Source of the DNA: Cyanophyceae cyanobacterium
GTDB taxonomy: Bacteria > Cyanobacteriota > Cyanobacteriia > Cyanobacteriales > JBHJGN01
Assembly: GCA_050331735.1 (NCBI GenBank)
Contig: JBHJGN010000007.1
Coordinates: forward strand, 43,526 to 107,525
DNA: 64,000 bases
Direction of reading: 5' to 3'
The notes beneath the pieces are model-generated. The model was not told the origin of the DNA. It searched no databases and worked only from the letters and a program-made list of their open reading frames with translations. Positions 1 through 64,000 of this stretch are shown here, in pieces (position 1 is the stretch's first letter; every line of letters starts with the position of its first letter). The translations under genes were made by a program, and so were the position numbers.

Positions 1-1
1 A

Positions 2-2935
2 CCGGGGCAAAATGCCTTGTCTCAGGTTGAGGAGCTATTTCTGGATATAGAAGCTCAGTCTCTGAGGGTGCAATTGTTACCGATTCCGCTCCCGGAATCG
101 TTGGCCAAGCTTGACTATGCTGGAGGAGTAAACTTTGACGGCACGATCGCTGGCTCACCAATAGCTCCCCGAATTGAGGGCAAACTGGCTCTGCGAAATT
201 TTGAGGTGGAGACAGTTTCCTTTGAGCCTGTGCTCACGGGAACGGTAGCGGTGGCTCCCCAGACCGGAGTAAACCTAGAGCTGGCGGGAGAACGCGATCG
301 CATCGACATCACTCTGGCCCCGGACTACTGGCCGCAGGAGTTTGTAGTGCAGTCAGGCTCAGCAACCGTGAGCGGCTCGCGGCAGGGAGACTGGCTCCTG
401 GCGGAAGCGCAGAACTTTCCCGTTCGTCCGTTGAAAGATTTGGCCCTGGCGCTGGAGGCTCCGATCCCAAAAGCGTTAGCCTCCCGCGAAGTGTCTGGCA
501 CTCTTTTTGGGGAGTTTGCCGTCGATCTAAATACTTGGGCGTTCTCTGGTAGGGAGGTGGCGATCGCTGCTCCGGTAGTGGGCAGGCTGACGGGCGACAG
601 CTTGAGCGGTAGCTTCACCTACGCTAATGAGCAGGTCGCGCTTACCGACATTCTCTGGCAAGACGGAGAAACCCACTATCGGCTCAACGGCAGGATTGAC
701 CAAGGGCAGGAGCCGCAACTGCAAGCGTCTGTTAAGGTCGAGCAGGGACAAATTCAGGAAATCCTAGAGACGCTGGAGATCTTTGAACTTTCTGACTTTA
801 GCCGGGGGCTACAGCCAGCCGTTTACGGCGATTCTGCCGACCTGTATCGGCAAGCTTCCCCACCAGATCGCGCTCTCTTCTCAGTGGGCTCGCCGGGAGA
901 AACTATTAATACGCAGCTTCGTCGTTTAGCCGAGATCGAAACGTGGCTCAGCGAGGCCCGCCAGCGACGCGAAGAAGCTCTGCTCCCAGAACTCCGCACC
1001 CTTGAAGGCAGCTTCAGTGGCTCAATCGAGGTGGCTGGTTCGTTGAACGAGCTGGCAGCAGAATTCGATCTGTGGGGACAGCAGTGGCGCTGGGGCCCCT
1101 ACAGCGCCAACACCGTTATTGCTCAAGGAAATTTCCAAGATGGCATCCTCACCCTCGTTCCCGTCCGCTTACAAACTAACGACAGCTTCCTCAGCTTCTC
1201 TGGGAGCTTTGGCGGCGAAACTCAATCGGGGCAGCTACGGCTGGCGAATATTCCGGTTGCTTTAGTGCGAGAATTTGTAGAGCTGCCGAGCGCGATTGGC
1301 TTTGGCGGCAGGCTCAATACCACCGTGGCGATCGCTGGGGATCGAGCCAACCCGCAGGCGCGAGGGGAATTAACGGTGGAAAACGCCACAATTAATCAAA
1401 CGGCGATCGAGTCAACCGCAGGCAGCTTTAGCTACAACGATGCCCGCCTCAACTTCTTTGCTAGCAGCGTTCTGGCTGAAGGGGCTGAACCGTTAACGGT
1501 TACTGGCAGCGTTCCCTACCAACTGCCGTTCGCTGCGGTCGAGCCAGATAACAACGAACTCGACCTCAATATCAATGTTCGAGATGAGGGACTGGCGTTG
1601 TTAGATATTTTGTCCCGGAACCAGGTTTCCTGGGTTGAGGGAGCAGGAGAAGTTAATCTAGAAATTTCCGGGAGCATCGATCCCCAGACCAACAGACTCA
1701 CCGAATTTCGCGGTGACGGCGTTGCTAGCGTGACCGATGCCACGATTGCGGCTCAGGTCGTTGCTGACGCTCCCCTAACGGAAGTGAACGGCACTATTCT
1801 GTTTAACTTTGACCGCCTAGAGATCGAGAGTTTAAAGGGCAAGCTTGGTGGGGGGGAAGTGTTGGTGACGGGAGCGCTACCCCTGACGCGAGAGTTACCG
1901 CAGGCAAACCCGCTCACGGTGACTCTACGAGATACTACCCTCTATTTCAAAGGTCTGTACAAAGGAGACGTGCGCGGAGAACTCAACATTACTGGCAGTG
2001 CTTTAGAGCCAGATGTTTCTGGAGAGGTAGAGTTGTTTGATGGAGAAGTGCTGCTGGGAGAAACGGTTACGACGAGCATGGGCAATCGTAACGACTGGGC
2101 AACCGCTACCGATTTTGACGCTCTCCGTCTGAACCTCGGTGATAATCTGAGGCTCACGCGACAGCCGCTGCTTAATTTTCTCGCATCTGGCAGCTTACTC
2201 CTGAACGGAACGCCCGAAAATCCTCGTCCTGAAGGAACGATTCGCCTAAGGCACGGTCAAGTTAACCTGTTTGCCACTCAGTTTCAACTGGCTGGAGGAG
2301 AGGAAAATACGGCGCGATTTTCTCCTGAGCAAGGCTTTGACCCGTATTTAGATCTGCGGCTAGCCACGTCAGTCATTGAGACTAACAGCCAACCCCAACG
2401 ACAAGATCCGGCTTCGGCGGACGTGCGCGAAATTCTGCCTTCTCAGATTGGTGCTTTGCAAACGGTGCGCGTACAGGCAGAAGTGGAAGGATACGCCAGT
2501 CAACTAACCGACAGTATTGAGTTAACCAGCAGTCCGCCACGCACCGAAACGGAAATTGTGTCGCTGTTAGGGGGCGGATTTGTGAATACTCTTGGTCGAG
2601 GAGATACGACTCTGGGACTAGCGAACTTAGCGGGTTCAGCGCTGTTTGGTAGCGTACAGGGAGCGATTGGAGAAGCGTTGGGGTTGAGCGAGTTTCGGAT
2701 TTTTACCACTCCACTGATTAACGACGAACAAAGAACCACTGCCCTCGGCGTGGCGGCAGAAGCCAGCATCGATATTACTTCCGACCTCTCTTTTTCTGCT
2801 CTGAAGATTTTGAATACCGAACAGCCAGCTCAATACGGGATTCGCTATCGCTTAAATGAAAGTACGGTCCTGCGAGGCTCTACTGACCTTGAGGATGATA
2901 ATCGGGCTATTGTTGAGTTTGAACAGAGATTTTAA
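2..2935 (+). CDS. tamB: Translocation/assembly module TamB (DUF490) family protein, 5'-partial
   Basis: Long beta-rich repetitive ORF with TamB-like C-terminus (LDPYLD-type 'FDPYLDLRL', 'LTSSPPRTETEIVSLLG', ends 'EFEQRF'). The frame is open to the window edge, so the true start is probably upstream. Confidence 0.85.
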   Translation, partial: PGQNALSQVEELFLDIEAQSLRVQLLPIPLPESLAKLDYAGGVNFDGTIAGSPIAPRIEGKLALRNFEVETVSFEPVLTGTVAVAPQTGVNLELAGERDRIDITLAPDYWPQEFVVQSGSATVSGSRQGDWLLAEAQNFPVRPLKDLALALEAPIPKALASREVSGTLFGEFAVDLNTWAFSGREVAIAAPVVGRLTGDSLSGSFTYANEQVALTDILWQDGETHYRLNGRIDQGQEPQLQASVKVEQGQIQEILETLEIFELSDFSRGLQPAVYGDSADLYRQASPPDRALFSVGSPGETINTQLRRLAEIETWLSEARQRREEALLPELRTLEGSFSGSIEVAGSLNELAAEFDLWGQQWRWGPYSANTVIAQGNFQDGILTLVPVRLQTNDSFLSFSGSFGGETQSGQLRLANIPVALVREFVELPSAIGFGGRLNTTVAIAGDRANPQARGELTVENATINQTAIESTAGSFSYNDARLNFFASSVLAEGAEPLTVTGSVPYQLPFAAVEPDNNELDLNINVRDEGLALLDILSRNQVSWVEGAGEVNLEISGSIDPQTNRLTEFRGDGVASVTDATIAAQVVADAPLTEVNGTILFNFDRLEIESLKGKLGGGEVLVTGALPLTRELPQANPLTVTLRDTTLYFKGLYKGDVRGELNITGSALEPDVSGEVELFDGEVLLGETVTTSMGNRNDWATATDFDALRLNLGDNLRLTRQPLLNFLASGSLLLNGTPENPRPEGTIRLRHGQVNLFATQFQLAGGEENTARFSPEQGFDPYLDLRLATSVIETNSQPQRQDPASADVREILPSQIGALQTVRVQAEVEGYASQLTDSIELTSSPPRTETEIVSLLGGGFVNTLGRGDTTLGLANLAGSALFGSVQGAIGEALGLSEFRIFTTPLINDEQRTTALGVAAEASIDITSDLSFSALKILNTEQPAQYGIRYRLNESTVLRGSTDLEDDNRAIVEFEQRF

Positions 2936-3054
2936 AAGTGATTGGATAGGCCCTTTAGTAGTTGGATGTAAAGAAATAGATAATCGTCCAGTCGGAAGTC
3001 GAGAGGCAGGTCAGAAATTGGATTTTGTTCTGCTCGGTCCTTTGTTTTAGCTGG

Positions 3055-5028
3055 TCACCAAAAGTAGCCTGGTTCTACGGTAGTCTGGCGTTTGTTTGAG
3101 TCGTACTTTAACAGGTATTCTGCTGCGATCGCCTCTTGCTTCCGCAATTGCTTAACTTCTTTTTCATCAATTTCTGTATCGGTAGACAGTAAAATCACCT
3201 GATGGGATGCAGTCGGGAAGTAGCGTTCGACTAGGTTATTGCGGTGGGAGGAATCCAGCCGTCCTAGGGGCGTATCAATGGCGACAGGCAGGTTACGTCC
3301 CGATACCCGCGCCAGTCCCCACAGAAAGGCGATCGCCAGTAGCTGCTTTTCTCCGGCGGATAAGCGATGCTTGGGGACGGGTTGCCCCTGGGGATCGAAG
3401 AGAGATAGGGCGAAGCGATCGCTCTCAATCGCAACCCGGTGAACGAGATCGCTCTTATGGAGCAGATAGCGAAAACATTCCGTTACCTCTCCTTCTAGCT
3501 TATTTAACTTCTTGAGGGTTAAGCGTTCTTTAAATTGCTTGAGGGTTTGCTGCACCTTGGCGGCAGAATGGATGATGTGTTCGTTGTTTTGGCGATCGAT
3601 GGCTTGTTCGCTGTATTTTTCTAGTTCTTTTTTAGTTTGGGCGATCGCTTTTTCAATATCGCTATATTTTCGCGTCACTGCTTCGTAAGCCGCTTGACAA
3701 TTAACCAATTTTTGCTGCGCTTTTTGCAGTGCCTCGTCTAGTTTCTGATAGGCTTCCGGCGAGGCTGCTATGGCTAGCTGCTTTTCGTTGGTTTCACTTT
3801 CGGCTTCTAAGTATTTTAATTTGTCAAGCTGTTCCTGAGCCTGTTTAACCTGGAGCAAGAGCTGATTCTCGACTAACTCTAGACGTTTGACTGCTTCTGC
3901 GTCTACTCCTAGCCAAATTTGTGTGGTGTTTGCTTCCCGATTTAAAGCTTCATTTTCTTGAGTGAGAAAGACTTGAATTTGTTCAATTTGCGTCGAGGTA
4001 AAATCTAATTCATCTAAATAGTTTATCAGGCGATCGTCTCGCTCTTGTAATACAGTTTGAGCCACTTCTGCCTGCTTTTGTTTGAGTTCCGCTGTTGCTT
4101 GTTTTTGCGCCTGAGCGAGTAGCGGAGAGATTAGCTGCAATGGGAGAACGTCCGCTGCTAACTGGCACAATTCTTGACGTTGATTCTCTGCTGCTTGATT
4201 GAGAGTTCTAATTTTTTCTTCTAGCTGGCTGCGTTCTGCGGCAATCTTTCCGCCTTCTAAGCGAAATTTAGAAGCAGTTTCTCGATGATGAGCTTGAGCG
4301 CGTTCTAACTGAGCTTGTAAAGCTGCTAACTCTTCTTTAACGTTTTCTTTTTCTTGGGTAAGGCTTTTTATTTTCTTCTCAATTTCTTCTAAATTAGCTC
4401 GTTGAGAAACATTAGCTAAAGCTTTCCGTTTGCGACTGACTAAAATATCTAAATCAACCGCTAACCTTTCTGCTAATTCTAGCCCTAAAAGAGACTGAAT
4501 TGCCTCCACTACAGATGGAGGGGGTGCTTCTAATTCTGCTAATTCCTTAACCTGTTCGCCGTCAAAAAGAAACAGGTTAGAAATCCCTAGAGGTAATAGG
4601 GTTTCAATATATTCATCCCACGTATTGGCTAAAGCCGTATCGGGCCACTCTTCCTCTAGAATACCTAGAGTATCTTTACCATCTTTTGGGTTTCTTGTCC
4701 AGGTTCGCACAATTTTTAGTTGTACCCACTGGTCATTGCGAATATGTTCAATAGCTAATTCGATGCGAGCTTTATCAACCGGAGACGTTTGATTATTGAC
4801 CGATTGAGTTAGGAAATCGCTGTAGCTTAAGTTATTACGAGTAGAACATTGAGCGCGTTGTCCGTATAAGGCAAGGCGAACCGCATCCATTAAAGTTGTT
4901 TTTCCACCGCCATTCATGCCACCAAAAAGAACAATTGGGCGGCTATCTTCGGTTCCTGAATGTAGTTTTATAACGTTACGTCCTGCGTAAGGACCAAAGT
5001 TTTCTAAGATAAGTTCTTTAAATATCAT
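3055..5028 (-). CDS. dndD: DNA sulfur modification protein DndD (SMC-like ATPase)
   Basis: Walker A 'GGMNGGGKTT', 'LFLFDGEQ', long coiled coil, signature 'LSAGEKQ', Walker B 'AIDTPLGRLD', 'YFPTASHQVILLSTDTEI'; lies downstream of dndC. Confidence 0.93.
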   Translation of the reverse strand: MIFKELILENFGPYAGRNVIKLHSGTEDSRPIVLFGGMNGGGKTTLMDAVRLALYGQRAQCSTRNNLSYSDFLTQSVNNQTSPVDKARIELAIEHIRNDQWVQLKIVRTWTRNPKDGKDTLGILEEEWPDTALANTWDEYIETLLPLGISNLFLFDGEQVKELAELEAPPPSVVEAIQSLLGLELAERLAVDLDILVSRKRKALANVSQRANLEEIEKKIKSLTQEKENVKEELAALQAQLERAQAHHRETASKFRLEGGKIAAERSQLEEKIRTLNQAAENQRQELCQLAADVLPLQLISPLLAQAQKQATAELKQKQAEVAQTVLQERDDRLINYLDELDFTSTQIEQIQVFLTQENEALNREANTTQIWLGVDAEAVKRLELVENQLLLQVKQAQEQLDKLKYLEAESETNEKQLAIAASPEAYQKLDEALQKAQQKLVNCQAAYEAVTRKYSDIEKAIAQTKKELEKYSEQAIDRQNNEHIIHSAAKVQQTLKQFKERLTLKKLNKLEGEVTECFRYLLHKSDLVHRVAIESDRFALSLFDPQGQPVPKHRLSAGEKQLLAIAFLWGLARVSGRNLPVAIDTPLGRLDSSHRNNLVERYFPTASHQVILLSTDTEIDEKEVKQLRKQEAIAAEYLLKYDSNKRQTTVEPGYFW

Positions 5029-5100
5029 TCATGGATTCATGAGACTGGATGAAAGCTGAGGTGATTATAATACCACGAAAATACTTGGTGACGGATTAAC

Positions 5101-5150
5101 AGGGCGAATAGAATTCGCGGCTATACAAACAAAGTCCGCCTTCGCGGACT
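5101..5150. repeat. Left REP-like inverted repeat with two hairpins
   Basis: GCGAAT-aga-ATTCGC and AGTCCGC-cttc-GCGGACT hairpins; near-identical inverted copy at 5598-5647. Confidence 0.85.
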
Positions 5151-5179
5151 AGGAATTGTGCTCAATTAACAGGCGAAGA

Positions 5180-5589
5180 TTATTTAGGCTGTAGTTCCCA
5201 AGAAGAAATAAGCAATTTCTGTCGATGGTGAAGTTTTTGGTTTCTGATATAATCGGCTACTTTGTCGATTCCTTCATGATTAACGGTAAAAGCCGCATAG
5301 CTACCCTGCCATTTGAAGAATTGCGCTAGTTTAACTTCATGGTTAATGAGATGGGAAGAACTACCTTTTACCTGTTTAATTAATGCAGAAATAGGTAAAG
5401 TCGACGGAAATCCTACTAGCAGATGTACGTGATCTTCAATGCCACCTACAGCAATGACTGTATACTGTAGCTGTTCACACTGCCTGACTCTGCATAAACA
5501 ATTCTCTGGATGTCAGGAGTGATAATCGGCAATCTATCCCAGCTTGCCCAAACACAGTGCCAGTACAGCTGGGTAAAGTGCGATCGCAT
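5180..5589 (-). pseudogene. tnpA: IS200/IS605-family (Y1 HUH) transposase TnpA / RAYT-like, frameshifted
   Basis: Manual translation: MRSHFTQLYWHCVWASWDRLPIITPDIQRIVYA, frame change near 5487, then RQCEQLQYTVIAVGGIEDHVHLL...KGSSSH...FKWQGSYAAF...ADYIRNQKLHH. HUH motif (HVH) and catalytic Tyr (YIRNQ) present. Confidence 0.88.
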
Positions 5590-5597
5590 TTCTTTTT

Positions 5598-5647
5598 AAC
5601 CCGCGTAGGCGGGTTTCGCTTGTGTAGCCGCGAATTCTATTAGCCTT
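5598..5647. repeat. Right REP-like inverted repeat
   Basis: AACCCGC-gtag-GCGGGTT hairpin followed by GTAGCCGCGAATTCTATT; its reverse complement matches 5101-5150. Confidence 0.85.
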
Positions 5648-5688
5648 ACACTAGGGTTCCCTTTTAGAGATAGAATGCGTCTAAGCGA

Positions 5689-7242
5689 TCATTCTTGCTT
5701 GGGAAACTTCATATCTGCCCAAGTAAGCTGCTGTTGGACTCTATCGACATCACCTTCACTAACAGCATTTTTTAAATCTCGTTTTCGATGAGCATTTTCT
5801 ATGGCTTCTTCTTTAGATCGAGAACTGGATTCAAAGCATTTTTCAAGAGTATCATAAATACCGACTCGACGAGATTTGGTATAGTATTGACGTTCAGTAT
5901 CCAGCAGCTTTGCCATCAATTCCAGGTGCATCGCATCGTCATCGCAAACTTCTTCTAAAACATTCCACTCATCGCTACCTAGAAGACTATTGCCAGCACC
6001 AAGACGAGGATCGTAAAAAGGTTCTCCTGTTACCTCTTGATAGATGCGGGGTAAACTGTCATCAAATTCATGTTTTTCTTCTAGCCAAATGCGTCTAATT
6101 TCGCTCAGTTCCTCTGGACTGATTAAGGTAATATCTTGCATATCAGGCGGTGCAGTGTGACGCACTTGAACTTGTGCTTCTAATACTTGACGAAGCCAAT
6201 GTTCTCTCCACTTTTTAGTATAAGGACCGGGAATTGGTTCAACCGAAGTTTTTCCATCTAAATTGCGTTCAAAAAGCTGAACTTTTCCATAAATGCGGCG
6301 AAAATCTCTTCTGGGGCGATCATTGTCAACATCTAATTCATCCCGAATATCTAATAGAGGCTGCAACCATTCCTTTTCCTCGTCGTTCTGGATCATTGCC
6401 TCCATAGACTTGTCTTTATTAACCATTGTGCAAACCCAGCAGCCGAAGCGAGAATCCCCACAGCTAGGAGTAGAGGTATCAACGACTAAAGGACATTCGT
6501 TATCTGCTGTTGCACCGCGATACATGGTAAATAAGTCTTTGTTGTTATTCCCCCAAGGATTTTCCCACTGCATCAGGTATAGCCATACTTCATCAGTACG
6601 CCAGTCTTCAATAGGTAAGTAGATTAGAGAATTAGGTCGATTAGGGTTAGTATTGAGGCGATCTCGTACTCTCCATTCCCGATGTTTAGCCATATTCGTT
6701 GCCCGCTTGTGACTTTCAGTCTTGCGAGTTCCTAAGATTAGAATTACTTCTCCGCTAGTTCTAATGACTTCACGAATAAAAGAGTCGGCAGGCTTAATTT
6801 TCATGCGTTCGGTACACCATCTAAAGCGATTTCTGGGGGCTGGATATCCTTTTCCTATCAAGCACGTCCAAAATGTGTCTTGAACGGCTGGATAAGTTAG
6901 ATGGGTTACTACTGGCATTTTCTGGTCTTGGGCAGCAATCTTCATGCGTTCCAAAGACTTGCGCACCCAAGCAGAAACGATAGGATTTTCTACAAGAGTA
7001 TCGTTGCTAATAACATGGATTGTTTTAGTTCTTTTTTTAAGTGGAAGCGCAGCGATCGCATTCCAAATCAATTGTAGTACGCATGAACTATCTTTGCCTC
7101 CACTCCAGCCAATGACAAATGGTATATCATCCTGATAATACAACTCCTGAATTTCTGCGGTCAGTTTCTGTATATCTTCAATTAACTCTTCTACCGTCCG
7201 TTTGTCTGCAATATTAATCTCTAACGATTGTTGTTTAGTCAT
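5689..7242 (-). CDS. dndC: DNA phosphorothioation sulfurtransferase DndC (PAPS reductase family)
   Basis: PP-loop 'SGGKDS', 'DTLVENP', 'GYPAPRNRFRWCTERMKIKP', Cys cluster 'ECPLVVDTSTPSCGDSRFGCWVC'. Confidence 0.95.
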   Translation of the reverse strand: MTKQQSLEINIADKRTVEELIEDIQKLTAEIQELYYQDDIPFVIGWSGGKDSSCVLQLIWNAIAALPLKKRTKTIHVISNDTLVENPIVSAWVRKSLERMKIAAQDQKMPVVTHLTYPAVQDTFWTCLIGKGYPAPRNRFRWCTERMKIKPADSFIREVIRTSGEVILILGTRKTESHKRATNMAKHREWRVRDRLNTNPNRPNSLIYLPIEDWRTDEVWLYLMQWENPWGNNNKDLFTMYRGATADNECPLVVDTSTPSCGDSRFGCWVCTMVNKDKSMEAMIQNDEEKEWLQPLLDIRDELDVDNDRPRRDFRRIYGKVQLFERNLDGKTSVEPIPGPYTKKWREHWLRQVLEAQVQVRHTAPPDMQDITLISPEELSEIRRIWLEEKHEFDDSLPRIYQEVTGEPFYDPRLGAGNSLLGSDEWNVLEEVCDDDAMHLELMAKLLDTERQYYTKSRRVGIYDTLEKCFESSSRSKEEAIENAHRKRDLKNAVSEGDVDRVQQQLTWADMKFPKQE

Positions 7243-7257
7243 CTTTAGAAAAGACAG

Positions 7258-7662
7258 TTAAGTACCAATAATCTTCTGAACATCGTTTTGTATTTGGGCA
7301 CGGGTTTTCTCTTCCCATTTTTTCTGTAAAAGTATTAACCCTGCTTCTGCATATTTTGAGACTAAATCGAAGACTTCCGCACTACTGGTAGGTTCTGGCT
7401 GACCATTACGCTTGCAAACAGCATATACTCCTGCTTCTAATGCTAAACGTACATCGTTATCTAGACGAAAAACTTCTGCTAAGCTGTGAGACTTTACTGT
7501 TAAAACTTGAGGAATTTTTACGTTGTTCTTGAGTGCATAAGCGGCGGCAAAAGCGTAGGCATCAATAGCACGTTGAAAAATTTGGTTCCTGAGTAGGTAA
7601 TCTAGATATCCTTTGGATGTAGCCGTAGCACTAAATTTAGCTGTAATCTCTAAACGCTTCAT
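7258..7662 (-). CDS. Small dnd-locus protein resembling DNA phosphorothioation-associated protein 4
   Basis: 134 aa; 'DAYAFAAAYAL' and 'SKYAEAGLILL' resemble the FAAA..G and YANGGL..L segments I recall for dnd-associated protein 4; stop lies 15 bp upstream of the dndC start. Confidence 0.55.
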   Translation of the reverse strand: MKRLEITAKFSATATSKGYLDYLLRNQIFQRAIDAYAFAAAYALKNNVKIPQVLTVKSHSLAEVFRLDNDVRLALEAGVYAVCKRNGQPEPTSSAEVFDLVSKYAEAGLILLQKKWEEKTRAQIQNDVQKIIGT

Positions 7663-7980
7663 TCTTCAACCTCGATTACCGATGCATCTTCTGTTGCCTC
7701 TAGTTGTCGAATACGATGGATTTGGGCAATGTAAGGTCTTAACTCTTGCAAAAGGTAAGTCTCTGTCTGTTGCTAAGATTATCACCTGAGAGGGAATAGT
7801 GGGCAGAGAATTAATGGTGTTTTGTTGATGAGTGGTGTCCAAGTGACCGAAGGGCGTGTCCATCATCAGTGGTGCTGCCGTCCCTGATGCTAAGTTTAAG
7901 CCAGCGATGAAGGCAAAAGCAAGGGCTTCCTTTTCCCCGGCACTAATGCTTTCTGGATTTAGAACGTCACCATTGACCTT
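7659..7980 (-). pseudogene. C-terminal remnant of a second SMC/DndD-like ABC ATPase
   Basis: Reads KVNGDVLNPESISAGEKEALAFAFIAGLNLASGTAAPLMMDTPFGHLD...SQVIILATDRDL, frameshift, then LQELRPYIAQIHRIRQLEATEDASVIEVEE*. ABC signature and Walker B present, no N-terminus; TGA overlaps the next ATG (ATGA). Confidence 0.82.
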
Positions 7981-8010
7981 CTGCCTCCTGCCCTCTGCCT
8001 TCTGACTGCC
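7979..8010. repeat. STRR-like heptamer tandem repeat (YYCTGCC)n
   Basis: ttctgcc tcctgcc ctctgcc ttctgac tgcc; a related tract lies at about 18851-18880 on the opposite strand. Confidence 0.7.
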
Positions 8011-8152
8011 ATCTGTAGCAAACGATAGGCAATTTCATATCACTTGCTCAGCGAGCTGGGTCGAAGCTTAGCCTTGCAGTTATCTGCCAAAACTAGTTCG
8101 GATTGAAAATTGGAGTGAGCAAGGAAAGCGCCGTCTCAGCAAAAATACATGC

Positions 8153-10543
8153 CTACTTTCGCAATTTTTGAGGCTCCAGGGCCGCTTTCGGGTAGGAAAT
8201 CCGTTTATGATGGTACTGTTGCCACACGCGAATGAACACATCGGCAATCTTGGGGAGTTCCTCGTACTTGAGCCCGCTGTCTACAAGCTGATGCTCCCGC
8301 CAGCGAGCTTTGAAGATTTTTGTAACCATTGCGAGCGCCTTTTGAGGATCGGCATCGTTGAGCGATCGCAGCGCGGCCTCTGTTCCATCAGCAAGCATCA
8401 CAATGCCGGTTTCCCGCGACTGCGGAATCGGCCCATCGTAGCGAAAATGGTCTTCTGAGACCATTTTGCCCTCCTGCTCGGCTTGATGCTTGGCTTGGAA
8501 ATAGAAATAGGAAATGAGCAGCGTCCCCTGATGTTCGGGAATAAAGCTTTGAATCGCTTTTGGCAGTCCGCAGCGGCGAGCCATGACTAGCCCTTCGGTG
8601 ACGTGCTGTTTAATAATTTGAGCACTGATCCAGGGATCGTTAATGCTGTCGTGCTTGTTAGGTTCGCCCATCTGATTCTCAATAAATCCCAGGGGATCGT
8701 GGAGCTTACCGATGTCGTGGTAAAGCGTTCCTGTTCTGACTAGCTCGACGTTACAGTGCAGCTCGCGGGCAGCCGCTTCAGCCAACGAAGCGACAAACAT
8801 GGTGTGCTGAAATGTTCCCGGTGCCTGCAGTGCGAGTCGCTTGAGCAGCGGGCGATTGGGATTAGCTAGCTCCGCTAAGCGGATCGGCGTTACCAGATCG
8901 AATAAGCTTTCGAGGTACGGAGAAACACCAAGGGCCACAACACTCCAGGCTAATCCCGACAGTCCGTAGACGATAGCCCCTGGCAAAACTACATACCAAA
9001 TGGTTCCGGCTGTGGCGCTGATAATCAGATTGATGACCAGATAAACGCCTCCCTGAACGACCCCAATCGCGCCCCCGAGTAACGCCAGTTCGTCGCGGGA
9101 GCGGAGTTTCCCTGCAATAACGGCGGCGAGCAGTCCGCTGGAAGCTCCGGCTAAGATATATTCCCAGCCGGCGGCTTCGGTACTAAAGAGGGTCAGCCCG
9201 GTCAACAGCAGCACGTGAGTCACGGCGAGGGCGGGAGAGTAAAAGCTGCTCACCAGCAAGCCGAGCGCTGGCAGACTGGTATATTTGATGCCGAGAACGG
9301 CCAGGAGAGGCACTGTGGCACTGAGCAAGCCGAGCAGCAGGCGATCGCGGCAGCGCAGGCGCGGGTGAATGCGCTGCTCTACCAGCCGGAAAATGCCAAT
9401 GGCTCCCATCACTAAAATACTGGTCAAGCCTAGGCCCATCCAGTTAATGCCACGACGACTGAGGCCAAAGCCATCGAGGAGCACAAAATCTTCTTGAGTG
9501 ATCATTTCCCCTTCGTTGACGATGGTTTCTCCCTGCTTAATTGACGCAATCACGGGTTCAACGGTCAGGGCCACCTGTTCAGCACGACGTTTAGTTTCTG
9601 CGGTATCTTCGGTTAAGTTCGGTCTGATTTTACTCACCAGTAATTTGCTGGCCACGGAGCGAGCCGGATGGGGAACGCCTGGGGCAAGCTGGAGCGTCAC
9701 CGTCCTTTCGATGGTGCGAGTGGGTAAGCCAGGGGCAATTCCTTGGGCGAGAATTCTCTCCAGGGCTTGGAAAATACCGAACTTAGTGTTCTGCCAAGCT
9801 TCATCGCTAAGCTGAAGCAGCATGCGCTGCTCTTTGGGTTCTAACCCGTTTTTTTCGATGTTCTGAGTGGCTTGAGCGGACTGAGTTCTTGCTTCAGCGA
9901 GCTTAGCTTTCAGCTCGTTCCAGGCAGCAGGCGAGCTGCGGCGATAGGTCTGTAGCTCTTGGATAGCCTGTTGAGAGCCATCAAACCGCCGAGAGGCGTC
10001 GGTCACGGGCTGGTTGGATTCAACGGCGGCGAGGATGCTTTGCCATTGCCGTTCCCCCCTGAGGCGCAGATACTGCTGCGTTGGCAAAGAAAGCACGTCA
10101 GCATCAACAAGGGAAGAAGCCCCCGTTTTCCTAAGCTGGTCTATTTGCTTGACAACCTGCTGGACCTCTCGCTTGATCTGAGCCGTTGTGTTGCGCTCTT
10201 GCTTCAGCACTGGCACCGTCCCCGTCCGCAGTTCTCGACGTTTTTCGGCGGTGGTTCTCGCATCTTCAAAACTGCCGTCACGAGGAGCTTCCACCCGAAC
10301 GGGAGACAGCGTTCCGACAGAAAGCTGAGGTTGGTTATAGAAGCGATAGCCAATGATACTCGTGAAGGTCATTAAGGCTAAGAGCAGAATGACGAAAGGA
10401 CCATGCCGAATAGCGTTGGCAGAACGAGCGCGGCCTGACTGCTCCGTGGATGTCGTTACGGCAGAGGTCGCCTGTCGCGGCTGGAAACGGACGCCTCGTC
10501 GCCATTTTCTCACTAGTTGGAGCAAAAAATTTAACGTTTTCAT
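8153..10543 (-). CDS. 7TM-HD family phosphohydrolase (PgpH-like cyclic di-nucleotide phosphodiesterase)
   Basis: Extracellular domain, multiple TM helices, 'APGTFQHT', 'LYHDIGK', 'HQGT', 'FRYDGPIPQSRETGIVMLAD'. ATG at 10543 preferred over the upstream start at 10621. Confidence 0.9.
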   Translation of the reverse strand: MKTLNFLLQLVRKWRRGVRFQPRQATSAVTTSTEQSGRARSANAIRHGPFVILLLALMTFTSIIGYRFYNQPQLSVGTLSPVRVEAPRDGSFEDARTTAEKRRELRTGTVPVLKQERNTTAQIKREVQQVVKQIDQLRKTGASSLVDADVLSLPTQQYLRLRGERQWQSILAAVESNQPVTDASRRFDGSQQAIQELQTYRRSSPAAWNELKAKLAEARTQSAQATQNIEKNGLEPKEQRMLLQLSDEAWQNTKFGIFQALERILAQGIAPGLPTRTIERTVTLQLAPGVPHPARSVASKLLVSKIRPNLTEDTAETKRRAEQVALTVEPVIASIKQGETIVNEGEMITQEDFVLLDGFGLSRRGINWMGLGLTSILVMGAIGIFRLVEQRIHPRLRCRDRLLLGLLSATVPLLAVLGIKYTSLPALGLLVSSFYSPALAVTHVLLLTGLTLFSTEAAGWEYILAGASSGLLAAVIAGKLRSRDELALLGGAIGVVQGGVYLVINLIISATAGTIWYVVLPGAIVYGLSGLAWSVVALGVSPYLESLFDLVTPIRLAELANPNRPLLKRLALQAPGTFQHTMFVASLAEAAARELHCNVELVRTGTLYHDIGKLHDPLGFIENQMGEPNKHDSINDPWISAQIIKQHVTEGLVMARRCGLPKAIQSFIPEHQGTLLISYFYFQAKHQAEQEGKMVSEDHFRYDGPIPQSRETGIVMLADGTEAALRSLNDADPQKALAMVTKIFKARWREHQLVDSGLKYEELPKIADVFIRVWQQYHHKRISYPKAALEPQKLRK

Positions 10544-10664
10544 CGCGGGTGAGGAAGCTTGAGGAGCGTGACTAGCGGTTATCAATGAATCAGCAAGACC
10601 GGCAGTTGAGAAACTAAACACTCTAGTTTACTCTTTTTTACTTTAAATCGCTAAATCTCTTGGG

Positions 10665-11516
10665 CTATTCTTCTTGAGACAGAATTTTGAGCGTTGCTCG
10701 TCTTTGAATAGTTTGGGCAGAGGCGATCGCCGCCGTCTCCGAAGCTTCATGAGCGGCATCAACTCCAGACCAAGCGGCAAACAGCCGTTTAGCAAGGGCT
10801 AAACTATTTTGGGTCGCTGGCCGCTGCGCCCCCAGGTATCGCCAGCGGCTCGGAATCCCCCCCAAGCTGTTATAAGTTCCAGCGAGAGACCCAGCTAAAG
10901 CCCTGGTCAGCATCAGGGAACTGCCCGACTTTGAGGCACTGCGCTGAACGCACAGACGAAAATCTTCTGGAGTCGTCAAAAAACAGTCAAGCGCTACCGT
11001 CAGCTCCGCTTCCCTGCTCCGACCAGAGGGACTTTTAACGGACTCACCACCATCGCTGGTGGCGAGCTGCTCTAATAGAGTGTGAGCACCGACATAGCGC
11101 CCGAGCTGTAGCAGTACGCCCTTTCTCAGGACATCCGGCCCTAAACGAGGGTCCAGTTGTTCTCTCAAGATGAGGGCGAGCGTATATCCCCACGTCAGCA
11201 GATCTTCTAAGGAGGCGGATGGACGCAGCCAAACTGCTGCTGCTGCCTCCAGATTGTTTCTCAAGAGCGATAGACTATCGTGAAAATAGAAACATACCGG
11301 GAAGGTGGCCAACGCTGCTTCACTACTGCTAGCAGTATGGGTAGCCTGCAGCAAGGGGGGCTCAGAATGTAGCCAATCAAAGGTCAATCTTTGGGTCGCA
11401 ATTAAGCTTTCTGCTGTAGCCATCCCCACCTGACTCCACAGGAACGGCTCGTTACTCAGTCCGATTTGGCTCCCCAAAAACCCTCCTTGAAAACGGCTCA
11501 AAAGAGAATAACGCAT
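10665..11516 (-). CDS. ADP-ribosylglycohydrolase-like protein (degenerate)
   Basis: N-terminal 'SRFQGGFLGSQIG' and C-terminal 'ALAGSLAGTYNSLGGIPSRW' are typical of the ARH/DraG fold; acidic metal-binding motifs are not evident. Confidence 0.65.
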   Translation of the reverse strand: MRYSLLSRFQGGFLGSQIGLSNEPFLWSQVGMATAESLIATQRLTFDWLHSEPPLLQATHTASSSEAALATFPVCFYFHDSLSLLRNNLEAAAAVWLRPSASLEDLLTWGYTLALILREQLDPRLGPDVLRKGVLLQLGRYVGAHTLLEQLATSDGGESVKSPSGRSREAELTVALDCFLTTPEDFRLCVQRSASKSGSSLMLTRALAGSLAGTYNSLGGIPSRWRYLGAQRPATQNSLALAKRLFAAWSGVDAAHEASETAAIASAQTIQRRATLKILSQEE

Positions 11517-11693
11517 GGTAATCGCCTCAATTTGGTCATCATCCTAGCTTGGCCAGAGTTAACAAATCGTGATGACCACTACTTCTGTGAGTTGAGGATT
11601 GAGGATGCGGCCTGAGCCAATCGTTCAGGGAAGCAGGCCGCTCAACTCCGTAGGGAGGATAAACGGTGACGTTCACAAGCAATGTCTTCCTGG

Positions 11694-12386
11694 TTAAGGT
11701 TCTTGGGACGCTAGCCACTTCTGCCACAAATCCGGGCGACGCTCGCGAGTTCTTTGCTGCTGCTGCTCCCAGCGCCAGCGCTCAATCTCCCGGTGATTGC
11801 CCGACCGCAAAACCGGGGGGACTTCCCATCCTCGAAATACGGCTGGTCTAGTATACTGAGGATAGTCTAGCAGTCCAGCTTCAAAACTTTCCTCTTTGAG
11901 CGATCGCTCCTTCCCCACGGTTCCTGGTAGCAGTCTGACGACTCCGTTAATCAGCGCCAGGGCCGGAATTTCGCCGCAGGTCAGCACAAAGTCTCCCAAA
12001 GAGACTTCGCGGGTAACGACTCTCCGCACTCGCTCATCTACCCCTTCGTAATGCCCGCAGATTAACACAAGCTGACGGAGAGTGACCAACTGTTGGAGTA
12101 AGCCTTGATGAAGAGGTTGACCTTGAGGGGAGAGCAGGATGACCTCCTGTGGAGACAGCATTTCTAACGATTCCACCGCAGCAAAAATTGGCTCCGGCTT
12201 CAGCAGCATCCCCACACCGCCACCGTAGGGTTCGTCATCCACTCGGTTGTGTTTATCCGGCGTAAAATCACGGGGATTTACCAAGTTCACGGAGGCAATT
12301 CCTCTGGCTAACGCTTTACCAAGTAGACCCGAAGAAAGCGGTGAAGCAAAAAAATTGGGAAATAAGGTAATGACATCTATATTCAC
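11694..12386 (-). CDS. trmD: tRNA (guanine37-N1)-methyltransferase
   Basis: 'VDDEPYGGGVGM', 'LICGHYEGVDER', 'SLGDFVLTCGE', 'DYPQYTRP', 'SGNH'. Confidence 0.97.
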   Translation of the reverse strand: MNIDVITLFPNFFASPLSSGLLGKALARGIASVNLVNPRDFTPDKHNRVDDEPYGGGVGMLLKPEPIFAAVESLEMLSPQEVILLSPQGQPLHQGLLQQLVTLRQLVLICGHYEGVDERVRRVVTREVSLGDFVLTCGEIPALALINGVVRLLPGTVGKERSLKEESFEAGLLDYPQYTRPAVFRGWEVPPVLRSGNHREIERWRWEQQQQRTRERRPDLWQKWLASQEP

Positions 12387-12877
12387 AAAGATTTCCGAGG
12401 AAAAGCTAAAAATGTGTTGTAGATTATGTTTTTAATTGTGCAATAATTATGAAAATTTTGAATGCTTGTTCTGTGAAAGTCAACGGTGTCAAGTCAACCG
12501 ACGGCAACTCTTTGCAGTTGCTAATGAATCTCAAAGGATCGCAGTGCTACTAATAGTTACAGAGTCTGCTTTGAGCTTGAGTTGCTGGTAACTAATCCGA
12601 GAAGCCGCTTAACGAGTATTTCTGGGATGGGTGGCGACTGCAAAGAGCTGCTTAATCAACGTTCTGGAGACTCCCGTCCAAGCTCAATGTCAGCTTGTCT
12701 GGGTCGCGATGAAATTTATTCGATGCTCAGCCCCACAACAGGGAATACAGGCGATTCCTCCGGTAAAGAGTTAAGAATGCACCGCTCTCCATTAAAATCT
12801 TAGTCTAGGTGAGGTGGCTATCCGTCGTGAGCATTTCCCCGTCAGCAGTTTGTCTCTCCCTACTTTCAAGCGATATT

Positions 12878-13810
12878 ATGCGGCAATTAGATCCCCAATT
12901 TCAGAAACCTCAAAGTTCCGCCGGAGCACCCTCCAGCGAGGGCGTCGCTGATGTGTCGAACGCCAAATCCCTAACCAGCACGGACATAGAGCGGTTGGAG
13001 CAAGGACAATCCGCTACCGCCATTTTCGTCATTGGCGGAGCGGAAGATAAAGTACACGGACGGGAGATTCTGCACGCCTTTTTTACTCGTTCTGGAGCTG
13101 CTGACGCGACGATTGCCATTATTCCCTCAGCCTCTAGAGAGCCAACAATTATTGGCGATCGCTATCGGCATATTTTTGAGGGCATGGGGGCTAAATACGC
13201 TAAGGTTCTAGATATCCGCGATCGCACTCAGGGGGAGGATCGTTTTTTTCTGGAATACATTGAAGAATGTACCGGAGTCTTCATGACGGGAGGCGACCAG
13301 CTTCGCCTCTGCGGACTGATCGCCGACACTCCCCTCCTGGAGCGAGTCCGTCAGCGGGTGCAGCTCGGCGAAATTACCCTCGCTGGCACTAGTGCCGGAG
13401 CCGCCGTCATGGGGCATCACATGATCGCTGGCGGCAGCAGTGGCGAATCTCCCAATCGGTCTCTGGTGGATATGGCCATCGGTTTAGGCATTATTCCCAA
13501 CGTGATTGTCGATCAGCATTTTCACAACCGTAATCGTCTAGCCCGCTTGCTCAGCGCGATCGCCATGTACCCTCAGTATCTTGGGGTTGGCATTGACGAA
13601 GACACCTGCGCCATCTTCGAGAGAAACGGCTTGATTCGGGTTATGGGACGAGGCAACGTCACCATTATTGACGCTAGAGCCGTTTCCTATACCAACCAGC
13701 CCCAAGTGGAGGCGAGAGAGCCGCTTGCCCTTCATAATTTGCGGATTCATCTGCTATGTCACGGCGATGGCTATCAGCATCAACAATATTTGCCCCTGGC
13801 GGCAGATTAG
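12878..13810 (+). CDS. cphB: Cyanophycinase
   Basis: 'IGGAEDK', 'TGGDQLRL', nucleophile motif 'GTSAGA', 'VDQHF', 'GIDEDT'; lies upstream of cphA. Confidence 0.96.
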   Translation: MRQLDPQFQKPQSSAGAPSSEGVADVSNAKSLTSTDIERLEQGQSATAIFVIGGAEDKVHGREILHAFFTRSGAADATIAIIPSASREPTIIGDRYRHIFEGMGAKYAKVLDIRDRTQGEDRFFLEYIEECTGVFMTGGDQLRLCGLIADTPLLERVRQRVQLGEITLAGTSAGAAVMGHHMIAGGSSGESPNRSLVDMAIGLGIIPNVIVDQHFHNRNRLARLLSAIAMYPQYLGVGIDEDTCAIFERNGLIRVMGRGNVTIIDARAVSYTNQPQVEAREPLALHNLRIHLLCHGDGYQHQQYLPLAAD

Positions 13811-13976
13811 CGAGAAACGCATTAAACTGACAGTGATGTGCTTATCTTTACGAAACAGCAGGGTGATCGCCAGTTTAGCCGCCGTCTCCAAAATCTGTTC
13901 GCCTTGAACAGTTTTGTTGCCGTTTGAAGCGAGACACTAGCAAAGACCTGCTGTCCGAACACCGAGTCCGTGCGCT

Positions 13977-16589
13977 ATGAGAATTCTGAGAACCCAAACT
14001 CTTCGCGGTCCTAATTACTGGAGTATCCGTCGTCACAAGCTGATCCTTATGCGCCTCGACCTAGAGGAGCTTGCTGAGCGGCCTTCTAACGACATTCCGG
14101 GGTTTGCCGAAGGTCTTGTTAAGGTACTGCCTAGTCTAGTTGAGCACTACTGTTCTCCTGGCTATCGCGGCGGTTTTTTGGAGCGGGTGAGAGAAGGCAC
14201 CATGATGGGGCATATCGTTGAGCATGTGGCCCTAGAGCTGCAAGAACTTGTGGGGATGATGGTGGGGTTTGGTCGCACGAGGGAAACAGCGACTCCTGGA
14301 GTGTATAACGTTGTTTACGAGTATGTGGAAGAACAGGCGGGGCGCTATGCGGGAAGAGCAGCCGTCAGGCTCTGTCAGTCGATCGTCGAGAGCGGCTCCT
14401 ACCCCGCAGCGGAACTGAAGCAGGATCTGGCCGATCTCAAGGATCTGTCCGCGAACATGGCTTTAGGGCCCAGTACAGAAACCATTGTCAAAGAAGCGGA
14501 AGTACGCAGCATTCCCTGGCTACAGCTAAGCGCTCGCGCCATGCTTCAGCTTGGCTACGGCGTCCGCGCCAAAAGAGTGCAGGCAACGTTGAGCGATTAC
14601 TCCAGCATTTTGGGCGTTGAGCTGGCCTGCGATAAGGAAGGGACCAAAACCCTCCTCAAAGACGCCGGGATTCCCGTTCCCAGGGGCACGGTGATTCAGT
14701 ATTTCGACGACCTCGAAGCCGCGATTGAAGATGTCGGCAGCTATCCAATCGTGATTAAGCCGCTAGACGGCAATCACGGACGCGGCATTACCATCGATAT
14801 TAGAAGCTGGCAGGAAGCTGAAGCCGCCTATGACCTTGCCAGCAACGCTTCTCGAACTCGCTCTGTGATTGTCGAACGCTACTATCGCGGCAGCGACTAC
14901 CGCGTGTTAGTCATCAATGGCCGGGTGATTGCGGTGGCCGAACGGGTGCCGGCTCACGTCGTTGGGGATGACCGTTCGGCGATCGCTGAACTGATCGAGG
15001 CCACCAACCGCGATCCGAACCGGGGGGAAGGACACGACAACGTGCTCACCAGAATTACCATCGACGAAACGGTGGCGGCTATTCTGGAGCGGCAGGGGTA
15101 TCGGATGGATACGGTTTTGCCCCAAGGAGAAATCGCCTATCTGCGAGCCACGGCCAATTTGAGCACCGGCGGCATTGCCGTAGACCGCACCGATGATATT
15201 CATCCGGAAAATGTTTGGCTAGCGCAGCGAGTCGCCAAAGTCGTTGGACTCGACATTGCCGGGATCGATGTTGTCACTCCCGATATTACGCGACCCCTGC
15301 GGGAAGTAGAGGGCGTGATTGTAGAAGTGAACGCCGCCCCAGGGTTTCGGATGCACGTTGCTCCGAGTCGAGGATTGCCGCGCAACGTCGCCGCTCCAGT
15401 GCTGGATATGCTGTTTCCTCCTGGAACTCCGAGCCGGATTCCGATTATCGCCATTACCGGCACGAATGGAAAAACCACCACGACGCGCCTGGTGGCCCAT
15501 ATCTACCGGCAAACAGGCCAAACCGTCGGCTATACCACGACAGACGGAATCTATATCAACGAGTACGTGGTCGAACGAGGAGACACCACCGGTCCCCAGA
15601 GCGCCCTGGTTATTCTGAAAGACCCGACCGTTGAAGTCGCGGTCCTAGAATCGGCCCGTGGCGGCATTTTGCGCTCAGGACTGGCCTTCGATCGCTGTGA
15701 TATCGGCGTCGTGCTCAACGTCGCGGCAGATCATTTAGGCCTTGGCGATATCGAAACCATAGAACAGATGGCCCGGGTCAAGAGCGTCGTGGCCGAAGCC
15801 GTTGACGCCCAGGGCACCGCTATTCTCAATGCTGACGATCCCCTGGTGGCGGCGATGGCTGGCTCAGTCAAGAGCAAAGTCGCTTATTTTGCCATGAGTC
15901 CCGAGAATCCAGTGATTCAAGACCACCTCCGTCGCGGCGGCTTGGCAGCCGTTTACGAAAACGGCTATCTGTCGATCCTCGAAGGACAGTGGACCCTCCG
16001 TATCGAGCAGGCCGTCAAGCTCCCCGTCACGATCGGTGGCATGGCTCCCTTTATGATTGCCAATGCTCTGGCTGGCAGTTTAGCCGCTTTCGCTCAAGGC
16101 GTAGATATCGAAGCGATCCGTCAGGGTCTTAAAACGTTTCAACCCTCCGCCAGTCAAACGCCGGGACGCATGAATCTCTTCGAGCTAGAGAATTTCCATG
16201 CGCTAGTCGATTATGCTCATAATCCAGCCGGATACGAGGCCGTTGGTGGCTTTGTGCGTAACTGGCAGGGCGAGCGGACGGGAGTGGTCGGGGGACCAGG
16301 CGATCGCCGCGACGACGATTTGATTCTGCTCGGAACCCTAGCGGCTCAGGTTTTTGACCGCATCATTATTAAAGAAGACGACGACAAGCGCGGACGGGAA
16401 CCCGGGGAAGTGGCCGATCTGATTGCCAAAGGCATTTACCGGCAAAATCCTGACTTTTCCTATCAAATCATTCTTGCGGAAACAGAAGCGATCAAAACAG
16501 CATTAGACGGAGCCAGCCAGGATAGCTTAGTCGTCATTTTCCCCGAAAACGTCAGTCGAGCGATCGCTCAAATTAAACAGCACCAGTAG
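13977..16589 (+). CDS. cphA: Cyanophycin synthetase
   Basis: 'LRGPNYWS', ATP-grasp 'KPLDGNHGRG' and 'EVNAAPG', Mur-ligase 'TGTNGKTTT', 'DYAHN'; 870 aa. Confidence 0.97.
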   Translation: MRILRTQTLRGPNYWSIRRHKLILMRLDLEELAERPSNDIPGFAEGLVKVLPSLVEHYCSPGYRGGFLERVREGTMMGHIVEHVALELQELVGMMVGFGRTRETATPGVYNVVYEYVEEQAGRYAGRAAVRLCQSIVESGSYPAAELKQDLADLKDLSANMALGPSTETIVKEAEVRSIPWLQLSARAMLQLGYGVRAKRVQATLSDYSSILGVELACDKEGTKTLLKDAGIPVPRGTVIQYFDDLEAAIEDVGSYPIVIKPLDGNHGRGITIDIRSWQEAEAAYDLASNASRTRSVIVERYYRGSDYRVLVINGRVIAVAERVPAHVVGDDRSAIAELIEATNRDPNRGEGHDNVLTRITIDETVAAILERQGYRMDTVLPQGEIAYLRATANLSTGGIAVDRTDDIHPENVWLAQRVAKVVGLDIAGIDVVTPDITRPLREVEGVIVEVNAAPGFRMHVAPSRGLPRNVAAPVLDMLFPPGTPSRIPIIAITGTNGKTTTTRLVAHIYRQTGQTVGYTTTDGIYINEYVVERGDTTGPQSALVILKDPTVEVAVLESARGGILRSGLAFDRCDIGVVLNVAADHLGLGDIETIEQMARVKSVVAEAVDAQGTAILNADDPLVAAMAGSVKSKVAYFAMSPENPVIQDHLRRGGLAAVYENGYLSILEGQWTLRIEQAVKLPVTIGGMAPFMIANALAGSLAAFAQGVDIEAIRQGLKTFQPSASQTPGRMNLFELENFHALVDYAHNPAGYEAVGGFVRNWQGERTGVVGGPGDRRDDDLILLGTLAAQVFDRIIIKEDDDKRGREPGEVADLIAKGIYRQNPDFSYQIILAETEAIKTALDGASQDSLVVIFPENVSRAIAQIKQHQ

Positions 16590-16669
16590 CTCCTGGAATT
16601 GATGGGAAAGGGTCAGGGAAATGGCTTGGCTTTTGAGCTTAGCGACAACCTCCCTTGACAGCATATCAA

Positions 16670-17824
16670 CTAACTTCTCACCGCTACTGCTTTTGAACTA
16701 CCCACTAACTTTTTACGCAAGTACTCCCTGAGAGGATTTTCGATCTTGAAGCAGGTAATACTGGCAAGCAGGAGCGAGAGCAGCATGAAACTCAATAAAC
16801 CGAGCCAAAGCTGTAGTTGACTAAGACCAGACCAGAAATACTGTCCGTTGCTAACCACGCTTGCTGAACCCATAAAGATGACAATAATTCCGTGAATCAT
16901 ATACAAAGAATAGGAAATTTCTCCTAGAAATTGGCATGGTTTGAGATTTAAAACTTTTCTACATCTACCTTTATTCAGTGCTGCCGCTAGCAGGAGAAGA
17001 GCAAAACAAGGCAGAACCCATATATCGTTTTTTCCTGATGTGAATATGAGCGCTAAGCACAAAAAACTTAATAAAAAAGCGGAATCTTTCGCCAGCAAAA
17101 ATTTCAGCCATTTTCTGTCATAGATATGATAAAGGGCTATTCCAGCCAAGAATTCTAGTAAACAACGATAAAAACCGTATTCATGAGTTAAGGCTAAACT
17201 CTTTTGTGAAGATACCAGTATTAAAGCGTATAGCCCTGCCCATGTTGCTCTTAAGGTCCAAACAACTTTTTTAAAGCTACCTTCGTGAAGGATTAATAAA
17301 AAAACAGGGAATAGCAAGTAGGTATAAAATTCTGCGCCAATAGACCAAGAAACAAAATTCCAACCGCTGCTGTCGTGTAATCCCATAGCGTTAAGCAATA
17401 AGAGATTACTAACAAGCTTTTTAAAAGAAAAATAACCAGTGAAAAAATAATCAGGCTCAACAAAAAAAATAATGCCTTGGTAAGCTACCAAAATCAATAG
17501 AGTAAAAATATGAAGCGGGTAGATCCGAATGAAGCGGAGTTTAATAAATTTCCAGTAGCTGCGCCAGCTTATGGTTCTACTTGTTCCCTTATATAGGCTG
17601 TTTCGATAAACGTGGAAGATAACAAAGCCGCTGAGTAAAAAGAAGAAATCTACCCACAGGTATCCTTTGAGGGCTATTCTTTCAAATAGCTGAGGCTGGA
17701 AACTGTTTTGGACTTGAGGCGTACTTACCGCTGTATGAACATAATGATGCATCACAACGAATAGAGCGGCGAACCCTCGTAGGGGTGTTAATGAAGAAAT
17801 ATAAAAGGTGTTTTTCGGATACAT
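16670..17824 (-). CDS. Acyltransferase family 3 (OafA-like membrane O-acyltransferase)
   Basis: 'LTPLRGFAALFVVMHH', 'VDFFFLLSGFVI', 'RFIRIYP', 'WSIGAEFYTY', 'GEISYSLYMIH', 'IENP'. ATG at 17824 is preceded by TGGTATAAC; the upstream ORF extension is repeat DNA. Confidence 0.9.
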   Translation of the reverse strand: MYPKNTFYISSLTPLRGFAALFVVMHHYVHTAVSTPQVQNSFQPQLFERIALKGYLWVDFFFLLSGFVIFHVYRNSLYKGTSRTISWRSYWKFIKLRFIRIYPLHIFTLLILVAYQGIIFFVEPDYFFTGYFSFKKLVSNLLLLNAMGLHDSSGWNFVSWSIGAEFYTYLLFPVFLLILHEGSFKKVVWTLRATWAGLYALILVSSQKSLALTHEYGFYRCLLEFLAGIALYHIYDRKWLKFLLAKDSAFLLSFLCLALIFTSGKNDIWVLPCFALLLLAAALNKGRCRKVLNLKPCQFLGEISYSLYMIHGIIVIFMGSASVVSNGQYFWSGLSQLQLWLGLLSFMLLSLLLASITCFKIENPLREYLRKKLVGSSKAVAVRS

Positions 17825-17887
17825 CAACTTCAGGTTATACCATTTACCGAAAGTAGTCAGATAGTTCCCAAACGAACCAACAATTGG

Positions 17888-17948
17888 AGGTTCAAGGGGA
17901 AAGAACTGCTGTGCTTCCCTTTCCCCTTTACCCCTTGCCCTTTCCCCC
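17888..17948. repeat. STRR-like G/A-rich heptamer tract with inverted arm
   Basis: aaggggaaag ... ttcccct ttcccct ttacccc ttgccct ttcccc. Confidence 0.6.
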
Positions 17949-18227
17949 AACTCATCAAGTCTCCTATTACTTTTTCTAATTGGTATTAGTTCCCGTAACT
18001 CAAGGTAAGCAATAAGCACAGTCCAGGAACAGAGCAACAAAACTATCTTCTTTGCTGATCGCTTATGCTAGCCTGTATCTGATTCAGATCTATTTAATTG
18101 CCGCATGCCTCGTCGAAAGCGTCTGTTTTACGGGGTTTTTACTCTGTAACTCCAAATTCTTTCAGAGATTATAGCTAAAAGCCTGTCTTACGCTGTAACA
18201 AATGCTAAAAATTAAGTCATATTACTT

Positions 18228-18722
18228 TCAGACTCTTTTTCGATCGTTCATGCTTGTTTCTTGAGCCTGGGTGCTGATGTCAAGGCGAATCTGAGCCCGA
18301 ACCCGCATGAGGATTTTTCCAAGTTCATTAGCGCCTGTGCCTTCCTGACCGCAGCCCCAGTAATAATCAGTGGGTGAATTTTCGACAATGATTTCCTCGC
18401 CAGTGGCGAGTAAAATCGCTTGAATATCGTGGTGGGTCAAAAACTTAGCTAGCACTCCTTGCCACATTACGGCTTTCTTAACTTGCTCCCAATCAGAGCG
18501 AACTTGTCGATGGCAGTCGCGCCCTAGCGCTGCCGCCTGCTCTGGCGTTTCTGCCTGTTGAATCAGTTTAATGAGGGCTTCATCAGGAGAGCCAACAAAT
18601 TTCTGGGCCTGATAGTAATGTTCCACCGTGGCCCACCAACAGCCCACGCATTCGACAGGATGGGAAGAGAAATTAGAAAAGCAGCCATAGGGAGCGTCGA
18701 TTTTATAAAAAAAAATGGTCAT
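18228..18722 (-). CDS. NADAR (YbiA/DUF1768) family protein
   Basis: 'FSNFS', 'TVEHYYQAQKF', 'DWEQVK', 'LLATG'-like, 'ENSPTDYYWGCG', 'NELGKILMRVR'. Confidence 0.92.
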   Translation of the reverse strand: MTIFFYKIDAPYGCFSNFSSHPVECVGCWWATVEHYYQAQKFVGSPDEALIKLIQQAETPEQAAALGRDCHRQVRSDWEQVKKAVMWQGVLAKFLTHHDIQAILLATGEEIIVENSPTDYYWGCGQEGTGANELGKILMRVRAQIRLDISTQAQETSMNDRKRV

Positions 18723-19027
18723 TTCAACCCTGTAAAACAAGCCAAGAGCCAGTATGTTGAGTCTGGCAAAAATTCAATTTCAGTAATGCTCTTCGATTTT
18801 AACGAAGTCATACCAAATCCAGTTTAGATAACCGACTTAAAAATTAGGCGAGGCAGGGGGCAGGAGTCAGACGGCAGGAGGGTTTGACAAGGAAGAAGAA
18901 AGAGGTGTGAGATTCGGATTTGGTGCCAGAGGCAGCTCCGTTGCTTTTGGGTAAAGCAGTGCTGCGCCAGTGTTCCCTCAAGGAGAGCTACAGCGAGGCA
19001 ACACTGCTGGCTCTTTTGGTCTGAGTG

Positions 19028-19981
19028 CTACTCTCGGTTTAGTTCTAGGCTGTCGTCGTCTATTCTGCCATTGACCTCGGCGAGGGTCTCTTGGGTTTTC
19101 CGATGTTCCTTTTCAATGGGTTTGAGCACCGATTTAGGAAGCTGGTCGGCTTTAGCTAAGGCTTGCTCAAAATAACCAAACGCTTCCTCTAGCAGCGCTA
19201 CACTCTCTGCTTCTCGTTGAGCAAGCTTACTCTGATGGCGCAGCAGATGTCCCTTTAAATACAGCAGCTCTGGATTATCGGGAGACGACTGAAGCGCCTG
19301 TTCAGCAAATTTTAAAGCGCGATCGTACTGTTCTAAGTCTCGATAAGCCACCGCAATGCCTCGGTCTACCAAATAGTCCGGAGCCGCGTACTCCTGGAGG
19401 CGTTCGATGGCATCCCCAGGACTAGAAAACGGGAGATTGACAGCTAAAATGAGATCCAGATATCCTTTGATTAAATTCAGCTCCGGGTCGTTGGCGGCAC
19501 TATCTTCTGCTTTGTCAAGATGCTGAAGCACTCGCTGAAGCTTGCTGATGGCTCCGATAATATCGTCTTTGGTAATAAAGTTGTAAGACCCTTCGAGAAA
19601 ATGACCGACCGCTAAATAGAGGTTGCCCCGCAGGGGATCTTGAGCACTGAGCTGAGCGGCTGTTTGAAGAGTTTTGTCTGCATAAATTTTGAGAGTTTCC
19701 CAATCTTCTTCTAGGTAGCTTAGAGAAGCCTGCATCGCGTGGACGAGAGGTTCATCGCGTTCAGTGTCTTCTGCGGCGCGGAGGTAAGATTTGGCGGCTT
19801 GATAGTCTCCTGCTTTAAACAGAGCTTCAAAAGCGGCTTCGGTTTCCTCCCCAATGTTGCGCGGGTTCCTCGTTCGAAACGGATCTCCAGCCAGAGCCGA
19901 GCTGCCCCACACGCTGAGCATCATCGCCACCCCAGAACAAGTCATCAGAACCTTTAATAGACTAAACCGAACGTTTCTCAT
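19028..19981 (-). CDS. Periplasmic TPR-repeat protein (Sll0314/Alr1548-like)
   Basis: Signal peptide ending 'ALA-GDPFR', 'DPLRGNLYLAVGHFLEG', 'DPELNLIKGYLDL', TPR-like helices. Confidence 0.75.
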   Translation of the reverse strand: MRNVRFSLLKVLMTCSGVAMMLSVWGSSALAGDPFRTRNPRNIGEETEAAFEALFKAGDYQAAKSYLRAAEDTERDEPLVHAMQASLSYLEEDWETLKIYADKTLQTAAQLSAQDPLRGNLYLAVGHFLEGSYNFITKDDIIGAISKLQRVLQHLDKAEDSAANDPELNLIKGYLDLILAVNLPFSSPGDAIERLQEYAAPDYLVDRGIAVAYRDLEQYDRALKFAEQALQSSPDNPELLYLKGHLLRHQSKLAQREAESVALLEEAFGYFEQALAKADQLPKSVLKPIEKEHRKTQETLAEVNGRIDDDSLELNRE

Positions 19982-20114
19982 CGTGTTGGTATCAGTAGGG
20001 TTTCATGGGTGTTGGCGGAGCTGTCGGTCGTGCAGAAGCTTTAAAGGCGATCGCCACGAACCGTAGCTGTCAGTGTCACAATAAAGATCGGCCCGATTGC
20101 TCAACTAGTATTGG

Positions 20115-20762
20115 ATGCTCTATCTAAAAAATTTAGTCTATCATCCCCCGGCGACACCTACGCCGATCCTGCAAGGAATCAACTTGGAACTAGCTCCTCA
20201 GCAGTTAGGACTGATAGTTGGTCCTAGCGGTTCCGGCAAAACGACGCTGCTAGAAATTTTGGCTGGGCTAGCAGAAAAAACGGACGGAGAAATTTTCTGG
20301 CGCACTCAGGCACTTACGCCTCTTCATCTCCAGCAGCTAGGAGGCATTGTGTTTCAATTTCCAGAACGGCATTTTTGTGGCAAAACCATTTTAGAGGAGC
20401 TGCGGCTCGGGCATCCCGAACTAGGCCGAGAACGGGTTAAAGAAGCTCTCAGCGAGGTGGGGCTAGAGCATCTTGCTTTCGAGACGCCGCCTCACCTTTT
20501 AAGCGGCGGACAGCAAAGACGGCTGGCCCTTGCTGTTCAGTTAATTCGCCAACCGAATCTGCTGATGCTGGACGAACCCACGGCGGGGCTAGACTGGTCT
20601 ATGCGCCGTCAGTTAGTGAAGCTGCTGGCAAAACTGAAAACCCACTGGACGCTTCTGGTGGTGACCCATGACGCGGGGGAACTCCTCAAAATTGCTGACT
20701 GCTGCTGGCAGATTCATCACGGTAAACTAGAGCCTGTAACGCTGGAGACCAGTGACCAGTGA
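20115..20762 (+). CDS. ABC transporter ATP-binding protein (CbiO/EcfA-like)
   Basis: 'GPSGSGKTT', 'VFQFPE', 'LSGGQQRR', 'LDEPTAGLD', 'VTHD'. Confidence 0.88.
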   Translation: MLYLKNLVYHPPATPTPILQGINLELAPQQLGLIVGPSGSGKTTLLEILAGLAEKTDGEIFWRTQALTPLHLQQLGGIVFQFPERHFCGKTILEELRLGHPELGRERVKEALSEVGLEHLAFETPPHLLSGGQQRRLALAVQLIRQPNLLMLDEPTAGLDWSMRRQLVKLLAKLKTHWTLLVVTHDAGELLKIADCCWQIHHGKLEPVTLETSDQ

Positions 20763-20767
20763 CCAGT
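20747..20767. repeat. Heptamer tandem repeat (GACCAGT)x3
   Basis: Three exact copies spanning the stop codon of the ABC ATPase gene. Confidence 0.7.
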
Positions 20768-20847
20768 TAAGCAAGCAATTTGTTAACTCGCTCCCCGCTC
20801 CCCAATAACAATTGGTAACTGGCTTAACGACGATTGAGGACAAGAAG

Positions 20848-21444
20848 CTATCCTGGAGAGACCATTCGCACTAGCAGACCCAGAATGGGCGGCACTGGGG
20901 GCAGGGGATAATCAATCAAATCGATGGTAATGATTTGTTTGTTGAGCTGCAAAAAACGCCATTGGGTGCCACTGCTGATGCAGCCGTAAATCGTTGAAAT
21001 GTTTTGCTGCTTTGCTTCGTTGAATCTTTGAGCGGCAACCATTTCGGCAACACATTGACCGAGACCTAACGTGAGATCGGCTTTTTTGGCTTCTACCATC
21101 ATGACGACAGGGGCCTGAACAAGCAGTCTTTCGGCAGAGCGACTGAGAATAAAGTCGCAGACTCCGTTTAAACCCATACTGGAATCGACGTTAAACTCTT
21201 CTCCAGAAAACAGGCTCACTCCTGGCTGAAGGATTCGTTTGACCTCTAGCAGGACTGGATAAATAATGCTTTCTGAGCGGGCTTTCTCACTAGCTGAGCC
21301 AGTCAGCGGTAAGCTCTCTTGAAGAAAGGCGGCTAGAGTTGCTGACGGTTCGATCGGTTGAGCAGTCAGAAATCCTTCTCCATCGACGAGAGACAAGTTA
21401 AAGCGTTCCACAGCTTCTTGGAGAGTAAACTGGCTATAGGGCAC
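20848..21444 (-). CDS. Conserved cyanobacterial PD-(D/E)xK-like hypothetical protein (HsdR N-terminal-like)
   Basis: 'SEKARSESII', 'GVCDFIL', 'VEAKK', 'GQCVAEM', 'YGCISSGTQWRFL'. Confidence 0.65.
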   Translation of the reverse strand: MPYSQFTLQEAVERFNLSLVDGEGFLTAQPIEPSATLAAFLQESLPLTGSASEKARSESIIYPVLLEVKRILQPGVSLFSGEEFNVDSSMGLNGVCDFILSRSAERLLVQAPVVMMVEAKKADLTLGLGQCVAEMVAAQRFNEAKQQNISTIYGCISSGTQWRFLQLNKQIITIDLIDYPLPPVPPILGLLVRMVSPG

Positions 21445-21557
21445 CTTGTTACTCCTTCATCTAAGGTCATAGATTTTGGGGTGGAGCGGTTGAGTGAGGA
21501 AACCCTCGTTACTGTTGACCATTGGTGGCAGGAAACCTAACCTTGAAATAGAAAATT

Positions 21558-22310
21558 ATGTCTGTCTACAACCCATCCCCACTGATGAACCTGCCGGACT
21601 TGAATCAGATTTGGCAGACTTTAGCGTGGCAGCCAAATGAGCATCAGCAGCAGCAGTTTCAACAGCTCTATCAAGCAATCCTAGCAGGAAACAGTCAGTT
21701 CAATCTGACGCGCATTGTTGCTCCTGATGATTTTTGGGAAAAGCATCTGTGGGATTCTGTGGCGGGGGTGATGGACTATCAATTAGCGCCTGCTGCTTTC
21801 AAAGCAATTGATATTGGCACAGGAGCCGGGTTTCCTGGAGTTCCTCTTGCGATCGCCTATCCAGACTGGCACGTTACGTTACTCGACTCTACCGGCAAAA
21901 AAATCCGCTTTCTGCAATCCCTCCTGACTCAGCTAGACCTCAAGGCCACTGCCCTTAACAGTAGAGCAGAAGCGGTTGGTCAGCACCCGGACCATCGAGA
22001 ATCCTACGACATCGCCGTGGTGAGAGCAGTCGGGGCGGCGGTCGTGTGTGCGGAATATGCGCTGCCGCTATTGCAAATCGGAGGTTTAGCCGTGCTCTAT
22101 CGCGGTCGCTGGAGTGAGGAAGAACAGCTCGCTCTTCAGTACGCTGTAGAGCAGCTCGGCGCTGAGATTGAAGGGATTCGTTCATTAACGACTCCTCTGA
22201 GTCAAAGTATTCGTCACTGCGTTTACCTCCGCAAGCGCTCCTCAACGCCGTCTCAGTTTCCTCGCGCTGTCGGAGTGCCCCCACAGCAGCCGCTGACCAT
22301 TAATTTTTAG
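21558..22310 (+). CDS. rsmG: 16S rRNA (guanine527-N7)-methyltransferase
   Basis: 'NLTRI', 'KHLWDS', 'DIGTGAGFPG', 'LLDS..KK', 'RAE', 'VRAV'. Confidence 0.95.
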   Translation: MSVYNPSPLMNLPDLNQIWQTLAWQPNEHQQQQFQQLYQAILAGNSQFNLTRIVAPDDFWEKHLWDSVAGVMDYQLAPAAFKAIDIGTGAGFPGVPLAIAYPDWHVTLLDSTGKKIRFLQSLLTQLDLKATALNSRAEAVGQHPDHRESYDIAVVRAVGAAVVCAEYALPLLQIGGLAVLYRGRWSEEEQLALQYAVEQLGAEIEGIRSLTTPLSQSIRHCVYLRKRSSTPSQFPRAVGVPPQQPLTINF

Positions 22311-22332
22311 TTGTCGTTATTGATGTTGAAGA

Positions 22333-22665
22333 ATGAACAGAAAATTTCAGGTCATTGCTATCTTAGTCATGTTGGTCTGGGGACTAGTCAGTGGAGAGGC
22401 AACGGCGGCAGAGACAGAAGCCGGAGCGATTTTTAGAGTCAACTGTGCGGGCTGTCATCCTCACGGAGGAAACATTATTAGAAGAGGGAAAAACCTCCAC
22501 CTCAGAGCCCTACATAAAAACGGTGTCGATTCCCAGGAGGCGATCGCGTTTCTCGTTACCCACGGCAAAAATAATATGCCCGCCTATGGAGAACGCTTAA
22601 GCCCCGAACAAATTGAAGCTGTTTCTGCCTACGTGCTCGAACAAGCGCAGCATCGCTGGCGATAA
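22333..22665 (+). CDS. Cytochrome c6-family protein (c6C/PetJ2-like)
   Basis: Signal peptide, heme motif 'CAGCH', 'GGNII', axial Met in 'NMPAYG'. Confidence 0.88.
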   Translation: MNRKFQVIAILVMLVWGLVSGEATAAETEAGAIFRVNCAGCHPHGGNIIRRGKNLHLRALHKNGVDSQEAIAFLVTHGKNNMPAYGERLSPEQIEAVSAYVLEQAQHRWR

Positions 22666-23015
22666 CCAGCTCACTCGCACCCAGCGAAGACTCGGCTGAC
22701 AGGCTCAGTTGAGCTGATGGTTGCTCGTTTAGTGTTCCTCACCTTTTCCTACTCCGTCAGTAGGCAGCAGAGAACTCGCCTTTTGCCCAACTCTCGCTGC
22801 CTAGCCTCACCCTGTTCAACGTCTAGCTAGTAACATCTCTCTCAATTCGATCTCTGCCACAGCCTAAAAAATTTGCGGACACTTTTCCCAAAAAAGCTCA
22901 ATACGGCGCGATACATGCCAAAATTATGAGAATTTGCTAAGTATTTTCTCAGAGGGTTAATTTTGGCCGTCGAATTGGGAAGCATGGATTCATCAACCAA
23001 CCTCCATGGACCCAC

Positions 23016-25583
23016 ATGATTCGCTCAACCTCCGCTACCGCCAGCAGACGCGATCGCCCGTACGCTTTCATGTTGCTCACTAGTTTGATGGCGATGCTTG
23101 TTGCAGCAATGACCTCATCCTTGAGCCTAGGGACAACAATATTTTGGATGCTGTTGCTGCTGTTGGGGGTGGGGGCACATCATTCAATGAGGTATCAGCA
23201 GGCCCAAAGAATGGGGGCCAAGCGAGAGCACTATCTCGCCGCTTTGATGGCGGTTAAGCAGGAATTGTTAACGAATTTCGTGTGCGAATCCTGCGAAGCT
23301 TGTTTTTTAAATCTGCTGAAACCGCTGGGTCAGGCTTCAGGAGCCAGCCGAATTTGTATTTTTGAATTCCAAAACCTCAATCAGCACTTGATTTTGAGGG
23401 CCGAATGGCGCACCGCAGACCGGAACGCCCATAGCAGTAGCCTAACTTGGCAACGCTGTATTACTTGTCAGTTCCCTCGGTGGAAAACTTCGCTATCGCG
23501 AGGAAAAGTTCTTTGGGAGACGATTGATTCTCCATCTCCGACTACGGTATTGCTGTTACCGATTATGGTTCATGAAGAGCTGTTTGGCTTTCTCAGCTTC
23601 GAGAATTCTCCCCAGGCGCAGCCCTGGAAGCCCTGGGAAGTCGATCTGCTCATCGCCTCAGCGGAGGCCATTTCTCTAGCTCAGGAGCGCCTCCAGGCCG
23701 AAACAAAGCTCCGACAGCTCAACGCCAAGCTTGAACTGTGGGTCCAAAAACGAACTGCGGCCCTGAATCGGGCTGTGGTCAAGTTACGGCGCGAAGTTAC
23801 TGAGCGCCAGCACACCGAGAAAGCTCTTGAGAATTCCCTCTCTTTGCTCCAGGCCACTTTGGAATCGGCCTTCGACGGGATTCTCGTTGTAGATCGTACC
23901 GCCAGAATTGCGAGCTTTAATCAAAAATACGTGCAGATGTGGCATCTGCCCCAGTCTGCTATTACGCTACACGGCAATGTAGAAACAGCCTTCGCCCTAT
24001 CGTCAGAGCAGCTAGCAGCTCCAGAAAAATTTATTGCTCAAGTCAGAGCTCTTGACGCGCAGCCAGAAGCAGAAAGTTACGACGTTCTAGAGCTCAAAGA
24101 TGGCAGAATCATCGAGCGCTACTCTCAACCTCAGCGCCTCGGTCAACAAGTGGTCGGTAGGGTGTGGAGCTTTCGCGATGTCACCGCCAGCAGGCAGGCT
24201 GAAAAAACCATTTCATACCAAGCGTGGCACGATCTGCTCACTCAGCTTCCCAACCGGGCTTCTTTTGATGATAAACTGGCCCAGTCTCTCACTTTGGCGC
24301 GACAAAACCACGGCAAGCTGGCGGTCTGTTTTTTAGACTTAGACCGCTTCAAGGCCATTAACGATACTCTCGGCCATCCCATCGGCGATCGCCTCCTTCA
24401 AGATGTGGCCCAAAGACTGACAAACTGCCTGCGGGACGACGACATCTTGGCTCGCTGGGGAGGTGATGAGTTTACGCTGCTGCTGCCCCAGATTCACGGG
24501 GTAGACGATGCTGCCAAAATTGCCAAGAGAATTTTGGAATCTCTCAAGCCAACTTTTACCATTGAAGGCCATCAACTGCGCATTAGCAGCAGTATTGGGA
24601 TTTCACTCTATCCTGATGACGGCACAGATGCTCAAACTTTGATCAAAAATGCCGACGCCGCTCTCTATCGAGCCAAAGAGCAAGGACGCAATAACTATCG
24701 CTTCTACAACTCAGTAATGAATAAAGGGACGGCTCTACTCGTCCTGGAAAACGACCTCCACCAGGCTTTAGAGCGGGCAGAATTTTTCATCTCCTATCAG
24801 CCACAGGTGGAGGTTGAATCTGGAACCATTACGCAAATGGAAGCCTTAGTGGGCTGGCAGCACCCCTCCCTGGGCCTAGTGTCTCCGCGAGCGTTTTTGC
24901 CCCTCGCTGAAGACAGTGGACTGATTGTTGCCATTGGGGAGTGGGTTCTGAAAACCGCCTGCCGTCAACTTAAAGCTTGGCACAATGCTGGGATGACTAA
25001 CCTTCGGGTGGCCGTCAATCTTTCTGCTAGGCAGTTTCAGCAGCCTAACCTGGTTGAAATGGTTGAGGATATTTTGTCCGCAACCGAGCTATCGCCACAG
25101 TTTTTAGAGCTAGAAATCACCGAGACGACGGCGATGCAAAACGTGGAACTCACCCGGACAACTCTCATGAATCTACAGAAAATGGGCGTGAGTATTGCGA
25201 TGGATGATTTTGGGACCGGGTATTCTGCCCTCGGCTATCTGAAAAAGTTCCCGATTCAAACTCTTAAAATCGACGAGTGTTTTGTGCGGGATCTGATTCA
25301 TAATCCTGATGACGTGGCCATTATTATGGCGATTTTAGCGTTAGGACATCGCCTCAATTTAAGAGTGGTCGCCGAAGGAGTCGAAACTCAGGAGTTGAAG
25401 GAGCTGTTGAGCGAGTTACAGTGCCAGCATATGCAGGGATACTTCTTTAGCTGTCCGCTAGCGACAACGGATGCCACGAAACTATTAGTTCATCAACAAG
25501 AAAGGCAATCACAATGCTCCCGAATGCCTCCGGAAACGTTCTGCCAATGGGAGCACTCTACCACTCGGAATTGCTCCGCATGA
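23016..25583 (+). CDS. Membrane-anchored GAF-PAS-GGDEF-EAL protein
   Basis: Two N-terminal TM segments, GAF-like and PAS regions, 'DLDRFKAIND', 'WGGDEF', 'EALVGW', 'ELEITE', 'DDFGTGYS', 'AEGVE'. Confidence 0.92.
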   Translation: MIRSTSATASRRDRPYAFMLLTSLMAMLVAAMTSSLSLGTTIFWMLLLLLGVGAHHSMRYQQAQRMGAKREHYLAALMAVKQELLTNFVCESCEACFLNLLKPLGQASGASRICIFEFQNLNQHLILRAEWRTADRNAHSSSLTWQRCITCQFPRWKTSLSRGKVLWETIDSPSPTTVLLLPIMVHEELFGFLSFENSPQAQPWKPWEVDLLIASAEAISLAQERLQAETKLRQLNAKLELWVQKRTAALNRAVVKLRREVTERQHTEKALENSLSLLQATLESAFDGILVVDRTARIASFNQKYVQMWHLPQSAITLHGNVETAFALSSEQLAAPEKFIAQVRALDAQPEAESYDVLELKDGRIIERYSQPQRLGQQVVGRVWSFRDVTASRQAEKTISYQAWHDLLTQLPNRASFDDKLAQSLTLARQNHGKLAVCFLDLDRFKAINDTLGHPIGDRLLQDVAQRLTNCLRDDDILARWGGDEFTLLLPQIHGVDDAAKIAKRILESLKPTFTIEGHQLRISSSIGISLYPDDGTDAQTLIKNADAALYRAKEQGRNNYRFYNSVMNKGTALLVLENDLHQALERAEFFISYQPQVEVESGTITQMEALVGWQHPSLGLVSPRAFLPLAEDSGLIVAIGEWVLKTACRQLKAWHNAGMTNLRVAVNLSARQFQQPNLVEMVEDILSATELSPQFLELEITETTAMQNVELTRTTLMNLQKMGVSIAMDDFGTGYSALGYLKKFPIQTLKIDECFVRDLIHNPDDVAIIMAILALGHRLNLRVVAEGVETQELKELLSELQCQHMQGYFFSCPLATTDATKLLVHQQERQSQCSRMPPETFCQWEHSTTRNCSA

Positions 25584-25626
25584 GGCGGAACGGGCTTCTC
25601 CTCGACGGCTCTAGAGCGGTCGTTGG

Positions 25627-26673
25627 CTAAACGCCTTTGAAGCCTACGGCTGTTTCCATGTCGTCTGCGGCAGCAGTCCTAGCCACCTCAGAAGCCTGAC
25701 GACGAGAAATCCCGAGCTGGTTAAGCATAATACCTATAAGAATCACAGAACCGCCGATATACTGAGCCGCTGTTGGTGTTTCTCCAAGGATCAGAGCTGC
25801 GGCTAAAATTCCGGCGATGGGACTAAACGAACTCGCCAGAGAATAGTCTGAGGTTGTGGTTCGTCTTAGCCCGGTATACAGCAGAACTTGACCGCTAGCC
25901 ACGATAATAATTCCATAGACAAGCATCCATTGCCAGAGCAACGGCGAGAAAACATCTCGAAAGTGTTCTGGTCCATACAAGATGACGGCAGCGACCCAAA
26001 AAATGACCGTTCCTAATGCGGTTCGGAAGATGCTGAAGATGCCTAGGGGCACTTCTCCCAGTGCGGCTTTGCTGATGATGGTCGAAACAGCCAAAGCGAT
26101 CGCCCCCACCACCGCTAGCAGTTCTCCTCGGCCAATCTCTAGTCCGGCCATGGTCATCATCGGCTCACTAGCTGGCTGAAGCAGGATCGTCAACACAACG
26201 CCTCCAAAAGCGACCACGGCTCCCGCCATAATGAGCCCGTTGACCCGTTCTTTCAGCAACAGCACCGAGAGGGCTAAACTCAGCGGCGGTCCGATGCGCC
26301 CAATCAAAATCACGTTATTGACAGTGGTAATGTCTAGGGCAATGAATGTCAAAGCAGGAGCCAGCGTTCCCGAAAGCAGGGCGACTCCCGACATCCCGAG
26401 CCAGTCTTGAGGAGAAAGCGACTGGAGATGACGAGGTGACCACTGGCGATAGTAGAGAGGAATTAGGGCAAACAGAGCGCACAGATTACCAACAAACAGA
26501 ACGTTGCAGAAAGAAATTGGGTTTCTCCCGTCAACCAGATTGGTTTCTCCAATGAGAGTAAGCTGGCGTACGACTGCATTGGCAGCGGCAAACAGCATAA
26601 TCGCCGTTAGTAGATAAGCGCGTCCCGGAACTCGATCGAGAAGCACTGAAGCGCGAGCAGCAAACTTGGACAT
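25627..26673 (-). CDS. DMT/EamA family transporter
   Basis: About 10 hydrophobic helices in two repeats; 'NPISFCNVLFVGN', 'LLKER', 'ILGE.P..AQYIGG'. Confidence 0.85.
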   Translation of the reverse strand: MSKFAARASVLLDRVPGRAYLLTAIMLFAAANAVVRQLTLIGETNLVDGRNPISFCNVLFVGNLCALFALIPLYYRQWSPRHLQSLSPQDWLGMSGVALLSGTLAPALTFIALDITTVNNVILIGRIGPPLSLALSVLLLKERVNGLIMAGAVVAFGGVVLTILLQPASEPMMTMAGLEIGRGELLAVVGAIALAVSTIISKAALGEVPLGIFSIFRTALGTVIFWVAAVILYGPEHFRDVFSPLLWQWMLVYGIIIVASGQVLLYTGLRRTTTSDYSLASSFSPIAGILAAALILGETPTAAQYIGGSVILIGIMLNQLGISRRQASEVARTAAADDMETAVGFKGV

Positions 26674-26761
26674 AAAGCCGATTTATTCAGAGCGTTACGC
26701 TCAGTAGAAATAGTTACACCCTACTTTGACACGCCGGTTGAATCATTAAAACTGTCTGAGA

Positions 26762-27175
26762 TTATCTGACCAATCGCTGATATTCTCTTTTGATGCAGGT
26801 GTCCGTGATTAAGTTGATCCGGCTCAACGCTTTTTGAGCAGCGCGGTCATCAGAAACACCGAGCTGTGCCCAGACGGTTTGAACCCCAACAGCGATCGCC
26901 TCTTCGACAATCTCTGCCAAACAGTCGGAACGACGAAACACATTGACCAAATTAGGGACTTCTGGCAGTTCTCGCAGACAAGAATAGCTCGGCTGACCGT
27001 CAATTTCTTTGACCATTGGATTAACCGGATAAACTAGGTAGCCAACATCGCGCAGAAATTGAGCAATCTGATAGCTCGTTCGGCTCGGCTTGTCTGAATG
27101 ACCAACAACAGCGATCGTTTGGGTCTGCATCAGCACCTCCCGCAGTACCTGGTCATCCTGGTTTAAATTCGGCAT
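26762..27175 (-). CDS. CoA-binding protein (YccU-like)
   Basis: 'IAVVGHSDKPSRTSY', 'YPVNP', 'VFRRS', 'WAQLG'. Confidence 0.88.
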   Translation of the reverse strand: MPNLNQDDQVLREVLMQTQTIAVVGHSDKPSRTSYQIAQFLRDVGYLVYPVNPMVKEIDGQPSYSCLRELPEVPNLVNVFRRSDCLAEIVEEAIAVGVQTVWAQLGVSDDRAAQKALSRINLITDTCIKREYQRLVR

Positions 27176-27363
27176 CTTCGTCGCTGTTGATTGTGCATTT
27201 TTATAGTCTATCGTCTACCCAAAGCCATCAGGGTTTGAAGCGTTTAAACTAAGAGAAGCTCTTCGCTATTAGTCGTGAGCCATTGGCTAATTGGCGCTTT
27301 AGGAAAGCTAAGAGCTAATTGCTAACAGCTATCTTGAAGCTAAAAGCCCACGCTTCCCCCTGA

Positions 27364-29975
<2,612 letters not shown>

Positions 29976-30130
29976 ACTTTTATTAACTTATTACAACTTT
30001 CAAAAAACTTTCTCTTAACGAGCGTAACAGACAGAACTGAAAGCCTTTTCCCCAAGAAGGGGACTCAATCGAGTTGATTAAATCATCCCGCTCTGTAGAG
30101 AATGGAAACTAACTTTTGTCTCCTTAGTTA

Positions 30131-30985
30131 ATGCAATTTCCTGCGCTCATTGTTGATTCCCACTGCCACAATGCAGAAGGCCCTCTATGGCATCCTTTTG
30201 AGGAGTGTCTGTACTGGACAGATATTCCTCGCGGTTTGTTGTTTCGCTATGACCCGGCGACTGGTGCCACCGAGCAAGTTTACTCTGGAGAACCGGTCGG
30301 CGGCTACACAATTCAAACCGATGGCGCACTCCTCCTGTTTAAAGCGCGGGGAGTGATTGAAAGATGGCATCACGGCAAGAGTACAGTAGTCATTCCTGAA
30401 ATCCCCGATGAACGAGATACTCGCTTCAATGATGTCATTGCCGATCCGGTCGGGCGTGTCTATTGCGGCACGATGCCCAGTTCTCAAAGTTTAGCAAGGC
30501 TCTACCGCCTGAATATTGATGGTTCCCTGGAGTTGATTCTAGAGAATATTGGACTGGCGAACGGGATGGGATTTACCCTCGACCGTCAGCAGTTTTACTT
30601 TACAGACTCGATTGCGAGGAAAATCTACCGTTTTGACTACGATATGGAAACCGGAGAGCTAAGTAATCAAACGGCTTTAATTTCTATCCCGACCGAGGAA
30701 GGAGTCCCAGACGGCATGACGGTTGATGCGCAGGGACATATTTGGTCCGCTCGCTATGATGGTAGCCATCTGTATCGCTACTCCCCCAAGGGAACAGAAA
30801 CGCTCCGTCTTCCTTTCCCGACTCAAAAGATTACTAGCGTTACCTTCGGTGGCTCAGATTACCGACAAATGTATATTACGACAGGTGGTGGGGATATTTG
30901 GCAAGAAGGAGGAGCCGGGGGAATCTTTCACATCGATCTCGATATTCAAGGAATACCAGAATTCTTTAGTCAAATTAGGAACTGA
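30131..30985 (+). CDS. SMP-30/gluconolactonase/LRE family protein
   Basis: 'EGPLW', 'LYWTDI', 'RFND...DPVGR', 'NGMGF', 'PDGMTVD', 'TSVTFGG'. Confidence 0.92.
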   Translation: MQFPALIVDSHCHNAEGPLWHPFEECLYWTDIPRGLLFRYDPATGATEQVYSGEPVGGYTIQTDGALLLFKARGVIERWHHGKSTVVIPEIPDERDTRFNDVIADPVGRVYCGTMPSSQSLARLYRLNIDGSLELILENIGLANGMGFTLDRQQFYFTDSIARKIYRFDYDMETGELSNQTALISIPTEEGVPDGMTVDAQGHIWSARYDGSHLYRYSPKGTETLRLPFPTQKITSVTFGGSDYRQMYITTGGGDIWQEGGAGGIFHIDLDIQGIPEFFSQIRN

Positions 30986-31060
30986 TAGGAACGAGACAAG
31001 CACAACTATTTCTACACGATTTTTGAGCGGGGACTCTTAAGCAAGAAGGACGCTAGAGCA

Positions 31061-32410
31061 TTACTGCTTATCGGTTGCGGTGCTAATTTCGTTATCTTCA
31101 TGCTCTGATGGAGCATTAAATTTTGAATCGCGCTGAGGGTGTAATGGTTGTGGAGTCGAGGCTAGTTGAGGAACGTTCACTTCCAAGAGGTGTTCTAGAT
31201 TCTTCTCGGTTGAAACTTCTGCTGGCCTATTCTCTAGCTGCTCTTGGACGGCTTGCATCTGCTGCTGAAGCTGCTCAGTCGTAGAGACAAGGCTGCTTAA
31301 TCCTTCTACTAGTTCCCGCAGGTCGCTGCGGAAATTAGGGTCTCCGGTGAGTTCATCGAGATCGGCAGTGATTTTTTGGGTATTTTCAAAGGTGGCTCGG
31401 GCAGAATCTAAGGTTTCTTGAAGAACCACAACATTCGCCGGATCGTTAAAGCTTCCGGTGAGCTCGTTAAGGTCGGCGGTTATCTCAGCGGCGTTAGCGG
31501 TGAGAGTTTCTAAATTCTGAACGAGTTCCTGAGTATCAATGCCTTCGAGTTGAGCGTTGAGTTCCGATACTGTGCCTTCCAAACTCGTCACCAAATTACT
31601 CAGTCCACTACTGGTGTCGTCGAGCAGCAAATTCAGCTTCTCGCTGGTGCTGCCAAAGTTTCTCGTGGCGGTACTCACGTTTTCAAGAGTGGTTGACAAC
31701 GTGCCTCGGTTCTCGGCGAGCAGACTATCAACGTTTCCCAACAGACGAGAGGTTTGATTGGCGGTTGTCGTTAGAGAATTAGCCGCATCGCTAAAGGTAC
31801 TTATTTCCTGTCGAACTGTCCCCGATAGGGTTCCAAGTTCATCGCTGAGAGCCGCAATTCGGGTGGCGGCGATCGCCGTATTTTCAGCCGCCGCGTTCAG
31901 GTTATCGTAAAACTCCTGTCTGCCGTAGAGATTACTCAAACGGGCTAGAGTTGGAATTAGTTGCGGCCCGGATTGGCCCTGAACTCGCTCATTCTCGCAG
32001 ATAATCAGGCTCGTATCGCATTCTGGACTAATCGGACTAGCAGATTGAATGGTTTCCGGCAGTTCTTCTTGGGGAGTAATATCAATCGATGATTCGCCGA
32101 TTAATCCCGTACTGTTGGCCAGAATTTCGACATCCTGCGGAATTTCTAGAGTCGCTGGAGACATTTCTACCGTGACATCAACCCCGTCGGTTCCGGGCCG
32201 AATCTCAGTCACTTCTCCTACTCGATAGCCACGAAAATTAACCGGAGCGCCCACCTGGACTCCGTTGACATCGGGAAACTCAATCACGATGTCGTAGCTT
32301 TCTTGACCAAATTCCAGATTACGCAGCCAAACAAAGAGTCCTCCCAAAGCCGCCACTCCGGCGATGGCGAGTAAGCCGACTGATCCTTCTCGAAGTGTAC
32401 GCGATCGCAT
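31061..32410 (-). CDS. MlaD/MCE family lipid transport protein (TGD2-like)
   Basis: 'REGSVGL' plus TM helix, MCE domain 'GAPVNFRGYRVGEV', 'GLIGES.IDITP', helical tail; adjacent to an MlaF-like ATPase. Confidence 0.88.
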   Translation of the reverse strand: MRSRTLREGSVGLLAIAGVAALGGLFVWLRNLEFGQESYDIVIEFPDVNGVQVGAPVNFRGYRVGEVTEIRPGTDGVDVTVEMSPATLEIPQDVEILANSTGLIGESSIDITPQEELPETIQSASPISPECDTSLIICENERVQGQSGPQLIPTLARLSNLYGRQEFYDNLNAAAENTAIAATRIAALSDELGTLSGTVRQEISTFSDAANSLTTTANQTSRLLGNVDSLLAENRGTLSTTLENVSTATRNFGSTSEKLNLLLDDTSSGLSNLVTSLEGTVSELNAQLEGIDTQELVQNLETLTANAAEITADLNELTGSFNDPANVVVLQETLDSARATFENTQKITADLDELTGDPNFRSDLRELVEGLSSLVSTTEQLQQQMQAVQEQLENRPAEVSTEKNLEHLLEVNVPQLASTPQPLHPQRDSKFNAPSEHEDNEISTATDKQ

Positions 32411-32570
32411 ATGCTTTCTCCTTCGTATCGTTTTTCTGAGCGTGTTGAGGCTGTGATACCGGTTGGTAGAATCAGTGAGAAATTCCTCGCAGTTGCTACA
32501 GAACCATCAACAATCAACAACTAACTAGGATGTAAACTGCTCTGCTATTGTCTTTAGAACTACTATCGAC

Positions 32571-33359
32571 TTAATCAACCACTCGAATTGGTCCTTCTAG
32601 ACTAGCGTTAAAGAATTGTCTAACCATCGGATGCTCGGTTGTGTCAATCTCGTCAACGTTTCCCTGCCACTGAATTTTGCCTCCATACAGAAAAATGATC
32701 CGGTCAGCGGTACGGCGAATGGTGCTGCTTTGGTGGCTGACCATCACGTAGGTTCCGCAGATTCCTGCCGTACACTGAAGCTGACGCACCAAATCCTCAA
32801 TCACGGTTGAGGCAATTGGGTCTAGACCAGCGGTCGGTTCGTCATAAAGAATTACGTCGATCCGATCTTTGGGATCGTCAGGATCGAACATCACGGCGCG
32901 GGCAAAGCTCACCCGCTTGCGCATGCCCCCAGAAAGTTCAGCCGGAGACAGATCTGCGGTTCCTTCTAACCCGACCATTTCTAATCTTTCTGCCACTAGC
33001 TCCCGAATGCGCTGCTCTGGCAAATGGGAATGTTGGTACAGAGAAAACCCGACATTTTCCTGAACAGTTAAGGAATCAAACAAAGCCGCCTGCTGAAAAA
33101 CCATGCGGAGGTTAATTAAATCTTCTCCATCTTCAATTAATCCAGTCCGCCGTTCTCCCTTAATGTAAATTTCGCCTTCGTCTAAAGGCATCAAGCCAGC
33201 AATCATGCGGAGAATTGTTGATTTTCCCGTTCCGGAGGGACCAATAATGACTAACGCTTCTCCTTGATAAAGGGTGAGATCGATGTGGTCGAGAATTACC
33301 TTTTTCCCGAAAGACTTACAGGCTCCCTTAATCTCGATTAGCGGCTGAGCATCGGTCAT
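32571..33359 (-). CDS. MlaF/TGD3-like ABC ATP-binding protein
   Basis: 'GPSGTGKS', 'FQQAALFDSLTVQENV', 'ELSGGMRKRV', 'YDEPTAGLDP'. Confidence 0.9.
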   Translation of the reverse strand: MTDAQPLIEIKGACKSFGKKVILDHIDLTLYQGEALVIIGPSGTGKSTILRMIAGLMPLDEGEIYIKGERRTGLIEDGEDLINLRMVFQQAALFDSLTVQENVGFSLYQHSHLPEQRIRELVAERLEMVGLEGTADLSPAELSGGMRKRVSFARAVMFDPDDPKDRIDVILYDEPTAGLDPIASTVIEDLVRQLQCTAGICGTYVMVSHQSSTIRRTADRIIFLYGGKIQWQGNVDEIDTTEHPMVRQFFNASLEGPIRVVD

Positions 33360-33387
33360 TCGTCATTCGTCCTTTGATTGTGACGAG

Positions 33388-34452
33388 CTATTCTGTCTCT
33401 ATACCAAAGACGCGATTAAACGCTTTTTCTACTTTATACCCCGAGTCAATGGTTTCCAGCGGATCTTTCCGCAGGCGATGCCGCAGGCAGAGCGTAATCA
33501 CTCGGCGCACGTCATCGACCTCTACTTCGGTACGCCCTTCAAAAGCCGCTAGCGCCATGGCTGCTCGATTAGTCACGATGTCGCCTCGCAAACCATCAAC
33601 ATCTAGCTCCGAACAGACCTCAGAAATTTTGACCCGCAGCTCGTAATCGCTCTTGACCTGGGGCAGGAGGTGCTGCGCGCGCACGAGCCTTTCCTGGAGT
33701 TCGTCTTGCTGTTCCTGGTATTGTTCCACAAATCGTTGCGGATTGCTGTCAAACTCGGCTCGCTGCTCGACAATTTGCACCCGCAGATTCGGCTCTTTCA
33801 CCGTATGAATCTCCGCGTGCATGCCAAAGCGGTCTAGCAGTTGGGGCCGCAGTTCCCCTTCTTCTGGGTTGCCCGAACCAACGAGCACAAACCGCGCCGG
33901 ATGACGAATCGAGATGCCTTCTCGCTCAACGGTATTCCATCCGCTGGCGGCAGAATCGAGCAGAACGTCTACAAGATGGTCATCAAGTAAATTGACTTCA
34001 TCAACGTACAGAATGCCGCGATTGGCTTTAGCAAGCAAACCCGGCTCAAACGCTTTCACTCCTTCTGAGAGGGCTTTTTCAATATCGATGGTGCCGCACA
34101 CTCGATCTTCCGTCGCGCCTAGAGGCAGGTCAACCATCGCCACTTTCTGTTGAACAATTTCTAGAGGAATCTGGTTCTCTAGCTGCTGTCGCACCGCATC
34201 GCTCATTAAATCGGGGTCTTCGGGGTCACTACTAAACGGATCGGCAGCCACAACATCGATCTCTGGCAGCAGGTCGGCAAGAGCGCGAATGGTCGTTGAT
34301 TTGCCCGTGCCGCGATCGCCCATAATCATCACTCCCCCAATTTTGGGGTCAATGACGTTGAGCAGCAAAGCGAGCTTCATCTCGTCCTGACCGACAATCG
34401 CGGTGAACGGAAACACAACACGGGTTTTAGGAGGCGCTTGAACAGTAATCAT
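33388..34452 (-). CDS. chlI: Magnesium chelatase ATPase subunit I
   Basis: '[13 protein letters not shown]', 'GDRGTGKST', '[12 protein letters not shown]', 'YVDEVNLL', '[12 protein letters not shown]'. Confidence 0.97.
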
Positions 34453-34594
34453 AAAGTTTTAAGAAGGACTGTAGAGCCATCGATTACTTTGGCTCGCACA
34501 CAAAGTGCTTTACTAATCGCTTATCGCCTTTCATTGTGCCACAAAGTCGCTCCGCGACGGGAAAAGGGTAAGGGGTAAGGGGGGATGAATCAGC

Positions 34595-35368
34595 TTATTC
34601 CGTCATCCTATATTCTTGTCTCGTCCCGCCGGGACAATTTCCCTTTCCCCATTCCATCGGGACAATAATATAGTTCGTGCTGTCTCCTAAAATTGTGTTC
34701 CGCTCTTGGCCCCAGTACCACCAGTGGGCAGCAACGTAGGCACAAATTAAGCTGTCGAGCTGATCTTCCGTCGCCTTGAGCGCTTTAGTATTTTCCGGGA
34801 AAGACAAGACAGGCAGGCTTGTTGGCGCGAGGGCGGGTACTTTCGTCGGGAGAATATCAACAATGTATTGATACAGCCGCTCCAGCTCTGCTTTTCGCTC
34901 GGCTAGCCGGCCTTTTTTGTATTTAATAATTCGCTGCAAGCCAAACAGATTAATGGTAGCTGGGTGAGGAAATACTTCAATCTGGTATCTCCCTGGCTGT
35001 TGCGGCACAATGGTTGGCGCGTGGACAAAGCCGCGACGTTCTAAACAGCGTCCGAATTCAACGGTACGAGAGGCAAAAGGACGAGACAGATTGGCCGGGT
35101 AGCAGCCAGCATGGTAGCGACCAAAATATTGATGAGTCAGGCGATCACACAGCCGCATTCCGGTAGCGTTAGGAATCAGGGTCGGAGCATCTACCGCCAC
35201 CATTGCTGCTTCGGTTGGCTCTACCCAAGCATCAAGCCAGGTAAAGATTTCTGCTAAGAGCTGCTGTCGAGTCAAATTTAAGAGCTGAAGCTGCTCGTGT
35301 TGCCACTGAAGGCAGCACAGTCCACTCGGACCCGAAACCCAGCCAAGATCGATGCCGATGAATTTCAT
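34595..35368 (-). CDS. DUF429 family protein (predicted RNase H-like nuclease)
   Basis: 'FIGIDLGW', 'VAVDAP', 'IEVFPHP', 'EDQLDSLICAY'. Confidence 0.8.
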   Translation of the reverse strand: MKFIGIDLGWVSGPSGLCCLQWQHEQLQLLNLTRQQLLAEIFTWLDAWVEPTEAAMVAVDAPTLIPNATGMRLCDRLTHQYFGRYHAGCYPANLSRPFASRTVEFGRCLERRGFVHAPTIVPQQPGRYQIEVFPHPATINLFGLQRIIKYKKGRLAERKAELERLYQYIVDILPTKVPALAPTSLPVLSFPENTKALKATEDQLDSLICAYVAAHWWYWGQERNTILGDSTNYIIVPMEWGKGNCPGGTRQEYRMTE

Positions 35369-35647
35369 CCTGGTTGATGGTTGATTGTTCATCGTTCTTG
35401 AACTACTGAGGGATTGATCTGATACCAATTAGAAAAAGTAATGAGATTGGTTGGTTGGGGAAAATAGTTCGGTGTCGGAACGGGTCAAGGGGAAGGGGAA
35501 AAGGGCACCAGTTTTTCCCAGTTAACTTCCGACTCTTTGAGAGTTTGGGGAACTCTCTGATTTTGATAAACGGTATGACTAAACTGAGAAATGCTAGCAG
35601 CTTAAATACCGTACTTTGATCGTTCTAGCTTCTGACGTCTGACTTTC

Positions 35648-36886
35648 CTAAAACAGCCGCGACTGTAAACAGCGAACAATGCGAGCGGCGGCTCCGGGAC
35701 TCCCCATCCGTTGTCGTCCATTCTCAGCGACGAGCTGTTGGCGCTGAGGATCGTTAAATAGCGATCGCATTGCGGCGGCGACTTGGTCAGGTCGCTCCAC
35801 CAAAATAAAGGAAGGACCGAGTAAACGAGTATAGGCTTCGGCAAAGGCTGGCGTGAATTGAGGGCCAGCTCCTGGGAAAGTAATGACGGCTTTGCCTAAC
35901 CCGACAAACTGCTCGGTTGCTGTTCCCGCCATTGAGATAGCGACATCTGCTGAGCGAAGGCAGTCGGCGTAGGCAGAGGAAGTAAGGAGGAGCGTGGCGT
36001 TGTGATGGGTAAAGGCAAGCGCCTGAGCCGGATTAATCGGGGAGTCAACGGAGTCGAGGGGCTGAGAATGCCAGACCTCGGGGAGTAGTTGGGCAAAGTG
36101 GTTTAGGTCGAGGGAGGGAGCGATCGCGGCGAGAAATACTGCCGGCTCAGTTAGAGTGGTTCTAATATTCTCTACAGCAGTAACGATCTGTCGCCAGTTC
36201 TGGTAGGCTTCTGGCGGTCTTGAACCGGGAAGCAGCAGCACCGTTAACCGCTGGTTTTTGAATCTCACTACTTCAGTAGCAATACCGTCCATCATCGGAT
36301 TTCCCAAGTCAAAGGCCCCAATTCCCTGCTGCTGAAGCACTTTTGCGGTTAGGGAATCTCGGGGAAAAACGGCTCGACAGCGGCGGTCGCGCATCAGCCG
36401 CCGCTCCCAGGGGTAGTAAACTCCTGACCAGCGCTCTAGCCAGGAGGTTTGCGGATGCCACCCGGCCTCGTGCCGCAGATGGTATTCCGATTTGGCGGTG
36501 CCAATAAAAGCGTAGTTTGCACCGCTTAGCCAAGCAAACAGCAGCGGCACAACATCTCCCACGGCTAAAATTACCCCTCCCGTCCTCTGCCACTGCCGCA
36601 CGGCCCGAAGCTGAGCGAGGCTCAGTCCTAGTAACCCTTGCTGCACGTCTTTCCATAACTGGAAACCGTCCATGTAGATAAATCCGCCCGAGGGCATGGT
36701 TTGCACCGGAGCGATCGCTGGAACGCCAAGTTTGGTGTAGGCATGTCCCTCACCGACCAGCGGTAAGGCGGCTAGCTCCAAATCCGACAACTGGAGCTGC
36801 TTAGCAATTTCGAGCGCAATCACATCTTCGCCGTGTCCATTGCTTAAGAACAGTAATTTTATTCCTGGCTTGCACCGTTGCTTCAC
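35648..36886 (-). CDS. Lipid-A-disaccharide synthase-related protein (cyanobacterial GT-B family)
   Basis: 'LSNGHGED', 'MPSGGF', 'AVGDVV', 'GTAKSEY', 'GNPMMD', 'LLPGSR', 'MAGTATEQ', 'GPQFT'. Confidence 0.82.
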   Translation of the reverse strand: MKQRCKPGIKLLFLSNGHGEDVIALEIAKQLQLSDLELAALPLVGEGHAYTKLGVPAIAPVQTMPSGGFIYMDGFQLWKDVQQGLLGLSLAQLRAVRQWQRTGGVILAVGDVVPLLFAWLSGANYAFIGTAKSEYHLRHEAGWHPQTSWLERWSGVYYPWERRLMRDRRCRAVFPRDSLTAKVLQQQGIGAFDLGNPMMDGIATEVVRFKNQRLTVLLLPGSRPPEAYQNWRQIVTAVENIRTTLTEPAVFLAAIAPSLDLNHFAQLLPEVWHSQPLDSVDSPINPAQALAFTHHNATLLLTSSAYADCLRSADVAISMAGTATEQFVGLGKAVITFPGAGPQFTPAFAEAYTRLLGPSFILVERPDQVAAAMRSLFNDPQRQQLVAENGRQRMGSPGAAARIVRCLQSRLF

Positions 36887-36995
36887 GATAGATTTACTAG
36901 CAATTCAGTTGATGACTTGTCAGAATAGACGAAATTCTCTGTTAACCCTAGCAGAACATCGGTGTCTCCTGATTGTCTGATCGCTAGATTACACT

Positions 36996-37352
36996 ATGGT
37001 TATTATTGTCTGTACGTGCAGTGTGCTCCTTGCTTTAGTGAACTGTCTCGTTGCCTGGTTCCTCTGGAGAGCGCGATGCAGATTAATCGTTATCACCGAA
37101 ACCCTCATCGTGCTTGAAGAAGCGGCGCGTTCAGTGCTCGTTCCTGCACCGCTAGCCATGACTAAAGCTCAACTAGGAGGAATGACCATCAAGCAACGCT
37201 ATCGCACTATCAGCCGCTTACTGCGGCAGTTAAGGCTGTTGTTCTCTCTGCTCAGTTTGGGGTATACCATTTGGCAACAACAGGCAAGACGCAGATTGAT
37301 TCAGGCGCTGTTGAGCGATCGCCAGCTAAATTCTTGGGGACGGCTCATCTAG
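36996..37352 (+). CDS. Hypothetical membrane protein
   Basis: Hydrophobic N-terminus; co-oriented ahead of the YtxH and DUF948-like genes. Confidence 0.55.
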   Translation: MVIIVCTCSVLLALVNCLVAWFLWRARCRLIVITETLIVLEEAARSVLVPAPLAMTKAQLGGMTIKQRYRTISRLLRQLRLLFSLLSLGYTIWQQQARRRLIQALLSDRQLNSWGRLI

Positions 37353-37541
37353 AAGCTTTGAACTCTTGTCTAGATTTGAGTCGGCCTTCTTGATGCGTCA
37401 GGCATGTCTGCTGCCAAGAGGCGGAGACCCCTCATGGAGATCGCCTAACTTCCCCGACGAATCCGCCTAAAATTGAGGGTAGAGAGACCCCGTTCTAGAA
37501 CAACGGGCCTTCTCTCACTTCGTGAAGCGTGGAGGCGAGAC

Positions 37542-37883
37542 ATGACCAAAACTAATCGAGCAAATGTATTTGTTGGCGGAATGCTGGTTGGCAGCACTAT
37601 TGGCACTCTCATTGGGCTATTGATTGCTCCACGAACGGGGCGGGAGACGCGGCAAATTTTAAAAAAATCGGCGGATGCTTTACCTGAGTTAGCTGAAGAT
37701 TTATCAACCAGTGTTCAAATTCAGGCAGACCGACTCTCAGAATCGGCTCTGCGGAATTGGGACGAAACCCTCGTCAGACTCCGGGAAGCGATCACCGCGG
37801 GAATCGAAGCGAGCCAGCTAGAAACTACCGCGCCCGAAGCCCGCGAAATTCTCTCTGAAAGTTCTTCTGACAACCATATTTAG
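37542..37883 (+). CDS. YtxH-domain protein
   Basis: 'FVGGMLVGSTIGTLIGLLIAPRTGRETR'; GGAGG RBS before ATG 37542. Confidence 0.85.
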   Translation: MTKTNRANVFVGGMLVGSTIGTLIGLLIAPRTGRETRQILKKSADALPELAEDLSTSVQIQADRLSESALRNWDETLVRLREAITAGIEASQLETTAPEAREILSESSSDNHI

Positions 37884-37892
37884 GCAAGAAGC

Positions 37893-38345
37893 GTGACAGA
37901 ACCTCTATTTTGGCTGGGACTTTCCCTCTTACTCGTTGCCGTTAGTCTCACGGCTGTGCTCGTCGTCGCCGTTCCTGCCTTACAGGAGTTAGCGCGAGCG
38001 GCTCGCAGTGCCGAAAAACTTTTCGATACCCTGGGACGAGAGTTTCCCCCTACCCTAGAAGCGCTCCGCTTAACCGGGTTAGAAATTACCGAACTGACCG
38101 ATGACCTTAATGAAGGAGTGAGAAGTGCTTCAGGAATCGTCAAGCAAGTCGATCAGAGCCTTGGAGAGGCCAAAAATCAGGTCAAAAACGTGCAGGCTAA
38201 CACTCGTGGCATTGTTGCTGGGGTTAAAGTCGCTTGGCAAACATGGCAACGTCCTCCCAAACGCCATCTAGACAATTCTCAGCAGTTCTTGGAGGAGCCG
38301 CCTGCTGAACTGCAAGCAGCACGACCACCGATTGGCGAGCCATAA
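37893..38345 (+). CDS. DUF948-like membrane/coiled-coil protein
   Basis: 'PLFWLGLSLLLVAVSLTAVL', 'ARAARSAEKL', 'PPTLEALRLTGLEI'. Confidence 0.7.
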   Translation: MTEPLFWLGLSLLLVAVSLTAVLVVAVPALQELARAARSAEKLFDTLGREFPPTLEALRLTGLEITELTDDLNEGVRSASGIVKQVDQSLGEAKNQVKNVQANTRGIVAGVKVAWQTWQRPPKRHLDNSQQFLEEPPAELQAARPPIGEP

Positions 38346-38483
38346 AGAAATCAGCTCGTCGGTTTTTTAGCAGATCAGTGATCCGTTCTGGGCTTCGATC
38401 CCTTAGAATAAGATTAATAAATGTAAAGAAATTGAACTTTAATCGATAAATTTAGCTAAACAAACGTTTTGCTCAGAATCACT

Positions 38484-39287
38484 ATGCAAAAATCCTTGGT
38501 GCAATGCCTGACTGCCTGCTGTGCCGTTCTGATTGGGCTGTTTGCCTGGGTCGCTCATTCTCCGACCGCTGCGGCAGTAAATAACCCAGAACTGCTGCCT
38601 GCCGTAGAAACTCCCGTTGTTGACTTAGCCAACTTTCTCCCGTCCCTTCAGGAAGAATCGCTGATCGAGCAGATTAAAGAGTTTGAAGCCGAAACAGGCT
38701 GGAAGATGCGCGTTCTTACACAGTACGACCGCAGCCCGGGTCGCGCTGTGATTAACTTTTGGGGGCTAGATGATAAAAGTATTCTGCTGGTAGCCGATGC
38801 CAGAGGAGGCAACATTTTGGCGTTCAGCATTGGCGATGATGTGTATGAGTTTTTGCCCCGCACTTTTTGGATTGAGCTGCAAACTCGCTTTGGAAATCTT
38901 TACTATGTGAGGGAAAACGGAGAAAATAACTCGATTGTGAACGCGCTGGAGACTGTTCGCAGTTGCCTGAACCAAGGAGGCTGTCAGGTGGTTCCGGGAC
39001 TCCCAAGAGAGCAGTGGATTCTCACCCTGATTACTTCTACCGTGGGTGGAGTCGTTTTTGGGCTAGCGGCTATTCCCCGCAAAGAAGGTCAAATTTTTGC
39101 CTGGCAGTGGGCGATGATTATGTCTCCACTCTGGGGGATTTTGTTCATCGCTTTTGGGATTGGACCGGTGGTAACTCGCACTGCTGAATGGCTACCGCTC
39201 TTTCGCAACGTGCTCGGATTTATTATCGGTGCTTTAGTCGCTTATCTTTCTCCGGTATTCGGTCAGTCTACGCCCTCAGAAACTTAA
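38484..39287 (+). CDS. TPM-domain membrane protein
   Basis: Signal peptide, 'TPVVDLAN', 'FEAETGWKMRVLTQ', 'FWIELQTRFGN', three C-terminal TM helices. Confidence 0.8.
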   Translation: MQKSLVQCLTACCAVLIGLFAWVAHSPTAAAVNNPELLPAVETPVVDLANFLPSLQEESLIEQIKEFEAETGWKMRVLTQYDRSPGRAVINFWGLDDKSILLVADARGGNILAFSIGDDVYEFLPRTFWIELQTRFGNLYYVRENGENNSIVNALETVRSCLNQGGCQVVPGLPREQWILTLITSTVGGVVFGLAAIPRKEGQIFAWQWAMIMSPLWGILFIAFGIGPVVTRTAEWLPLFRNVLGFIIGALVAYLSPVFGQSTPSET

Positions 39288-39309
39288 GCAGAGTAGCGTT
39301 TACCGTTCG

Positions 39310-40692
39310 TTACTGATCGAGGGGGAGGCGAACCTGAAAGCGCGTGTTTCCGGGTTCCGAGTCGAAGCGGATATTGCCTTGGTGACCGACAACAATACGC
39401 CGGACCGTATCGAGCCCTAAGCCGAGACCTTCCCCGACAGCTTTGGTGGTAAAAAACTGCTCGTAGATCCGGGGGGCGATTTCTGAGGAAATGCCGGTGC
39501 CGTTGTCAGCAATTTCGACTAAAATGCGATCGCCTTCCAAGGCTGTCCGAATCCAGATACGTCCCCGGCCTCCGATTGCTTGCAGGGCATTGTCAATTAA
39601 GTTTGTCCAGACCTGGTTAAGCTGAGAGCCATAGGCGCAGATCCGGGGGAGTTGGCCATACTCTTTAATAATTTTGGCCTCCTTCAGCTTGTGGGAAAGA
39701 ATCGTGAGCGTCTTCTCAAGGCCCTCATGAATGTCTACCATCTGTAGCGGTGCCCGATCCATATACGAGTAGTCTTTCATGGCGGCCACTATTTCCGAAA
39801 TTCGCGCTGCACCGAGCTTGGTTTCTCTCAGGAGTTCTGTGCCAATGAGGGAGGCTTCTATCCAAACGAGAACGCTGTTGAGGTCAGGCGCCATTTGAGC
39901 AATTTTTTCGAGTTCCGCTCTATCTACCCCAGCGGCAACCAACGTCGGAGCAAGCTGCCAGCCGTGGGCAATATTTTTCTCTTCCAGCCAGTCGATGACG
40001 GCATCTTCTAATTCGCTTTGCTCAATCGGGTTGAGCTGAGAAAGATTTGGGGACCGCTGAGACAGTTGTTCGAGAAATTCGGTTTGTGCTGCCGTGAGCG
40101 GTTGTTGGTCAAGTGCTAACGCAGACAACTTCTGCCAGTTTTCCTCAAGATGATTGATCCCTCGCCGGACGGCAGCAGCGGGATTATTTAACTCATGGGC
40201 TAGTCCAGCCGACAAGGTTCCCAAAGACATCAGCTTGGCCTGCTGCTGCGTCACAGATTCGTGAATCTGCGATCGCTCCGCAGAGATCTTGAGAATATCG
40301 CGCAGAATTTTCGGACACAGCCTCAGCATTTCCCAAAAATCCTCGGGTTCAAGCTTGTAGAGGCACACATCTGTCACGGCGCGTCCGCTGGTCGGGTAGG
40401 GTTCATCCAATAGCAAAATCAGCTCGGCAAAAACATCTCCGGTTTCTAGAGTGACCGCATGCACTTCCTGCTGTCCAACTTTTCTGGTCCAGTCCGTTAT
40501 CCCTGATAAGATTACGTAAAATCCATCGGGAGGATCTCCTTGTCTGGCAATCTGCGCCCCTGCCTTGAACTCAACTTTTGTCCCTGACGTTAAGCATTGC
40601 AATTCCTCCGCCGATAAGTGACAAAACAGCGGGACTTGTCGCAGACGTTCGCTGAGCGGCTCATTATCTGGTGGCGATTTTTTCTGGGTCAT
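39310..40692 (-). CDS. cNMP-binding-domain sensor histidine kinase
   Basis: N-terminal cNMP-like domain; H-box 'AGLAHELNNP'; N-box 'NQVWTNLIDNA'; 'DNGTG', 'FFTTK', 'GLGL'. Confidence 0.9.
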   Translation of the reverse strand: MTQKKSPPDNEPLSERLRQVPLFCHLSAEELQCLTSGTKVEFKAGAQIARQGDPPDGFYVILSGITDWTRKVGQQEVHAVTLETGDVFAELILLLDEPYPTSGRAVTDVCLYKLEPEDFWEMLRLCPKILRDILKISAERSQIHESVTQQQAKLMSLGTLSAGLAHELNNPAAAVRRGINHLEENWQKLSALALDQQPLTAAQTEFLEQLSQRSPNLSQLNPIEQSELEDAVIDWLEEKNIAHGWQLAPTLVAAGVDRAELEKIAQMAPDLNSVLVWIEASLIGTELLRETKLGAARISEIVAAMKDYSYMDRAPLQMVDIHEGLEKTLTILSHKLKEAKIIKEYGQLPRICAYGSQLNQVWTNLIDNALQAIGGRGRIWIRTALEGDRILVEIADNGTGISSEIAPRIYEQFFTTKAVGEGLGLGLDTVRRIVVGHQGNIRFDSEPGNTRFQVRLPLDQ

Positions 40693-40798
40693 GTTTTCTC
40701 CTCCAACGCTGCCGGCTTAATTCTGGCTTGTCCTAGCAAGCATACTCAGACAAGACTAAACTACAGAAAGCTAAAAGCTAAGAGCCAGCCGCTAATCG

Positions 40799-41935
40799 CT
40801 ATTGTCTAATCTGTACGGGCATCACTAAATAGGTCATCTTCACTCCCCCAAGAGGCATGAACACCACAGGCTGATTAGCTTCATTCAGCTTCATCTGAAT
40901 ATCGTTAGCCGGAAGTGCTTTCAACCCATCCATAAGATACTTAATATTAAAAGCAATATCGATGCTGCCGCCGCTGATCTGAGCCGGGACTGATTCTTGA
41001 GCACTGCCCACGTCTCTGGCTTCTATAGACAGCAATAGTTGGCTCTCTTCGCTATTTAAGCTGAAGCGAATAATATTATTTTTTTGATCTGATAACACCG
41101 CGACTAGCTCTAAACTGCTGAGCAGTCGTTTGCGCTCCACTGTTACCACTCGAGAAAACTGGTGCGGAATAAGCTGCTCGTAGGCGGGGTAGGTTCCTTC
41201 TAGCTTCCGGCTCGTTAAACGCTGTTCGCCTAGCTCAAACTCTACTTGAGTGTCGTCAAAATTGAGAATCACGGTGTCTGTCGAGGGCTGCATGGCCAGC
41301 ATGCGCTCTAGTTCCCGTAAGGCTCTCGCTGGAATGGTAATTTCGTCAGCGTTGAGTCGGGTGTCGGGAGCAACGGGGGGTTCGACGACGGCCAAACGGT
41401 GTCCGTCGGTGGCAGCAAATTCCAACGTGTCTTGAGAGCGCAGATGAATGCCTGTGAGAACCTGTTTGGTTTCGTCGGCACTGGCGGCAAACAGGGTGCC
41501 TTTCAACCCTTCAACGAGCACCGATATTGGCAGGTGCAGGACTTGTCCTTCATCAATCAGAGGCAGTTGCGGAAACTCCTGCGCCCCTAACCCCCGCACT
41601 AAAAAGCGACTAGAAGCAGATGTGAGAGTAGCCAGGGCCTCCTCTGCTGGCTCGTCTTCACAAAAAAGCGATACTTCTCCTTCTGGTAAGCGGGCAACGA
41701 TGTCGCTCAGTAACTTGGCAGGTAGGGTAATTTTGCCTCCCTCCTCCACATCAGCAGGAAAATGAGTGCAGATCCCTAAACTCAAATCGAAGGCCGTTAA
41801 GCTAATCCGGCCTTTGTCGGCATCTGCAACGAGCAAAGCGTTTCCTAGAACTGGATGGGTCGGACGAGAAGGAACCGCACGACCAATCAGAGACAAGTGG
41901 GTGTTGAGGTCACTCTGACTACAAACAAATTTCAT
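40799..41935 (-). CDS. dnaN: DNA polymerase III beta sliding clamp
   Basis: 'SRPTHPVL', 'AATDGHRLA', 'LEGTYPAY', 'AFNIKYL', 'YLVMPVQ'. Confidence 0.97.
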   Translation of the reverse strand: MKFVCSQSDLNTHLSLIGRAVPSRPTHPVLGNALLVADADKGRISLTAFDLSLGICTHFPADVEEGGKITLPAKLLSDIVARLPEGEVSLFCEDEPAEEALATLTSASSRFLVRGLGAQEFPQLPLIDEGQVLHLPISVLVEGLKGTLFAASADETKQVLTGIHLRSQDTLEFAATDGHRLAVVEPPVAPDTRLNADEITIPARALRELERMLAMQPSTDTVILNFDDTQVEFELGEQRLTSRKLEGTYPAYEQLIPHQFSRVVTVERKRLLSSLELVAVLSDQKNNIIRFSLNSEESQLLLSIEARDVGSAQESVPAQISGGSIDIAFNIKYLMDGLKALPANDIQMKLNEANQPVVFMPLGGVKMTYLVMPVQIRQ

Positions 41936-41941
41936 CGGCAA

Positions 41942-42229
41942 TGACTCTCGGGAAAGAGTAGTTCTATTGTACTATATATTAATCGGATTTTTGTCATTCA
42001 ACCAGGATTTCATCCTGTGGAAAACCTGTGGGAAACTACGACGATTGCCTCTTTGTAGACAGCAAGCCAGGAGTAGAGCTAATAGTTAAAGTGCTTTGGT
42101 AGTCAACAGATTAGCTAGGCATTTATCTCCCAAAAAAGTTTTCCACAGAGAAAAACAATGGTGAAATGAACCAGTTATCTTCTCCACAGTTAAAGTTAAG
42201 AATTGATTTTGAAAAAGTTAAGAAAATAG
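41942..42229. promoter_or_regulatory. Probable oriC with cyanobacterial DnaA boxes
   Basis: dnaA-dnaN intergenic region. TTTTCCACA at 42139-42147 and its reverse complement TGTGGAAAA at 42016-42024; variants TGTGGGAAA 42027-42035 and TTCTCCACA 42180-42188; AT-rich TATATATTAAT near 41973. Confidence 0.78.
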
Positions 42230-43603
42230 CTAACTTTTGCTAATCAAACTAATGCGATCGCTTAGCTGACGTAACATCTGCCCCAGCGCGGGATCTTTTT
42301 TCTGGCGCTGCTCCACTTTTTCACAGCTATATATTACGGTTGTGTGGTCTTTCCCGCCAAATTGCTCGCCGATCCGGGGCAGACTTAAATCGGTATGCTG
42401 GCGCATCAAGTACATGCCGATCTGTCTGGCAAAGCTAATCTCCCGTCGTCTGGAATTGCTTTTGAGGTCTTCAGGAGAAACTTTTAAAACTTCGGTGACC
42501 ACGGTCATAATCACGTCTGGGGAAGTTTCAATTTTTTCTGTAGGCGGATTGAGCACAGGAGCAATATTTTCAACCGTCATTGGTAAGCCCGAAATAGAAA
42601 TATAGGCCACAGCGCGAATTAAAGCCCCTTCTAATTCCCGGATATTGGAAGTATAGCTGGTCGCGATGTACTCAATGACATCCCTGGGCAGGCGCACATT
42701 TTCGTATTCGGCTTTCTTTTGCAAAATAGCCATTCGGGTCTCTAAATCGGGAACCTGAATATCAGCAATTAACCCCATAGAAAAGCGGGAACAGAGCCGA
42801 TCCTGTAGCCTTGGAATTTGGTTAGGAGGGCGGTCGGAGGCCAGCACAACCTGTTTTCCGGCTTCGTGAAGGGTATTAAACGTATGGAAAAATTCCTCTT
42901 GAGTGTACTCCTTTCCCTCAATAAACTGGATGTCGTCTACCAACAGCACATCCGCTGCCCGGTAGTGTTCCCGAAAGCTCTGCATACTGTCGTTGCGAAT
43001 GGCCGCAATTAAATCGTTAGTAAACTGCTCAGTCGAAACGTAAAACACCCGAGAGTCGGCGGCAATTTCCAAGCGGTAGTGTCCGACTGCCTGCATAATG
43101 TGCGTTTTCCCCAAACCAACGCCCCCGCAGAGAAACAGCGGATTAAAATCTCGTCCTGGAGATTCTGCGACCGCGAGGGCCGCCGCATGAGCCATGCGAT
43201 TTGTGGGACCGACGACAAAGCGAGAGAATGTGTACTTTTGATTGAGCTTAATTGGTTTAATGCCGGGACGATGGCCGAAGCCGTCTGTCGGGTTACGGAC
43301 AGACAGGGCTGAGCTAGAAATGCTAGTCTCGCCGACAAGAGCCAAACTTTCCCCTTTCGCTGCCGTTAGCTGAACTTCTACCGGCTGTCCTAAGATATCA
43401 TTGACGGTTTCGGCAATAATCTTCAGGTAGTGTTTCTGGAGATGATTGAGAAAGAACGGATTGGGCGTACGAATGACCAAGCAGTTCTCTTTAAACTCTT
43501 GAGCGGTAGCCGTTTTGATCCAGGTTTCAAACGTGGGACGACCGAGCTGATGCTCTAGACGTTCTAGAACTAAACTCCAAAGCTGTTCGGGTGAAATGTT
43601 CAC
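42230..43603 (-). CDS. dnaA: Chromosomal replication initiator DnaA
   Basis: '[16 protein letters not shown]', 'DDIQF', 'EEFFHTFN', 'NIRELEGAL', 'FGGKDHTTV'. Confidence 0.98.
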
Positions 43604-43712
43604 AAACTGTCTCCACGGCTTTTACGGAACAACGGCACTTCAGTAATGGGGATATTAAGCAAAATTGTATTGTAATATCAATTTTGTCAGGCGATCGCTT
43701 CTTGAAACCATC

Positions 43713-44270
43713 ATGGCGGAATTAGAAATAGCGCAGTTAGGCCATCCGATCCTGTACCAACAGGCTCAACCTGTCGAACGTTTTACAGACACAAAGACCC
43801 AACAGTTCATTGAAGATCTGCTCGCCACGGCCATTGCCGCTCAGGGAGTTGGCATTGCGGCTCCTCAGGTGAGCGTATCTCGGAGACTGTTTATTGTGGC
43901 CTCTCATCCCACTCCCCGTTATCCCCAAGCCCCATCGATGCCGCCAACGGCCATGCTAAATCCCAAAATTTTGTCTCGCTCGCCAGAAATGGTGAAAGAT
44001 TGGGAAGGATGTTTGAGTATTTCGGGGCTGCGGGGCTTAGTACCAAGAGCCACCAGCATAGACGTAGAGTATACCGATCGCGACGGCAACCATCACCAAC
44101 AGCAACTCAGCGGTTTTGTGGCCCGCATCTTTCAGCACGAACTCGACCACTTAAACGGTATTTTGTTTATAGACCGCATTGAAAGTACCCGCGATCTGTT
44201 CACCGAGCAATCCTACCAGCAACGGATTGGTGCCGAGCGGGAGAAGCTCAGAGCTAATGCAAATCCTTAA
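43713..44270 (+). CDS. def: Peptide deformylase
   Basis: 'GVGIAAPQV', 'EGCLS', 'FQHELDHLNG'. Confidence 0.95.
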   Translation: MAELEIAQLGHPILYQQAQPVERFTDTKTQQFIEDLLATAIAAQGVGIAAPQVSVSRRLFIVASHPTPRYPQAPSMPPTAMLNPKILSRSPEMVKDWEGCLSISGLRGLVPRATSIDVEYTDRDGNHHQQQLSGFVARIFQHELDHLNGILFIDRIESTRDLFTEQSYQQRIGAEREKLRANANP

Positions 44271-44279
44271 TGCTAATTA

Positions 44280-45188
44280 ATGGTGAATTCCTTCTCTGAT
44301 TCTGAAGTCATTGGTATTGACCTAGGAGGAACGGCGATTAAGCTCGGACGCTTTCTGAGCGACGGCACCTGCCTAAAGTCTTTAACCGTATCTACTCCTC
44401 AACCCGCTACGCCAGAAGCCGTGTTAGAGGCGATCGCCACCACCGTCACGCACCTCAATGAGGCCAAGCAGTGCGTTGCTCTCGGGGTCGGGACTCCTGG
44501 TCCAGCCGATGCAGCGGGTCGAGTGGCCAAGGTAGCGATCAACCTGGCTGGGTGGCACGAGGTGCCGCTGGCAGATTGGCTAGAAGCCAAATTAGGTCTG
44601 CCCAGCATATTAGCCAACGACGCGAACTGTGCCGGACTCGGAGAAGCTTGGTTAGGGGCCGGACGGCCGTTTCACAACTTAATTCTGCTGACGTTAGGAA
44701 CCGGAGTGGGCGGAGCCATTATTCTCGACGGTAAGCTGTTCGTGGGTCATCACGGGGCTGCCGGAGAGCTAGGATTAATCACGCTTAACCCAGACGGTCC
44801 GCCCTGCAACAGTGGTAATCGGGGGTCTTTAGAGCAGTACGCTTCTGTCCAGGCTATTCGCCGCCGAACCGGGAAAGAGCCTGCCGAATTAGGCGCTCTA
44901 GCAAAGGCGGGAAACCAAGAAGCGCTAGCGTTTTGGCGCGAGTACGGTACGCTTTTAGGAGCCGGACTTGCCAGTTTAGTCTATGTGCTCACTCCAGAAG
45001 CCATCATCATTGGCGGTGGCGTCAGTGCGAGTACCCCGTTTTTCCTGCCTTCAGCTTGGTCAGAAATCCAACGGCGAGTTTTACCCAGTTCGCGGTTTGG
45101 ACTTCAGTTATTGACGACGCAGCTAGGCAATCAGGCCGGGATGGTGGGAGCCGCTCGCTTAGCTTGGCAGATGGTAGCAACAGCTTGA
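44280..45188 (+). CDS. ROK family sugar kinase (glucokinase-like)
   Basis: 'GIDLGGT', 'NDANCA', 'LGTGVGG', 'GELG', 'CNSGNRGSLE'. Confidence 0.9.
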   Translation: MVNSFSDSEVIGIDLGGTAIKLGRFLSDGTCLKSLTVSTPQPATPEAVLEAIATTVTHLNEAKQCVALGVGTPGPADAAGRVAKVAINLAGWHEVPLADWLEAKLGLPSILANDANCAGLGEAWLGAGRPFHNLILLTLGTGVGGAIILDGKLFVGHHGAAGELGLITLNPDGPPCNSGNRGSLEQYASVQAIRRRTGKEPAELGALAKAGNQEALAFWREYGTLLGAGLASLVYVLTPEAIIIGGGVSASTPFFLPSAWSEIQRRVLPSSRFGLQLLTTQLGNQAGMVGAARLAWQMVATA

Positions 45189-45448
45189 TGCCTGCGGCAG
45201 CTCTTAGCTAACTGATGAGTGGAAGCTTTAGCTTTAGCTAAGAGCTGATTGCTTTGAGCTTTTTGACGCAGTGCCATCATTTCCTGTCGATGTGGGCAAG
45301 CTAGACAAGTGACGAGCAACTTTTTTACACTAGAGATACTGGCTGCACCTGTTGCCAGCTTCGGCTGAGTTGCTCATCTTAAAAATTAAATTGAAGGATG
45401 TCGCTAGCCACTATCGGTGTTGCTTAAACGAAGAAAATACTAGCTGCT

Positions 45449-45622
45449 ATGGCCAAATCGATCCAAACTCACCAAAAAATTTTCGCTGGCGATGTTCACG
45501 CGTTGAAAGATTTGCTGTACGATGCTGAAGCTCGCCCAGTATGGGAGATTGTTGTCGAAATTGGCTCCCAGATTCCGCAGGAAGAGTGGCAAAAGGTCAC
45601 AACCGATCCCTCAAACAGATAG
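45449..45622 (+). CDS. Putative small antitoxin (57 aa), possibly C-terminally truncated
   Basis: Manual translation MAKSIQTHQKIFAGDVHALKDLLYDAEARPVWEIVVEIGSQIPQEEWQKVTTDPSNR*. 'RP.WE....I...P.EEW....D' resembles the cyanobacterial antitoxins found ahead of PIN genes. Confidence 0.6.
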   Translation: MAKSIQTHQKIFAGDVHALKDLLYDAEARPVWEIVVEIGSQIPQEEWQKVTTDPSNR

Positions 45623-45647
45623 TGCTCCTTATCTCTTTAAAACAAGC

Positions 45648-46088
45648 GTGAAACTTGTCTTTGCTAACGCTGACTACTGGACTGCTTTGCTCAATCCTTG
45701 CGATCGCCTACATTTCAAAGCCCAAGCAATCTCAGAATCTCTGGCTCCGGTTTATATTGTTACCAGCGAAGCGATCTTGATCAAGCTATTTAGCGACTTT
45801 TCTCAAAAAGGAGAATCCTTTCAAAGAGCCGCGTCCGCCCTGAGTGAAACGCTCTTTAATCATCCGAATACGTCGGTTGTTTCCCAAACTAGTCCCCAGT
45901 TTCAGCAAGGAATCTCTCTGCACAGACAGCGGCTGAACCAAGCCTGGAGCTTAACCGACTGCGTATCCTTTAAGATTATGGAGACCCAGGGAATTACCGA
46001 AGCTCTCACCTCTAGTTGTTATTTTGAGCAAGCTGGTTTTGTAGCCCTGTTAAGAGAACAACTTGAAGATGCCAGTGACGCCATTTAG
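45648..46088 (+). CDS. VapC-like PIN-domain protein with degenerate active site
   Basis: GTG start: MKLVFANADYWTALLNPCDRLH...IVTSEAILIK...WSLTDCVSFKIM...ITEALTSSCYFEQAGF matches the PIN toxin pattern (VFADT.YW.AL, WSLTDC.SF, EALT.D.HF.QAGF). Confidence 0.8.
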   Translation: MKLVFANADYWTALLNPCDRLHFKAQAISESLAPVYIVTSEAILIKLFSDFSQKGESFQRAASALSETLFNHPNTSVVSQTSPQFQQGISLHRQRLNQAWSLTDCVSFKIMETQGITEALTSSCYFEQAGFVALLREQLEDASDAI

Positions 46089-47565
46089 CTATCGGCCCCT
46101 CTACAAGCCTCAACAGCTCCTCAGCGGACAGGGACAAACGGCTGTCGTGACCGGATGGACGGTCAAACAAGCGCTCTTTAAACGGCTATTGCCTCACGAA
46201 TATGCTGTGATTGGCAATCTTTATAGTCCGACAAGAGGCCTTTCTCCCCTGATTCGGAATCTGCTGGCCAATCCCCACGTGCGGTTTTTGGTGGTTCTTA
46301 ACGCCACCAAAGAAGATGCCAACGCGGGCGGATGCGAGTGTTTGTTAGATTTTTTTCGCCACGGATTCGCTCAAGGAACAAGCGATACCGGACGCAACTG
46401 CTGGCTGGTACGGTCAGCGATTCCGGGGTATATAGACCCAGAAATTCCCGCCTCCGCACTCCAGCAGCTTCGGCAGGCTCTTCAGTGGCAAGAAGCCAAA
46501 TCGATTGCTGAAGCGGTGCAGTGGGTCAAAGCAGTTGCTGAAACAGAGGTAGAAGCCTGGGGAGATGCGCTGCTCTTTCCCCATACAGAAACGACTCCCA
46601 CTGTTTTACCAGGACCGAGATACGGTCATCGCATCCAGGGAAAAACCATCGCTCAAACCTGGGTCAAAATTATCCACCGGATCAAAACAACGGGCACGAT
46701 TCGACCCACTCAGTATGGTCAGTGGCAAGAGCTGATCGATCTAGTCGCCATTGTCACCAACGAACCTCCAGATTTTTATTTTCCTGACCCCAACTACCTG
46801 CCCATTGCCCCTGAGTTTGTGCAAACTTACGCCTCGCAAATGTTGGATGATGCTTTCTGCTTGGAGGGGGTGAAGTACACCTACGGACAGCGCTTGCGCT
46901 CCTGGTTTGGCAAAGATCAAATTGAGCAAGCAATCAACAAGCTGGTGGCAGAAATTGACTCTTCTAGAGTTGTGATGTCTTTATGGGATGTACAAGATTA
47001 CGAAGGAAACGAGAGCCCGCCTTGCTTGAACCATATCTGGCTGAGAGTTGTCGATGGTGAACTATCGCTAACGGCTACCTTTCGCAGTAACGATATGTTT
47101 GCTGCCTGGCCCGCCAACGCAATGGGTCTGAGGACGCTACAGCAGTATATTTGCCAGGAAATTAATTGGAGGCAGGAGGTCTTGGAAGGCAGGAGCCTTG
47201 TTCGTTTAGGACCACTGATTACGATTAGTCAAAGCGCCCACATCTACAGCGACTGCTGGGAACACGCCGAACAAGTCATTCGAGCGCAGTATCAACATGC
47301 TGCTGAGCGAGACTACAGCGACCCAAGCGGTAGCTTTACTATTACGGTCCAGGAGCAAATTGTGGTCGAGCATTTGTCTCCTGGTGCTGGAGAAGTGGTC
47401 AATCGCTACGAGGGAAAATCGGCCCGCAAACTTTATCACCAAATAGCGGCAGACTGTCCGAGTCTTGAAGTCGAACACGCTCTGTATTTAGGCACAGAAT
47501 TGCAGAAAGCAGAAATCGCCCTGTCCCATCAACGGGAGTACGAGCAAGATCGTCCGCTGCGATGA
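46069..47565 (+). CDS. Multidomain thymidylate synthase (MtrA-like N-domain + ThyA-type domain + DUF4346)
   Basis: TS motifs 'YTYGQRL', 'PPCL', 'FRSNDM...WPAN', 'SAHIY'; N-terminal 'IGNLYS...LIRNLLANPHVRFLVV'; C-terminal 'HALYLGTELQKAEIAL...YEQD'. Confidence 0.85.
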   Translation: MPVTPFSYRPLYKPQQLLSGQGQTAVVTGWTVKQALFKRLLPHEYAVIGNLYSPTRGLSPLIRNLLANPHVRFLVVLNATKEDANAGGCECLLDFFRHGFAQGTSDTGRNCWLVRSAIPGYIDPEIPASALQQLRQALQWQEAKSIAEAVQWVKAVAETEVEAWGDALLFPHTETTPTVLPGPRYGHRIQGKTIAQTWVKIIHRIKTTGTIRPTQYGQWQELIDLVAIVTNEPPDFYFPDPNYLPIAPEFVQTYASQMLDDAFCLEGVKYTYGQRLRSWFGKDQIEQAINKLVAEIDSSRVVMSLWDVQDYEGNESPPCLNHIWLRVVDGELSLTATFRSNDMFAAWPANAMGLRTLQQYICQEINWRQEVLEGRSLVRLGPLITISQSAHIYSDCWEHAEQVIRAQYQHAAERDYSDPSGSFTITVQEQIVVEHLSPGAGEVVNRYEGKSARKLYHQIAADCPSLEVEHALYLGTELQKAEIALSHQREYEQDRPLR

Positions 47566-47699
47566 CTTCAAAGCAGGTGGTTGAATGGTTTATTTGTGAT
47601 GCCTGTTGCTTACTCCTGAACGCTGTCTTAAGGAGGATGGCAAGGCTCAGGGAGAGAGAGTAGAGTCGGCTCATCCGCTTAGCTTTCGGAGGAAATGGC

Positions 47700-48836
47700 G
47701 TGCGCTTAGGGCATTGGATCGGGTTACTGGCTCTTGTTCTATCTCTCTACATTCTGTGGCAGATTAAGCAAGTTGTTCTGCTGGTATTTACGGCTGTTGT
47801 GCTAGCAACGGTATTGAATCGAATAGTCCGACTGCTTCAGCGAGCTCGACTCCCGCGAGGTATTGCGATCGCCATTGCGGTCATTGGTCTACTAGCGATT
47901 ATCGCTGGCTTCTTTGCCATTATCCTCCCGAGTTTGATCGATCAGTTTCAGCAGCTCATTAATTTGCTTCCTCAGGCATTTGAGCAGGTGCGTGAATGGT
48001 ACGACCAGCTCCGAGGCCAAATTCCGGGGCAGGTGCTAGAGGATAGTCCTGGTTTTGGCAATTTGGTTCAACAGATTCAAACCTGGGCTACGCAACTATT
48101 AGGTAACGTCTTCAGCATTGTCAACAATTCGCTCTCTGCTTTAGTGAGCTTTTTGCTGTTTCTGGTGGTCACTATTATGTTGCTGATCAATCCTTCACCC
48201 TATCGACGAGCTTTTGTTTTGGCATTCCCGGCCTTCTACCGTCGGAGAGTAGAGGAAATTTTAGATAAGTGTGAATCTTCTCTAGTGGGCTGGAGTAAGG
48301 GAACGCTCTTCAACATGCTCGTCATTGCGGGTTTAAGCTACCTGGGTTTGTCGATTTTGGGAGTTCCCCTGCCCTTGGTTAATGCCCTAATCGCGGGTAT
48401 TCTAGAGTTTATCCCGAACGTGGGTCCAACCCTGAGTATTTTCCCACCAGCGCTGCTGGCCCTGCTCGATGCACCCTGGAAAGCAGGCGCCGTTGTGGTA
48501 CTGTACCTGCTCATTCAACAGGTAGAGGGGTTAATCTTGGTTCCGGTGGTGATGAGTCAGGCTGTGGATATTCTGCCCGTGTTTACCATTTTGGCGGTGG
48601 TGGTGTTTGCCAGCTTTTTTGGTTTTTTAGGATTATTTATGTCGATTCCTTTGCTGATCGTCACTCAGGTATGGCTCCAGGAAGCCTTAGTCAAAGATGT
48701 TCTCAACCAGTGGCAGGGGAAGGAGCAGCGAAGAAGTAAAATTACTGTTGAAGATGTTCTCGTCACTCCTGACAAACCCATCCAGAAACGAGCGACAAAA
48801 CCGAGTGCTGACGAGCAAAAGCAGGAAGAACAATAG
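47700..48836 (+). CDS. AI-2E family transporter
   Basis: Multi-TM protein with 'EFIPNVGP', 'IQQVEG..LVP', 'FGFLGLFMSIPL'. Confidence 0.9.
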   Translation: MRLGHWIGLLALVLSLYILWQIKQVVLLVFTAVVLATVLNRIVRLLQRARLPRGIAIAIAVIGLLAIIAGFFAIILPSLIDQFQQLINLLPQAFEQVREWYDQLRGQIPGQVLEDSPGFGNLVQQIQTWATQLLGNVFSIVNNSLSALVSFLLFLVVTIMLLINPSPYRRAFVLAFPAFYRRRVEEILDKCESSLVGWSKGTLFNMLVIAGLSYLGLSILGVPLPLVNALIAGILEFIPNVGPTLSIFPPALLALLDAPWKAGAVVVLYLLIQQVEGLILVPVVMSQAVDILPVFTILAVVVFASFFGFLGLFMSIPLLIVTQVWLQEALVKDVLNQWQGKEQRRSKITVEDVLVTPDKPIQKRATKPSADEQKQEEQ

Positions 48837-49070
48837 CAGGCCAACAAGGGGAAAGTTGCTCCGCAACGGGGAAAGGGAAAAGGGTCAGGGGGAAAGGGGG
48901 AATAAACTCTATCAAATCCTGCTAAACAACCATAATTTACGTAGAGTAAGGCAGAAGGAAACAAAAGAATGGCGATGAAATAGTTTTTGCCACTCATTAA
49001 ACGGATTTGAGATCAGGTTGTTTCTTAACTCTGTGTTCTTTCCCTTTCCCCGTCCCGGAGGGACTGCCCT

Positions 49071-49949
49071 TTAAGTCAGCATTCCGACGATCTCACCGAC
49101 TAGTAAAACAAAGCCGAGCCCTACGTTCTGACGAAAAATTTCTGCGTATACTGATTCGGTGGACGGCTGGCGCAGACGCCGGTACTGCCAGGTCCACCCA
49201 GCAACAGCGATTCCCCAAGCCAGCCAAAAACCCAGTCCTAAATCCATGACGACTCCTAGAGCCGCGAATAATCCCGCCGTTACCGCGAAGAAGCAGCCGA
49301 CGGCAGCCGCTGTGCGATCACCAAAAAAGAGCGCGCTTGAATTCACCCCTAAGCGGCGATCGTCCTCGCGGTCTGGCATAGCATAGACGGTATCAAATCC
49401 GAGAGTCCAGAAGATAGTGGCCCCCCACAGCAGCCAGGTGGCCGGGACTAGCTGAGCGCTAACGGCACTCCAGCTAATCAGCACAGCAAATCCCCAAGCT
49501 AGGGAGAGGACCAGTTGGGGAACCGGAAACACTCGCTTAGCCAACGGGTAGCCAACGATGACTGGAACAGCCGCAACACAGAGCCAGAAACTCACCGGAT
49601 TAAGATAAAGCGTTAACCCGGCAGCACAGATTAACGCCACGAAGAAGATCGCGATGCCGGTGCGGACCGAAAGAGCGCGAGAGGCTAACGGACGGTTTTT
49701 CGTTCTAGCCACTTGCGGGTCGATATCTCGATCCCAGAGATCGTTAACAACGCACCCCGCTGCGCTAGTGGCGAAAGAGCCCCCAATAATCACCCCGATT
49801 AAAGGTAGGGGCGGCGTTCCTTCTGCCGCTAAAAAGACAGCCCAAAGTGCCGGAATCATCAAAATTAGTCGTCCTTCTGGTTTATCCCAGCGCAGGAGAC
49901 GAATCACGGTTAACCAAGTTGGTTCTGAAGGTTGCTGCTGAATCACCAT
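49071..49949 (-). CDS. plqA: 4-hydroxybenzoate solanesyltransferase (UbiA family)
   Basis: 'RWDKPEG', 'GCVVNDLWDRDID', 'RTKNRPLAS', 'YPLAKR', 'FDTVYA..DREDD'. Confidence 0.9.
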   Translation of the reverse strand: MVIQQQPSEPTWLTVIRLLRWDKPEGRLILMIPALWAVFLAAEGTPPLPLIGVIIGGSFATSAAGCVVNDLWDRDIDPQVARTKNRPLASRALSVRTGIAIFFVALICAAGLTLYLNPVSFWLCVAAVPVIVGYPLAKRVFPVPQLVLSLAWGFAVLISWSAVSAQLVPATWLLWGATIFWTLGFDTVYAMPDREDDRRLGVNSSALFFGDRTAAAVGCFFAVTAGLFAALGVVMDLGLGFWLAWGIAVAGWTWQYRRLRQPSTESVYAEIFRQNVGLGFVLLVGEIVGMLT

Positions 49950-50030
49950 AATTGGAAAATGACCTTTTCCACGAGTCCTCTAACGTTATATCTTTATTTT
50001 GGGGGCTAATCAGATCGATCAGGACAGCGC

Positions 50031-51680
50031 ATGGCTAATTCTCTTTCTCTTGAGCAGAGCACAACGGCAACAGTGGGAACCAAAAAGTGTATTCTTGCCG
50101 CCATCGATATTGGCACAAACTCAATTCACATGGTAGTCGTACGCATCGACCCGACGCTACCTTCTTTTACAATTGTTGCCAAAGAAAAAGATACGGTGCG
50201 GCTTGGAGATCGCCATCCGAAAACAGGCAATTTAACGCCGGAAGCGATAGAGCGAGCGATGGCGGCGCTGCGGCGCTGTAAAGATTTGGCGGAAAGTCTA
50301 GAGGTGGATCATCTGGTAGCTGTGGCAACCAGCGCTACTAGAGAAGCGCCCAACGGCAAACAGTTTTTGCAGCGGGTGGAGTCGGAGTTGGGCATCGTCG
50401 TTGATCTGATTTCTGGACAAGAGGAGGCGCGGCGGATCTATTTAGGCGTACTGTCGGGGATGGAGTTTAACGGACACCCCCACGTGATTATCGACATTGG
50501 CGGTGGCTCAACGGAAATTATTTTGGGCGATAGCCACGAAGCCCGCTTCTTGAGCAGCACGAAAGTAGGAGCCGTGCGACTGACGCAAGAACTGGTGAAG
50601 ACTGATCCCATTGAAGACGAAGAGTTTCTCTACCTGCAAGCCTACGTACGGGGCAGGCTAGAGCGTCCGGTGGAAGAGTTGCGTTCGGCGCTACAGGATT
50701 GTGAAGTCCCCCAGCTTGTTGGCACTTCCGGCACCATTGAAACGTTAGCCGTGATTAATGCCAAAGAAAAGCTCGGGGAAGAGCCAGATCCCCTCAACGG
50801 CTATCAGTTGAGCCGCGAGGATCTCAAAGAGATGGTCGAGCGCTTTGCGTCGATGAGTTACGAGGAACGTCTCGACGTTGCGGGCATGTCGGAGAAGCGA
50901 GCCGAAATTATTTTGGCGGGGGCGGTCATTCTCTTAGAAGCCATGACCATGCTCGACCTAGATTTGGTGACGATCTGCGAACGCGCCCTACGAGAAGGCG
51001 TCATCGTGGACTGGATGCTCGCCCACGGCTTTATCGAAAGCCGCTTACGCTTCCAGGGGGAGGTCCGCCGCCGCAGCGTGATGAAGATTGCCCACAAATA
51101 TCAGGTTAACCTAGACTACAGCCAGCGGGTGGCGGCCTTTGCCATGAGTTTGTTCGATCAAATCCAAGGAAAGCTGCATAGCTGGGGCCAGGAACAGCGA
51201 GAACTGCTGTGGGCGGCTGCTATCCTCCATAACTGCGGAGTGTATGTGAATCATTCTTCTCACCATAAACACTCCTATTACTTAGTGCGGAATGCGGAAC
51301 TGTTGGGATTCACGGATTTGGAAATAGAGGCGATCGCTAATTTAGCTCGCTACCATCGGAAAGCAAAGCCCAAAAAAAAGCACGATAACTTCAGCAATCT
51401 GCCGACTAAAGAATACAAGTACATGGTCGAGCAATTGAGCGCGCTACTCCGTCTGGCGGTGGCTCTCGACCGGCGACAGATCGGGGCCATTGAAAAAATA
51501 GAGTGTCAGTACCGACCCGACGACCAGGAGCTACACCTACATCTATTTCCGGCCCATCCCAACGACGATTGTACCTTGGAGCTGTGGAGCCTAGATTACA
51601 AAAAAGCGGTGTTTGAAGAGGAATACGACGTTAAAGTGGTGCCGATTTTAGCATCTGCCTCTGTTGCTGTCGGTCCCTAG
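50031..51680 (+). CDS. ppx: Exopolyphosphatase Ppx/GppA family
   Basis: 'AAIDIGTNS', 'VATSATREAPN', 'ISGQEEARR', 'DIGGGSTE', 'LREG', C-terminal HD-like domain. Confidence 0.92.
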   Translation: MANSLSLEQSTTATVGTKKCILAAIDIGTNSIHMVVVRIDPTLPSFTIVAKEKDTVRLGDRHPKTGNLTPEAIERAMAALRRCKDLAESLEVDHLVAVATSATREAPNGKQFLQRVESELGIVVDLISGQEEARRIYLGVLSGMEFNGHPHVIIDIGGGSTEIILGDSHEARFLSSTKVGAVRLTQELVKTDPIEDEEFLYLQAYVRGRLERPVEELRSALQDCEVPQLVGTSGTIETLAVINAKEKLGEEPDPLNGYQLSREDLKEMVERFASMSYEERLDVAGMSEKRAEIILAGAVILLEAMTMLDLDLVTICERALREGVIVDWMLAHGFIESRLRFQGEVRRRSVMKIAHKYQVNLDYSQRVAAFAMSLFDQIQGKLHSWGQEQRELLWAAAILHNCGVYVNHSSHHKHSYYLVRNAELLGFTDLEIEAIANLARYHRKAKPKKKHDNFSNLPTKEYKYMVEQLSALLRLAVALDRRQIGAIEKIECQYRPDDQELHLHLFPAHPNDDCTLELWSLDYKKAVFEEEYDVKVVPILASASVAVGP

Positions 51681-51805
51681 CGAGCGCAGCTAGTCGAGTA
51701 GCGTCTTGTCAGGAGCCCCGATCAAACCGCTGCCGGCTGCGGTTCTCTTGATTTGTTTGAGCAGAAAGTTTGTCCCATAGCATAAATGTGCTAGTCTTTA
51801 TATCC

Positions 51806-51928
51806 ATAAGTTGGTTCTAAAGTGGAGCAAACTTTAGACGTAAGGGGGAAAGTTCGGTGTAAGTCCGTCGCTGTCCCGCAACTGTGATGAGATGAATATC
51901 TCTTAAGTCAGAATGCCCGCCAACTGTA
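51806..51928 (+). promoter_or_regulatory. Cobalamin riboswitch
   Basis: TTGGTT...AAGGGGGAAAGTTCGGTGTAAGTCCGTCGCTGTCCCGCAACTGTGA...AAGTCAGAATGCCCGCCAA contains the GGGAA, CGGTG..A.TCCG, CCCGCAACTGT and B12-box AGYCAGA elements; upstream of hupE/ureJ. Confidence 0.92.
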
Positions 51929-52191
51929 AAGCACACGAGCGTATCTGCGAGGTACAGATAGTGATCAACGCCACTTTACTCACAATTCAGCGACCGCCAC
52001 CGCTACAGGAAGATAGAAAAGTAGAGTAGCCACAGTGATGGCTATTGCCCGATAACTCGGCGACTTTCTGGCTCTTGAGGAGCCATTGAGGACAATAAGC
52101 AAAATTTGACAATTCTCGGAGTTAGGCACTGAGCCTGAGCAGAGAATTGCGGCTGGTATTTACCTGTTACTTCGATTACTACTATTTAAAA

Positions 52192-52830
52192 ATGAAACAG
52201 CTCGACTCTAACTTGGTGCACAAAAGTGCGATCGCGCTCTCTCTAGCTCTTGGTTTATCCATTGCTCAACCCGTGCTCGCTCACCATCCCTTCGGTGCAG
52301 AAACCCCCAGCAATTTGTTAACAGGGTTTCTGTCGGGGGTAGGTCATCCAGTCATTGGTGTCGATCATCTTGCTTTTGTGATTGCCGTGGGGTTACTCGC
52401 TGCTATTACGAAGAGAGGAATCCTCATCCCCGTTGCCTTTGTGCTAGCAACAATGGCCGGAACAGGTGTTCATCTGCTAAGTATCGACCTCCCGTTTCCA
52501 GAACTAATCATTTCTGCCTCGGTCCTCGTATTTGGAGCTGTCTTAGCCAGTAAAAATCGGCTAAATCTGGGGGTAAACGCGGCTTTAGCCGCCGCTGCTG
52601 GAGTATTTCACGGCCATGCTTACGGCGAGGCAATTTTTGGAGCTGAAATGACCCCGCTAGTAGCCTATTTAGCCGGATTTGCGCTAGTTCAGCTTGCGAT
52701 CGCTCTCACTGCTTTCCAAATTGGTCGAGTTCTGTGGAAGTCTCTTGAGCAGCCTTCATTGGCGATACGCTTTGCCGGATTTACCATTTGTGGAGCAGGG
52801 ATGGCTTTTGTGGCAGCAAGTTTAGGGTAA
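52192..52830 (+). CDS. hupE: HupE/UreJ family Co/Ni transporter
   Basis: Signal peptide then 'AHHP', 'GFLSGVGHPVIGVDHL', 'FHGHAYG'; follows a B12 riboswitch. Confidence 0.9.
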   Translation: MKQLDSNLVHKSAIALSLALGLSIAQPVLAHHPFGAETPSNLLTGFLSGVGHPVIGVDHLAFVIAVGLLAAITKRGILIPVAFVLATMAGTGVHLLSIDLPFPELIISASVLVFGAVLASKNRLNLGVNAALAAAAGVFHGHAYGEAIFGAEMTPLVAYLAGFALVQLAIALTAFQIGRVLWKSLEQPSLAIRFAGFTICGAGMAFVAASLG

Positions 52831-52985
52831 CGGTCCCTCCGAGATGGGAAAAGGGAAAATTGTCGCGTTCGCGACGGGGAAGAGGGAAAACTGTCCGGTG
52901 CGGGATGGGGAAAGAACGCAGATCTAAGGAAAAAGCTGATTCATCCCTTGCCCCTTGACCTTTTCCCGCGCCTGCGGCGCTTTCG

Positions 52986-54038
52986 TTATGCTGCATCTGC
53001 TTTGGGGGGCTTTAGTGCGATCGCTTCTTTGATATCTTTGACTAATTCATCAATTCTGGCTTTTGTGGTATTCCAGGTACAGACGAAGCGAACGCCGCTG
53101 CCGATGGAGGTGTAAAATTGCCAGTGCTTTTGACGTAACTCCGCAATGACAGCACTGGGTAGCTTGATAAAAACGGTATTGGCTTGCCGGGGAAACGAGG
53201 TTTGGATGCCGACGTGGGTAAGCTGATGTTCCAGATAGGCAGCACAGTCATTGGCATGTTGAGCATTTCTGAACCAGGCTCCGGTTTCGAGGAGTCCGAG
53301 CCAAGGAGCGGAAATAAACCGCATCTTGGAAGCAAGCTGTCCGGCTTGTTTGCAGCGATAGGCAAAATCTTCTGCCAATGACCTGTCGAAGAAAATAATG
53401 GCTTCTCCCGCTGCCATTCCGTTCTTTGTCCCGCAGAAGCACAGCACATCCACTCCGCTTTTCCAGGTGAGTTCTGCCGGACTCCTATTCATCGCTGCGA
53501 CAGCATTGGCAAAGCGAGCGCCATCCATGTGAATTTTCAAGCTGTACTTTTTAGCAACGTGGGCGATCGCTAACAGTTCCTCAACCGAGTACAGCGTTCC
53601 CAGTTCGGTTGCCTGCGTGATGCTAATCACTTTCGGTTTGGGATAGTGAATATCGCTGCGTTTACTGACAACCTGCTCAACCGCTTCTGGAGTGAGTTTA
53701 CCGTTTTCTCCATGAGCCAGGAGCAACTTAGAACCGTTAGAAAAAAATTCAGGCGCACCGCATTCGTCCGTCTCCACATGGGCAAGTTCGTGACAGATGA
53801 CGCTATGGTACGATTGGCACAGCGCCGCTAGCGAGAGAGAATTAGCCGCCGTTCCGTTGAAACAGAAGAACACTTCACAATCGATGTCAAAAAGCTGCCT
53901 AAACGCATCAGCGGCTTTTTGCGTCCACTCGTCGTCTCCATAGGCAGGAGCACTGCCTTGATTGGCTTCAATCATGTACTCCAGCGCTTCCGGGCAGATG
54001 CCAGAGCTATTGTCGCTGAACAATTGTTCAAGATTCAT
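52986..54038 (-). CDS. Low-specificity L-threonine aldolase
   Basis: 'SDN', 'YGDD', 'NGTAAN', 'DECGAPEF', 'HMDGARFAN', PLP lysine in 'GTKNG', 'QLASKMRF'. Confidence 0.9.
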   Translation of the reverse strand: MNLEQLFSDNSSGICPEALEYMIEANQGSAPAYGDDEWTQKAADAFRQLFDIDCEVFFCFNGTAANSLSLAALCQSYHSVICHELAHVETDECGAPEFFSNGSKLLLAHGENGKLTPEAVEQVVSKRSDIHYPKPKVISITQATELGTLYSVEELLAIAHVAKKYSLKIHMDGARFANAVAAMNRSPAELTWKSGVDVLCFCGTKNGMAAGEAIIFFDRSLAEDFAYRCKQAGQLASKMRFISAPWLGLLETGAWFRNAQHANDCAAYLEHQLTHVGIQTSFPRQANTVFIKLPSAVIAELRQKHWQFYTSIGSGVRFVCTWNTTKARIDELVKDIKEAIALKPPKADAA

Positions 54039-54269
54039 CGGCTTGTGCATGACTTGTGGGGGCCAATTTAACACAACGATTAGATAGAAGCAAAGAAACC
54101 CGACAAAATTAATCGGATATGATTCGGCGAGCAGGTAACGAGGACAAAACCCAATCGTTGTTGCTGTTACTGAAGAACAATCAAATCAAAGTATTATCGA
54201 TAGTTGAGCCTGCAACGCATTCGCCACTGAGGAGGAAAGGGATTAAGAACACCAGCTATTGCCCCTAAA

Positions 54270-54344
54270 TCATTGAATCCGCCAAAACACCCCCATCGCT
54301 CTCTCTAACGCCATTTCTGATTCAAATTCTTTGTTGCGCGGCAT
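54270..54344 (-). pseudogene. N-terminal fragment of a TetR/AcrR-family regulator
   Basis: Manual translation MPRNKEFESEMALERAMGVFWRIQ* matches the 'MPR.KEFD...AL..AM.VFW..GY' start of TetR HTH proteins. Confidence 0.65.
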
Positions 54345-54366
54345 CCATGCCTTAGTCCATTGACGG

Positions 54367-54386
54367 ATCAGAATGATTATTCTGAT
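54367..54386. promoter_or_regulatory. Palindromic operator-like site
   Basis: ATCAGAAT-gatt-ATTCTGAT, 22 bp upstream of the TetR fragment start. Confidence 0.55.
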
Positions 54387-54456
54387 ATTAGCACTCGCCT
54401 CAGAAGATGTTAAAGCCAAAGCAACAGTGCTACAGAGTGGCGATGACAAATGCTAT

Positions 54457-54488
54457 AGTCGGCGCAGGCGGACTTAGCGTAGCCGCGA
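54457..54488. repeat. Solo degenerate copy of the REP-like repeat that flanks tnpA
   Basis: AGTCGGCGCAGGCGGACTT..TAGCCGCGA compared with AGTCCGCGAAGGCGGACTT..TAGCCGCGA (reverse complement of the left repeat). Confidence 0.7.
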
Positions 54489-54496
54489 GAAGATGT

Positions 54497-55072
54497 ATGA
54501 CCCGAGAGAGTAAAACTAAATTGCGCCAAGAGCTAATCAAACAGCGTCTTTCGCTTAGCCAAGCAGAGTGGCGAGAAAAAAGCGATCGCATCTGCTATCA
54601 TCTTCAGACTTTACCGCTGTTTCAACAAGCCCAGACCATCCTTGCCTACTTTAGTTTTCGTCAAGAACCAGATCTGAGTTCTCTATTTACTCATAAACAC
54701 CGATGGGGGTTTCCGCGCTGCGTCGGTAAGTCTCTCCTGTGGCACGAATGGACGGTGAAAGATCCGCTTCAGATTGGAGAGTATGGCATTCAAGAACCGC
54801 ATCCAAAATTGCCCTCTCTTAATCTAACTAAGGTAGACTTAATTCTGGTGCCTGCTGTTGCTTGTGACTACAGAGGCTATCGATTAGGCTACGGTGGTGG
54901 GTTTTATGACAGACTGCTCAGTTCCTCTAAGTTAAGAGCAGCTACTATTGGCATTACTTTTGATTTTGCTTATCTACCTCAGCTCCCTACAGAACCTTGG
55001 GATCAAAAGCTCCATCAGGTTTGTACTGAAAATGGAATTGCTAAACGTAATTACAAAACAATACAACCTTAA
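54497..55072 (+). CDS. 5-formyltetrahydrofolate cyclo-ligase
   Basis: 'KTKLRQ', 'EPD', 'YGIQEP', 'DLILVPAVACD..GYRLGYGGGFYDR', 'EPWDQ'. Confidence 0.93.
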   Translation: MTRESKTKLRQELIKQRLSLSQAEWREKSDRICYHLQTLPLFQQAQTILAYFSFRQEPDLSSLFTHKHRWGFPRCVGKSLLWHEWTVKDPLQIGEYGIQEPHPKLPSLNLTKVDLILVPAVACDYRGYRLGYGGGFYDRLLSSSKLRAATIGITFDFAYLPQLPTEPWDQKLHQVCTENGIAKRNYKTIQP

Positions 55073-55967
55073 ACTGGAAAAAGTCGAGCTTCTGCAAGAT
55101 ACCGACGATTTAGTATACAAAATTACGGACAGCTACCAACAGTATTATTCTGCCAAAATTCAGCGCAAGCAGTTAAACAGAACCAACGATAAACTCTTAG
55201 ATCTCTGCAATTGGCTTAGTTTTTTGTCTAAGGCTGTCTCCTTTAAGTTTCCTATTCCTCTGCGTAATGTCGATCGTAGCTATCAGTCGCAGATCCAAAA
55301 TGAAAACGGCACTAGACATAATTTTGTCGTTTATCGCTGGGTGGATGGAGAACCGATCAGTAAACAAATGAATAAACAAAATAATCAGAGAATCGGTGCC
55401 CTGATGGCAGAATTACATCACGCTTCATCTCGATATCATAGAAAAGCTCCAGCATTAGCGCGGTACGATGAAAAATGGCTGCGCTCCTGCTTAAGTATTA
55501 TCTTAAACGGAGCTAAGAGTGTCGGTTACACCACGCAACAACTAAACAAGGTAAAACATGGATTAAGGGCTATAGAAGAATACTTGGCGAGCGTCGGTAA
55601 CGAAACGAGTAACTTTGGGATTATTCACTCCGATTTACATTTCAATAATATTTTGATTGATTCAGCGGGCAGTTTAGCTGTCATTGACTTTGATGAAGCA
55701 GGTTTCGGTCATTATTGGTTAGATATCGCTGTCACCCTTGACGAGTTCCACGACTACAGTGAAGCCGACACTATGATTGAGCAATTCATCGATGGATACA
55801 GAACGGTGCGGGATATCGAATTTGATTCAACAACCATCAAACTCTTTCGCGGACTATCGGCAACCCTCTATGCTTCTTGGGTATTTTCTCCTGAGAATGA
55901 GTGGGTAATAGCGACTAAACTAGATTATGGGAAAGATGCTCTCGAACAGATTCAACAAATTGTTTAA
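55032..55967 (+). CDS. Aminoglycoside phosphotransferase / type II homoserine kinase-like protein
   Basis: 'MAELH', Brenner motif 'IIHSDLHFNNIL', 'VIDFDEAG', 'DIA'; ATG 55032 overlaps the end of the upstream gene. Confidence 0.82.
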   Translation: MELLNVITKQYNLKLEKVELLQDTDDLVYKITDSYQQYYSAKIQRKQLNRTNDKLLDLCNWLSFLSKAVSFKFPIPLRNVDRSYQSQIQNENGTRHNFVVYRWVDGEPISKQMNKQNNQRIGALMAELHHASSRYHRKAPALARYDEKWLRSCLSIILNGAKSVGYTTQQLNKVKHGLRAIEEYLASVGNETSNFGIIHSDLHFNNILIDSAGSLAVIDFDEAGFGHYWLDIAVTLDEFHDYSEADTMIEQFIDGYRTVRDIEFDSTTIKLFRGLSATLYASWVFSPENEWVIATKLDYGKDALEQIQQIV

Positions 55968-56002
55968 GAGTGACTGTCTATCAGAAAGCTTGCGATCTAA
56001 AT

Positions 56003-56326
56003 ATGAATCACCCGCAACGGCTACAGTTTACTTCTGCTCTCAATATTTGTCGCGTCCTTAACGGCCTGTGGCAAGTTTCCGGCGCTCACGGTGGGATTAA
56101 CCCGCGTCAGGCTGTGGAAAGTATGTTTAAGTACGTGGACGCAGGCTTGAAAACCTGGGATTTAGCCGATTATCAGCGCATGGGCGACTGTGGAAACGAA
56201 TATCGGCGTTCGTGTTTACTACCGATTTTAGGGACAAATTTTTTTGCAGGCAGTCAACAAAAACAGGCTTTCCCCTTCCTCCAATGCGCTCAAGTAACTC
56301 CTTTAACTAAAAAGCTGTATGTTTAG
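56003..56326 (+). pseudogene. Aldo/keto reductase remnant with large internal deletion
   Basis: AKR N-terminus 'LNICRVLNGLWQVSGAHG...DAGLKTWDLAD' is joined directly to 'GDCGNEYRR', which I recall as the C-terminal motif of this family. Confidence 0.7.
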
Positions 56327-56765
56327 TCCTAGTAGCCCTCCGCCTCGTAACGCCGAAAACCGGTGGCGTTTTCAGCTCGATCAGTTTGTGCAAAAAAATC
56401 AGCAACCGTTAGCGGCTCTATGTTGGGGTCTTAAGCAGGAGTGGGGCGATAGCAATGTTGTTTTAGGCATTGATTTGCATCCTCACCCTCACTTTGTTGC
56501 CTGCACTCGGGAAGCCATTGAAGAGTTGAACCGCAACGTCAACAATCAACTTCGAGAGATTCTAGGCATTCTCGATGGTCACGATCCTAAAACAGAAGTG
56601 GTCATAATTGGCATCGGAGAGGGACAGGTGAAGCTGATTCATTTTGAACCTAAACTACCACCGTCTGACTGTTTCAAGAATTCAGGCGATATTGATACGC
56701 TCATTACCGAACTCGAACAGCGTTTGAATCAAATGATGGAGGGCGATCGTCTTCTAGAACAGTAA
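56319..56765 (+). CDS. ccmS: Beta-carboxysome assembly chaperone CcmS-like protein
   Basis: 'WRFQLDQFV..NQQ.LAAL.WGL', 'GIDL.P.PHFV.C', 'EVVIIGIGEGQVKLIHFEP..PP..CF'. Confidence 0.7.
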   Translation: MFSPSSPPPRNAENRWRFQLDQFVQKNQQPLAALCWGLKQEWGDSNVVLGIDLHPHPHFVACTREAIEELNRNVNNQLREILGILDGHDPKTEVVIIGIGEGQVKLIHFEPKLPPSDCFKNSGDIDTLITELEQRLNQMMEGDRLLEQ

Positions 56766-56950
56766 GTTTTGATCTACTTCTTGAGGAAAAATTAATAGCC
56801 ATTGACCATCATAACGTCGCTGCATCTCTGTAAAAGAGATTATCTCTGACACTTACACACTTACACACCTCCAATGCATGATCGGGGAACTACTAAATTT
56901 GATGTCTCTGTTAACTCTGGATCTAGTTTCATGGATGAGATGCGTATACG

Positions 56951-57074
56951 GCGATCGCCGTCGTCAAGCGATGCAACAATAAAGGAACACGTAGAATGGC
57001 AGGGGAAACAGTCGAAGCTTAATTTTTTGGTAGTGCAAAACGTTGGTTTTTCTTGCAATATGAGTAATCGCTCC
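56951..57074. repeat. HIP1-anchored direct repeat, copy R1
   Basis: GCGATCGCCGTCGTCAA ... AGGGGAAACA (57001) ... TGGTTTTTCTT (57044) ... GTAATCGC (57064). Confidence 0.8.
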
Positions 57075-57090
57075 CTTTCCTTAAGCCTGA

Positions 57091-57291
57091 TTATTCGCTT
57101 TGATTAGCTTGATTCATTCTTTTTTGGATGGTTTGCTCGGCTTCTTCTATTGATAAATCAGCCGGAAAATAGATAGCGTTGGGACGAGGGCGAGACAGGA
57201 GTTCTTGCAAAGCCTGTGCGTCTCCTCGATGAGCGAGAACGTATTCTTTCAGTTCAGCTCGACTCATTTCTTGATAATTAGGTTGGCTCAT
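57091..57291 (-). CDS. DUF6887-like small protein (putative antitoxin)
   Basis: 'PNYQEMSRAELKEYVLAHR.D..A'; start overlaps the stop of the upstream 61-aa gene (ATGA). Confidence 0.7.
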   Translation of the reverse strand: MSQPNYQEMSRAELKEYVLAHRGDAQALQELLSRPRPNAIYFPADLSIEEAEQTIQKRMNQANQSE

Positions 57292-57473
57292 TCAAAAATA
57301 AACTCCCAATCTCCGTTTTCATAAACGATTAATTCTATACTTTCTGTAGTACCAGCAATGACATAAATTTGTTTGAGTATTGGATTATAACGAAACAACT
57401 CAATCGGTTGGTAGCCATTAGAGAGATATTGGCAGAGAATAACTGCTTTAATTGCTTGTGCTGTTGTTGGCAA
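57288..57473 (-). CDS. DUF6888-like small protein (putative toxin partner)
   Basis: 'MPT..Q.....LCQYLSN.YQPI.LFRY.....IYVIAG....IE.IV..NG.WEF'; translationally coupled two-gene unit. Confidence 0.68.
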   Translation of the reverse strand: MPTTAQAIKAVILCQYLSNGYQPIELFRYNPILKQIYVIAGTTESIELIVYENGDWEFIFE

Positions 57474-57591
57474 AACAATGATACTTTCGATTGTAAAGCT
57501 TCACTATTTTAAAGTACTATCGTTCTCCTGTCGCTGCTTGTTTCCTGAAAATTTGCTTGAATCGATGAAGCACTTTCTCTGTAAGTATACC

Positions 57592-57827
57592 GCGATCGCC
57601 CTCGTCAAATTCACCAGTTGAGCGGTACAGGGAATAGCAGGGGAAACACTTAAAGGGTAATTCAGTGAAGCAACTTGGTCTTTCTTCAAATATTGGCGAT
57701 CGCTTCCTCTCTACAACTAAACTGCGATCGCCTATCGAGCATAGTAGTTAGCGTCGGTTCCCAGTCTTGTCTTAAATAAGAGCGATCGCCCTTTTCCCTT
57801 GCAAAAGAATTGGCAGTATTTAGAGTG
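57592..57827. repeat. HIP1-anchored direct repeat, copy R2
   Basis: GCGATCGCCCTCGTCAA ... AGGGGAAACA (57639) ... TGGTCTTTCTT (57676) ... CTCTACAACTAAACTGCGATCGCC (57709) ... AGTAGTTAGCGTC (57743) ... TATTTAGAGTG (57817). Confidence 0.85.
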
Positions 57828-57832
57828 ACAAT

Positions 57833-58072
57833 TTAAAAGTGCAGTACGTAGGTAGAGATAGCGTTGGCAACTAGCGCGAGGGCAATAGTAATGACGGCTC
57901 CACCAATCCACTTGAGCCAGCCGAGGAGAGATTTAATTTCGCTAACGTCTTCGACAAGCCGATTCACCGTCGTTTTGAGTTCAGATACGTCCTTTTCTAT
58001 AACGGCAATTCTTTCACCATTACTGGTGAGCTTATCTAATACGGCTCCTTCCCATCTCGTTTCTGTTGCCAT
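57833..58072 (-). CDS. Small coiled-coil protein with C-terminal TM helix (XhlA-like architecture)
   Basis: Heptad repeats 'IAVIEKDVSELKTTVNRLVEDVSEIK', then 'WIGGAVITIALALVA'; TATAAT on the coding strand about 40 bp upstream. Confidence 0.65.
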   Translation of the reverse strand: MATETRWEGAVLDKLTSNGERIAVIEKDVSELKTTVNRLVEDVSEIKSLLGWLKWIGGAVITIALALVANAISTYVLHF

Positions 58073-58140
58073 AATTTGTCTCGTTTCAAGCTAGCGCTGT
58101 TCTACTGCAATTATAAGCGATCGCCTTCTCTTTCTAATCA

Positions 58141-58359
58141 GCGATCACCGTCGTCAAGCTAGTCAGCAGCTAAGTAGCATATAGAGTTGTAGGGGAAACA
58201 GTCAAAGGGCATTTTGATGGCTCAAAACGGTGGTCTTTCTTCAGATGTGAGTGATCGCTCCTCCTCTACAACTAAACTGCGATCGCCCTTTAGCACAGTA
58301 GTTAGCGTCAGGTCCTCATCTTTTCCGAAAACAGAAGCGATCGCCATATATTTAGAGTG
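58141..58359. repeat. HIP1-anchored direct repeat, copy R3
   Basis: GCGATCACCGTCGTCAA ... AGGGGAAACA (58191) ... TGGTCTTTCTT (58231) ... CTCTACAACTAAACTGCGATCGCC (58264) ... AGTAGTTAGCGTC (58297) ... TATTTAGAGTG (58349). Confidence 0.85.
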
Positions 58360-58629
58360 CAATAATTGAGCGGTGTATGCAATTGCTACAAAGACAGAAA
58401 AAGCTCAATTCTCAGTAGTCTGTTTTGCAGGTTATTAAAGGAAGCATAGATAGCTCTCTTCTGGTTATGCAATCCACTCTTGAGTAAGAATGCTTACAAC
58501 GTGCCGCTTTGCTTATATATGCGTTACTCAGAATCAGTAAATGAGCGAACATTTGAGGCTCTTTTCGCTGAGAACAGAAGATTGAGGAAAATTATTGGGC
58601 TGGGAGAGTGATAAAAAATAAATCGTTAT

Positions 58630-58635
58630 GGGTAC
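58630..58635 (+). promoter_or_regulatory. Possible SigF-type promoter element (GGGTA)
   Basis: GGGTAC about 50 bp upstream of the pilin ATG; cyanobacterial pilA1 promoters are SigF-dependent with a GGGT(A) core. Confidence 0.35.
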
Positions 58636-58685
58636 TTTATGTCTAGGAAACAAACACACCCTCTCTCCCATAAAGGAAATATATC

Positions 58686-59207
58686 ATGAATACACAATTT
58701 CGCACAAAACTTCTGCAAAATCTGCTTAAGAAGCAAAAAGACCAGGGTTTTACACTAATTGAACTACTTGTTGTTGTCATCATTGTTGGTATATTGGCTG
58801 CTGTTGCGTTACCAAACCTGCTAGGGCAGGTTGGTAAAGCGAGAGAAACCGAAGGAAAAAACGGCGTTGGTACAATGAACCGGGCGCAGCAGGCTTACCA
58901 TTTTGAAAAGCAAACATTTGCTCCTGCTAGCGTTAATCCAGAGTCTCCAAATAATGCTCTAGGCGTACTACTTGACAGTGAATACTACTCTTTTTCAATA
59001 AATTCTGGTGATGCGACTGACTCTATACAAGAAGCAGCTCCCCAAAATGCTGTTAACGATGGTGTAAGAGACTTTGCTGGTGCTGTTGCCTACAATAGTG
59101 GACAGTACGATAGTTCAATTTGCCAATCGGAAGACATAGGCGGAACTGCTACTGCTACTTCTAATAGTGGTGCTGCTGGCTGTAGTGCTAGTACAGAACT
59201 TAATTAA
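58686..59207 (+). CDS. pilA: Type IV major pilin (PilA1-like)
   Basis: Prepilin cleavage site 'QG|FTLIELLVVVIIVGILAAVALP', 'GKARETE', 'RAQQAY', C-terminal Cys pair; AAGGA RBS. Confidence 0.9.
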   Translation: MNTQFRTKLLQNLLKKQKDQGFTLIELLVVVIIVGILAAVALPNLLGQVGKARETEGKNGVGTMNRAQQAYHFEKQTFAPASVNPESPNNALGVLLDSEYYSFSINSGDATDSIQEAAPQNAVNDGVRDFAGAVAYNSGQYDSSICQSEDIGGTATATSNSGAAGCSASTELN

Positions 59208-59340
59208 AAGTCAAGTTTGTTTGTCGCCGAGGTATAAATGTGAACGCCAGGCATAAATTTGCCTGGTATTTTCAGAAATTTGATAGCATTTAGAAAATTT
59301 ACATGATAAAAACATGAAACTATAATTACTTGACGCAACA

Positions 59341-59898
59341 ATGTTTAAATTAATAAGTAGATATTTATTTTTGCCGATATATTATATTTCCAGAAGAATA
59401 AATAGAATATTTAAAAAGAATGAACAGCTCAAAATATGCAACAAAAATGGCTTCACACTAATTGAACTATTAATAGTTACTATTATTGTTGGTATACTAG
59501 CAGCAATCAGTCTTCCTAATTTTCTTAGTCAAGTAGGTAAGGCAAGAGAAACTGAAGCAAAAAATAGTCTTTCTGCATTAGCTCGTTTTCAGCAAGCATA
59601 TCACTTCGAAAAAAAAAGTTTTGCCGATGACTTTGATAAACTTAGCCTTAATGTCAGTGTAAACTCAGAATACTATAGCTTTCCACCCCCAAACTTACCA
59701 AACGTGAATTTGGTGAAACATCAAGCTATTGCTACCGATCCCTTAACCGATCGAGTCAGAAATTATGCTATAGGAGTGTATTTTTCTGCTGGCAATTTCG
59801 ATATATTCTTCTGCGAAAGCAGAGATATTGATGAGTTAATAAATGTTCCTGATAATCCAAGCGGCAATTGTACAAATGGCGGCAAAAAAATTAGATAA
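59341..59898 (+). CDS. Second type IV pilin-like protein (PilA2-like)
   Basis: 'NG|FTLIELLIVTIIVGILAAISLP', 'GKARETE', 'QQAYHFEK', C-terminal Cys pair. Confidence 0.88.
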   Translation: MFKLISRYLFLPIYYISRRINRIFKKNEQLKICNKNGFTLIELLIVTIIVGILAAISLPNFLSQVGKARETEAKNSLSALARFQQAYHFEKKSFADDFDKLSLNVSVNSEYYSFPPPNLPNVNLVKHQAIATDPLTDRVRNYAIGVYFSAGNFDIFFCESRDIDELINVPDNPSGNCTNGGKKIR

Positions 59899-60688
59899 GT
59901 TTAAATTTTATTTATTTCTGATTACCAAGTCAATTGTCAAAACTTATGTATTGCCTTTGCTTTTATTTGCTGGAGTATTTAGCTTGCAAATATTGTACTA
60001 CTTTTCTCAAGTAAACAAAAAGCAATCGGTAAGTTTTTTACAAGAAGAAAAAAGAGCAGGGCTATTACTAAGCTTAGACCAAACGAGCTTGGAATTTGGC
60101 TTTAGTAATTTGATTGCAGATTGGCATTTTTTAAAATTTGTTCAGTATTTTGGCGACAAAAAAGCACGAGAGCAAACAGGTTATTCACTGACAACTAGCT
60201 ACTTTAAAAGTATTGTGAATCGCGATCCACACTTTGTCAAGGCACATCTTACGTTGTCTACTGCTAATTCTATTTACGCTGGTAGACCAAAGCAAACAGT
60301 TTTATTCCTAAATCAAGTTCTAAGTTATATTTCTCCAAATCTTCCCTTGGCTTATTATCTTTGGGTTTATAAAGGAATAGATGAAATTTTGTTTTTAGGA
60401 GATTTAAAAGCAGCTCAGCGCTCTTATGAAATGGCAGCGGAATGGGCAAATTACCGAGACGAAAGTGCTAAAAGCATATTGGCAGTCCGTGCTAGGGAAA
60501 CAGCTCGATTTCTAGCAAAAAAACCGGATAGCAGAAAAGCTAGGATCGGTGCCTGGACAACAATTCTGATGAATGCTACAGATGAAAAAACTCAGCAGCG
60601 AGCTACTCAAGAGATTAAAGCTTTAGGAGGTGAAATTATTATTACACCAGAAGGCAGACTTAGTGTTGAAGTTCAACCAGAAAAATAA
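59843..60688 (+). CDS. Conserved pilin-locus membrane-anchored TPR-like protein (start uncertain)
   Basis: TM helix, then 'FGFSNLIADWHFLKFVQYFGD..AR..TGY', 'DPHF', 'YKGIDE.LFLGD..AA'; third gene of a pilA1-pilA2-type cluster. Confidence 0.6.
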   Translation: MFLIIQAAIVQMAAKKLDKFKFYLFLITKSIVKTYVLPLLLFAGVFSLQILYYFSQVNKKQSVSFLQEEKRAGLLLSLDQTSLEFGFSNLIADWHFLKFVQYFGDKKAREQTGYSLTTSYFKSIVNRDPHFVKAHLTLSTANSIYAGRPKQTVLFLNQVLSYISPNLPLAYYLWVYKGIDEILFLGDLKAAQRSYEMAAEWANYRDESAKSILAVRARETARFLAKKPDSRKARIGAWTTILMNATDEKTQQRATQEIKALGGEIIITPEGRLSVEVQPEK

Positions 60689-60785
60689 CCTGTTGCTGAC
60701 AAAAAGGCGCTTTAAAAAGAGCAGCTAAAAGCTATGATACTTTGTTAAATTTAAAAAATTCCAATAAGCGATATATTTTCGAATC

Positions 60786-63281
60786 TTAAGTAATATTCAA
60801 TTTTTCATTTATAGCTTGATAAACCACGCGATCAAGTGTTGGTAACTTTAACGGATAAGGCTGAAAGATATCAAGTAGCTGTACTATCCAATCAACCTGA
60901 ACCTCTTGTGGTGCTAAAATGTGTGCTACTCTCGGCGCATTTGCATTTCTGTAAGTAAGGTCTAGAGCATTGCGGTAATTATCTTTAATATTTCTTTTAG
61001 AAGTAGACAACCAGGCTCTAACATCTCTACGTTGAACAATTGATTGCCTTAATAGCTTTTGTTCTTCTTCACCTACCGTCTTAACTCCACTATTCAAATA
61101 GTCATCCCAGTACTGTTGAGGGTCTATCCAAGCTCGTAATAGAAATAACCCAGCATCCCTTGGCTGTTGCTGTAAACTCTTGTTAATAATTTTTAACGCC
61201 TGCTGAGGCTGGTCGTCCGCTAAAATTAACGCTTGAACAATAGGTCTTAAGCGACTCAATTCTAAGTTTCCTAAATCTTTCCGATGCCACCAGCGCAAAA
61301 TCACTAAATTTTCATACACTTGACTGTAGCCAGCAGGAGATGATAAATCCTTCAACAAAACTTCTATTAAGTTTAACGACTCTTTCAAAACCTGCTTTTT
61401 AACATTTAAGAGAGGAGCCTGAGACCATAAACTCAACGTCAAAAATTCAGGGTCAATCAATCCCTGTATAGCCAAAGCCGCAACAGCTTTTTCAGTTTCT
61501 TGTTGCGCTAGATACTCTCGACCGAGCAAATAATAAGTATAGTACTGAATCTGAGGCAGTAGCTGAATTGCCCTACTCAAATACTTCTGAGCCTTCTTGC
61601 TATCACCTTCATCTCCATAAACTAACCCTAAATTCCGATTAAAAAAAGCATCGTTGGGCGCAGCTTCTACCGCATTCTCAAACTGCCGGATCGTTATCTC
61701 GTTCAACTCCTCCGCTAGCTGCTCTTCCTTAATTCCTTCCTGTACTTTCAACATCTGAAATCCGGCTAAAAGACTATAGGTTGGGTCCCAAGGAACCAAA
61801 TTAGCAGACACTGTTAATTTATTCTGAGCATCAACGAGATTGCCCGCTTGCAGGCTTTTATTAGCCATCCAGCTTAAATACATTGCCCCCGTTACAGGGA
61901 GCCAAAGAATTACGGCTAGCACCAAAGCAGTAATGCTACCCAAGCTGAACCAGCGACGACGATAGCGGTTGATAGGCGCAGATTTAGTCAGTTCAGCACT
62001 ATCGGCTAATCCAAGCAGTATTGCAACCATAACAGCTAACGTACCACTGATGTTGATATTTTCTAGCTGATATTCCGTAAGACTCAATACACTATAGGCT
62101 AGTACACCTCCACCGACACCATAAAGTAACCGTCGCTCTGTCGGCTCAGCTAGTTTTTGATATAACCTACACCACAAGCGGCACAGAAAACCAAGCAGCA
62201 GTACAGTAATTCCTAATCCAACTAATCCTAACTCACCTACAATCTGAAGTGGAGTATTATGAAGCTGCTGAATATGCGCTCCGCCTCTACCCGTTTCTAT
62301 TGGACGATAAAGATTGTACACCCGTGCCATATTGCCAGGACCAACACCAAGCAGAGGACGAGACCTTAAAATATTTAAGCTAGTTCGCCACATCAAAAGA
62401 CGCTCCTGAATCGGCTCGTCAACCTGCACCTGCACAGCTTGAGCATTGGCAGTAGATGATGCAATCTGCACAACCTTTTGAACTCTTGGATGCTGAGCAA
62501 CAAGTAGCAAAATGACAGCTAACGCAAGCATGCAACTCATCAACCTTCTCCATCGCTGCTTACCGCGACTGCGGACAACCCACAATCCTGCTCCCACCAG
62601 CGCTAAAACGAGAACTCCTAGTACCCCTCCCCGCGAACCTGTTGTGTATAGTGAACCAGCAATCAAAGCACTGCCAGCCAATCCACCTATCCGCTGCCAA
62701 CCCTGACGAGAAACAGAAAAGGCAGCAGCCAAAGGTAGCAGCAGCAGCATATATCCTGCCACAATGTTAGGGTTCCCCATTGGATATCCATTACGGCGAA
62801 CATCCCGCTCTAGCATTTCCGCTCCCCAACAAGCAAGGCTAATCGCTCCAGTAGACATACCGACACAAGCTACCCAAATCCACAAACGCTCCAAATCCAA
62901 GCCTCTGCCAATCCAGTTACGAAGCACATAAAGCAACACTCCATAGCAAAGAGCCATAGAAACATTCCAGGCTGCAACTTGCGGAAACTCCGAAAATGCT
63001 CCTGATACGATGAGAGTAACTACAATAAGTCCCACAACCCAATCTAAACCATACCCAAGCCCTCTAAACGGCAGCCCAAACTGACGCAGCATCCAAATTG
63101 CCCACACCCCCAGCAGCAGAAATCCAAGCTGCCAAACCGCAATCCAGGGATAAGCGACCATTAACAAATAGCTATTTGGGAGCCAGGTAAAAAACACCAA
63201 AACAGCTAAGCTAATCCACCCCAACCACTGACCCCGCCAAGAAATCTCCTTAGTTATCTCTTGTTCAAGCTTTGCATCCAT
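60786..63281 (-). CDS. O-antigen ligase-like (Wzy_C) O-oligosaccharyltransferase with TPR region
   Basis: Multi-TM; 'GNPNIVAGY', 'TGSRGG', 'RPLLGVGPGN', 'HNTPLQIVGELG'; C-terminal TPR-like repeats; convergent with the pilin genes. Confidence 0.85.
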   Translation of the reverse strand: MDAKLEQEITKEISWRGQWLGWISLAVLVFFTWLPNSYLLMVAYPWIAVWQLGFLLLGVWAIWMLRQFGLPFRGLGYGLDWVVGLIVVTLIVSGAFSEFPQVAAWNVSMALCYGVLLYVLRNWIGRGLDLERLWIWVACVGMSTGAISLACWGAEMLERDVRRNGYPMGNPNIVAGYMLLLLPLAAAFSVSRQGWQRIGGLAGSALIAGSLYTTGSRGGVLGVLVLALVGAGLWVVRSRGKQRWRRLMSCMLALAVILLLVAQHPRVQKVVQIASSTANAQAVQVQVDEPIQERLLMWRTSLNILRSRPLLGVGPGNMARVYNLYRPIETGRGGAHIQQLHNTPLQIVGELGLVGLGITVLLLGFLCRLWCRLYQKLAEPTERRLLYGVGGGVLAYSVLSLTEYQLENINISGTLAVMVAILLGLADSAELTKSAPINRYRRRWFSLGSITALVLAVILWLPVTGAMYLSWMANKSLQAGNLVDAQNKLTVSANLVPWDPTYSLLAGFQMLKVQEGIKEEQLAEELNEITIRQFENAVEAAPNDAFFNRNLGLVYGDEGDSKKAQKYLSRAIQLLPQIQYYTYYLLGREYLAQQETEKAVAALAIQGLIDPEFLTLSLWSQAPLLNVKKQVLKESLNLIEVLLKDLSSPAGYSQVYENLVILRWWHRKDLGNLELSRLRPIVQALILADDQPQQALKIINKSLQQQPRDAGLFLLRAWIDPQQYWDDYLNSGVKTVGEEEQKLLRQSIVQRRDVRAWLSTSKRNIKDNYRNALDLTYRNANAPRVAHILAPQEVQVDWIVQLLDIFQPYPLKLPTLDRVVYQAINEKLNIT

Positions 63282-63386
63282 GAGTACGACACTTCATCTA
63301 CAGCAGATGCGCTAAACTTACCCAGATCAGTAGAGAAAGCCAACAGAGGAAACTGAGGTGACGAAAAGTACTTCTTAGTTTTAGGA

Positions 63387-63553
63387 ACGATCGCTCGTTA
63401 AAGCGGAGGAGATAGAGAGGGCGAGCGCTGTTCGCAACAGAAACAGTAAGGTGATCGCATCTAGAGTAAGGCAGTAGAGCAAAGGGCGATCTCTGATTGT
63501 CCTGAGAAGGGGCGATCTCTTGTCAAAGTGGAGGAGATAAGGAAGGCGATCGC
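63387..63553. repeat. HIP1-dense tract with a 42-bp degenerate direct repeat
   Basis: 63387-63428 vs 63512-63553 match at 33 of 42 positions (core GGAGGAGATA); one perfect and five single-mismatch HIP1 octamers in about 170 bp. Confidence 0.7.
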
Positions 63554-63600
63554 ATCCCCACCCAAAGAATAACCTCGGATGATATAGGGAGGGCAGTCAA

Positions 63601-63849
63601 CTACAAATTACTGATGAATTCTTCTACTGAAACGTTAGCTTGCTTCAAAATGCTTTTGAGAGTTCCCACCGCCAAAGTTTTTTGATGTAGCGGAACGACA
63701 CAACCAACTTCCCTGCTTCCTGACTTGTCCGAGGCGACTAACGGCTTTTTGAGAACAACGTGACTGCCTCACTGACGGACTTGCACAAATCCTAGCCTTT
63801 CTAGCGCTCGAATCGCTTCATTGGCTCTGACTCTGGGAAGCTTAGGCAC
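63601..63849 (-). pseudogene. hicA: HicA-family toxin with premature stop
   Basis: MPKLPRVRANEAIRALERLGFVQVRQ*GSHVVLKK...VVPLHQKTLAVGTLKSILKQANVSVEEFISNL*; TGA at 63769-63771 directly before the GSH motif. Confidence 0.88.
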
Positions 63850-64000
63850 ATGTTACCTTAAAAGTCGTCATCAAACGGGAAGTTGTGTCAACGGCAGGAA
63901 ATTCTTCTAAGTAAAGCTCTGTCGCTTCCTTTAAATTAAAAATCGCCTCCTCAACCGTTTCTCCTTGACTCGCCGTTCCCACTTCTGGACATTCGGCGAC
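63842..64000 (-). CDS. hicB: HicB-family antitoxin, 5'-partial
   Basis: ...VAECPEVGTASQGETVEEAIFNLKEATELYLEEFPAVDTTSRLMTTFKVTCA*; overlaps the hicA start. Confidence 0.88.
   Translation of the reverse strand, partial: VAECPEVGTASQGETVEEAIFNLKEATELYLEEFPAVDTTSRLMTTFKVTCA

Follow-up and report, generated by a model that had tools for sequence, protein, structure and literature searches.

How did a short interval between a carboxysome gene and a pilin gene come to hold one non-coding sequence three times over, with a different small gene unit in each gap? The ccmS–pilA interval of the window (the whole 64-kb stretch of cyanobacterial DNA that we analysed) contains three co-oriented copies, R1 to R3, of a non-coding core of about 140 nt, and two of them bear an extension of about 100 nt. 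The order across the locus is segment, cassette, segment, cassette, segment; the cassettes carry unrelated cargo, each with an internal promoter-like site. HIP1, the highly iterated palindrome GCGATCGC, ranks with the most abundant motifs of cyanobacterial genomes, and what it does has been under debate for some thirty years. A first-pass annotation of the window had placed the copies at HIP1 or near-HIP1 starts 56951, 57592 and 58141 (spacings 641 and 549 bp), and we recovered them there. R1, R2 and R3 all contain the blocks GCGATCRCCSTCGTCAA, AGGGGAAACA and TGGTYTTTCTT; R2 and R3 also have in common the exact 24-mer, AGTAGTTAGCGTC and TATTTAGAGTG. The features of the locus are as follows.

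56319..56765, + strand: ccmS, carboxysome assembly chaperone, conserved gene that flanks the array on the left (NCBIfam NF049993, 199.6 bits; cut-off 125)
56945..57085, no strand: R1, core copy only (alignment; profile score 113.4 bits)
56951-56958 and 57064-57071: HIP1 and degenerate HIP1 GTAATCGC of R1
57086..57570, - strand: cassette 1, 485 bp, DUF6887 and DUF6888 genes plus their own upstream region (Pfam; promoter scan)
57091-57291 and 57288-57473, - strand: DUF6887 and DUF6888 genes of cassette 1
57534-57506, - strand: promoter-like site of cassette 1, GCGACA, 17 nt, TAAAAT (consensus match, promoter scan)
57571..57712, no strand: R2 core, with HIP1 at 57592 and 57696 (profile score 105.2 bits)
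57713..57830, no strand: R2 extension, common to R3 only, with the 24-mer, AGTAGTTAGCGTC and TATTTAGAGTG and HIP1 at 57724 and 57782 (80% identity to the R3 extension)
57831..58116, - strand: cassette 2, 286 bp, with the gene for a 79-aa XhlA-like protein at 57833-58072 (Pfam, PHROG)
58115-58110, - strand: TATAAT upstream of that gene (consensus match, read from the sequence)
58117..58268, no strand: R3 leader and core, with HIP1 at 58117 (profile score 119.7 bits)
58141-58148 and 58251-58258: complementary HIP1 variants GCGATCAC and GTGATCGC of R3
58269..58362, no strand: R3 extension, with HIP1 at 58279 and 58337
58686..59207, + strand: pilA-like type IV pilin, right flank (Pfam N_methyl and Pilin_GH)
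59341-59898: second pilin gene

The layout of a cassette array, proposed at first pass, is thus borne out: unrelated units bearing promoter-like sites are parted by copies of one segment. The cargo segments are related neither to each other nor to the flanks. Identification of the first cargo as a DUF6888/DUF6887 pair holds (Pfam, 81.5 and 73.4 bits, respectively); the genes are co-directional, overlap by 4 nt and encode proteins of 61 and 66 aa. For the second, the call of a coiled-coil and transmembrane protein stands as a 79-aa product, but its match to XhlA falls below the Pfam cut-off (25.9 versus 34.7 bits); it also matches PHROG 1193 at E 3e-4. Among 100 other genomes of the order, 64 have DUF6888/DUF6887 genes, in 1 to 15 copies, and PADLOC, NCBIfam and PHROG gave no match for the pair. 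The structure model of DUF6888 is confident (pLDDT 94.1), and its best fold matches are weak ones to a common fold (RnlA domain, E 0.2; Z 6.8). We infer that the pair is toxin-antitoxin-like and may have toxin-antitoxin activity; a literature search with limited coverage of subscription journals found nothing on these families.

How are the three copies related? The cores are 69%, 72% and 70% identical in pairwise comparisons, and searching the whole genome with the repeat by BLAST gave E values of 6e-23 and 5e-14, so that the similarity lies far beyond chance. Private differences number 17, 17 and 16, which gives the cores a star-like relation. This equidistance agrees with separate origins, or with a single early burst, but not with recent duplication step by step. 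Each of the three core indels measures 3 nt. Mismatches by codon phase (11/12/14, 8/12/15 and 12/12/12) show no coding bias, however, and a decayed gene was rejected on further grounds: a six-frame tblastn search of the genome itself gave nothing below E 0.04, and reading through stops gave a best match of E 0.018 in 200 other genomes of the order, one that on inspection had no DNA similarity. No tRNA was found. A MITE or insertion sequence was likewise rejected, with only three copies, all at one locus, and no transposase among the window's 45 large ORFs; the terminal inverted repeat of R is a 9-nt HIP1-type match only, and there is no target-site duplication. Cyanobacterial MITEs and small dispersed repeats (mentioned in PMC5861425) share with R that they are short and non-coding, but R stands in three copies at a single locus.

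One way named at first pass to refute the array was a repeat that occurs nowhere else together with cargo fixed across relatives, and our searches bear out the first half. R does not form a dispersed family: by BLAST and by profile search of the genome we found it at this locus only, and we did not find it in 150 to 200 genomes of the order or, by pattern scans, in public genome and metagenome collections. Paralogous DUF6888/DUF6887 and XhlA-like loci of the same genome are without R. Against 60 related genomes, the sole BLAST match of R3 was a 50-nt stretch (78%) in an ABC-transporter gene of one genome; it is coding sequence for ...DRILVVEQG... around a HIP1, and we read it as chance. A profile of the three cores gave no match above noise in 150 genomes of the order (best, 21.8 bits). 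The three-block pattern had no match in genome or metagenome contigs, collections that may omit the window's own genome, and a two-block pattern matched 25 genome contigs scattered over many phyla and 2 viral contigs, none with further similarity to R. The source genome is the sole member of its family among the genomes compared. Of 120 other genomes of the order, 85 carry ccmS, and at the 29 loci checked none of the window's neighbouring genes lay within 1.5 kb of it; among metagenome contigs, 87 pattern matches yielded no confirmed relative of ccmS and no close relative.

Though R itself is confined to this locus, is its architecture? Direct repeats of local sequence surround 17 of 66 DUF6888/DUF6887 loci in other cyanobacteria versus 2 of 73 control loci, with one criterion applied to all (controls: ccmS, 1/27; miscellaneous, 0/9; XhlA-like, 0/13; chance-pattern, 1/24). 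Repeat spacing is at most 830 nt in 15 of the 17 flanked loci. In 8 of the 10 repeat-flanked loci measured, the present one included (505 bp), the insert is 461 to 541 bp long, and cassette 1 agrees with the other inserts in size and geometry. The flanking repeats are local host sequence, such as the last 99 nt of ileS at L118 (98% identical copies) or part of a neighbouring small gene at L123. At least 3 of the 17 (L116, L128 and L130) are instead dispersed small repeat families and not target copies, and the flanking repeats of L203 come likewise from a dispersed family. Flanking repeats were found at none of the three other DUF6888/DUF6887 or DUF6887 loci of this genome. Since the architecture recurs elsewhere, each time with different local sequence, the selection on motifs that had been proposed to explain the conserved blocks is not needed.

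A part for HIP1 had also been suggested, and here the evidence is favorable. The eight perfect sites counted at first pass in 1409 bp are all there, and this is the highest count for any such window in the 5.57-Mb genome, which averages 0.87 per kb. Among the repeat-flanked loci, 11 of 16 have HIP1 no more than 6 nt from a repeat end, versus 1.8 expected from random shifts; the repeat ends of the other 5 lack it. At the present locus, HIP1 stands 7 to 8 nt from the repeat ends. HIP1 or near-HIP1 is found at the junctions, yet the motif is ubiquitous in these genomes. In Synechococcus sp. PCC 7002, natural transformation is reported to improve when the homology contains HIP1 (10.1101/2024.09.10.611283), and a paper of 2026 puts the motif forward as an adaptation for gene transfer (PMC13756078). 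As far as the accessible text of these sources goes (PMC5861425, PMC13756078, 10.1101/2024.09.10.611283), the likeness to our locus is the motif itself, standing here at repeat ends. In the literature available in full or in part, with limited coverage of subscription journals, we found no description of HIP1-ended direct repeats bracketing gene cassettes or cassette arrays. Searches for integron-like cassettes or direct-repeat-flanked toxin-antitoxin pairs in cyanobacteria likewise returned no description of the present architecture.

Arrays with different cargo also exist behind ileS in another genus, that of G063, with up to three copies. There, 7 of 20 genomes with the ileS locus have, downstream of the gene, additional incomplete copies of its 3' end, 28 to 115 nt long and 77 to 98% identical, parting different cargos; G216 has three copies of the 3' end. 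In those arrays that were aligned, homology begins at the first HIP1. Do the extra copies derive from the adjoining gene? Copy 2 of G216 is closest to the ileS end of G208 (0.90), and the end of its own gene is outside the five best; copy 2 of G223 is closer to the G216 gene end than to its own (0.87 versus 0.83). The comparison draws on some 111 nt for each copy, and since the compared genomes are related, the events are not independent.

We propose that small cassettes accreted in tandem by recombination inside a co-transferred homologous segment whose ends are set at HIP1, a reading that we consider about as apt to be right as wrong. Two self-contained mini-cassettes would have been added in succession at the HIP1-rich non-coding segment R, each arriving with its cargo already joined to an R-like segment. 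Integration would take place inside the homologous segment, either by a Campbell-type single crossover of a circle or by a double crossover with repeat arms, and would leave one R copy on either side of the cargo. If the incoming units came from different lineages, the copies would already have been diverged at joining, hence the star-like identity of about 70%. HIP1 sites would mark the ends of the co-transferred homology; being the commonest 8-mer that these genomes share, HIP1 would also be the likeliest place for the illegitimate joins that first linked cargo to segment. An addictive toxin-antitoxin-like cargo would then guard the repeat-flanked structure from deletion. The intermediate may have been circular or repeat-armed, RecA or a dedicated enzyme may have acted on it, and the cassettes presumably joined in the order outlined.

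Campbell-type duplication-insertion is known from circular DNA with one homology arm. Our proposal shares its homology-insert-homology geometry and its independence from any element-encoded enzyme; unlike it, the process here would be natural, recurrent, apparently horizontally spreading and delimited by HIP1 at the arms, and the circle is one that we infer. Backing for accretion comes from the anatomy of the locus, the star-like divergence, the repeats of local sequence around DUF6888/DUF6887 loci elsewhere, their HIP1 ends, the foreign-like ileS copies, the reports on HIP1 in transformation and gene transfer, and two observations described below, a repeat-flanked VapB/PIN pair of this genome and junctions in a read set, X1. 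The earlier suggestion that cassettes are captured or shuffled at spacers or HIP1 sites is partly supported: it retains the layout, the HIP1 ends, the ileS arrays and the X1 border junctions in its favor, and loses the genome-wide motif family. Several points weigh against accretion. We identified neither a circle nor a donor locus nor an enzyme; contig depth in X1 changes about 4-fold along the array; flanking repeats are lacking at XhlA-like homologs (0 of 13) and at this genome's other DUF6888/DUF6887 loci (0 of 3); and some repeat-flanked loci lack HIP1 ends (5 of 16) or represent dispersed repeat families (at least 3 of 17). R is non-coding, and the proposal gives no reason for its being a shared target. 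Homologous recombination between copies 70% identical would be inefficient, unless it happened at a time when they were more alike.

Could R have been multiplied in place? Unequal HIP1-HIP1 exchange between sister or polyploid chromosomes might have triplicated R, with drift thereafter and cargo gained, replaced or lost in between. The repeat ends near HIP1 are compatible with this, G044 has a 1.5-kb tandem duplication containing a DUF6888 pair (L130), and the near-identical copies at L118 (98%) could have arisen in place. However, separate events would be needed for the two unrelated cargos, and the equidistance of the cores demands near-simultaneous duplications. Some extra ileS copies are nearer to the gene ends of other species than to their own. 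Moreover, non-functional repeats should be deleted before they drift to 70% identity. We therefore consider duplication in place unlikely.

Alternatively, R or its HIP1 might be an attachment site for a recombinase encoded elsewhere, either in an integron analogue or in integrase-less tandem accretion. The array layout, the sharp HIP1 repeat ends at many loci, the several different cargos at one site behind ileS and the four tyrosine recombinase genes of the genome would suit such a mechanism. As reported at first pass, there is no integrase nearby: none of the 45 large ORFs of the window matches Phage_integrase or is another recombinase, and the nearest tyrosine recombinase gene lies about 88 kb away on the same contig. 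No conserved cassette ends were found among 10 repeat-flanked inserts, and the repeats are long (70 to 330 nt) and differ by locus, unlike a fixed attachment site. We regard site-specific recombination as very unlikely.

An attC site is an imperfect inverted repeat that folds into a single-strand hairpin, and its conservation is one of structure rather than sequence. The absence of attC structure noted earlier is confirmed, the R copies being direct repeats conserved in sequence and without hairpin potential; with no intI beside the array and no attC-like fold, an integron does not fit. Sedentary chromosomal integrons do resemble the locus as one-directional arrays of small unrelated gene units parted by a recurring element, and they too hold toxin-antitoxin-like units with their own promoters, which may stabilise the array. 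The present array differs in lacking intI and attI, in having as its element a 140- to 240-nt direct copy of local sequence at about 70% identity rather than a 57- to 141-nt imperfect palindrome, and in cassettes that carry promoter-like sites (consensus matches) where integron cassettes are mostly promoterless and served by a common promoter.

Integrative elements and their integrase-less derivatives also accrete in tandem; the junctions keep a copy of the gene end, of which the incoming element brings its own version. When a site-specific recombinase does this, a short identical core is expected at all junctions, together with a cognate integrase that acts in cis or in trans. Tandem accretion at the 3' ends of housekeeping or tRNA genes is alike in that partial target copies, which may differ, part successive inserts, and the ileS arrays look like that layout. 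The inserts here, however, are only 0.3 to 1 kb and without an integrase, and long, diverged repeats flank them; the window offers a non-coding target, and repeat ends coincide with HIP1.

Is R a functional cis element, or a small RNA gene in several copies? Its blocks would then be binding sites or structure, in a regulatory region common to the small genes or in an RNA that acts on them as antisense or sponge. Conservation is clumped: the cores hold 35 invariant columns in runs of at least 6 (permutation p 0.0004), and clumping is also seen between R2 and R3 (permutation p < 0.001). The longest core run is not significant on its own (p 0.085), and the clumping is inflated because HIP1 sites are kept genome-wide for other reasons. 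In single-sequence folds of the + strand, AGGGGAAACA and TGGTYTTTCTT can pair, and the complementary HIP1 variants of R3 stand at both ends of its core. Yet none of the 10 segments folded with better energy than shuffles on either strand (z -0.36 to +1.40), and the only long-range pairing in R is a 9-bp HIP1 stem. Compensatory change was limited to 2 to 4 of 28 predicted pairs, a count drawn from only three sequences. The best Rfam match was an unrelated snoRNA (E 0.94) outside the repeats, and no terminator-like site was found. R has no copy elsewhere in the genome or in relatives, and the promoter-like site of each cassette stands outside R. Hence the structured-RNA family once offered as an alternative is unsupported, and a functional element of either kind is highly improbable.

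Is the array real? Run X1, which may be the source sample, gave contig depths of 48.4 up to 57119, 41 to 96 up to 57621, 12.8 for 57596-58144 and 13.7 beyond, a roughly 4-fold change along the array; the assembled path may accordingly thread through a strain mixture. X1 also contains several loose ends and R-variant contigs. Its pieces tile positions 56300-59300 with overlaps of 20 to 30 nt, none of them spanning the whole stretch, and among the 8 pieces listed the only differences from the assembled path are 2 letters in a 47-nt piece. In X1 contigs, alternative sequence is joined exactly at the cassette borders 57090 and HIP1 58117. One contig of depth 52 runs from an extension-type HIP1 through the R3 leader into an R2-type core with no cargo between. 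The high-depth contigs call for R1 and no fewer than two R2-type cores, these in different contexts, and thus the dominant strain too has a multi-copy array. An artefact in which the contig threads related strains at a shared R2 core, so that the array stands on no single chromosome, would suit the depth drop, loose ends and R-variant contigs, but it is barely credible given the tiling, the contexts just described and copies that, at about 70% likeness, are too diverged to collapse or misjoin save in short shared words.

What would tandem accretion mean for these genomes? That DUF6888/DUF6887 pairs of other cyanobacteria sit in a like layout suggests a simple, integrase-free stacking of small genes at one spot. 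Taken further, it could amount to integron-like gene capture in cyanobacteria that needs no integrase: HIP1 breakpoints would link promoter-bearing cassettes to neighbouring sequence, and natural transformation would spread the units, which would pile up in arrays at any site that has kept the segment. We put this generalization forward tentatively and hold it to be doubtful. Candidate cargos of such capture are toxin-antitoxin-like pairs and small membrane or defence-type genes. The present locus and its parallels do exhibit a definite genomic footprint in HIP1-ended direct repeats that bracket small mobile gene units, at times stacked at one site. If true, the long-unexplained HIP1 would gain a concrete role in building the flexible genome. 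Confirmation would account for the spread and build-up of integrase-less mini-cassettes in cyanobacteria, the patchy, multi-copy occurrence of DUF6888/DUF6887 pairs and the part of HIP1 in genome plasticity; failing that, the locus would be an old local triplication beside a hypervariable pilin region.

A seed-based scan of this genome, which favours high identity and would let many 70% repeats escape, returned mostly tandem protein domains and paralogous genes, with a single case of the same kind. On contig C46, a VapB/PIN pair lies between 332-nt repeats that are 79% identical and derive from the 5' end of the adjoining gene.

Three copies of a non-coding repeat, R, lie in the same orientation between ccmS and a pilin gene:

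56319-56765, + strand, ccmS, left of the repeat array
56945-57085, core of R1
57571-57712, core of R2, with an extension at 57713-57830
58117-58268, leader and core of R3, with an extension at 58269-58362
58686-59207, + strand, pilin gene, right of the repeat array

Every sequence block that the first-pass annotation had described as shared was found in the copies, and its count of 8 sites of HIP1 (the highly iterated palindrome of cyanobacteria) in about 1.4 kb was reproduced; this is the densest window of that size in the genome, where the mean is 0.87 per kb. Pairwise identity is 69%, 72% and 70% between the cores and 80% between the R2 and R3 extensions. The three copies stand at equal distance from each other and have 17, 17 and 16 private differences. 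Invariant columns are clumped in the core (permutation p 0.0004) and between R2 and R3 (permutation p < 0.001); the longest single invariant run in the core is not significant alone (p 0.085). We also observed that all three indels of the cores (56945-57085, 57571-57712 and 58120-58268) are exactly 3 nt long, without a conserved reading frame and without codon phase in the substitutions.

The two units between the copies are both on the - strand, and their cargo is as first proposed. Cassette 1, between R1 and R2, carries a DUF6888/DUF6887 pair (81.5 and 73.4 bits) whose genes overlap by 4 nt. Cassette 2, between R2 and R3, encodes a 79-aa coiled-coil and transmembrane protein with a likeness to XhlA that stays below cut-off. 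The two segments are related neither to each other nor to the flanks, and their promoter-like sites lie outside R (GCGACA-17-TAAAAT at 57534-57506 for cassette 1, TATAAT at 58115-58110 for cassette 2). The predicted DUF6888 structure (pLDDT 94.1) has one helix and four strands, and fold searches with it gave weak, common-fold matches only.

Does R occur elsewhere? BLAST and profile searches of its own genome (5.57 Mb) found three copies only, at 105-120 bits, with the next-best match at 13 bits. Nothing convincing emerged from BLAST of 60 related genomes or from the profile against 150 genomes of the order (best 21.8 bits). Block patterns gave 0 and then 25 matches in genome contigs, the latter judged chance, 0 in metagenome contigs and 2, also judged chance, in viral contigs. 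The idea that R recurs elsewhere went unsupported in these searches, and R is not a dispersed repeat family: in its own genome the copies are confined to one locus. We rejected one candidate relative, 78% identical over 50 nt to the R2/R3 24-mer region (L031, genome G052, contig C9, 1501-1550), as HIP1-driven chance; it is coding sequence for ...DRILVVEQG... in the terminal part of an ABC-transporter ATPase gene.

The window's genome is the sole member of its genus and family among those compared. Outside this genome, ccmS was found in 85 of 120 genomes of the order; at the 29 loci checked, it had none of the window's neighbouring genes close by. No close relative of the locus was found in metagenome contigs, and only one sequencing run, possibly the source, contains the stretch.

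Of 100 other genomes of the order, 64 have DUF6888, each with 1-15 copies. At 23 of the 27 loci to which tblastn assigned DUF6888, DUF6887 comes immediately after it. At all loci we scored a direct repeat between a 700-nt upstream and a 750-nt downstream window (E <= 0.01). Such repeats flanked 17 of 66 DUF6888 loci, compared with 1 of 27 ccmS and 0 of 9 miscellaneous control loci, 0 of 13 XhlA-like loci and 1 of 24 chance-pattern loci. Copies were spaced by at most 830 nt in 15 of the 17. Inserts were measured at 10 loci; 8 of them, the window's (505 bp) included, are 461-541 bp. The repeat stops 45-113 nt upstream of the start codon and picks up again 8-66 nt past the stop. The repeats are local sequence, different at each locus: the last 99 nt of ileS at L118 (copies 98% identical), part of a neighbouring small gene at L123, and non-coding stretches from HIP1 to HIP1 at L126 and L185. 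At least three cases (L116, L128, L130) are dispersed small repeats, to be counted apart. In 11 of 16 loci a repeat ended no more than 6 nt from a HIP1, where random shifts predict 1.8; the window's locus, with HIP1 7-8 nt from the repeat ends, is outside these 11. The window's genome also holds a VapB antitoxin/PIN toxin pair (L225, C46:81455-82797) between direct repeats of 332 nt (79% identical), one being the 5' end and upstream region of the adjacent metallophosphoesterase gene. Separately, L130 (G044, contig C17) contains two DUF6888 pairs 1527 bp apart in a tandem duplication of 1.5 kb, whose identity is 97% over 1152 nt.

In the genus of L118, 7 of the 20 genomes with the ileS locus carry the ileS 3' end in additional, partial copies (28-115 nt, 77-98% identical) downstream of the gene; the other 13 have a single copy. 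The extra copies bracket different cargos:

G063 (L137), G223 (L158) and G208 (L159), DUF6888/87
G224 (L160), a 325-aa protein
G125 and G220, a 67-72-aa protein
G216 (L157), three copies, with a 115-aa and 68-aa pair, a 298-aa protein and a DUF6887-containing unit

In the five arrays aligned, homology runs from the first HIP1 of the gene end to a few bases past the stop codon, and the HIP1 of the displaced copy is frequently damaged. Judged from these sequences, the ileS 3' end is an insertion hot spot in one cyanobacterial genus, with its last ~100 nt present in as many as three diverged copies.

Our best reading, the simplest account of these observations and one that we would back about evenly, is that cassettes accrete by recombination inside a co-transferred homologous segment. 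Cargo would initially be linked to an adjoining stretch through a join at HIP1, which is the most frequent shared 8-mer. The "segment plus cargo" unit could integrate anywhere the segment is conserved, leaving one copy on each side, and repeated rounds would stack cassettes. With donor and recipient differing, the copies would be diverged from the outset. Putative toxin-antitoxin-like cargo would resist deletion between flanking repeats; repeats around DUF6888/87 pairs, and not around controls, would follow. HIP1 within homology is reported to raise transformation efficiency (10.1101/2024.09.10.611283, PMC13756078, PMC5861425), which fits the accretion picture.

Perhaps the copies arose by duplication in place at HIP1, followed by drift? 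We consider this unlikely. Copy 2 of G216 (~111 nt) is nearest to the functional ileS end of G208 (0.90), its own gene end falling outside the five best, and copy 2 of G223 (~111 nt) is closer to the G216 ileS end (0.87) than to its own (0.83). Copies nearer other species' gene ends suggest that decay in place is a poor explanation, and would fit units that import a foreign segment version or replace the resident one; the comparison is only suggestive, given short sequences and related genomes.

A dedicated recombinase acting in trans is improbable. The genome has four tyrosine recombinase genes, the nearest ~88 kb from the array; none of the 45 large ORFs of the window is a recombinase or transposase, and no tRNA lies near the array. 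In its working the array resembles an integron array or, alternatively, integrase-less elements that accrete in tandem at the end of a gene. The integron-like layout noted at first pass holds to that extent, as does the lack of intI and attC structure, but this is not a true integron, those two features being absent. The cassettes also have promoter-like sites, seen as consensus matches. The tests that define a MITE likewise came out against it. In the literature searched, with most subscription journals outside it, we met no account of cassettes bracketed by HIP1-ended repeats. The array is of interest in tying HIP1 to a visible, testable genomic outcome.

A regulatory or RNA role for R is quite doubtful. 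A structured RNA had been offered as an alternative; Rfam gave no match to R, fold energies equalled those of shuffles in 10 of 10 segments, and the locus has no terminator-like sites, so we rejected R as a recognisable RNA. Compensatory pairs among the three sequences are few, the most notable being GCGATCAC / GTGATCGC at either end of the R3 core. Absent protein homology and absent codon-phase bias exclude a decayed gene.

We aligned contigs of X1, the sequencing run that covers the locus, to window 56300-59300; these results concern the 8 of 23 pieces listed. Depth is 48.4 as far as 57119 and 41-96 as far as 57621; it is 12.8 in the piece 57596-58144 and 13.7 further right, a ~4-fold fall (48 to 13) inside the R2 core. 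Other sequence is joined exactly at 57090, the cassette 1/R1 border, and at 58117, the HIP1 at the cassette 2/R3 border. One contig of depth 52 leads from an extension-type HIP1 (its alignment reaching ...58345) into an R2-type core (57592 onward), with 11 letters identical to the R3 leader (58130-58140) in between; we read it as a cargo-free junction. Additional R1-like and R2-like variants are also present. We conclude that the X1 community has alternative arrangements with breakpoints at cassette borders; the depth drop, variants and junctions indicate that strains vary around the pilin locus. The assembled path may be a composite of strains, although a multi-copy array is implied even by the high-depth contigs alone; an assembly chimera is very unlikely.

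The surroundings offer further observations. The tandem type IV pilin genes (58686-59207 and 59341-59898) have a 116-nt stretch in common at 71% identity, and the second is AT-rich (32% G+C vs 49% for the window). A 118-aa ORF at 55970-56326 overlaps the ccmS start; its match, below cut-off, covers just the first ~40 positions of the aldo/keto reductase family, and it may be a truncated gene remnant. Adjacent dnaN and dnaA lie on the - strand at 40799-43603, ~13 kb from the array, and therefore the window may adjoin a replication origin. At 3055-7662, - strand, an AAA_23/SMC-type ATPase, a PAPS-reductase-domain protein and a 134-aa ORF without family match may form a DNA-modification or defence cluster.
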